From assembly GCA_963555985.3 (NCBI GenBank), contig CAUVXV020000006.1, positions 1 through 27,844 on the forward strand: a DNA stretch of 27,844 bases, given 5' to 3'. The number at the start of each line of letters is the position of its first letter. Position 1 is the first letter of the stretch. Origin of the DNA: Dehalococcoidia bacterium. Its GTDB lineage: Bacteria; Chloroflexota; Dehalococcoidia; Bin125. The notes under the pieces were generated by a model that was not told the DNA's origin, did no database searches, and saw only the letters and a list, made by a program, of their open reading frames with translations. Of this stretch, positions 1 through 27,844 are shown one piece after another. Made by a program: the position numbers and the translations under genes.

Positions 1-242
1 TCGAGTTCGTCCACGCCGCGCACGATCCACATGTGCGGGCCGCAGCTCACGTCGATTCGATCCAGCGACGGCCAGAGCAGCACGCGCAGATTGCCCGATT
101 CGCCGCGATGGTGGATCGCCCAGACGCCCTCGGTGTCGTCCGGCGGGGCGTAGGCCTGGCGCTCGGCGGGGACGCCGAAGAGTTCGGCGACGGCGCTGAC
201 GCTCTCCAGGGTGACGCCGCTGAATCGGGTCTGCTGCGTCAT
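1..242 (-). CDS. Hypothetical protein, 5' part (runs off window edge)
   Basis: Not in the ORF track. ATG at 242 overlaps the rarA TGA (ATGA coupling). Open frame MTQQTRFSGVTLESVSAVAELFGVPAERQAY...HMWIVRGVDEL to the edge, with host-like codon usage. Confidence 0.75.
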   Translation of the reverse strand, partial: MTQQTRFSGVTLESVSAVAELFGVPAERQAYAPPDDTEGVWAIHHRGESGNLRVLLWPSLDRIDVSCGPHMWIVRGVDEL

Positions 243-1540
243 CGGTCGCGCTCATTCGGTTGGTAGAACTTGGTGCCCGCAAGCTGGTCGGGGAGGTGGA
301 CTTGATCTTGAGCGACGCCGCCCTCGAAGTCGTGCGCGTACTGGTAGCCGCGTCCGTAGCCCATGCTGGTCATCAGTCCGGTGACGGCGTTGCGCAGATG
401 CAGGGGAACGGGCAGGTCGCCGTGCTCGCGGACGGCTCCGGCGGCGGCGGCGTAGGCGGTCATGGCGGAGTTGGACTTGGGCGCGCGAGCCAGGTAGAGA
501 GCGGCTTCGGACAAGACGAGGGTGGCTTCGGGCAAGCCGATGAAGTGCGCGGCCTGCTGGGCGGCGACGGCGACGTGCAAGGCGTTGGCGTCCGCGAGTC
601 CGACATCTTCCGCCGCCAGGATCACCATGCGGCGGGCGACGAACATCGGGTCTTCGCCCGCTTCGAGCATCCGCGCGAGCCAATAGACCGCCGCATCGGG
701 ATCGGAGCCGCGCACCGACTTGATGAAGGCCGAGATCGTGTCGTAGTGCTGTTCGCCGCCCTTGTCGTAGCGGAGCGGACGTTCGGCGACGCTGGCCACG
801 AGCGCTGGTTCGACCGATCCGCCGCGTCCCGCCTGGCGGACTGCGGCTTCGAGGGCGTTGAGGGAGACGCGGGCGTCGCCGCCGCCGAGTTCGGCCAAGA
901 GCTTGAGCGCGTCTTCGCTGACTTGGGTCTCCGTCGCGCCCAAACCGCGCTCGCGGTCGTGGAGGGCGCGCAGGAGCAGGGCGCGCACGTCGCCGGTGGC
1001 GAGCGGCTCCAGCTTGAATACTCGCGCGCGGCTGAGCAGGGGGGAGATCACCTCGAAGGAGGGATTTTCGGTGGTCGCGCCGATCAGGGTGACGACCCCG
1101 TCTTCGACCGCGTGCAGGATGGCGTCCTGCTGGGCTTTGTTGAAGCGGTGGATTTCGTCGATGAAGAGGACGGAGCGGGCGAGGCCGGCGCGCCTGCCCT
1201 GCTCGGCGGCGTCGATCACTTTGCGCAGGTCGCCGACGCCGCTGCTGACGGCGGAGAGAGTGGCGAAGCGGGAGTGGGTGTGCTGGGCGATCACGCGGGC
1301 GAGCGTAGTCTTGCCGCAGCCCGGCGGCCCCCAGAGGATGAAGGAGGGAAGGAAGTCGGTCTCGAGCGCGCGGCGGATGGGGCCGTCGGCTCCGAGCAGG
1401 TGCTGCTGGCCGACGATTTCGTCGAGCGTGCGGGGCCGCATCCGGGCAGCGAGCGGGGCGTTGTGATCGAGGCCGGCGTCCTGATCGAACATGCGGGGCA
1501 TGCCCTGGTCGGGGTTGGAGCGCCGGCGGGTGCTGGTCAT
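239..1540 (-). CDS. rarA: Replication-associated recombination protein A (RarA/MgsA AAA+ ATPase)
   Basis: PLAARMRP, Walker A GPPGCGKTT, FIDEIHRFNKAQQD, GATTENPSF, HYDTISAFIKSVRGSDPDAA, VPLHLRNA motifs. Confidence 0.96.
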   Translation of the reverse strand: MTSTRRRSNPDQGMPRMFDQDAGLDHNAPLAARMRPRTLDEIVGQQHLLGADGPIRRALETDFLPSFILWGPPGCGKTTLARVIAQHTHSRFATLSAVSSGVGDLRKVIDAAEQGRRAGLARSVLFIDEIHRFNKAQQDAILHAVEDGVVTLIGATTENPSFEVISPLLSRARVFKLEPLATGDVRALLLRALHDRERGLGATETQVSEDALKLLAELGGGDARVSLNALEAAVRQAGRGGSVEPALVASVAERPLRYDKGGEQHYDTISAFIKSVRGSDPDAAVYWLARMLEAGEDPMFVARRMVILAAEDVGLADANALHVAVAAQQAAHFIGLPEATLVLSEAALYLARAPKSNSAMTAYAAAAGAVREHGDLPVPLHLRNAVTGLMTSMGYGRGYQYAHDFEGGVAQDQVHLPDQLAGTKFYQPNERDR

Positions 1541-1546
1541 GGGTTC

Positions 1547-1552
1547 ACTGTA
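1547..1552 (-). promoter_or_regulatory. Putative -10 element (TACAGT) of a leaderless rarA transcript
   Basis: TAnnnT 6 nt upstream of the ATG and no Shine-Dalgarno; same geometry recurs at other genes in the window. Confidence 0.5.
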
Positions 1553-1618
1553 GGCGGATTGGTTCGCAGCCCTACATCATTTGACGGCAGCATATACGTA
1601 CGTATTGTGGGATTAGGA

Positions 1619-2248
1619 TCAGATCAGGCGGCGGCCGGCGCCGCGGCGGGTTTGCTGCCAGTCTTGGAAGAGCATTTCGGCCCGTCCTTGGGCTTTTTTC
1701 CAGGCCCGCTCGCCGCCGAGTTCGGCGAGCTGATCGGGGTGGGCTGTGCTCCAGGCCGCTGCGATCTCGTCTGGGCGGAGTTCGCCCACCATTGCGCCTC
1801 TGAGGAGGGCGAGCCGCAGAATTTCCGAGGCTTGGTCGAGCGGGACGAGCGGCGCTCCGCTGGAGCCTGGGGGTTGGAACAGCATCACGGCGGCGTCGAC
1901 GAAGCCGACGAGGGAATCGGGATCGACCGCTCCGATTGCGTTGAGGACCTGTTCGGCGGCTCGTTTCTCCTGGACATAAGGAGTGACTGCGGCGCGATCG
2001 ACGTAGATCTGTCCGAGCAGGGTCATGGCAAAGCGCTCGCGGCGTTGGGAGAGCAAGGCCATCGTCCAGAAGGCGGGATGGGCGAGGTTGCTGATGTCCC
2101 AGCCGCTTGCGCCGACTGCGCCTGAGCGCCCCCGCTTTTGAGGCAGTTGCGAGCTGAAGTCCTGGGCGGCGATGGCGAGGATCGAGCGGCGCACCCGCCC
2201 GCTCTGGGGGCGGCGGTCGATTGCTTCTGCGATTCGGCGCAAGACCAT
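1619..2248 (-). CDS. Hypothetical protein (209 aa)
   Basis: Fills the gap between mutS2 and rarA on the same strand, 24 bp after the mutS2 stop; natural amino-acid composition; no recognised motif. Confidence 0.65.
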   Translation of the reverse strand: MVLRRIAEAIDRRPQSGRVRRSILAIAAQDFSSQLPQKRGRSGAVGASGWDISNLAHPAFWTMALLSQRRERFAMTLLGQIYVDRAAVTPYVQEKRAAEQVLNAIGAVDPDSLVGFVDAAVMLFQPPGSSGAPLVPLDQASEILRLALLRGAMVGELRPDEIAAAWSTAHPDQLAELGGERAWKKAQGRAEMLFQDWQQTRRGAGRRLI

Positions 2249-2272
2249 CTCGACGCACCAAATTCAGCGCAT

Positions 2273-4684
2273 TCAGCGCACCAGTTGCACGACGGTAACG
2301 CCTTCGCCGCCCGCTTTCGGCTCGGCGCTCTGGTAGGAGGCGACCTGGGGGTGCCCCTGCAAGAGTTCGCGGATCGCCTTGCGGAGCGCGCCGGTGCCTT
2401 TGCCGTGGACGACTTCGAGGCGGGACTGACCGGCGCGGTAGGCGAGATCGAGGAAGGAGTCGACCATCATGGAGGCTTCGTCGGTGGTATGTCCGCGCAC
2501 GTCGATCTTGGAGCCGGGGTCGATCGGGGGTTTGGGCATTTGCACGCGCTCGCTGCGGGCGCGGGAGGCGGTTCGCGGGTTGGCTTGCTCGCGGGGTGCG
2601 AGCCGTTCGACTTGCTCGGTGCGTACGCGAGTACGCAAGGAGCCGAGCCGCACCTCGAGCGAGCCGTCGTCGATCTTCGAGAGGACTTCGCCCGGCTCGG
2701 CGATTCCGCGTAGGTAGATGAAATCGCCTGCCGCCAGGCGTTCGGGATTGAACGCCTGGGCGCTTGCGTCGGATGTGCGCCGGCGTCGGCGGCGCGAACG
2801 CTCGCGGCGCACTCGTTGCAGGCGATCTCTGGCTTCGTCGGCGCGATGCTCGGCGATCGCTTCCGCCTGTTCGCGGGAGCGCTGGCGGGAGAGTTCTTTG
2901 AGGGCGTCGCGGGAGGCTCGCCGCAAGGCGGCGAGTTCGTCCTCCATGATCCGTTCGGTGCGGGCGAGCATGGCTTCGCGCTCGGTTTCGATGGCGTCGC
3001 GCCGCTCGCTGAGGTTCTTGCGGATCTCTTCGGCTTCGGCGCGCGCGACTTCTTCTGCGCGGCGGGCGTCTGCGAGCGCGTCGCGCTCGTGCTGCAACTC
3101 GCCGAGCAACTGCTCGATCGAGGCTGCGTCGGCGGAGGCGTCGGTGCGGGCGCGGGAGAGGACCTCCGGCGGCATCCCCAGGCGTTCGGCGATGGCGAGC
3201 GCGTTGGAGCGGCCGGGCATTCCCATCAGGAGGCGGTAGGTGGGTTGGAGGGATTCGGAGTCGAACTCTGCGCTGGCGTTGACGATGCCCGGGGTGGAAT
3301 GGGCGAAGATCTTGAGTTCGCCGTGGTGGGTAGTGGCGACGACGGCGGCGTCCTGTTCGAGCAGCTGCTCGAGCAAGGCTCGCGCGAGCGCGGAGCCTTC
3401 GGCGGGATCGGTGCCGGCGCCGAGTTCGTCGAGCAGCACGAGCGTGCGCGGGCCGGCCTCGCTGAGGATGCGGATGATGTTGGTCATGTGGGCGGAGAAG
3501 GTCGAGAGCGACTGCTCGATGCTCTGTTCGTCGCCGATGTCGGCGAAGATGTCGGCGAAGATGGGCAGCTGGGTGCCGCGTTCGGCGGGTACGGGCAGTC
3601 CGGCCTGGGCCATCAGGCAGAGCAGGCCGACGGTCTTGAGCGCGACGGTCTTGCCGCCGGTGTTGGGGCCGGTGATCAGGACGCAGCGAGCGTCCGGCGT
3701 AAGGGCGAGCGAGATCGGAACGACTTCGCCGCTGAGCAAGGGGTGGCGAGCGGAGTGCAAGATCAGTTCAGCGGCGTCGGCTGCCACCCAGTTGAGGGCG
3801 TCGTTCTCCGAGGGCAGGGAGGCGTCGAGCGCTCCGCCGAACAGCGCTTTGGCGCGGGCGAGATCGATTTCGGCGAGACAGCGCACAGCGGCGCGGATCG
3901 CGCCTGCCTCCGCGCCGATCGCCTTGCAGAGTTCGCGCAGGATGCGCTCGATCTCGCGCTGTTCTTCGCGCTGCGCCTCGCGCAGGCGATTGCCCAGTTC
4001 GACGACGGCGAGCGGTTCGACGAAGAGGGTTGCGCCGCTGGCGGAGACGTCGTGGACGACGCTGGGCAGCGCGCCCCGCGCTTCGGCCTTGACCGGGATC
4101 ACGTAGCGGCCGTCGCGCTCGGTGACCAGCGCTTCCTGGGCCACGCCCTCGCCGACGGCGCGGCGGAGGATGCGTTCGAGTTGCTGTTCGAGGCGGCTCT
4201 GCATCGTGCGGACTTCGGCGCGCGCTTCCGCGAGTCTGGGGCTGGCCCGGTCGGGGACTTCTCCGCGCTCGTCAATGGTGTCTTCGATTTCGCGGATTAA
4301 GGGGGAGAAGTCGGCGATGCGCTGGGCGACCCGTCCGAGTTGGGGCAACTCGCGGGTGAGCGGGGCCAAGTGGTTGCGGGTATGTCTGGCGGAGCGGAGG
4401 AGGACCTTGATTTCGAGGATGTCGATCGCGGGGAGGACGCTGCCGCGACTGGCGGCGAGGAGCGATCCGGCGACCTCAGGGGCTTGGCCGATGTAGAAGT
4501 TGGGCTTGACCCTGGCCAAGGTTCGGGCTTCGGCTGTGGCGGAGAGTCGGCGGCGGACTTCGTCGGAGTCGGCGCTGGGAGTTAAGGCGAGCGCGAGTTC
4601 GCGTCCTGCGGGGGTGGCGCAGTGCTCGGCGAGGCGAGCGATCACCTTGGGGAACTCCAGCGCTGTTGCGCTCTTGGCGTCCAC
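2273..4684 (-). CDS. mutS2: Endonuclease MutS2 with C-terminal Smr domain
   Basis: LEFPKV N-terminus, ITGPNTGGKT Walker A, DIGDEQSIEQSLSTFSAH, LLDELGAGTDP, coiled coil, Smr (IDVRG...VVHGKGTGALR...GGEGVT). Start reassigned to GTG 4684 (TTG 4690 also possible). Confidence 0.96.
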   Translation of the reverse strand: MDAKSATALEFPKVIARLAEHCATPAGRELALALTPSADSDEVRRRLSATAEARTLARVKPNFYIGQAPEVAGSLLAASRGSVLPAIDILEIKVLLRSARHTRNHLAPLTRELPQLGRVAQRIADFSPLIREIEDTIDERGEVPDRASPRLAEARAEVRTMQSRLEQQLERILRRAVGEGVAQEALVTERDGRYVIPVKAEARGALPSVVHDVSASGATLFVEPLAVVELGNRLREAQREEQREIERILRELCKAIGAEAGAIRAAVRCLAEIDLARAKALFGGALDASLPSENDALNWVAADAAELILHSARHPLLSGEVVPISLALTPDARCVLITGPNTGGKTVALKTVGLLCLMAQAGLPVPAERGTQLPIFADIFADIGDEQSIEQSLSTFSAHMTNIIRILSEAGPRTLVLLDELGAGTDPAEGSALARALLEQLLEQDAAVVATTHHGELKIFAHSTPGIVNASAEFDSESLQPTYRLLMGMPGRSNALAIAERLGMPPEVLSRARTDASADAASIEQLLGELQHERDALADARRAEEVARAEAEEIRKNLSERRDAIETEREAMLARTERIMEDELAALRRASRDALKELSRQRSREQAEAIAEHRADEARDRLQRVRRERSRRRRRRTSDASAQAFNPERLAAGDFIYLRGIAEPGEVLSKIDDGSLEVRLGSLRTRVRTEQVERLAPREQANPRTASRARSERVQMPKPPIDPGSKIDVRGHTTDEASMMVDSFLDLAYRAGQSRLEVVHGKGTGALRKAIRELLQGHPQVASYQSAEPKAGGEGVTVVQLVR

Positions 4685-4686
4685 GC

Positions 4687-5475
4687 TCAATCCATCTCTA
4701 CAGCGACACAGAGGTACCCCACGCCCCAAGGCGCTTCAGTGGACAGAATACGCGGGCGGCAGGTCAGCGCGTGCAATGCGCCCATCAGAATGAGCGTGGG
4801 CGAAACGATCGATTCGTCTACGGCTTCCCGCACTGCGGGATCCAGGCTGATCAGATCGGCGGGATCCCAGTTCTCGATGGCTCGCTCGATCCGCGCTTGC
4901 GTTTCCGGCGCGAGCGGATGGGAGCCATAGGGAGACGCTTCGGAGAGGGTATGGACGGCGTCGCCCGAGGCGAGGATGGCCAGATTTCCGTCTAGGGAGG
5001 CTATCGCTGCGCCGATTGCTTGGCCAAGCTCGTAGTGCGCGGAACCGTCGAGGAAGCTCATGCTGACGACCGCGATTTGGGGCGGCAGGGCGTCTGCGAG
5101 CAAGGTGAGCGGTACGGCGCTGGCGTGATCGCTTGTCTCCCACGCGGCTACTGGTATGAGCGGTATTCCCGCCTCTCGGGATGCTTCAGCGATGGCTGTG
5201 GTGAGTTGGTTGTCGGGGTTGATGGAGAATTCCAGGCCGGGCGCGCCGAAGGTTCCCAAATGGCCACGCATTGGCGCGGTCAGCAGGTGGAAGCGGCGCA
5301 AGGTTATGATTCCGTGCGACGAGATCAGGATGCAGCGGTCGACGTTGAGTTGCCTGAGTCGCTGTGCGATTTGGGCGTAGGCGTTGAGCGTGGCAGAGGC
5401 TGCCGCTTCGCGTCCTTGTCCGATTTCGGGCAGCAGGATTGGGGGGTGGGGGAGGATCGCGGCGAAGACGATCAT
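4687..5475 (-). CDS. Class III extradiol dioxygenase subunit B (LigB)/Memo-like protein, resembling the N-terminal domain of AmmeMemoRadiSam proteins
   Basis: MIVFAAILPHPPILLPEIG, ISSHG, DHASAVPL, ASGDAVH, EAPWGVGY. ATG 5475 overlaps the selA TGA (ATGA). Confidence 0.8.
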   Translation of the reverse strand: MIVFAAILPHPPILLPEIGQGREAAASATLNAYAQIAQRLRQLNVDRCILISSHGIITLRRFHLLTAPMRGHLGTFGAPGLEFSINPDNQLTTAIAEASREAGIPLIPVAAWETSDHASAVPLTLLADALPPQIAVVSMSFLDGSAHYELGQAIGAAIASLDGNLAILASGDAVHTLSEASPYGSHPLAPETQARIERAIENWDPADLISLDPAVREAVDESIVSPTLILMGALHALTCRPRILSTEAPWGVGYLCVAVEMD

Positions 5476-6863
5476 GCGACCTCTCCGAGCGCTGCTCGGA
5501 GGGCGGCGATTACGAGTTGGTCTTGGCCGGGGAGGACGGTTCTGGGATCGAGGAGGATTTGGTCGTCGGTTACGCGGGCGATTACGGGGGGATTCGAGCG
5601 GCGCAGGGCTTCGGCGAATTTGGAGGGGTGTTCGCGGCGAATGCTCCAGACCCAGGTTGGCCTGGTTTCGCCGGGGAGTGAGCCGCCGCCGATGGCGGAT
5701 TCCGATTGGGAGACTTGGCCCGCACCGAGGGTTGCCTGCCATGATTCCGCGCGTTTGCGGAGAGTTGCCGGCTCGGCGGCGATCATTTGCCAGATCGGGA
5801 TTTGGGTTTCGGCTTCGCCGGCCAGGTAGTGCTCCAGCGTTGCGGCGAGTCCGGCGATCGTGGTCTTGTCCGGTCTCAAGGCTCGCATGAGGGGATGCCG
5901 GCGGAGCGGGGCGATTGCCGATTCGCGGCCGACGATGATTCCTGCCTGGGGGCCGCCGAGCAGCTTGTCGCCCGAGAACAGCACCAGGTCCGCGCCGGCC
6001 GCGACGGAGTCTTGGGGGCGCGGTTCGTAGGCGAGTCCGTAGTTTCGGGTGTCGAGCAGGCAGCCGCTGCCTACGTCGTCGATGAGCAGCGGGGGCGATG
6101 CGGTTTGGGTCTCGTGATCGTCTGCTACGGCGCGCAGTTCGGCGACGGTGGTCTCTTCGACAAAGCCGATGATGCGGAAGTTGGAGGAGTGGACGCGGAG
6201 GAGGGCAGCGGTCTCGTCGCTCAGGGCGTCGCGGTAGTCCTGGGCTCGAGTGCGGTTGGTCGTGCCGACTTCGACCAGGCGCGCCCCGCTCTGACGGATG
6301 ACGTCGGGGATGCGGAAGCCGCCGCCGATCTCGACCGCCTGACCGCGGCTCACGATCAGATCGCGGCCGGCCGCGAACACCGACATCACGAAGTAGAGGG
6401 CGGCGGCGTTGTTGTTGACGGCGATGCCGGCTTCTGCGCCGGTCGCGGCCGTGAGCAGTGAATCGAGATGAGTCGCACGCGAGCCGCGCGTGCCTGTGGA
6501 GAGTTCGAATTCGAGATTGGAGTAAGCGGCCGCGGCCTGGGTCATCGCTTGGGTCGCGGCTTGCGAGAGCGGAGCGCGCCCGAGATTGGTGTGGATGACG
6601 ACGCCGGTCGCATTCACGACTGAGCGGAGCGAGCGGCCGTAGCGGCGCTCCAGGGTTGCGGCCGTTTGTCTCGCAAGGGTCTCGGCGGTCGGGACGGGAT
6701 TCCGTCCTGCCTGAATTTCGGCGCGGGCCTGCGCGAGTGCGTCACGCACGGCCGCTACGCAGAGGTCGTGGGGGAGCCGGGCGCGGAGCTCCGAGAGTGC
6801 GGGATCGGAGAGCAGCCGATCGACGCTGGGCAACTGACGCAACGCGGCTGACAAATCCGACAT
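5472..6863 (-). CDS. selA: L-seryl-tRNA(Sec) selenium transferase
   Basis: LRQLPSVD, NATGVVIHTNLGRAPL, VNNNAAA, VEIGGGFRIPDV, EVGTTNRT, FSGDKLLGGPQAG (PLP Lys), IGGGSLP. GGAG SD precedes ATG 6863. Confidence 0.96.
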   Translation of the reverse strand: MSDLSAALRQLPSVDRLLSDPALSELRARLPHDLCVAAVRDALAQARAEIQAGRNPVPTAETLARQTAATLERRYGRSLRSVVNATGVVIHTNLGRAPLSQAATQAMTQAAAAYSNLEFELSTGTRGSRATHLDSLLTAATGAEAGIAVNNNAAALYFVMSVFAAGRDLIVSRGQAVEIGGGFRIPDVIRQSGARLVEVGTTNRTRAQDYRDALSDETAALLRVHSSNFRIIGFVEETTVAELRAVADDHETQTASPPLLIDDVGSGCLLDTRNYGLAYEPRPQDSVAAGADLVLFSGDKLLGGPQAGIIVGRESAIAPLRRHPLMRALRPDKTTIAGLAATLEHYLAGEAETQIPIWQMIAAEPATLRKRAESWQATLGAGQVSQSESAIGGGSLPGETRPTWVWSIRREHPSKFAEALRRSNPPVIARVTDDQILLDPRTVLPGQDQLVIAALRAALGEVA

Positions 6864-6940
6864 TGTCGCCACTCCAAGCGCTGACTAGGCTCAGTGCAGT
6901 ACGCGCAGATCACATCGTAGAGAAGGCCTGTCGCCGCACC

Positions 6941-8068
6941 ATGCCTACCAACCTTCGCATTCCCGGTCCCACGCCGTGCCCGCCCGATGTGCTCGCGGCG
7001 GCGGCGGGGGAGATGATCAACCATCGCGGCCCCGAGTTCGCCGGGCTGCTTGAGCGGCTGACTTGCGGGATTCAGCCGTTTTTCGGGACTGAGCAGGAGA
7101 TTCTGATTCTCTCCAGCAGCGGTACCGGAGCGATGGAAGCGGCGATCGTGAACACGCTCTCGCCTGGGGACAAGGCGCTCTGCGTGACGGTCGGCTCGTT
7201 CGGGGATCGTTTCGCCAGCATTGCCGAGCAGTACGGGGCTGATGTGGAGCGGTCGCAGATCGAGTGGGGGGATGCGGCGACGCCAGAATTGGTCGCGGAA
7301 CTGATCGCTGAGGACGACTACGACGCGCTGCTGATTACACATAACGAGACGTCGACCGGGGTCACGAATCCGATTGCGGCGATCGCGGCGGCGGTGCGGG
7401 AGGTCGCGGATCCGCTGATCATCGTTGACGCGGTTTCGTCGCTCGGCTCGATCGAGATGCAGATGGACGAGTGGGGACTGGATGCGGTGGTGACGGCTTC
7501 GCAGAAGGGCTGGCTCTCGCCGCCCGGGATTGCGATGGCGGCGCTCTCGGAGCGCGGCTGGGCGGCGGCGGAAGCGTCGACGATGCCCAAGTTTTACTTC
7601 GATCTCACGACTCACCACGAGTACGCGACGCGGGGTCAACCGCCGTGGACGCCAGCGCTGCCAACGCTCTACGCGATGGATGCGGCGCTGCCGCTACTCG
7701 CTGCGGAGGGGACTGAGGCGATCTACGCGCGTCATCACCGCTTTGCGAGTTGGACCCGCGCTGCGGTGAAGGCGATGGGGCTGGAATTGCTGGCGGACGA
7801 GCGGTACGCCTCCGACACCGTGACTGCTGTGCGGGTGCCCGAGGGCGTAGTTCAGTCGGCGCTGTCGAAACGGCTGCGGGAGCAGTACGACGTGGTGATC
7901 GCGGGCGGTCAGGGCAAGCTGGCGAGCGACATTTTCCGGATCGGTCATCTGGGCTGGCTTGACGAGGGCGAGATGGCGGCGTGCTTTGCCGCGCTCCAAT
8001 CTGTCCTGGTGGAAGAGGGTTTCGCGCCTGCTGCGGGAGCGGTGATTCCGGGGATCGCCGGCAGCTAG
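6941..8068 (+). CDS. Class V PLP aminotransferase (alanine-glyoxylate/serine-pyruvate family; candidate phosphoserine aminotransferase)
   Basis: LRIPGPTP, INHRGPEF, SGTGAMEAA, HNETSTGV, VDAVSSLG, ASQKG, FRIGHLG. Directly upstream of serA; start reassigned to ATG 6941. Confidence 0.9.
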   Translation: MPTNLRIPGPTPCPPDVLAAAAGEMINHRGPEFAGLLERLTCGIQPFFGTEQEILILSSSGTGAMEAAIVNTLSPGDKALCVTVGSFGDRFASIAEQYGADVERSQIEWGDAATPELVAELIAEDDYDALLITHNETSTGVTNPIAAIAAAVREVADPLIIVDAVSSLGSIEMQMDEWGLDAVVTASQKGWLSPPGIAMAALSERGWAAAEASTMPKFYFDLTTHHEYATRGQPPWTPALPTLYAMDAALPLLAAEGTEAIYARHHRFASWTRAAVKAMGLELLADERYASDTVTAVRVPEGVVQSALSKRLREQYDVVIAGGQGKLASDIFRIGHLGWLDEGEMAACFAALQSVLVEEGFAPAAGAVIPGIAGS

Positions 8069-8096
8069 CTCCGAAGAGCGCGGGGGAAGCGGGCCA

Positions 8097-9695
8097 GTGC
8101 GCATCCTCGTCACCGAGCCGCTGTCGCAGGAGGGGGTCGCGCTGCTTTCGGCAGAGGCGGATGTTGATCTGTGCTACGAGTTGGATCCGGTCGCGTTGCG
8201 GGAGGCGATTGGGCCGTATCACGGATTGATCGTGCGGAGCGGGACTCGCGTCGATGCAAGGCTGATTCGGGCTGCGCCGAAGCTGCGGCTGATCGCGCGA
8301 GCTGGGGCGGGGGTGGACAACATTGATCTGGATGCGGCGAGCCAGCAGGGGATCACGGTGATCAACGCGGCCGGGGGGAACACGGTTTCGGCGGCGGAGC
8401 TGACGATCGGTCTGATGCTGTCGCTGGCGCGGCATTTGGCTGACGCGAATGCCGCGCTGCGCGGCGGTCGCTGGGCGCGGGCGGAGTTTGTGGGGGCGGA
8501 GTTGCGGGGCAAGACGGCGGGGATTATCGGGTTGGGACTAGTTGGCTCGGCGGTGGCGCGGCGGCTCCAGGCGATGGAGATGCGAGTGCTGGCGTTTGAT
8601 CCGTTTCTGCCGGAGGAGCGAGCGCGGGCGGTCGGGGTCGAACTGACGCCGCTCGATGATCTGCTGGCCGAGTCGGATGTGGTCACGCTGCATAGCTCCG
8701 CCGCGCCGGATGCGCCGCCGCTGCTTGGGGCTCGGGAATTTGGACGGATGAAGCAGGGGGCGCTGCTGGTCAACACGGCTAGGGGGCGTCTGATCGACGA
8801 AGCCGCTTTGGGCGCTGCGCTGGATCAGGGGCCGCTCGGCGGGGCTGCGCTGGATGTCTTCGCTGAGGAACCTGCGGTCGAGAATCCGTTGGTTCGGCAT
8901 CCGCGGGTGCTGGCGACACCGCATCTGGGCGCGTCTACGCAGGAAGCTCAGGAGCGGGTTGCGGTTGAGATCGCGCGCGAGAGTCTGCGTGTGCTGCGGG
9001 GGGAACCGACGGCGGCGGCTGTGAACGCGCCGTTCATCGATCCCGAATCACTGGAAGTGGTGGGGCCGTATCTCGCAGTTGCGGAGATGTGCGGGCGGCT
9101 GGCGACCCAGCTCGCTTCGGGTCAGTGGGGCGATATTGCGATTGACTATCGGGGCGAGATCGCGAATCACGATGTGACGCCGCTCAAGGCCTCGGTGATT
9201 GCGGGGCTGCTTGCGCCGATCTCCGATGAACATGTGAACCTGGTCAATGTGAACAACGTGATTAGTCATCGCGGCTGGCGAATCACGGAGCGGAAGTCGC
9301 CTGACGCGGAGCCGTACACCTCGGCGATCACGGTGGAACTGCACACCGCCGATGGTGAAACCTCGCTGATGGGCACACTGGAGCACGGGCGCGCGGCGAC
9401 GGTGCAGATCAATGGGTTTCATGTGCATATCGCCGGTCCGCAACGGCGGAGGCTTGAGCATCTGCATTTGCTGGTGCTGCGGAACGAGGACCGTCCCGGT
9501 CGGATTGGGGAGGTGGGGCTGGCGCTGGGTCGGCTGGATGTGAACATTGCGGCGATGGATGTGGGTTTCAACCCGGACGATCCGAGTGGACAGGCGCTGA
9601 TGGCACTGACGATCTCGCGCGCGCTGACGTCTGCCGAGGAGCGGGCGATCGTGGAGATTGACGGGATTGAGGCGTTGGCTCAGGCGCAGATGTAG
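8097..9695 (+). CDS. serA: D-3-phosphoglycerate dehydrogenase (long form with ASB and ACT domains)
   Basis: RAGAGVDNID, GIIGLGLVG, VNTARG, AALDVF, TPHLGASTQEAQ; C-terminal NEDRPGRIG ACT domain. Confidence 0.93.
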   Translation: MRILVTEPLSQEGVALLSAEADVDLCYELDPVALREAIGPYHGLIVRSGTRVDARLIRAAPKLRLIARAGAGVDNIDLDAASQQGITVINAAGGNTVSAAELTIGLMLSLARHLADANAALRGGRWARAEFVGAELRGKTAGIIGLGLVGSAVARRLQAMEMRVLAFDPFLPEERARAVGVELTPLDDLLAESDVVTLHSSAAPDAPPLLGAREFGRMKQGALLVNTARGRLIDEAALGAALDQGPLGGAALDVFAEEPAVENPLVRHPRVLATPHLGASTQEAQERVAVEIARESLRVLRGEPTAAAVNAPFIDPESLEVVGPYLAVAEMCGRLATQLASGQWGDIAIDYRGEIANHDVTPLKASVIAGLLAPISDEHVNLVNVNNVISHRGWRITERKSPDAEPYTSAITVELHTADGETSLMGTLEHGRAATVQINGFHVHIAGPQRRRLEHLHLLVLRNEDRPGRIGEVGLALGRLDVNIAAMDVGFNPDDPSGQALMALTISRALTSAEERAIVEIDGIEALAQAQM

Positions 9696-9702
9696 AGGCG
9701 GC

Positions 9703-10926
9703 TCAGCCGAGTGGATGGAGGACGAGGCCGGTGGGGAGTTTGGGGACGAAGTAGGTCGATTTTTGGGGCATGAAGCCGCCGGCGTCGGCGGTGCTGATCA
9801 CGTCTTGCAAAGTTGGGGCCGGGAGCGCGAAGACGGCGGAGGCGGCGCCTGCCTTGAGGGCGTCCAGGCCCTCGGAGAGATGGTGGGTGTAGGTGACAGC
9901 TTGGCCTCCCGCGAGCGCTTCGGCGTCGATGCTGAAGACGGGTTCCAGGATGGCGTATTGGAGGAGAGCGGGGGCGAGTTCGCGCCAGGATTCGGGTACG
10001 GACTGGGGCATTGCGGCGTAGGCGGATTGGGTTGGGGTGAGTATATAGGAGTTGTCGGCGAGGTTCATGCCGATTGTGGCGCTGCCGTCGGGCAGTTCGG
10101 TTTGGATGCCGGCTTCGGCGACCGCTTGGACGTTGAACGATTCGGCGATTCGGTCGAGTAGATCGGGTGGGGCGGGGGTGTGGACGACGCGGTGGGTTGC
10201 GCCGACCGCCAGCGCCGGATCGCCCGCGCAGACGATTCCCATAAGGACGCTTCGTGAGCCTGGGCGTTCGTCCTGGGAGGCGAGGGCGGACTCGTAGCGG
10301 TGGTGACCGTCGGCCATGTAGACGCGCTGGGAGGCGAAGGCTGTTTCAATGGCGGCGACGACGGCGGGTTCGTCCAGCACTCGCAAGGTGTGGGCGTCTC
10401 CCATTGGATCGACTCCCTCGCAGACAGGCTGCGATTGCGCCGCGGTGTCGATCAGGGCTGCGAGCGCACCGTCGGTGTCGGGGACGAAGGCCATCAGCGG
10501 CGAGACATCCGCGCCGACGACTGAGCGCAGTGCGGTGCGGGTCGCTTTTGGGCCGGGCATCGTGCGTTCGTGCGCCATCACGCCCTCGGTGCCCCAGTCG
10601 GACAGTTCTACCGCGCCGAAGAGGGCGCGCCGGGTCTGCTCCTTGCCGTCGGCGGTGAATCGATGCTCGTGGAGGTAGAACGCGGGCTGCTCGTCGCGGA
10701 CGATCGCGCCTGCGTTTTGCCAGTCCCTGAGCCGCCGTGCGGCAGTCGCGATCTCGTCTTCTCCGGTCGCCATCTCGATGTGCGCGATTTGGTAGGGGCT
10801 CGCTGATCTCAGAGCTGCCGTCTGGGCTGCGTCGACGATGTCGTAGGGCGGGCCTAGGACTGCTCCCCAGTCTCCGACGACCGTCGGGTCGTAGCGCAGA
10901 CCGCGAAACGGGATTACGCGGACCAT
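9703..10926 (-). CDS. DUF1015 family protein
   Basis: PFRGLRY, PPYDIV, HERT, YMADGHHRYE, MPQKSTYFVPKLPTGLV. Start reassigned to ATG 10926. Confidence 0.9.
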   Translation of the reverse strand: MVRVIPFRGLRYDPTVVGDWGAVLGPPYDIVDAAQTAALRSASPYQIAHIEMATGEDEIATAARRLRDWQNAGAIVRDEQPAFYLHEHRFTADGKEQTRRALFGAVELSDWGTEGVMAHERTMPGPKATRTALRSVVGADVSPLMAFVPDTDGALAALIDTAAQSQPVCEGVDPMGDAHTLRVLDEPAVVAAIETAFASQRVYMADGHHRYESALASQDERPGSRSVLMGIVCAGDPALAVGATHRVVHTPAPPDLLDRIAESFNVQAVAEAGIQTELPDGSATIGMNLADNSYILTPTQSAYAAMPQSVPESWRELAPALLQYAILEPVFSIDAEALAGGQAVTYTHHLSEGLDALKAGAASAVFALPAPTLQDVISTADAGGFMPQKSTYFVPKLPTGLVLHPLG

Positions 10927-11013
10927 TGAGCACCGCCTTTCGAGCGCGTCGGATGTGTAGAGCGTATCAACGCCCTGATTGATCGCCCGCGCGTTCAGTG
11001 CGACGCTGCATCT

Positions 11014-11883
11014 ATGCCACCGAAGCCGGGACAAGAGCACACGCGCTATTGCGTCTTCTGCGGCATTGCCGAGGGGCGGGAGTCTGCGCTCTTTTTTCGG
11101 GACGGTCATCGCGGGTTCATTGATTCACGGCGCGGCGATCCGAGTTCGCCCTGGTCGGATGAGCGGCCTGAGGTCTTCGTCTTCGAGAATCAGTTCCTCT
11201 TTTTCGATCTGACGTCGCTGGTGATCCCGCTTGAGCATCCGCCCACGAACGGTCGGCGCTTCTACGCGCAACAGTCGGATCTGTGGCGGGATTTAGGCGA
11301 GGTGGGACGCACCGCTCGAGATCACGCGCTGCAAGTGATTGAGTGGATGCAAGATCGCAATCCGCAGCGGGCGGCTTCCGGTTTTCGCGTGTTTTGCAAC
11401 TTCGGCTCGATGGGCGAGCAGTCGCAGCCGCATGCGCACTTGCAGGTTCACGCGGCGCCTGAGCTTGACGTCTCGCGTTTTGCGCCGACCGGGGAGCCGT
11501 GGCTAGAGGCTGTGAGGGCGAACGGCCGGGAAGTCGTTCACGAGACCGAATCGACGGTCTTCTACAACGCGCTGCCGGTGCTGGCGGCGGGCAGGTCGAA
11601 TCTGTGGCAGGTGACGGTTTCGGTGGGGTTCTCCAGTCCCAATCGGGCGCTGCCGCCACTGGCTGTATTGGCGGTTCCGCGCAGCGGAGTCTCGCAGCGG
11701 GCGCTGTGGGAGGATGTGGGCCAGGTCGGGGCTGATGTGGTTGACTTTGCCGAGGAGCGATCGCCCGGCGGGTTCCGTCTGCTGAGCAATTTCCCCGGGC
11801 AGCAGGCTGAGGAGGAATCCGGTCCTGCGCACATCCTGGTCGTGGGCGGCGACTACCTCGGGCTCTACGCGGACTATTTCTGA
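11014..11883 (+). CDS. Protein with two tandem HIT-like domains
   Basis: CVFCGI N-terminus; GFRVFCNFGSMGEQSQPHAHLQVH; second repeat LAVP...GFRLLSNF...AHILVVGG. Confidence 0.7.
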   Translation: MPPKPGQEHTRYCVFCGIAEGRESALFFRDGHRGFIDSRRGDPSSPWSDERPEVFVFENQFLFFDLTSLVIPLEHPPTNGRRFYAQQSDLWRDLGEVGRTARDHALQVIEWMQDRNPQRAASGFRVFCNFGSMGEQSQPHAHLQVHAAPELDVSRFAPTGEPWLEAVRANGREVVHETESTVFYNALPVLAAGRSNLWQVTVSVGFSSPNRALPPLAVLAVPRSGVSQRALWEDVGQVGADVVDFAEERSPGGFRLLSNFPGQQAEEESGPAHILVVGGDYLGLYADYF

Positions 11884-12581
11884 GCGTCCTCGATTGCCTG
11901 CTCTTGCGCGGCGAAGACGCCGGGCAAAGCGGACTCGGCGGCGCGCACCATTTCGTTCAACTGATCGCGGCTGAAGACAGCGCCTTCGGCTGTGCCCTGG
12001 ACCTCGATCAGGCTGCCGGTGTCCAGAGCGACGACGTTGAAGTCGACTTCGGCGGCGGAATCCTCCTCGTAGCAGAGGTCAACCAGGACCTCGCCGGCGA
12101 CGATCCCGACTGAGATTGCGGCGACCGCTCCGTTCAGAGGCGGGTTTGCCATGCCGACGCGGGCTAGGGCCAGGCGCAGGGCGACCCAACTGCCTGTGAT
12201 GGCGGCTGTACGAGTGCCGCCGTCGGCCTGGAGCACATCGCAATCGATGGTGAAAGTACGTTCGCCGAGCCGATCGAGGTCGAGCGCGGCGCGCAGGCTG
12301 CGCCCGATCAGGCGCTGAATTTCGTGCGTGCGTCCGGAGGAAAGGGCGCGCTCGCGGTTCGTGCGCGTGTTGGTGCTGGCCGGGAGCATGTTGTACTCGG
12401 CTGTGACCCAGCCGGAACCGGTACCGCGCAGGAAGCGGGGCACGCTGTCCTCGAACGAGACGGCGCAGAGCACGCGGGTGTTACCCGCGCTGACGATGCA
12501 GGAGCCTGCGGCGTGCATCTGCACGTTGGTCTCGAAGGAGAGCGGACGGATTTCGCTGGTTCGGCGGCCATCGACGCGCAT
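11874..12581 (-). CDS. rph: Ribonuclease PH
   Basis: MRVDGR, GWVTAEYNMLP, SGRTHEIQRLIGRSLRA, DCDVLQADGGTRTAAITG, DLCYEEDS, EVQGTAEG. Confidence 0.97.
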   Translation of the reverse strand: MRVDGRRTSEIRPLSFETNVQMHAAGSCIVSAGNTRVLCAVSFEDSVPRFLRGTGSGWVTAEYNMLPASTNTRTNRERALSSGRTHEIQRLIGRSLRAALDLDRLGERTFTIDCDVLQADGGTRTAAITGSWVALRLALARVGMANPPLNGAVAAISVGIVAGEVLVDLCYEEDSAAEVDFNVVALDTGSLIEVQGTAEGAVFSRDQLNEMVRAAESALPGVFAAQEQAIEDAQK

Positions 12582-12670
12582 TGTGGCTCCTTCGGAACTG
12601 CCGCAAGCCTACGCCTACTCGGTATCCTGCTCGAAGCGAACGCGCCATTTACGCCACGTGGAGGATTGTC

Positions 12671-14101
12671 ATGGCTATTCAGAACTACTCCGACTATGAC
12701 GCGACCGATCTCGCCGAAATGGTTCGCAGCGGGCAAGTCTCAGCGGCCGAGCTGCTCGAAGAAGCGATCGAGCGCACAGAACGGGTCAACCCGCAGATCA
12801 ACGCAGTGGTCTATCCCTACTACGACGAGGCGCGAGAACGCGCCTACGCCGGTCTGCCCGAGGGACCGTTCACGGGCGTGCCTTTTCTGCTCAAGGACCT
12901 CTACCTGCTCTATGCGGGTCAGCCAATGAGCAACGGCTCGCGGATCTTCGTCGACTACGTGCCCGATCACGACCATGAGTTGACGGCGCGATACAAGGCG
13001 GCGGGATTGTCCATCTTCGGACGCTCCACCTCGCCTGAGTTCGGGATCACCGCGACGACCGAGTCGATCGTCCACGGCAAGACTCGCAACCCCTGGAATC
13101 TCGAGCACACGGCGGGCGGATCGTCCGGGGGCGCGGCGGCGGCGGTGGCGGCGGGAATCTTGCCGATTGCGAACGCCTCCGATGGGGGCGGCAGCATTCG
13201 CATTCCCGCCTCCTGCTGCGGCCTGTTTGGGCTCAAGCCGACCCGGGCGCGTACTCCCTCGGGTCCCGATGTGGGCGAAGGTTGGGCGGGGCAGTCGACG
13301 ATTCACGCGGTCTCTCGCAGCGTGCGCGACTCTGCGGCGTTGCTCGATGCGACTGCCGGTCCCGATCTTGGCGCTCCGTACTATGCGCCGCCGCCCGAGC
13401 GCCCGTGGGCTGAGGAGGTTGGACGTGATCTTGGTCAAATGCGGATTGGCGTGATCACGAACGCCTTTAACGGCGTTGAGACGCATCCTGACTGCATCGC
13501 TGCGGTGGAGCACGCCGCCGACCTCTGCCGCCAGCTTGGGCTTGAGGTTGAAGAGGCGGAGTTGGAGATCCCCGAAGAACTGCGGATTGCCCTCTGGAAT
13601 GTCGTTCGCCCCAGCACGCTTGTCGCCGTCCAAGATCGCGCTGCCCAACTCGGCCGCGAACCTAATCCCGAAGACGTCGAGCCGATCACGTGGCAGATGA
13701 TCAACTCCGAACAGCCCAGCGCCGCCGATTACATCCGCGCTACTCGCGCCGTCCACGCGATCGGGCGGATCGTGGCCGGCTTTTTTACCGGCTATGACCT
13801 GATGCTGACGCCGACGATGGCGATGCCGCCGTTCCCGCTTGGTCACCTCAACCTCGACCGCGACGACATGCGCGCCCAAGGCGAGGACGTCGCCTATACC
13901 GTCGCCTACACCTCTACCTTCAACTCAGCCGGCAACCCCGCCGCTTCGATCCCGCTCTACTGGAACGAGGACGGCCTGCCGATCGGTACCCACTTCATCG
14001 CCCCCTATGCCGACGAAGCGTCGCTGATTCGGATCGGTTCGGCGCTGGAGCAGTTGCAGCCCTGGGCGAACCGGAAACCTCCCGTACACTCAGACGGATA
14101 G
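12671..14101 (+). CDS. Amidase signature family protein
   Basis: GVPFLLKDL, TRNPWN, GGSSGGAAAAVAAG, DGGGSIRIPASCCGLFGLKPTR. GGAGGA SD before ATG 12671. Confidence 0.93.
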   Translation: MAIQNYSDYDATDLAEMVRSGQVSAAELLEEAIERTERVNPQINAVVYPYYDEARERAYAGLPEGPFTGVPFLLKDLYLLYAGQPMSNGSRIFVDYVPDHDHELTARYKAAGLSIFGRSTSPEFGITATTESIVHGKTRNPWNLEHTAGGSSGGAAAAVAAGILPIANASDGGGSIRIPASCCGLFGLKPTRARTPSGPDVGEGWAGQSTIHAVSRSVRDSAALLDATAGPDLGAPYYAPPPERPWAEEVGRDLGQMRIGVITNAFNGVETHPDCIAAVEHAADLCRQLGLEVEEAELEIPEELRIALWNVVRPSTLVAVQDRAAQLGREPNPEDVEPITWQMINSEQPSAADYIRATRAVHAIGRIVAGFFTGYDLMLTPTMAMPPFPLGHLNLDRDDMRAQGEDVAYTVAYTSTFNSAGNPAASIPLYWNEDGLPIGTHFIAPYADEASLIRIGSALEQLQPWANRKPPVHSDG

Positions 14102-14152
14102 TCCTAGCCGCCCAAATCCGCGCCCCTGAGCGCGAATGCACGAGGAGCACGC

Positions 14153-15799
14153 ATGAGAACCGCAAACGCGATCGCCGAGATGTTGAAGCGTGAGGGGGTC
14201 GACTTTGTGGTCGGCTATCCCGTCAATCCGATCTTCGAAGCCGCCGCCGAAGCCGACATCCGCACGATTGTCGTGCGGCAGGAGCGCACGGCGATCCATA
14301 TGGCCGACGCCTTCGGCCGGATGACGTCGGGCGATCAGGTCGGCGTCTACTTGACCCAGAACGGCCCCGGTTCCGAGAACTCATTCGGCGGTCTCGCCCA
14401 GGCCTACAGCGAGTCCGCTCCAATGGTCGCCATTCCCGGTGGCTACGCCCGCGCGCAGACAAACGTCGCGCCCAACTTCAGCGGCCTGGTCAACTTCCAG
14501 CACGTGAGCAAGTGGACCGAGCAGCTCACCGACCCCAACGATCTCTCCAACGCCGTGCGCCGCGCCTTCACCCACGCCCGCAACGGTCGTCCGCGACCGG
14601 TAGTGCTTGAGATTCCCGGCGACATTTGGGGCGCTGAGCACGAGGAGCCGATCGACTACCGGCCCACGCCATCACACCGCACCGGCCCCGACCCGGCTGA
14701 TGCGCGCAAGGCGGCGCAGACGCTGGTCAACGCCGAACGCCCGGTGATTTACGCGGGCCAGGGCGTGCACTACGCCAAGGCTTGGGATCAGCTCAAGGAA
14801 CTGGCCGAGCTGCTCGAATCGCCGGTGACGACTTCGCTCCAGGGCAAGAGCGCGTTCCCGGAAACGCATCCGCTCTCGCTGGGCTCGGGTGGCCGCGCCT
14901 TCCCGCGCGCGGTGCATGAGTTCGTCCAGAACGCCGACGTGATCTTCGGCATCGGCTGCTCCTTCGCCAAGACCGGCTTCGGTCTGGCGATGCCCAAAGG
15001 TCCGTACTACATTCACTCGACGCTCGACCCTGAGGACTTCAACAACGAGGTGGAGATCTCGGAGGGGATCGTCGGCGATGCAGGGCTCGTGCTTGACGCG
15101 ATCATCGGCGAGGTGCGGGAGCTGATCTCGGGACCGCGCGGTCGCGCGGACGCCATCGCCGCCGCGATCGCCCGGATCAACGGTGAGTGGCGCGCGGACT
15201 GGTCGCACAAGAGCGACCACAATGAAGCTCCGATCAACCCGTACCGGGCGCTGAAGGATCTGCACGCGACGCTGGACGAGACGGTCGGGATCGACAACGT
15301 GGTCGCTACCCACGACGCCGGCTCGCCGCGCGACCAGATGTCGCCGTTCTGGAACTCAACCACGCCGCTGAGCTACATCGGCTGGGGCAAGACCACCCAA
15401 CTCGGCACCGGCCTCGGTTACGCGATGGGCGCAAAAGTCGCCGCCCCCGAGAAGACCTGTCTCAACGTCTGGGGCGACGCCGCGATCGGCATGACCGGGA
15501 TGGACTTCGAGACGGCGGTGCGCGAAAACATCCCGATCCTCAGTGTGCTGCTCAACAACTTCTCGATGGCGATCGAGCTTCCAATCATGAAGACGGCGAC
15601 GGAGAAGTATCGGGCGACCGATATCTCCGGTCACTACGCCGACATGGCCAAGGCCTTCGGCGGCTACGGAGAGCGAGTGGAGTCGCCTGGTGATCTGAAG
15701 GAGGCGTTCAAGCGCGGGATCGCGGCGACGGAGGAAGGTCAGCCGGCGCTGATCGAGGTGATCACGTCGAAGGAGATTGACTACTCCAATCGGCACTAA
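14153..15799 (+). CDS. Thiamine-pyrophosphate-dependent enzyme (acetolactate synthase-like)
   Basis: VRQERTAIHMAD (catalytic Glu), GPG, RPVVLEIP, TPP motif WGDAAIGM...LLNN; GAGGAG SD. Confidence 0.9.
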   Translation: MRTANAIAEMLKREGVDFVVGYPVNPIFEAAAEADIRTIVVRQERTAIHMADAFGRMTSGDQVGVYLTQNGPGSENSFGGLAQAYSESAPMVAIPGGYARAQTNVAPNFSGLVNFQHVSKWTEQLTDPNDLSNAVRRAFTHARNGRPRPVVLEIPGDIWGAEHEEPIDYRPTPSHRTGPDPADARKAAQTLVNAERPVIYAGQGVHYAKAWDQLKELAELLESPVTTSLQGKSAFPETHPLSLGSGGRAFPRAVHEFVQNADVIFGIGCSFAKTGFGLAMPKGPYYIHSTLDPEDFNNEVEISEGIVGDAGLVLDAIIGEVRELISGPRGRADAIAAAIARINGEWRADWSHKSDHNEAPINPYRALKDLHATLDETVGIDNVVATHDAGSPRDQMSPFWNSTTPLSYIGWGKTTQLGTGLGYAMGAKVAAPEKTCLNVWGDAAIGMTGMDFETAVRENIPILSVLLNNFSMAIELPIMKTATEKYRATDISGHYADMAKAFGGYGERVESPGDLKEAFKRGIAATEEGQPALIEVITSKEIDYSNRH

Positions 15800-15815
15800 G
15801 GGTCAGCGATATCTA

Positions 15816-15842
15816 CTCTCCCCCCGCACTGCGGGGGGAGAG
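15816..15842. repeat. Perfect 12-bp GC-rich hairpin (REP-like element or terminator)
   Basis: CTCTCCCCCCGC-ACT-GCGGGGGGAGAG, 16 bp after the TPP gene stop; no poly-T tail. Confidence 0.65.
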
Positions 15843-15923
15843 ATCGAGGGCAAAAGGGGGCCTGGCGAATCGCTAGGTTCTTCGCCACGACCGAATGCTC
15901 GTCGCTACGCGACACAACATGGC

Positions 15924-16221
15924 ATGACCAACCTCCCTCACCCCCAATCTTTCTGGATCGTCCCCGACCAGTTCCTCGCGGGCAACTACCCGGGCGATAG
16001 GACTGAGCAATCCGCATTAGCCAAGCTCAAGCGCGTGCTTGAGGCCGGTGTCAACGTCTTCATCGACCTGACGCAGGAGCATGAACTCCGACCCTATGCC
16101 CATCTGCTGCCTGGGGATGCGACGCACTGCCGCTTCCCGATTCGAGATATGGGCATCCCGAACGCCCCAGACCGCCGAGCAGTCCATCTACATCCGCAGT
16201 TGGCGCGAAACCGCCCGCTGA
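15924..16221 (+). pseudogene. Protein-tyrosine/dual-specificity phosphatase pseudogene (catalytic core deleted, frameshift)
   Basis: N-part FWIVPDQFLAGNYPG...FIDLT...RFPIRDMGIP joins in the +1 frame (from 16162) to a family-like C-terminus TPQTAEQSIYIRSWRETAR*; the HCxxGxGRT loop is absent. Confidence 0.75.
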
Positions 16222-16399
16222 CGCCCCATCCAGCTCCCGGCGCGATATAATTCGATGACCCGTTCTAGAAAAGATCAACCGGAAAGCGCTGCTCATGCCT
16301 ATCACCTCCTTCCCCTGGTCCTGGTGTGGGTGTTCTGCCCGCGTGCGGCTGTTTTTCTGCCTGTCTCCGTTTTTTCTTCCCGGCAGCCCTCAAACCATG

Positions 16400-16498
16400 C
16401 TGAACATCCCTGAACGGCCTGAACGCCAAACCCCTGCAAATTCCAAGGCGAAGCGGATCGAGCGCCGCCCAAAAAATTTATCGCTGAACACCCTGAAC
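16400..16498 (+). repeat. Five CTGAAC direct repeats in two clusters
   Basis: CTGAAC at 16400, 16410, 16419, 16484, 16493; GCTGAACA(T)CCCTGAAC occurs twice. Confidence 0.7.
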
Positions 16499-16520
16499 AC
16501 GCCGGGGAGGAGCGCCGCCG

Positions 16521-17507
16521 ATGCCCGCTGACTGGTTCGAGCGACTCTTCGGCTTCCAGGAGACCTCGGACGCCGTCTATGCCAATCTCAGGGTCGCTGG
16601 CGAGACCCTGCGCTCTCGCGCCAACGGACGCTCCTTCGCCATCGGCACACTCGAAACTCCAACCCTCGCCGAACTGCGTGAGCGGGTTGACATTCGGCGC
16701 GGAACCCCAATCCGCGTCCGCAATATCGTCGGAGAAGCCGGCGCGCTTCACGGCGACCCCGCCAATGCCCATGCACTGATCCAGGCCGCTTCCCAATTCA
16801 ACCTTTTGGAGATGGTCAGCCCGGACGTCACTCCCGAAGCGGGGATCACTGGCTACGCCCGCGACCACACTCAGGGGCCTGCCTGTGCGGTAGCCGCGGC
16901 CGCCGCAACTGTCTACCGCAACTACTTCGTGCCGCTCGGCGATCAGATCGGGCAGACCGCCGACCAGCAGATCGACTGTCTGTGTGACGTTCAGGACTGG
17001 CTCTCTGGCGGCGGAGAGCCGCTCTTTGAAATGCGCAACGGCTACGCCATGCCCGCTCGTGGATTGCTCAGCGCATTCGATGCGAGATTCTCAGCGTTGG
17101 AATCCTCAGAGGTCGACAAACTGCGCTCCTGCCTGCGGATCGGCCTCCACTGGGATGTCGAGGTCACCTACCCCAACGCGGGACATCTCGTCTCTCAGGC
17201 GTACTGTTCTGCGCTGCCGCTCGCGTATTGGCCTGAGTCAAGTGGGCAGGCCAATCGCTTTGCGGCGCTCATCCTCGAAGCGCTGTACGAGGCGACGCTG
17301 TTGGCTGCGATTGAGAACGCCGATCGCTACCCGGGCGCGCCCGTCTACCTCACCAGCGTTGGCGGCGGCGTCTTCGGCAACGATGATCGCTGGATCGTCA
17401 GTGCAATGAATCGAGCCTTCGAGCTCTGCGCCGAGAGCGGGCTTGACGTGCGGATCGTCAACTTCCGCGAGATTACCGACTCATACCAGGCCTTGGAGCG
17501 TGGATGA
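16521..17507 (+). CDS. Conserved hypothetical protein, probably macro/PARG-like
   Basis: DWFERLFGF, QAASQFNLLEM, DHTQGPACA, YRNYF, and VYLTSVGGGVFGN resembling the macrodomain GxGxFG loop; GGAGGAG SD. Confidence 0.75.
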   Translation: MPADWFERLFGFQETSDAVYANLRVAGETLRSRANGRSFAIGTLETPTLAELRERVDIRRGTPIRVRNIVGEAGALHGDPANAHALIQAASQFNLLEMVSPDVTPEAGITGYARDHTQGPACAVAAAAATVYRNYFVPLGDQIGQTADQQIDCLCDVQDWLSGGGEPLFEMRNGYAMPARGLLSAFDARFSALESSEVDKLRSCLRIGLHWDVEVTYPNAGHLVSQAYCSALPLAYWPESSGQANRFAALILEALYEATLLAAIENADRYPGAPVYLTSVGGGVFGNDDRWIVSAMNRAFELCAESGLDVRIVNFREITDSYQALERG

Positions 17508-17508
17508 G

Positions 17509-18702
17509 CTATTCGAAGATGCCGTCAGCCTCGAGCATCGCCACCTCATCCGCGCTCATGCCTAGCCAGTCCGACGCAACCGATGTGTTCGACTCGCCGA
17601 ACATCTCGCTGCGCCGATACTCGCTCACCGGCGTCGCTGAAAATTGCAGCGGTAAACGGTCTCCCCGTACCTCTCCCAGGGCTGGATGCGTCTCCTCGAA
17701 CGTGAAGTACATCTCGGCGTGTCGAAGCTGCGGATCGCGGGTGGTCAGGTCTTCGCCGGTCTGCACCACGCCTGCCGGAACTCTGGCCGCTTGCAAGATT
17801 TCCATAATCTCATACCGATCCCGCGCGGCAGTCCACGCCGCGATCCCTGCATCCAGCTCAGAACGCCGCTCCCAGCGCCCCTCTGTGGTCGCCAGCTGCG
17901 CGTCCGCCGCCCAGTCCGAAGCGTCTAAGACACGACATAATGAATGCCACTGATCATCTGACACGACCGCGATCGCGATCCAGGCGTCTTCTCCGCTGCA
18001 CGGGTAGACCGCATGAGGCGCCCAGCGCTCCCAGGCCGGATCGTTCCCGACCGGTTCCGCTGCGATCCCATTAGCGAACCAGTCCAACAGGGCCACGCCT
18101 GAGAACGTCACCCCGACCTCGAACTGCGACATGTCTACTCGTTGGCCGCGGCCGGTTGCCCGCCGAGCTTCGAGCGCCGCCAGCACCGCGACCGCTCCGT
18201 GCAGTCCGGCCATGTGGTCGTTGTAGGAGAAGCCAATCCCGATGTCATTCCGCCCCGGAACGCCGGTCAGATAGGTCAGCCCCGCCAGCGCGTGAACGGT
18301 CGGCGCGTAGGTCACATACGACGCCCACGGCCCGGTCACACCCATGCCGCTCATGCCGACGTAGATCACATCGGGATGTTCCGCTGCGACAGATTCGTAG
18401 CCCAAGCCCCAGCGGTCGAGCACGCCCACCGAGAAGTTGTCGATCACCACATCGGCCTTGAGCGCGAGGTCGCGTGCGATTGTCCGCGCTTCGTCGCGGC
18501 TGAGGTCCAGTTGCAGCACCCGCTTGTTGCGATTCCACATCACGTGGTACGGATGCTCCGGCCCGCCCGCAAGCCCAGCCCGCGTCGACGTCATGATCTT
18601 GACCACATCCGCGCCCATGTCGCCGAGCACGCGCGTGCAGAACGGGCCCGCCAGCACATGCGTGAAATCGAGAATGCGCACGCCCTCAAGTGGTCCGGAC
18701 AT
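17509..18702 (-). CDS. CoA-transferase family III (CaiB/BaiF), catalytic-type subunit
   Basis: GPLEGVRILDFT, LAGPF, LGDMGADVVK, NRNKR, ADVVIDNF, SYNDHMAG (catalytic Asp). ATG 18702 overlaps the upstream TGA. Confidence 0.92.
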   Translation of the reverse strand: MSGPLEGVRILDFTHVLAGPFCTRVLGDMGADVVKIMTSTRAGLAGGPEHPYHVMWNRNKRVLQLDLSRDEARTIARDLALKADVVIDNFSVGVLDRWGLGYESVAAEHPDVIYVGMSGMGVTGPWASYVTYAPTVHALAGLTYLTGVPGRNDIGIGFSYNDHMAGLHGAVAVLAALEARRATGRGQRVDMSQFEVGVTFSGVALLDWFANGIAAEPVGNDPAWERWAPHAVYPCSGEDAWIAIAVVSDDQWHSLCRVLDASDWAADAQLATTEGRWERRSELDAGIAAWTAARDRYEIMEILQAARVPAGVVQTGEDLTTRDPQLRHAEMYFTFEETHPALGEVRGDRLPLQFSATPVSEYRRSEMFGESNTSVASDWLGMSADEVAMLEADGIFE

Positions 18703-19859
18703 CAGTCGCCCCAACCCACCGCGTCGATTACCTCGTCTGCCGAGACCGAGCGCGTGTCTCCGCCGTCCGCGAGCGACCACGGAGTCGCCGAGAAGTGATA
18801 GGGCGCGCCCGGTCCCGTTACAGCCGCGCCGTCGGCTTGGTAGTCCGTCCACCAATCGCGCGCCTCCAGTTGCGGATTGGCGGCGACTTCCGGCGTCGTC
18901 ATCACCCAGCCGTAGGGGTGATGCCGCCCCTGCGCCTCGTGGAAGAACGGCTCCACCTCCTTCGTTCCGACCCATTCGCGCAGCGTGTTCATGGTCAGTT
19001 CGACCATCTCAGCCAGATTGGCCGGGTCGAGGAAGCGTTCATCCAGCAGCTCCAGTCCGGTGTCCTCCTCAATCAGCCAGACGACTTGCTTCTGAAAGTC
19101 GGGCGTCGGCGTGATCATGATCGAGCCGCCGAGCGCCTGCATCACCACATAGGCGCCCGACCAGTGCAGCGATCCCTGGCGCGGCAAGACCGGACCGTCG
19201 GCAAAGGGCAGTAACTCGTGATACCAAGCCCACATCAACACGTGCTCGAGGATGCTCGACAACGCCTCATGCACCGATAGCCGAACGACCTGACCTGCTC
19301 CGGCCACTCTCGCATGTCGCAGCGCCGACAGCGCCCCCACGGCTGCGTAGGTTCCGGCGACGAAGGCGTACTGGTCTCCGTAGAGCTTGAGCGGCGGCGT
19401 GTCCGCGTCGCCGCTCGTTGCCGCGACGCCACCGAGCGCCTCGGCCACTAACCCGGGCGCGAGATAGTCGGCCCACGGCCCGTCCGGGCCGAACGAACTG
19501 ACATCCACCACTACAAGTGGCGGATTCGCCGCGATTAGCTGCTCGCCGCTCAATCCCGCGGCGGCGAGCCGCCCGCAATCGAGCACGATGTCGGCTTCGG
19601 AGGCGAGTGCGCGAATTGCGGCGGGCTCGTCTGCGACTGCGACGAAACGGCGAGAGCTGGCGAAGAAGGCGTGCCAGAGCGATGCGCCGCTCTCAGCGTG
19701 GAAGGGCGCGCGCTCGCGCAGCGGATCGCCGCCGGGCGGTTCCAGGCGCACCACCTCCGCGCCTAGATCGCCCAGCAACTTACCCGCGTAGATGGCGCGG
19801 TCGTCGGTGAGATCGAGCACCCGCACCTGCGCCAGCGCGCCCGTATTCGCGATTGCCAT
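18702..19859 (-). CDS. CoA-transferase family III (CaiB/BaiF), probable non-catalytic partner subunit
   Basis: VRVLDLT, GKLLGDLGAEVVRLEPPGGDPLR, SSFGPDGP; Ala at the position aligned with the catalytic Asp. Start ATG 19859. Confidence 0.88.
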   Translation of the reverse strand: MAIANTGALAQVRVLDLTDDRAIYAGKLLGDLGAEVVRLEPPGGDPLRERAPFHAESGASLWHAFFASSRRFVAVADEPAAIRALASEADIVLDCGRLAAAGLSGEQLIAANPPLVVVDVSSFGPDGPWADYLAPGLVAEALGGVAATSGDADTPPLKLYGDQYAFVAGTYAAVGALSALRHARVAGAGQVVRLSVHEALSSILEHVLMWAWYHELLPFADGPVLPRQGSLHWSGAYVVMQALGGSIMITPTPDFQKQVVWLIEEDTGLELLDERFLDPANLAEMVELTMNTLREWVGTKEVEPFFHEAQGRHHPYGWVMTTPEVAANPQLEARDWWTDYQADGAAVTGPGAPYHFSATPWSLADGGDTRSVSADEVIDAVGWGD

Positions 19860-19866
19860 GCGCGAG

Positions 19867-19872
19867 AGTCTA
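19867..19872 (-). promoter_or_regulatory. Putative -10 (TAGACT) for a leaderless CoA-transferase operon
   Basis: TAnnnT 7 nt upstream of ATG 19859; no SD. Confidence 0.5.
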
Positions 19873-19938
19873 ACGTCAGCCGCTCCGGTCGCTGATACTC
19901 TCAGAGCACGCCGAGCAGCCGCAACGATGGAGCCCGAG

Positions 19939-21123
19939 ATGGACTTCCGCTTCTCCGACGCCGACCTCGCCTTTCGTGAGGAAGTGATCGATTTCCTCGC
20001 CGACGAACTGCCACCCGGTTGGGCTGACCTCTCCGAGGGGCCGGCTGAGGACGGCGCGGCGAATGAGGCGCGCTGGCAGTTCACGCGACAGTTCCATCAC
20101 CGGCTTGCCGACCGCGGCTGGCTCACGCTCGGCTGGCCGGTCGAGCATGGCGGCGCAGGCGCAGGTCCCGTTCGTCAAGCGATGTTCAATGAAACGATGG
20201 CGCACCACCGTGCGCCCACCTACAACCAGGGCGTCGACCGCGTCGGGCCGACCCTGATCATGTACGGCTCCGATCAGCAGAAGGAGTACTTCCTCCCGCG
20301 CATCCGCAGCGCCGACATCCAGTGGTGCCAGGGCTTCTCCGAGCCGGGCAGCGGCTCCGACCTCGCCTCGCTCCAGACCCGCGCTCAGCGCGACGGCGAC
20401 GACTACATCATCAACGGTCAGAAGATCTGGACCTCCGGCGCGCAGCACGCCGACTGGATCTTCATGCTCGCCCGCACGGAGCCGGACGCGCCCAAACATC
20501 GCGGGATCTCGTTTTTCCTAATCGACATGAAGACGCCCGGGATCACCGTGCGACCGCTAGTCAACATGGCCAACCGGCACCACTTCAACGAGGTCTTCTT
20601 CGAGGACGTGCGCGTGCCCAGCGCGAACATGGTCGGCGAGGTCAATCGCGGCTGGTATGTGGCGACGACGACGCTCGACTTCGAGCGCTCCGGGATTAGC
20701 CGCGTGGTGTCGGGGGTGCGGCTGCTGAACGAGTTGACCGAGTTGGCCTCAATCCCCGGCCCCGACGGCCGCCGTCCCGACGAGGATGTGCGCGTGCGCA
20801 ACAAGCTCGCCGACTTGCAGATCGAGTTCACGGTCGGTCGTTGGCTCGCCTACCGGGTCGCCTGGATGCAGTCGCAGGGGCTGGTCCCGAACCACGAGGC
20901 GTCGATGTCGAAGCTCTACGGCACGATGATCAATCAGCGCTTGGCGGGGATGATCAACATGTTCGGTCTGAGGGGCAACATCTCAGGCGAGCACGAGTAC
21001 GCGCCATTGCACGGGCGGATGCCGGACGAGTATCTGAACGCAGTGCCGCTGACGATTGCGGCAGGTACGAGCGAGATTCAGCGGAACATCATTGCGACGA
21101 GAGGTCTGGGGTTGCCGCGGTAG
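19939..21123 (+). CDS. Acyl-CoA dehydrogenase family protein
   Basis: MDFRFS, WCQGFSEPGSGSDLASL, INGQKIWTS, FNEVFFEDVRVP, TIAAGTSEIQRNII. GGAG SD before ATG 19939. Confidence 0.95.
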   Translation: MDFRFSDADLAFREEVIDFLADELPPGWADLSEGPAEDGAANEARWQFTRQFHHRLADRGWLTLGWPVEHGGAGAGPVRQAMFNETMAHHRAPTYNQGVDRVGPTLIMYGSDQQKEYFLPRIRSADIQWCQGFSEPGSGSDLASLQTRAQRDGDDYIINGQKIWTSGAQHADWIFMLARTEPDAPKHRGISFFLIDMKTPGITVRPLVNMANRHHFNEVFFEDVRVPSANMVGEVNRGWYVATTTLDFERSGISRVVSGVRLLNELTELASIPGPDGRRPDEDVRVRNKLADLQIEFTVGRWLAYRVAWMQSQGLVPNHEASMSKLYGTMINQRLAGMINMFGLRGNISGEHEYAPLHGRMPDEYLNAVPLTIAAGTSEIQRNIIATRGLGLPR

Positions 21124-21231
21124 CTATCCACTCCGGTCGCGGACATCTCATGACCGGTGCCCTTGTCAGGAAGCCGCCGTGTGGCAACACGTGTTCGCGC
21201 AAGATTTTACACGAGGGCCTCTTTATTCCAT

Positions 21232-21261
21232 TTGACAAGAGGAAAAATAATCCCTTATTCT
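21232..21261 (+). promoter_or_regulatory. Sigma70-type promoter upstream of the DGQHR gene
   Basis: TTGACA (21232-21237), 18-bp spacer, TATTCT (21256-21261) in an AT-rich tract. Confidence 0.6.
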
Positions 21262-21319
21262 TCTGACAGCGGTTGATGTTCTACAGAGGGCAAGCAACCG
21301 GGTATCGAAAGGATCCGTC

Positions 21320-22483
21320 GTGGAACTCGTAGTCCAGCGCACGTCAGAAGTCCCAGTTCTCGAGACTGTTGCCCATCGTTTCTGTCAGGGAGGGCGTGCC
21401 GTCTACTATCTGGTCTTGGAAATGGGAGAGTTCGACGACTCACTCCCAGAAGAGGTCAACAGGAAGATCATCCAGGACCAGCGGCGATTCATTCCGTCTC
21501 ACGCGAGCACGATCGCCGACTACTTGCGGGATGTCGAGCAATGGGTACTCGGGCCGGTGACCCTCAGCATCGATCCCAAGTACGTCGAATTTGAGCCATT
21601 CCCCGGCCAAGAGGACGGTCCGCCGAGCGTGCTTGGGAGGTTCCGCATTCGACAAGGTGGTCGCACTGCCCTCAAAATGCTTGATGGGCAGCATCGTCGC
21701 GCAGCGATCCGCCAGGTTCGTACACAGACAGCTCAGACGGCTGAGGGGGCAGAGCTCGTTGAGCGATTCGAGCAGTCTCTGATGCCCGTTGCAATCTATG
21801 AGGAGTCCAAGACTCACGCGATTCGCCAGATGTTCGCAGACATGGCGCAGCAACGACCGCTGGATGCCGTCACTCGTGCCCGATTCGATCGTCGCGATCC
21901 ATTCAATCGCGCCGCAGAAGAGGTAATGGAGCGCAGCGAATGGCTCAGGCAGTTCGTTGAGATGGACCGTCCAAGCGTTGCTCACACGAGCCCAAAACTC
22001 CTCTCCTTCAATCAGCTTGCCGCCAATCTCAAGACCCTGGAGTATGGGTATGGCGGGCGTGTGAGCAAGACGCGTCAGCGAGAAGCCGATCAGAACTTCG
22101 AGAGCATTGTTGACCATGGACTGAACTGGATAGACGACTTCTTGCCCATTGCGCGCGCCGAGTACCTCGTTTTACTCGACTTCGGCGAGGACGAGCACTA
22201 CCTGCCGCAACAGCGTCGAAAGACGTTCGCTTACACGGCAACAATGCTGCGCATTTTAGCTGGCTGCGTCTACGAATGGGATAAGCAAGCGCCGCAAGCC
22301 GATTTGAGTTCGCTCGCGGATTTCATCCGTGGGATCAACTTCGAAACTCACCAGAAGCAGGGCTTGCTCCGCTCGGCTGGTGTGCTTGACCAACCCGGTA
22401 CGTCGATCATCGGTCGGCGCCAAGAAATGCAGAGCACCATCGCTGCAATCGTTCGTGGGGCTGCTAAGCAGCTCGGCAACTAG
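21320..22483 (+). CDS. DGQHR-domain (DndB-like, ParB superfamily) protein
   Basis: QRR...H...IADYL, LGPVTL, MLDGQHRRAAI, IRQMFADM motifs; no dndCDE in the window. Confidence 0.85.
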   Translation: MELVVQRTSEVPVLETVAHRFCQGGRAVYYLVLEMGEFDDSLPEEVNRKIIQDQRRFIPSHASTIADYLRDVEQWVLGPVTLSIDPKYVEFEPFPGQEDGPPSVLGRFRIRQGGRTALKMLDGQHRRAAIRQVRTQTAQTAEGAELVERFEQSLMPVAIYEESKTHAIRQMFADMAQQRPLDAVTRARFDRRDPFNRAAEEVMERSEWLRQFVEMDRPSVAHTSPKLLSFNQLAANLKTLEYGYGGRVSKTRQREADQNFESIVDHGLNWIDDFLPIARAEYLVLLDFGEDEHYLPQQRRKTFAYTATMLRILAGCVYEWDKQAPQADLSSLADFIRGINFETHQKQGLLRSAGVLDQPGTSIIGRRQEMQSTIAAIVRGAAKQLGN

Positions 22484-22540
22484 TCGGCGAGGCATGCCTG
22501 CGTGTCTTCCGGAAATTCTCACGGAAGGAGGTGATGTCCC

Positions 22541-22687
22541 ATGTGGAACATTGGTGAACAGCCAGGCGTCGGACGCTACTGCTGCACAAACTGCGGCTGG
22601 TCCGTCTACCTGGACGACGCCACTGACCGCTTGCCGCCGTGTGGCAACTGCGGCAAGGGTCAGCGAACCACGTACCGGCGCTGCTAG
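22541..22687 (+). CDS. Small zinc-ribbon protein (48 aa)
   Basis: Below the ORF-track cutoff. AAGGAGGTGA SD, then MWNIGEQPGVGRYCCTNCGWSVYLDDATDRLPPCGNCGKGQRTTYRRC* with two CxxC pairs (GExPGxGxYxC..C...LPPC..C). Confidence 0.85.
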   Translation: MWNIGEQPGVGRYCCTNCGWSVYLDDATDRLPPCGNCGKGQRTTYRRC

Positions 22688-22744
22688 CGGGCACCTCCGG
22701 TAGGGCGAGGCTAGGATATCAACGGCCAAGCCCAAGTGGGCCAC

Positions 22745-22785
22745 GGTGCTGCTGGGTAGTCCTTGTAGGATCCCTCAGCAGCACC
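22745..22785. terminator. Long hairpin downstream of the Zn-ribbon gene
   Basis: GGTGCTGCTG (22745-22754) pairs with CAGCAGCACC (22776-22785), with an inner TCCT-TGT-AGGA stem; weak T tail. Confidence 0.45.
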
Positions 22786-22982
22786 TCACTCCTTTGTGGA
22801 CTGCGGACGTACGCATTCCCAAATTGCCCCCAGAATGCGTACACAAGCGACACACAGTGAACTAGCTGGACCTGGCGCGCCCAGTTCTGCTCAGCCCGCT
22901 GGGTCTGCACTTCGGTCGATCTCGGTGTGTGCCCGTCGTATGAGCTCCGCCCGCGATCGGCGGTGGCGAATGCCAGCGAGAC

Positions 22983-23034
22983 AGCGAAGTCCACGCGACA
23001 TCATTGCTACGCGGGGCCTGGGTCCCCCCGCTAG
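22983..23034 (+). pseudogene. Displaced, decayed 3' end of an acyl-CoA dehydrogenase gene
   Basis: AGC GAA GTC CA- CGC GAC ATC ATT GCT ACG CGG GGC CTG GGT C-C CCC CGC TAG = SEV(Q)RDIIATRGLG(L)PR* vs SEIQRNIIATRGLGLPR* at 21070-21123; 38/54 nt identical by hand count; two 1-bp deletions. Confidence 0.85.
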
Positions 23035-23043
23035 AGTGAGTCC

Positions 23044-24424
23044 ATGCCGCCGAACTGGGCCAATCAGACGCTCTGGACGGGTGACAACATCGACATCATG
23101 CGGGGCATGAACTCCGCTTCTGTCGACCTGATCTACCTCGATCCGCCGTTCAACTCCAACCGCGACTACGCTGCGCCGATCGGCTCGGAGGCAGCGGGCG
23201 CTGCCTTCAAGGACACCTGGACGCTGAACGATCTCGATGTCGCCTGGCACGGCGAAGTGGCGGAGCGCGAGCCGGCGCTGGCGGCGGTGATTGAGTCGGC
23301 GGGGCTCTCGCACGGGAGGCCGATGAAGGCCTACCTGATCATGATGTCGGTGCGGCTGTTGGAGCTGAAGCGCATCCTGAAGCCGGACGGCACCATCTAT
23401 CTGCATTGCGACTTGACCGCCGGTCACTACCTGAAGACGGTGATGGACTCGATTTTCGGCCAGGCGCAGTTCCGCAACGACATCATCTGGCGTCGGCAAC
23501 GAGCGAAAGGCCTGGCCACGCGGAACATGGCCAACAACCACGATTTGCTCCTGCGCTATGCGCTCTCCGACGCCGCGACGTACCACGCTCAGTACCAGCC
23601 GCACGACGCCGAATACGCGGAGCGAGCCTATCGACACATCGAGCCAGAAACGGGGCGGCGCTATCGGCTTACGGATCTCACGAACCCCAATCGGAACCGC
23701 CCGAATCTGACCTACGAGTTTTTGGGCGTTCATCGAGTCTGGCGCTGGACGCGCGAGCGGATGGAGCAGGCGCTCGCCCAAGGTCGCGTCGTTCAGACAG
23801 CACCTGGGCGCGTCCCTCGCTACAAGCGCTACCTGGACGAACAGCCCGGACGCGCAGTTGATTCAGTCTGGGATGACATTGGCCCGATCCAGGGACGGGC
23901 CAGAGAGCGCACTGGCTATCCGACGCAGAAGCCTCTTGCCTTGCTGGAGCGGATCGTCTCGCTCTCGTCCCACCCAGGCGATCTCGTCTTCGATCCGTTC
24001 TGCGGTTTGCGCGACTGCGTGCGTGGCGGCGGAGAAGTTGGAGCGTCAGTGGGTCGGGATCGACATTTCACCAAAGGCGGCCGAGCTCGTCCGCACTCGT
24101 ATGCAGCGCGAGCTGGGTCTGTTCTACACCGGAGCGCACCGCACTGATGTCCCCCAGCGGACTGACCTGGGCGATTTGCCGCCGTACAGTTCGCCGTCGA
24201 ACAGGCAGTTGCTCTACGGCGCGCAAGAGGGTCGCTGCAACGGCTGTCTGACCTGGTTCCCGTTCCGCAACATGACGATCGATCATGTCGTGGCGCGTTC
24301 TCGCGGGGGCACTGACCACATTGAGAATCTGCAACTGCTCTGCGGGGCGTGCAATTCGACGAAGGGCACGGGTACGCAAGAGGACCTGATCGCGCGGCTG
24401 CGTGATCAGGGGATTCGCACCTAA
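23044..24424 (+). pseudogene. Beta-class N4/N6 DNA methyltransferase fused to a C-terminal HNH nuclease, with a +1 frameshift
   Basis: LIYLDPPFNS (motif IV), GYPTQKPLALLERI, DPFCG. Removing one T at 24006-24008 gives FCGCATACVAAEKLERQWVGID and continues to CNGC...IDHVVARSRGGTDHIENLQLLCGACNSTKG (459 aa). May be a sequencing error. Confidence 0.88.
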
Positions 24425-24513
24425 TCGCTGCGCGCGTAGGCGTTGCCCAGCGCGCCCTACGAGGCCACCAGCAAGGGGACGCAGTAGGTCAGTGGGATCT
24501 TCGAGGCGAGTTC
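24421..24513 (-). pseudogene. Displaced, decayed 3' end of the nrtS-like gene
   Basis: Reads ELASKIPLTYCVPLLVAS*GALGNAYARSD* vs ELAWKVPLTYCVPFLVASWGALGNAYARN* at 25497-25586; mostly third-position differences plus one TGG>TAG nonsense change. Confidence 0.9.
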
Positions 24514-24685
24514 AGCGTGTTGCGCACTTGCACGGGAGGCGAACGTCGGGAAGGTGCAGCGACGGGACTTCACGTCAGGCGGTGCTGCGAAACTTGCCAT
24601 CTGCGGAAGACGGTTCGCGTTCCGCCGACTCGAGCCAGTCGGGGCGCAATGTCGCCATGACGCGGGCGTCCTATGTGGTCTGCGC

Positions 24686-25084
24686 TTACTCAGGGAGTCT
24701 GGCCTCGTGGAGCCAGTTGTCCTTCAGGGTTGTGAGTTCGTGGTAGGTGGCGCCGCGCTCGTGGAATTCGTCGTCTGCGACCTCGAAGTTGGTTAGGGCG
24801 AGCGGGGGCCGGTCGGGCAGTTCGACAATGACGCTGAGTCGGCCTCCCATCGCCTCGAGGCACTGGTGGAGCAGTCCAAGAATCTTCTCGTTCGATTCCT
24901 GCGGCACCGGTCCATGGTTGTCGCAAGCAGAGGGGCAGCCGGCGATGACGTCGTGCGCATGCACAAGGGCTTTGCGGAATTCGCGCAGTGTTTCGTGCTG
25001 CATATTGAGCGCTTCGACCCGCCGATCGTGCGCTTGACGCTCGGCCGGGGACATCTCACTGAGAAGGTCTTGCAGAGTAACCAC
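24686..25084 (-). CDS. XRE/HigA-type antitoxin with a degenerate helix-turn-helix
   Basis: TLREFRKA and EAMGGRLSVIVELPDRPPL match this antitoxin family; 8 bp downstream of the toxin with a GGAG SD; middle segment atypical. Confidence 0.75.
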   Translation of the reverse strand: MVTLQDLLSEMSPAERQAHDRRVEALNMQHETLREFRKALVHAHDVIAGCPSACDNHGPVPQESNEKILGLLHQCLEAMGGRLSVIVELPDRPPLALTNFEVADDEFHERGATYHELTTLKDNWLHEARLPE

Positions 25085-25092
25085 ACTGGCTC

Positions 25093-25449
25093 CTATTCGG
25101 CCCGGAGTCGCTCTAGATGGTCAGCATAGCGAGCGTCGGCTTGGCTCACCAAACGCCTGTAGAACCGTCGCTGATCTGCGCCTCGTTTATCTCCGGCAAC
25201 CAGCAAGATTGCTCGCCGGCGAGGATCGAAGGCGAAGGCGACGCGCCAGACGCCGCGATCCGTGTCGAGTCGTAGCTCCTTCATGTTCGCGTACTGAGAG
25301 TTGCGAAGCGTGTCCACCTCAGGCCGGCCAAGCTGCGGACCATCCTGCGCCAATCGGTCGAAACGGTCGAGCATGGTACGTCGAACCGTGGCCGGCAGGG
25401 TCGAGAATTCGCGCCGGAACGCGGGGTGGAGTTGGACTGCCCATGCCAT
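25093..25449 (-). CDS. Type II toxin, RelE/HigB (Gp49-like) family
   Basis: MAWAVQLHPAF, GPQLGRPEVDTL, NMKELR, WRVAFAFDPRRRAILLVAGDK, ADARYADHL. Start reassigned to ATG 25449. Confidence 0.92.
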   Translation of the reverse strand: MAWAVQLHPAFRREFSTLPATVRRTMLDRFDRLAQDGPQLGRPEVDTLRNSQYANMKELRLDTDRGVWRVAFAFDPRRRAILLVAGDKRGADQRRFYRRLVSQADARYADHLERLRAE

Positions 25450-25496
25450 GCGGACATCGTGACACTGCATCCGCGACTGGATCAAGAATATTTGAC

Positions 25497-25787
25497 CTAG
25501 TTCCGCGCGTATGCATTCCCCAACGCACCCCAGGACGCCACCAGAAACGGCACGCAATAAGTCAACGGAACCTTCCAGGCCAACTCCCACGTGCCATCGC
25601 CGGCGACGATCACCGTGCCCTGATTGATCGCCACCAGGATCGTCCCCACGACGGCGCTGGTCAGGATCGAGCGGCGGAGCATTCGCCGGTTGCGGAGGGC
25701 GCAGCGCCAGCACTCCAACCGCTCCTTCATCCGAAAGTGGCGGCCTTGCGGCGGATTCGACAGATGTGGACAGGCGACCACGCTCAT
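25497..25787 (-). CDS. nrtS: NrtS-like small membrane protein
   Basis: AVVGTILVAINQG and LTYCVPFLVAS are characteristic of the family. Start 25787 (leaderless) or 25730. Confidence 0.75.
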   Translation of the reverse strand: MSVVACPHLSNPPQGRHFRMKERLECWRCALRNRRMLRRSILTSAVVGTILVAINQGTVIVAGDGTWELAWKVPLTYCVPFLVASWGALGNAYARN

Positions 25788-25806
25788 AGGGGGTACCCTA
25801 CATTTC
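25788..25806. promoter_or_regulatory. Putative bidirectional promoter with overlapping -10 elements
   Basis: TACCCT (+, 25794-25799) 7 nt before GTG 25807; TAGGGT (-, 25800-25795) 7 nt before ATG 25787. Confidence 0.55.
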
Positions 25807-26214
25807 GTGCGCCCGCTCAACATCTTCTTCGACGTCGACGGCTGTCTGGTCTCCTGGAATCTGCAGATTCGCCCCTATGCGCGGGAGGTGCTGGAGCGCT
25901 TGCAGGATCGCGGCCACCATGTCTACATGTGGTCGGGCTACGGGGCGCGGCGTGAGGTGGCCGACAAGCACGACCTCTGGCCGCTGCTGGCTGGGATTAT
26001 GGGCAAGCCGATCTTCCAGTACCGCCAGCGGCTGCACCTCTTCACCGACATCGAGCCGGACTTCATCATTGACGATCACCACGAGATCGTCGCGGCGCTC
26101 GGCGGCGCGGTGATCCGTCCGCCGCGCGAACCGCTGGCTCAGGACCGCGAGATGGTCAGAATCTACCGGCGGATTCTGGAGTTCGAGCGCAGCCATCGCG
26201 CCCGCTACGCCTGA
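25807..26214 (+). CDS. Minimal capless HAD-superfamily hydrolase
   Basis: IFFDVDGCL (DxD), IRPYAREVL, VYMWSG, GKP, FIIDD motifs. Start reassigned to GTG 25807. Confidence 0.8.
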   Translation: MRPLNIFFDVDGCLVSWNLQIRPYAREVLERLQDRGHHVYMWSGYGARREVADKHDLWPLLAGIMGKPIFQYRQRLHLFTDIEPDFIIDDHHEIVAALGGAVIRPPREPLAQDREMVRIYRRILEFERSHRARYA

Positions 26215-26222
26215 GCGTCGCG

Positions 26223-27844
26223 CTACTCGCCGCCTTCTGCCTCTGGTTCCGGCTCCGGCAGCGCCCGCTCCGCGTCGTATTCCTCGTGACCCGTGTCGAG
26301 CCAACTGTTCGCAAGCCGATCCCAGGACCAAGAGAACTCGCGGGCGCGGGGGTCGAGATGCAGATAGGGTTGCGCGATCCCGAGCTGAGTGCCGTTAATC
26401 AGATTGATCATCCACTGCGGCGAATCCCCGCTCAGCAGCCGTTCCTGCACCTGATGCGCCAGCCCGCGCCGCGCGTTGAGATCGAAGGTGATGCCCATCT
26501 CCTCGATCAGCGCGTCCAACTCCGGGTCGGGCGCGCCGCCCCAGTTGCGCTCGCCCGCGGAGTGCAGCGCTGCCCGCCAGGCATCGGTCGGATCTGCTGA
26601 GAGCGGCGTTTCTCCCCAACTGAGGAAGAGGAAGCGTTCCCCGTTCGCGATTTGAGCGATCGCATCGGCCAACGCTCGATACTCCAGGTCAACATCCAGG
26701 CCGGTTGCGTCCGCCAGCATTGAGCGCACCGCTTCGCCTGAGCCGGCGAAGAAGCCTTCAAACACATCAGCGGCGACGAACGGTACCTGTCCAAGCGCGT
26801 TCGCGCCCCCCGCAGCGGCGATCAGCGCGCCGATCTCCTCAAGGTCGACGTCGCGCGCGTCACCGTAGCCGGGGTGCGTCGCCAGACGGTCTTCCGGCAA
26901 CGCCCAGGGTTTGAGATGGGACGGCCATGGCCCGGAGGCTCGCCCCTCGCCTTGGTAGAGCCGCTCTAACAGCCGTGTCCGATCGACTGCCAAGCCCAAT
27001 GCGCGGATGATGCGAGGATCGCTGAGCGGTGACGCGGCGTCTTCCGCCTGCGGCGCGAGTAACTGCACCGGGGCCGGCATCGGCAGTTCGTAGGCGGCGT
27101 CATCGGGGCGCTCATCGCGGAGCGCCTGCACGACCTCGTTGGGAACTGGATAGTCCACGAAGTCGACTTGCTTGAGGCTGTAGGTGCCGACCAGCTGACC
27201 TTCAGCGCCGCCGCCGAAGACGATGCCGTCGGGCCAGGCGTCGTTCGCGCCCCACCAGTTCTCCGAGCGCGCCAGGATCAGCTCTCGTCCGTCGTACTGG
27301 ATCGGGACGTAGGGTCCCGTGCCGCTGTTGAGTTGCACGTCGAAGGCGTTGTCGCGCCACCCATCGCCCCACTCTTCAGCCGCTTCCAGGCTGGTCATCC
27401 ACGCATACGGACCCGCGTGGACGCTGCCGAGGTATGCCGCATCCGGACCGTTCGTGGTCAGTTGGATCGTCTCGTCGCCCGTGACCTCCAGCGCTGCGGT
27501 GCGCTCGTATGCGCGATGGCGGAAGAAGTACGGATCGGGCGCGCCCTCGGCATCGAGCGCTGACTGCTGGCGTTCGATGTTCCAGCGGATGTCCTCAGCC
27601 GTGAATGCGCGGCCTTCGGTCGGCGCCTGCGCCCAGAACACCGCGCCGGGGGTCACGCTGAACACGTAGGTCGATTCGTCGGGCATCTCCGGCAACCCGC
27701 ACAGGTCGGCCTCGAGTTCGCCGGTGGAGACCGAGACGGGGCGGATCAGGCGGTTGTACATGAGGCTGTGAAACGCCTGCGTGGTTCGGTAGCGCGAGCG
27801 ATGGGGATCCCAGCGGTCATGCCGCTCGACCGGGAACCAGACGC
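26223..27844 (-). CDS. ABC transporter substrate-binding protein, family 5 (5' truncated)
   Basis: RWDPH...MYNRL, GRAFTAEDI, SGTGPY, DPRIIRAL, DPELDALI; frame stays open from 27761 to the window edge. Confidence 0.88.
   Translation of the reverse strand, partial: VWFPVERHDRWDPHRSRYRTTQAFHSLMYNRLIRPVSVSTGELEADLCGLPEMPDESTYVFSVTPGAVFWAQAPTEGRAFTAEDIRWNIERQQSALDAEGAPDPYFFRHRAYERTAALEVTGDETIQLTTNGPDAAYLGSVHAGPYAWMTSLEAAEEWGDGWRDNAFDVQLNSGTGPYVPIQYDGRELILARSENWWGANDAWPDGIVFGGGAEGQLVGTYSLKQVDFVDYPVPNEVVQALRDERPDDAAYELPMPAPVQLLAPQAEDAASPLSDPRIIRALGLAVDRTRLLERLYQGEGRASGPWPSHLKPWALPEDRLATHPGYGDARDVDLEEIGALIAAAGGANALGQVPFVAADVFEGFFAGSGEAVRSMLADATGLDVDLEYRALADAIAQIANGERFLFLSWGETPLSADPTDAWRAALHSAGERNWGGAPDPELDALIEEMGITFDLNARRGLAHQVQERLLSGDSPQWMINLINGTQLGIAQPYLHLDPRAREFSWSWDRLANSWLDTGHEEYDAERALPEPEPEAEGGE

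Follow-up and report, generated by a model that had tools for sequence, protein, structure and literature searches.

Gene-end remnants and stacked cargo units in a Dehalococcoidia genome: probable traces of integrase-free recombination at conserved gene boundaries

Here, we analyzed a 27,844-nt stretch of DNA from a Dehalococcoidia bacterium (contig CAUVXV020000006.1; the window), in which two conserved genes, ACAD and nrtS, are each followed by a small accessory cargo and then by a decayed copy of the gene's own end. We propose, with a probability of about 0.6, that these arrangements were left behind by recombination that took place, without an integrase, where conserved genes begin or end. 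The pattern is not an undescribed system, as the first-pass annotation of this DNA had suspected; it matches insertion with long target duplication and the C-terminal displacement known from rhs loci.

Results

The hotspot comprises, in order, ACAD, the DGQHR and zinc-ribbon genes, nrtS remnant 2, the ACAD remnant, an N6/N4 DNA methyltransferase-HNH nuclease fusion (MTase-HNH), nrtS remnant 1, a toxin-antitoxin (TA) pair, and nrtS (Table 1). The ACAD protein ends in TSEIQRNIIATRGLGLPR followed by the stop codon, and the functional copy of the duplicated ACAD end is the last ~60-80 nt of the gene (about 21046-21123). The GC content of cargo 1 is 0.53-0.60, against 0.65 in the flanks. Searches of Pfam, NCBIfam and PADLOC found no mobility genes in the cargos, only the DGQHR, zinc-ribbon and Gp49 toxin genes, and no family in Pfam or NCBIfam was found for the 132-aa antitoxin-like protein. 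The first-pass description of two genes, each with a cargo and then its own decayed end, stands, although the nrtS remnant has 29 rather than 31 codons and that of ACAD about 18-25. Both remnants that it counted are real, but a third, the older nrtS tail, had been missed. This remnant 2 matches the nrtS tail over 27 aa at 48% identity (tblastn; E-values 2e-5 in a small database and 3.4e-4 against the whole genome) and is covered with 0 differences by an independent contig.

Table 1. Features of the hotspot, in positions of the window
Feature	Positions	Strand	Remarks
ACAD gene	19930..21123	+	Pfam ACAD N, M and C domains
Cargo 1	21124..22799	+	Low-GC leader, DGQHR/DndB-like gene, zinc-ribbon gene; about 1.8 kb
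DGQHR/DndB-like gene, cargo 1	21320-22483		Pfam DndB 1.3e-37; TIGR03187 DGQHR 4.6e-30
Zinc-ribbon gene, 48 aa, cargo 1	22541-22687		Pfam DUF1451 1.3e-5
nrtS-tail remnant 2, older	22800..22880	-	Back-to-back with the ACAD remnant
Joint of two stacked units	22889	.	Main-allele homology restarts here
ACAD-tail remnant, decayed	22960..23034	+	Ends with TAG 9 nt before the MTase-HNH start
MTase-HNH	23044..24424	+	Pfam N6_N4_Mtase 1.6e-31, HNH 2.9e-12
nrtS-tail remnant 1	24421..24513	-	29 codons and stop, one internal stop; stop overlaps MTase-HNH stop
Cargo 2	24514..25496	-	172-nt spacer, antitoxin-like gene, Gp49/HigB-type toxin gene, 41-nt leader; about 1.0 kb
Antitoxin-like gene, 132 aa, cargo 2	24686-25084	-	
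Gp49/HigB-type toxin gene, cargo 2	25093-25452	-	Pfam Gp49 7.5e-20
Functional nrtS	25497..25730	-	NCBIfam NrtS NF038050, 32.2 bits, cut-off 25

Relative to the main chromosome, the window is a variant from a minor strain; outside indel blocks, it is ~97.5% identical to G000:C1:1658076-1687391. The C1 block homologous to positions 22889-24513 shows 97.2% identity (blastn), and identity to the main-chromosome allele, 100% at 18750-20500, drops to 88.5% over the final ~120 nt of ACAD. Cargo 1 is missing from the corresponding place in the main allele, which, left of position 22889, carries an MTase-HNH paralog where the window has the DGQHR unit; cargo 2 is absent as well. Contigs from public runs include both with-cargo and without-cargo forms: one of 2144 nt has 0 differences to positions 20911-23054, whereas another joins 24498 straight to 25572, skipping cargo 2. 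The tight layout that had been deduced for the cargo-free state is borne out on both sides. In the window, 9 nt separate the TAG of the ACAD remnant (23032-23034) from the MTase-HNH ATG at 23044, and the MTase-HNH TAA (24422-24424) overlaps the stop of nrtS remnant 1 (CTA, 24421-24423); the main chromosome shows precisely such an arrangement, with the TA site empty and MTase-HNH abutting and overlapping an intact nrtS.

The clearest polarity comes from nrtS, the end of which forms a direct repeat (24431-24507 and 25504-25580; 77 nt, 77% identical, spacing 1073) with a length of 77-89 nt, depending on the alignment. The diverged working end is the last 87 nt of the gene (25497-25583, minus strand). 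As had been noticed from the letters, this end and remnant 1, compared codon by codon (25500-25586 with 24424-24513), differ mainly synonymously, at 20 of 28 codons (16 synonymous, 4 non-synonymous), and the remnant carries a tryptophan-to-stop change. The third codon letters are C5 G17 T6 A1 in the working end, C16 G11 T0 A2 in remnant 1 and C16 G10 T1 A2 in the nrtS end of the main chromosome; therefore, the earlier description of the working end as recoded and less C-ending is correct. The cargo-free main-allele end is identical to remnant 1 at 76 of 84 nt, but to the working end of the window at only 65 of 79, with 16 of 28 codons differing from the latter (15 synonymously); in the next ~125-135 nt of nrtS, only about 5 differences from the main allele were counted by hand in the alignment. 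The first-pass reading had been set against one in which cargo-free gene ends would resemble the proximal copies; the cargo-free nrtS end resembles the distal remnant.

The duplication of the ACAD end is real but old and indel-broken. Seeding on exact matches recovers a repeat of just 25 nt, 84% identical (21086-21110 and 22998-23022, spacing 1912), which extends with gaps to about 60-78 nt, at 69% over ~78 nt; the working and remnant ends encode the same residues. By tblastn, the window's remnant is matched with an E-value of 0.018 and its counterpart in the main chromosome with one of 5e-4; the closest matches of the remnant are ACAD ends of genus g8 (blastn, 88% over 43 nt, E 2e-9). The remnant is common to the window and the main allele, with different indels in each, and a single-contig relative (G014) likewise carries an ACAD remnant. 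The genome itself has no empty ACAD site; in the relative G009, ACAD and nrtS lie 52 nt apart.

Among relatives, those of genus g7 have a homologous cargo immediately after the same gene, and no remnant is detectable there, namely nrtS and toxin (G021), X and VapBC (G043), and X and antitoxin-toxin (G018, G024 and G013), whereas other relatives have empty sites. No donor of the TA cargo closer than 62-67% protein identity was found among genome or metagenome contigs. Loci of the cargo 2 toxin family from many phyla are flanked by direct repeats in 13 of 91 cases (9/61 and 4/30 in two surveys) and by inverted repeats in none, and at the metagenome locus L162 a perfect 51/51-nt repeat surrounds the same TA family in intergenic DNA.

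Duplication of gene tails is recurrent and directional across the genome. In a search of 3542 ORF tails against the genome (E<=1e-4), tail-only matches on the same strand made up 21 of 156 matches downstream compared with 1 of 111 upstream, and on the opposite strand 3 of 7 and 0 of 1, respectively. The events, roughly 13-15 distinct ones in 3.3 Mb, involve at least 13 different, unrelated target genes, e.g., a dehydrogenase, a transporter and an aquaporin-like gene, as had been anticipated when such a search was suggested. Independently of the tails, low-copy repeat pairs on C1 (35-250 nt, spaced 300-5000 nt) are direct in 33 cases and inverted in 2. Decay of tandem paralogs, or an artefact of mixed-strain assembly, could in principle yield such matches, given that the genome is rich in tandem paralogs, with 117 of the 156 same-strand downstream matches lying within homology of >150 aa or spanning the whole query, and that the assembly contains strain-variant contigs. 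However, paralog decay should be symmetric, unlike the bias just described, and intermediate lengths are rare among the remnants (61-100 aa in 4 of 156). The empty sites in relatives, the independent contigs that bridge junctions with 0 differences and the ACAD remnant in the single-contig relative likewise speak against this explanation, which is largely refuted.

The cargos are single-copy, mutually unrelated modules (TA pairs, a DGQHR protein, a Uma2 nuclease, proteases), several of them 690-800 nt long, and the repeats range from 38 to 136 nt, with young-looking events in which the copies are 97% identical over 136 nt or 95% over 84 nt. Where the match ends before the stop codon, the working copy terminates 1-7 codons past the match end, as a genuine gene end would. 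About 94 of 173 differences between copies (hand-summed) fall at third codon positions, an excess expected whether the working end came from a donor or both copies arose by de novo duplication. Some events are stacked. At C1:~17.5 kb, a copy of the head of gene Y (200 nt, 94%) adjoins a copy of the tail of gene X (136 nt, 97%), and this pair is enclosed by divergent versions of a single two-gene cargo; at C1:2766488, where the layout runs X, A1, truncated T1, X-tail remnant, A2, T2, the assignment of resident and incoming units is ambiguous. For two further events, no clear polarity emerged when working ends and remnants were compared with relatives by identity.

The scarcity of site-specific recombinases agrees with the absence of an integrase from the first-pass reading. 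There were no matches to PF00589 or PF00239 within the window, and a six-frame search of the genome yielded only 2 PF00589 (tyrosine recombinase) matches, none in any cargo or near any event, both XerC/D-like (332- and 348-aa frames, 156-164 bits), along with one weak PF00239 match that is likewise not near any event; 4 of 5 relatives also have just 2 PF00589 matches, none in the hotspot. No shared motif or core was seen by eye across 14 junction pairs, the spacers at the two ends of homologous TA cassettes (6 cassettes from 6 genomes; 41-131 nt and 10-327 nt) share no similarity, and the junction exactly coincides with the truncation of some cargo genes, as for T1 at C1:2766488.

These observations bear on two explanations that invoke an integrase or another site-specific recombinase. 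The modules might be eroded integrative elements, that is, once-larger islands, each with an integrase of its own and an att site located at the end of the gene, from which all but the addictive module has been deleted. Integration at the 3' end with a replacement end is a classic integrase signature, TA modules resist loss, and erosion to TA-only islets has been proposed in a 2026 paper (PMC13617665). Nevertheless, the number of different target genes, the lack of any integrase fragment beyond the two XerC/D-like genes, the exact truncation of genes at cargo ends, the back-to-back remnants of both flanking genes and the unrelated ends of homologous cassettes make such an origin very unlikely. 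Still less probable are dedicated integrase-less cassettes mobilized in trans by a site-specific recombinase (e.g., of the Xer type) in the manner of cis-mobilizable elements or dif modules. The like size of several small cargos, the exclusively direct repeats and the presence of XerC/D-like genes would suit such cassettes, but each target would need its own site, and the junctions lack a common core, fall within cargo genes and delimit repeats of widely different length. The trans-acting recombinase that the first-pass annotation had entertained, or a dedicated one, is not supported, given the diversity of targets and the variability of ends, whereas homology-facilitated, illegitimate-type recombination is the best fit among its three candidates.

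Discussion

We propose that DNA from a related genome would enter with an equivalent locus, consisting of the conserved gene end and a small accessory module behind it, and would be added beside the resident version rather than replacing it. One joint would form via homology in the conserved gene end, so that the working gene would end in the synonymously different codons of the donor; the other joint would be illegitimate or circle-closing, and the resident gene end would be pushed downstream as a dead copy. Repeated events would stack units. Candidate routes would be insertion of a circularized fragment by single crossover, homologous joining on one side combined with illegitimate joining on the other, or template switching during replication, and the addictive or defensive cargos may simply be what survives between such direct repeats. 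With an identity of only 77%, the 87-nt nrtS ends have diverged too far for an efficient RecA crossover, which speaks against this reading; the nrtS event probably took place elsewhere and reached this strain later.

Alternatively, the repeats could have arisen de novo, through insertion of unrelated foreign DNA at a staggered break or by template switching, such that a 30-140-nt target was copied on both sides, with both copies resident at birth and diverging later; the recoded working end in the window would then have been gained subsequently by ordinary homologous exchange. The near-identical repeats (136 nt, 84 nt and the intergenic 51 nt of L162) fit true target duplication as well or better, and the direct repeats around the toxin family in many phyla, the variable repeat length, the non-conserved cassette ends and the restriction-modification precedent with the same features (PMC2853133) also favor it. 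It does not readily account for the working nrtS end being far from, and the remnant near, the empty-site allele, for pieces of the other flanking gene inside cargos, for relatives with the same cargo behind the same gene but no repeat, or for working copies that stop in-frame shortly after the match end. We consider de novo duplication unlikely.

In homology-facilitated illegitimate recombination, reportedly shown in laboratory transformation in 2002 by de Vries and Wackernagel and by Prudhomme et al., a homologous anchor imports adjacent foreign DNA and the other end joins illegitimately nearby, without dedicated enzymes. The single anchor and illegitimate joint proposed here are the same. 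By contrast, e14 and phage 21 integrate in icd through a 3'-end mechanism in which the element bears the replacement end, and this requires the element's integrase and a fixed att core. The likeness lies in the element-borne sequence that completes the working gene and in the old end that becomes a distal partial copy; neither an element integrase nor a common att core was found here in searches of the genome, relatives and junctions.

Insertion with long target duplication is said to have been described by Nobusato et al. in 2000. Furuta, Abe and Kobayashi (2010) reported restriction-modification inserts with long target duplication and ascribed them to the DNA cutting by these systems, in an account that gives the mechanism as not known (PMC2853133). 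The features described there and shared here are small inserts (<20 kb) without mobility genes, direct repeats of >30 bp that are single-copy in the empty-site genome (here, for nrtS), variable repeat length, repeats that may overlap the 3' end of a gene, and addictive cargo. The cargos differ, being restriction-modification systems in that account and TA pairs, a DGQHR protein, a Uma2 nuclease and proteases here. Furthermore, the empty-site sequence resembles the nrtS remnant far more than the working copy, whereas target duplication would leave both copies about equally similar to it; alternative alleles also contribute units to one stack, and MTase-HNH lies between the remnants yet is not the inserted part when the window is compared with the main allele.

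C-terminal displacement at rhs loci (Jackson et al. 2009; PMC2935791) and the orphan arrays of CDI and T6SS effector-immunity loci (Kirchberger et al. 2017; PMC5361080) are described as arrays in which dissociated 3' fragments, still carrying some conserved sequence, lie behind an intact gene and have accumulated through successive insertions with no integrase. The window, with two nrtS remnants and one of ACAD, and the stacks at the two C1 loci are similar, and the routes proposed in these accounts, in which a circular intermediate enters by single crossover or homology-facilitated illegitimate recombination takes place, correspond to those inferred here. In those accounts, however, the host gene is itself a polymorphic toxin and the new tip is a different toxin domain with its immunity gene, whereas in this genome ordinary genes act as hosts, the protein encoded at the new end is unchanged, and the payload is a separate module behind the gene. 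Relative to the known kinds, what is new are the cargos other than restriction-modification systems, the ordinary host genes, the working end that is far from the empty-site allele and the stacked units of alternative alleles.

As a separate observation, also missed in the first pass, a single additional T at 24004-24006 shifts the reading frame of MTase-HNH in the window, a difference that window-type contigs do not confirm; in the main allele, the gene is an intact 459-aa ORF.

Allelic structure of the locus

The window makes up all of contig C7 of an assembly of 11 contigs (3.33 Mb, 96% completeness, 7.5% contamination) and is a strain variant of a locus on the main chromosome, contig C1, with flanking blocks that are ~97.5% identical and broken by few indel blocks (see table). 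In the window, the acyl-CoA dehydrogenase gene (ACAD) is followed by genes for a DGQHR/DndB-like protein and a Zn-ribbon protein, nrtS remnant 2, the ACAD remnant, MTase-HNH, nrtS remnant 1, an antitoxin with a Gp49/HigB-type toxin, nrtS and a HAD-type hydrolase. The order in the main allele is ACAD, another MTase-HNH (47-76% identical to the first at the protein level), the ACAD remnant, MTase-HNH, nrtS, DGQHR with Zn-ribbon (48% and 83% identical to those of the window, respectively) and the hydrolase. Thus, the main allele lacks an insert at the toxin-antitoxin (TA) site, and the slot 3' of ACAD carries a different cargo in each allele. The two genes between nrtS and the hydrolase gene in the main allele (locus L040) mark a second variable slot occupied by the same two-gene module. 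ACAD itself is 100% identical between the alleles up to ~20500 and drops to 88.5% at the gene end, as expected if every cargo brought its own stretch of ACAD. A swapped block and a divergent patch lie further upstream, so that the recombination mosaic extends in this locus well past the ACAD-nrtS region. The window contains no tRNA and no Rfam family at the gathering score.

Coordinates of the features discussed (window positions unless a contig is named; C1 is a contig of the same genome, G000; X, Y and Z, flanking host genes; A and T, antitoxin and toxin)
Feature	Position	Strand	Remark
Main-allele counterpart of the window	G000:C1:1658076-1687391	-	
Main-allele DGQHR and Zn-ribbon (L040)	G000:C1:1660481-1661656 and following		
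Swapped block	15805-16177		372 nt in window swapped for 1072 nt
Divergent patch	16750-17250		77-87% identity to main allele; surroundings 92-100%
nrtS remnant 2	22800-22880	-	older nrtS tail
Resumption of homology to main allele	22889		between two back-to-back remnants
ACAD remnant	22960-23034	+	
Extra T in MTase-HNH	24004-24006		TTT; TT in main allele
nrtS remnant 1	24421-24513	-	
Missing base	24670		missing from contigs of all three public runs, depth 2-3.3 each
HAD-type hydrolase frame	25807-26214		scanned for protein families
Empty form	24498 joined to 25572		public-run contig
Bridged junction	20911-23054		0 differences
Bridged junction	24467-25138		13 differences
Bridged junction	25225-25614		0 differences
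VapBC event	C1:623243		X, VapBC, remnant, Y
Double TA event	C1:2766488		X, A1, T1 cut after ~62 codons, X-tail remnant, A2, full T2, Z
Back-to-back event	C1:~17.5 kb		200-nt copy of Y head adjoining 136-nt copy of X tail

Duplicated gene ends of nrtS and ACAD

The first-pass annotation had described, for both nrtS and ACAD, a cargo followed by a decayed copy of the end of the gene, and both repeats are present where it placed them. The nrtS gene, identified by the NCBIfam NrtS profile (32.2 bits, cut-off 25), is repeated over 77 ungapped nt at 77% identity with a spacing of 1073; 20 of 28 codons differ between the working end and the remnant, 16 of them synonymously, and the remnant carries a W-to-stop change. 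The recoding of the nrtS end proposed in that annotation is borne out by the third codon letters, which count C5/G17/T6/A1 for the working end vs C16/G11/T0/A2 for the remnant. The ACAD remnant is older (exact-seed repeat of 25 nt at 84%, gapped alignment of ~78 nt at 69%) and nevertheless specific, with 88% identity over 43 nt to the ACAD end of one relative (E 2e-9); the main allele contains the same remnant with different indels. Removal of the cargos does leave a tight layout, in which the TAG of the ACAD remnant is separated by 9 nt from the MTase-HNH ATG and the MTase-HNH TAA overlaps the stop codon of the nrtS remnant, and on the nrtS side this layout exists in the main allele, with nrtS intact. 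The earlier inventory was right on the two repeats but overlooked remnant 2 and a one-base frameshift in MTase-HNH. The latter is due to an extra T at an FxGxG-type motif and represents either a real minor-strain pseudogene or an assembly indel: the contigs without it carry main-allele SNPs, and among the pieces listed no window-type contig spans 24006. Given the base at 24670 that is missing from the public-run contigs, the window contig may contain small indel errors.

Had cargo-free gene ends resembled the proximal copy, the earlier interpretation would have failed; for nrtS, the opposite was found, with the main-allele end matching the remnant at 76/84 and the working end at 65/79 positions. 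In the middle of the gene, only ~5 differences separate the alleles over 125-135 nt. The working end is closest to those of two relatives of one genus, g7 (71/84 and 65/78), one of which (G021) carries a toxin gene, 67% identical, directly behind nrtS. At two other events of this genome, next to aquaporin-like and thioesterase-like genes, working end and remnant were not distinguished by their identity to relatives. Both the window form and the main-allele form are found in contigs of three public runs (X1-X3, all from one study, and the source sample may be among them), at a depth of ~3 for window-type and ~13-20 for main-allele pieces; these include a contig representing the empty form and contigs that bridge the window junctions.

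Recurrence across the genome

The final 30 aa of 3542 high-GC3 frames, a crude gene proxy (from 13728 stop-to-stop frames of >=110 aa, those with GC3 >= 0.72 and GC2 < 0.62), were searched against the genome itself. This gene-tail search, suggested by the first-pass annotation, revealed 231 same-strand matches <=15 kb downstream, 41 of which were tail-only, that is, with homology no longer than 60 aa. At E<=1e-4, tail-only matches accounted for 21/156 downstream vs 1/111 upstream on the same strand, and for 3/7 downstream and 0/1 upstream on the opposite strand. Remnant length is bimodal: 22 remnants are <=60 aa, 4 are 61-100 aa, and the others are long or full length. We estimate 13-15 events in this genome, after merging by hand the antisense shadow ORFs (17172/18707, 2994770/2992268 and 591336/593444) and the haplotype copies on contigs C5 and C10, and dropping rows based on dispersed or short tandem repeats (C1:2505370, 529866, 2091013 and 989000). 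A further candidate, C1:1875837, is a tandem segmental duplication comprising one entire gene and the tail of its neighbour and was not counted. A coding-blind DNA count on C1 (low-copy pairs of 35-250 nt, spacing 300-5000 nt) gave 33 direct vs 2 inverted repeats, some of the direct pairs being conserved parts of tandem paralogs. That the remnants are decaying paralogs or assembly artefacts is disfavoured by the asymmetric matches, the empty sites in relatives, and the independent contigs bridging the junctions.

The duplicates range from 38 to 136 nt in length and from 67 to 97% in identity, and the joint between working copy and cargo falls from 19 nt before to ~30 nt after the stop codon. 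The cargos are single-copy, 0.7-2.1 kb in length and mutually unrelated: a tblastx comparison of all inserts against all gave a single weak pair, due to dispersed repeats. They include VapBC (PIN domain); HicAB; an AF2212-like antitoxin beside an ORF resembling by eye a PIN-domain C-terminus (no Pfam match); a HigA-type HTH protein beside a fragment resembling by eye a truncated HigB C-terminus; a Uma2 endonuclease; an SDH-type protease; a retropepsin-like protein; and several gene pairs without any family. The inserts at G000:C1:1356976 and 2091013 (L034 and nearby) contain dispersed repeats of ~100-300 nt, with 185 and 318 blastn matches genome-wide, respectively, and the latter also contains an ORF resembling by eye a GIY-YIG nuclease.

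Relatives display several states of individual events. The counterpart of the double TA event is X-A-T(full)-Z in three g7 relatives, and X and Z lie 8-55 nt apart in six relatives. For the VapBC event, one relative (G043) has X-VapBC-Y without the remnant, and two (G021 and G013) have X-Y. At C1:~17.5 kb, one two-gene cargo is present in two diverged versions, with the adjoining head and tail copies between them; remnants abut back to back in this way at window 22889, too.

A dedicated recombinase is not supported by these data. Six-frame search of the genome for PF00589 yielded two matches (332- and 348-aa frames, 156-164 bits), which we label XerC/D-like, and PF00239 gave one weak match; 4 of 5 relatives likewise have two PF00589 matches, and in the fifth, G021, the count is five, including three on another contig; none lies in the hotspot of any of the five. 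By eye, no motif common to the junctions was seen within 40 nt on either side of 14 repeat pairs, so the shared junction motifs that the first-pass annotation suggested looking for did not materialize. A recombinase acting at a fixed site is thus strongly disfavoured by the many targets, the lack of a detected junction motif or conserved cassette end, the junctions inside cargo genes, and the absence of any integrase beyond the two XerC/D-like genes. Ku was not found in the genome (96% complete); ComEC gave one match, which alone says nothing about competence.

The ACAD-nrtS interval in relatives

The order CoA-transferase, ACAD, variable segment, convergent nrtS, hydrolase and binding protein is conserved in relatives (15 loci in 14 genomes), with an ACAD-nrtS gap ranging from 52 nt (G009) to >20 kb (G007). 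The gap holds MTase-HNH genes of either type, a toxin gene homologous to that of the window, large ORFs with a DUF262-like N-terminal motif (by eye), and two-gene ORF pairs. An additional ACAD remnant adjoins nrtS in G014 (E 0.009 for protein, 3e-7 for DNA), and a weaker one is present in G011 (E 5.6e-4). An internally deleted MTase-HNH, with its N-terminal 77 aa fused to its C-terminal 68 aa, follows ACAD in G014 (L019; G014:C1, locus 4146-4567). In G007 (L021/L022; G007:C1:1063600-1082200), ~20 kb without a PF00589 match separate MTase-HNH from nrtS.

Proposed routes of cargo entry

We propose, with a probability of about 0.6, that displacement by a donor locus was the main process behind the two events of the window. 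A fragment of the equivalent locus of a relative, comprising gene end and cargo and sometimes extending into the other flanking gene, would arrive and be added, with one joint formed through homology in the gene end and the other being non-homologous or closing a circle. Such displacement would explain the foreign nrtS working end, the back-to-back remnants and stacked alternative alleles, as well as the truncated cargo genes, the relatives that carry the same cargo without a remnant, and the quick in-frame stops of working copies. Five local alignments, each compared with shuffles, gave no significant remnant in relatives carrying the same cargo (187-433 of 500 shuffles reached the score), and no donor of the window TA cargo was found, the best matches being 67% among genome contigs and 62% among metagenome contigs. 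True duplication of the target upon insertion best fits the young, near-identical repeats and an intergenic, perfect 51-nt repeat in a metagenome locus (L162), but is unlikely to have been the main process at the two window events. The two processes may both operate, for example, with target duplication creating a cassette and displacement by a donor locus spreading it, the remnant serving as a homology arm. Compared with the main allele, the 28 nt of nrtS remnant 1 beside MTase-HNH are identical and all 8 differences fall in the other 61 nt, a pattern that, small numbers aside, would fit a crossover inside the remnant.

How small TA and defence "islets" enter chromosomes without mobile-element genes is debated. 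Furuta et al. 2010 (PMC2853133) defined "insertion with long target duplication" for restriction-modification systems, with inserts free of other mobile elements and repeats of >30 bp and variable length, some overlapping the 3' end of a gene, and left the mechanism open. Jackson et al. 2009 (PMC2935791) ascribed displaced rhs tip arrays to a circular intermediate that bears part of the conserved core and recombines by a single crossover, and Kirchberger et al. 2017 (PMC5361080) attributed T6SS effector-immunity arrays to homology-facilitated illegitimate recombination. For TA islets, it was proposed in 2026 (PMC13617665) that larger elements erode, with homologous exchange afterwards, in a text whose available part lacks the terms "direct repeats" and "illegitimate". 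In the main texts searched, no mention was found of TA islets flanked by duplicated gene ends. The footprint of the present genome links such islets to the "long target duplication" of restriction-modification loci and the "C-terminal displacement" of Rhs loci. The feature is real and recurrent, but, contrary to the first-pass annotation, which saw in it a candidate for an undescribed system, it reveals no new enzyme or system; it is best filed as an extension of known patterns of integrase-free insertion and displacement in which, in this Dehalococcoidia genome, TA and defence cargos follow ordinary genes. In this genome, the footprint is countable, namely, the end of the neighbouring gene duplicated in direct orientation, and also allows polarising donor vs resident sequence.

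The toxin family in other genomes

Loci of the window's toxin family, with >=1.5 kb on both sides in genome and metagenome contigs alike, were surveyed for short repeats flanking the TA pair within 2.5 kb. Direct repeats flank the pair at 9/61 loci in genome contigs and 4/30 in metagenome contigs, and inverted repeats at none of either set (0/61 and 0/30). Given its presence at 13/91 loci of one toxin family from many phyla, the footprint provides a simple marker by which gene gain without an integrase can be recognized in genomes. In one Rhizobium and one Acidobacteriota MAG, the repeated segment corresponds to the end of the gene upstream, and in one Latescibacterota and one Terracidiphilus MAG to the beginning of the gene downstream; in a Limnohabitans MAG, one gene end is present three times. 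The spacers on both ends are unrelated among six such cassettes. It is conceivable, though we consider it improbable, that the duplicated end of the host gene, rather than being a scar, works as the attachment arm of a mobile, integrase-free and "homology-armed" cassette that carries addictive modules (TA, restriction-modification-like, nucleases) in many phyla. Such a cassette would exit by RecA recombination between both copies and re-enter, or convert, any genome sharing the conserved gene, regardless of the downstream sequence; if so, TA islets devoid of mobile-element genes would have a general route. At two loci (L143 and L098), the same short direct repeat is present in at least 3 copies, around and beyond the TA pair, which suggests that in other phyla, too, a single gene end was the target of insertion more than once.

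What the first reader, a model, noticed from the sequence alone, without database searches (positions are those of the whole stretch)
21232..22785. Stand-alone DGQHR/DndB-like protein plus 48-aa Zn-ribbon: candidate two-gene defence or regulatory module
The cassette carries only a promoter, a DGQHR gene, a tiny Zn-ribbon gene with a perfect SD, and a hairpin. DndB is known as the regulator of phosphorothioation operons, and DGQHR domains belong to the ParB/Srx nucleotide-binding superfamily found in conflict loci. No dndACDE is present. Its position beside an MTase-HNH and a TA pair suggests a defence role (inference).
Basis: partly seen in the sequence, partly recalled or inferred. Interest (0 to 1): 0.7.

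Follow-up and report, generated by a model that had tools for sequence, protein, structure and literature searches.

The report
Stand-alone DndB-like gene, hitch-hiking zinc ribbon
Both genes are real but occur apart more often than together: one encodes an uncharacterised relative of the DndB protein that lives without the DNA-sulfur modification genes and likely acts against invading DNA, and the other is a tiny predicted zinc-binding protein whose gene trails many unrelated defence-type genes.

Summary
In detail: promoter, 387-aa DGQHR gene, 48-aa Cys-ribbon gene with a textbook ribosome site, and hairpin lie where stated; no dndC/D/E was found in the genome. The two-gene-module reading is only partly supported. 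The pair recurs at one variable hot spot (two haplotypes here, one relative), but only 1 of 20 close genome loci has the ribbon, 13 of 16 ribbon loci lack the DGQHR gene, and the ribbon follows type IIG/I RM, toxin-antitoxin, TIR and AbiTii genes elsewhere. The large protein belongs to a dnd-independent Chloroflexota clade that keeps DGQHR (120 of 120) but replaces the family's FxxxN asparagine by Ala/Ser (120 of 120); 24 of 120 carry an N-terminal Swt1-type HEPN with an intact RxxxxH. Best reading (0.45): a self-promoted, mobile nucleotide-gated DNA-binding conflict protein; the ribbon is an optional passenger. Function is untested and many relatives sit among housekeeping genes. The scan noted the solitary clade before on other DNA (e1-1356172). 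New variant of a known kind; interest 0.4.

The parts
21124..22888 (+). Strain-specific cassette; absent at this position from the 97%-identical main contig C1, which carries a diverged copy about 4 kb further on in the same hot spot
   Evidence: blastn of window against C1; GC 0.52-0.63 against 0.65 for the upstream host gene
21232..21261 (+). Sigma-70-like promoter TTGACA-18-TATTCT
   Evidence: a similar site in 7 of 21 upstream regions of close loci by a strict pattern, this one included
21320..22483 (+). 387-aa DndB-like protein: ParB/Srx-fold domain (about 20-180) with DGQHR 122-126 and FADMA in place of FxxxN, plus all-helical C-terminal domain
22525..22534 (+). Shine-Dalgarno AAGGAGGTGA, 6 nt before the small gene
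   Evidence: sequence
22541..22687 (+). 48-aa DUF1451-like Cys-ribbon protein (metal binding predicted)
22745..22785 (+). Stable hairpin without U-tract; strong stems of other sequence follow the ribbon gene in the C1 and L005 copies too
21173..21188 (+). Exact 16-nt copy of 22633-22648 (inside the ribbon gene); unexplained, not conserved in three other loci
   Evidence: 0 of 3000 simulations

Best explanation
The 387-aa gene is a mobile cargo with its own predicted promoter from a dnd-independent DndB-like clade, and it likely works as a nucleotide-gated DNA-binding sensor against invading DNA, while the zinc-ribbon gene behind it is an optional passenger. Shown: ParB/Srx-type N-terminal fold in the model, invariant DGQHR, loss of the FxxxN asparagine, absence of dnd genes, exchange at a variable hot spot, HEPN-fused and tandem forms among relatives, separate distribution of the ribbon. 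Inferred: it dimerises and binds ATP/GTP like DndB; the helical C-terminal domain grips DNA; the Asn-to-Ala change slows hydrolysis so that the bound state lasts. In fused relatives that switch would turn on the HEPN RNase; in solo forms such as this one the output would be a block on the bound DNA or nucleotide depletion. The ribbon is probably co-transcribed and may serve as a generic metal-binding helper of conflict operons.
For: Fold: the top nine VIA-align rows are all proteins of the ParB/Srx or DUF262 kind by their titles (PadC Z 6.8, rmsd 3.1, 99 aligned; SspE, KorB, sulfiredoxin, BrxU, DndI; the family label for some rows is recalled). DGQHR and H61 in 120 of 120, Ala/Ser at the FxxxN position in 120 of 120 against Asn in 88 of 89 distant DGQHR proteins; profile alignment puts FADMA on FADLN (probability 99.4). 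24 of 120 have an N-terminal extension with R-N-x-x-x-H-P, 22 of them marked PF18731; other fusions are Mrr_N and HARE-HTH; two genomes have HEPN-fused plus solo genes in tandem. Patchy: 6 of 61 family genomes, 3 of 401 in the phylum sample. The hot spot also carries MTase-HNH, Gp49 TA and GmrSD genes in different strains; L002 and L003 lie next to or within three genes of PDC-S11. Purifying selection (dN/dS about 0.1-0.25). Literature passages: a DndB-like protein binds ATP and GTP (10.1101/2025.10.10.680097); DUF262 domains act as modified-DNA sensors and the C-terminal domains as DNA binders (PMC12065111); DndB proposed as possible nucleotide-degrading effector (PMC10853773).
Against: No activity was measured. 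This protein has no recognisable effector domain. Of 20 close genome loci only 2 had a clear defence-library hit among the neighbours scanned (one search scanned 30 neighbour proteins of L002-L020, L135 and L136, not all; hits on a RecN-like ATPase are discounted); six Anaerolineae loci keep one position between housekeeping genes, as inherited genes do. No copy was found in viral contigs. Fold scores are under Z 8 and Foldseek had no match at E 0.001. Equivalence of the lost Asn to ParB Box III could not be shown by profile alignment, and its function in the family is listed as unknown (PMC4619093).
Confidence: 0.45

Rival explanations
1. Orphan transcription regulator: like Salmonella DndB it is an ATP-modulated repressor that binds its own promoter and perhaps other cargo genes, here controlling itself and the ribbon gene.
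For: DndB represses dndBCDE through two TACG-N10-CGTA boxes (PMC4507180). Members have AT-rich upstream regions, one relative has a weak KorB/ParB HTH match, and many sit among housekeeping genes.
Against: No TACG-N10-CGTA box in 21 of 21 upstream regions and no shared inverted repeat seen; no constant regulated partner gene; HEPN fusions with intact motif are not expected for a plain repressor.
Confidence: 0.22
2. Dedicated two-gene module: the ribbon is the cognate partner or antitoxin of the DGQHR protein, in the manner of Dazbog.
For: Same order and 54-96 nt gaps in 3 loci whose large proteins are only 42-48% identical; four more pairs share a longest-contig length (4198837, 4974375, 61733, 2570); these fall in at least three places of the tree.
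Against: 1 of 20 close genome loci has the ribbon; 4 of 6 family genomes with the clade lack it genome-wide and 3 of 5 with the ribbon lack the clade; L001 holds the large gene alone at the same hot spot; 13 of 16 ribbon loci and 80 of 80 viral ribbon loci lack it; 0 of 58 longer ribbon proteins contain DGQH; ribbon dS 0.66 against 2.1 for the large gene between the two haplotypes suggests separate histories (48 codons only).
Confidence: 0.13
3. Non-defence or residual role: an effector-less remnant of a HEPN-fused system, or a nucleotide-handling enzyme, kept by weak selection and shuffled through hot spots.
For: 95 of 120 are solo; a broken copy lies near the same hot spot in G021; the conserved Asn is lost; sulfiredoxin and serine kinases use this fold as enzymes.
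Against: Strong purifying selection and many invariant residues in both domains.
Confidence: 0.2

Closest known systems
DndB, regulator of dndBCDE (Salmonella enterica Cerro 87; TIGR03233, PF14072)
   Same: PF14072 over nearly the whole length, DGQHR, QR pair, similar size; 25% identical over 223 aa to a dndC-linked DndB
   Different: 61 bits against the 328 cut-off; no dndC/D/E; FxxxN asparagine replaced; no TACG-N10-CGTA box; relatives fuse to HEPN
DpdB of 7-deazaguanine systems (NF041060)
   Same: DGQHR domain
   Different: 24 bits against 300; no dpd or que genes in the cassette
DUF262 sensors: Dazbog, GmrSD/BrxU, SspE, Menshen NsnA
   Same: ParB/Srx NTP-binding fold followed by a helical domain; Dazbog is two genes, the second apparently needed to avoid toxicity
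   Different: No PF03235 hit for this protein; DGQHR not DGQQR; no nuclease fused here; second gene not obligate
HEPN-ParB fusions of conflict systems (PMC3710099, PMC3632139)
   Same: Swt1-like HEPN fused to ParB-type domains is in print in general terms
   Different: This clade, its motif change and its solo and tandem forms were not found described in the searches run
DUF1451 (PF07295) zinc-ribbon proteins
   Same: Matches the C-terminal ribbon (104-140 of 146); Atlas neighbours of a homologue at 0.94 are short DUF1451 proteins
   Different: Stand-alone 48-aa form with an extra Cys pair; no function found in print (4 papers list the term, listing only)

Membership tests
DGQHR domain (TIGR03187/PF14072) | Score above curated cut-off | tested here: met
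   105.3 vs 58.85; 130.1 vs 29.1
DGQHR domain (TIGR03187/PF14072) | DGQHR pentapeptide | tested here: met
   Residues 122-126; 120 of 120 homologues
DGQHR domain (TIGR03187/PF14072) | QR pair | tested here: met
   Q54-R55 here; but N-R in 90 of 120 homologues
DGQHR domain (TIGR03187/PF14072) | FxxxN motif (named in PMC4619093) | tested here: not met
   FADMA; Ala 106 and Ser 14 of 120. Filed therefore as a variant clade, not a typical member
ParB/Srx fold | Structural match of the N-terminal domain | tested here: met
   PadC Z 6.8, rmsd 3.1, 99 aligned, with related entries in the next rows; scores are middling
ParB/Srx fold | NTP binding or hydrolysis | not testable with these tools
   needs biochemistry
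DndB equivalog (TIGR03233) | Score above 328 | tested here: not met
   60.9 bits
DndB equivalog (TIGR03233) | In a dndBCDE operon | tested here: not met
   positive control
DndB equivalog (TIGR03233) | TACG-N10-CGTA boxes upstream (shown for Salmonella only) | tested here: not met
   0 of 21 upstream regions
DpdB (NF041060) | Score above 300 | tested here: not met
   24 bits
Dazbog | First gene with DUF262 (PF03235) | tested here: not met
   Only PF14072 at E 0.1
Dazbog | Homology of either gene to DzbA/DzbB models | tested here: inconclusive
   PADLOC gave only DndB and DpdB; that Dazbog models are in that library was not checked
DUF1451 (PF07295) | Score above 26.1 | tested here: inconclusive
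   25.9 bits, E 1.3e-05; Atlas neighbours of a homologue are DUF1451
Obligate two-gene defence module | The two genes travel together | tested here: not met
   1 of 20 close loci; 3 of 16 ribbon loci; 2 of 61 genomes with both
Obligate two-gene defence module | Protection against phage | not testable with these tools
   needs bench work

The most novel reading that the evidence does not exclude
A dnd-free DGQHR clade has rebuilt the ParB-type active site (Asn to Ala, Arg to His) into a slow-release NTP clamp that defends on its own or arms interchangeable outputs (HEPN RNase fusions, HEPN-plus-solo tandem pairs), and 48-aa DUF1451-type ribbons are an unrecognised general accessory subunit of RM, TA, TIR and Abi operons. 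It would give a dnd-free test of whether DndB-type proteins are effectors rather than only repressors.
Probability: 0.25. Interest if true: 0.7.

Novelty: new variant of a known kind. Interest (0 to 1): 0.4.

Why it matters
Whether DndB-family proteins are only repressors or also anti-invader effectors is left open in print (PMC10853773). A single-gene clade free of the phosphorothioation machinery, with natural solo, HEPN-fused and tandem forms and one clean active-site substitution, makes that question testable. The small ribbon is a lead of its own: conserved at about 71% across phyla, it keeps turning up beside unrelated conflict genes.

Tried and rejected
Complex prediction of the two proteins: no verdict (score 0.00 twice), used neither for nor against. 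Sequence search of solved structures with the clade profile: 0 hits at E 1. Foldseek PDB: none at E 0.001. Fold search of the ribbon model: best Z 3.0, uninformative; no clear solved match for the C-terminal helical domain, which was not folded alone. Profile alignment to the genome's own ParB failed (probability under 0.1). Rfam: 0 matches in 21100-23100. No RNA holder listed. Viral contigs: no relative of the large protein. A recalled idea that TdpAB are DGQHR proteins was dropped: the paper search gave no support and earlier scan notes call them HerA/NurA-like. A recalled idea that Dazbog has a DndB domain plus ribbon was not borne out by the passages read. The first motif-III count used a faulty pattern (some rows caught the wrong site); the aligned count replaces it. 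The tree is the quick version; the careful search did not finish. Dropped rows: G176 ribbon hit (E 1e-4, three stops); 60 of 180 homologues not listed. Many 'fusions' of the ribbon look like read-through into a downstream ribbon gene and are taken as adjacency only. Contig depths were not used as abundance.

Full report
Observation. A sigma-70-like site lies at 21232-21261, a 387-aa ORF at 21320-22483 and a 48-aa ORF at 22541-22687, an AAGGAGGTGA site 6 nt before the small gene and a hairpin at 22745-22785 (z -3.3) without a U-tract. The large protein scores 130 bits on PF14072 and 105 on TIGR03187, but only 61 of 328 on the DndB equivalog and 24 of 300 on DpdB; PADLOC gives only DndB and DpdB. 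The small one scores 25.9 of 26.1 on DUF1451. Both evolve under purifying selection. Contigs of two runs of one study reproduce the stretch without differences.

Setting. The closest named loci are Dehalococcoidia and other Chloroflexota. The window is a 97%-identical variant of a region of the main contig C1; the two differ in a hot spot between an acyl-CoA dehydrogenase gene and a HAD gene. C1 has two MTase-HNH genes there and, at another slot, a second copy of the pair: large protein 48% identical, ribbon 83%. L005 has the pair at the same hot spot (43% and about 76%). L001 has the large gene alone there, and G021 a broken copy near GmrSD and a Gp49 TA pair.

Not a dnd regulator by context. 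No dndC, dndD or dndE was found in this genome, nor dndC in 5 of 5 other family genomes with the gene; the dndC search rings strongly in a control. A dndC-type motif lies within 5 kb in 0 of 20 close loci and 66 of 88 distant DGQHR loci. The Salmonella operator is absent from 21 of 21 upstream regions.

A distinct clade. 180 proteins match at E 1e-20; the 120 listed, the query among them, were analysed. DGQHR and H61 are invariant; the FxxxN asparagine, named as a family feature in PMC4619093, is Ala in 106 and Ser in 14, whereas 88 of 89 distant DGQHR proteins keep Asn and 73 of 89 have Arg at the H61 position. Profile alignment confirms the register. 95 are solo, 1 has a C-terminal extension and 24 an N-terminal extension, all 24 with R-N-x-x-x-H-P; 22 are marked Swt1-like HEPN, and of three rescanned one passed the curated cut-off. 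Among cluster representatives, relatives carry Mrr_N, HARE-HTH or a weak KorB-type HTH. Two genomes have a HEPN-fused and a solo gene in tandem. The model (pLDDT 85.7) has a ParB/Srx-type N-terminal domain (PadC Z 6.8, rmsd 3.1, 99 aligned; SspE, KorB, sulfiredoxin, BrxU follow) and a helical C-terminal half without a clear match. The clade is patchy: 6 of 61 family genomes, 3 of 401 in the phylum sample.

Is the ribbon a partner? Against: 1 of 20 close genome loci has a ribbon within 5 kb (L004 and L008 are short); among 61 family genomes 2 have both, 4 only the large gene, 3 only the ribbon (p 0.07). Of 16 genome loci of close ribbons, 13 lack the large gene in the DNA held; five of these are one orthologous insertion, so 3 of 12 after collapsing, and 5 of 5 such genomes searched whole lack the clade. 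Their neighbours are MmeI-like type IIG genes (2), a DUF433 gene pair that looks like a toxin-antitoxin unit (5; the partner had no Pfam hit), type I hsdM, DUF5131, a TIR-domain gene, or unknowns. 80 of 80 more distant viral ribbon loci lack it; four plasmid or phage records read show lone ribbons. Of 58 longer ribbon-bearing proteins none has DGQH; partners include ThsB-TIR, AbiTii, HNH, HicB and ADP-ribosylglycohydrolase, many probably read-through. Between the two haplotypes the ribbon has dS 0.66 and the large gene 2.1. The ribbon is therefore best read as a general companion of conflict genes. No enrichment test against background genes was run.

Mechanism. Best reading (0.45): a nucleotide-gated DNA-binding protein acting against foreign DNA, by analogy with DUF262 sensors (PMC12065111; Dazbog) and with a DndB-like ATP/GTP binder. 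All functional steps are inferred. Counter-evidence is real: no effector domain here, only 2 of 20 close loci with a defence-library neighbour in a partial scan of 30 proteins, and six Anaerolineae loci fixed between housekeeping genes (those labels are read by eye from the sequences). Rivals: orphan repressor 0.22, residual or enzymatic role 0.2, obligate pair 0.13.

Literature. Nine searches found no description of a solitary DGQHR clade or of a DGQHR-ribbon pair; the library lacks most subscription papers. Seen as passages only: PMC12065111, PMC10952713, PMC10853773, PMC4507180, PMC4619093, PMC3632139, PMC3506569, PMC3710099, 10.1101/2024.10.26.620412, 10.1101/2022.08.27.505566, 10.1101/2025.10.10.680097; one passage plus section 10 of 10.1101/2022.05.11.491447. 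No supplements were read. HEPN-ParB fusions are in print in general. Xia et al. 2019 on ATP control of DndB was seen only as cited by others.

Verdict. Observation confirmed; interpretation partly supported. New variant of a known kind; interest 0.4.

Noticed in passing
window 23044-24424: The MTase-HNH gene is split by a frameshift near 24006; the C1 copy is one 459-aa ORF and contigs of two runs lack one base there, so it is an assembly slip or a minor variant.
   Followed up: partly
window 21086-21110 and 22998-23022; 24431-24507 and 25504-25580: Cargo blocks carry duplicated 3' ends of the flanking host genes (acyl-CoA dehydrogenase; a small membrane-protein gene). L003 likewise has a partial duplicate of the gene behind its DndB-like gene. 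Suggests cassette exchange by recombination on gene ends.
   Followed up: partly
window 21173-21188 and 22633-22648: Exact 16-nt repeat upstream of the promoter and inside the ribbon gene; perhaps a scar or a decayed earlier ribbon copy.
   Followed up: partly
L135 7048-9901; L136 6819-12015: Tandem HEPN-fused plus solo DndB-like genes, in L136 followed by a UvrD-like helicase gene: candidate heteromeric defence operon.
   Followed up: partly
L242-L246: Ribbon gene upstream of a DUF433 gene and a small partner resembling a PIN toxin (label by recall, no Pfam hit) in five genomes of one family.
   Followed up: partly
L010 6272-7726, L012 6243-7502, L016 6296-7525: A membrane-anchored coiled-coil gene without a specific family follows the DndB-like gene in three Anaerolineae loci: another possible facultative partner.
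   Followed up: no
window 16521-17507 and 15777-16250: A 328-aa gene with no Pfam, NCBIfam or PADLOC hit beside a partly divergent phosphatase-like fragment; C1 has an Mrr gene inserted here: a second variable spot.
   Followed up: no
L147, L149 (G694): Two other PF14072 genes in the relative's genome, one directly before queD/queC-like genes without dndC: possibly a Dpd-like unit.
   Followed up: no
G000 contigs C2-C11: All small contigs are 95-99% identical to stretches of C1, so they are strain haplotypes; this explains the 7.5% contamination figure.
   Followed up: yes
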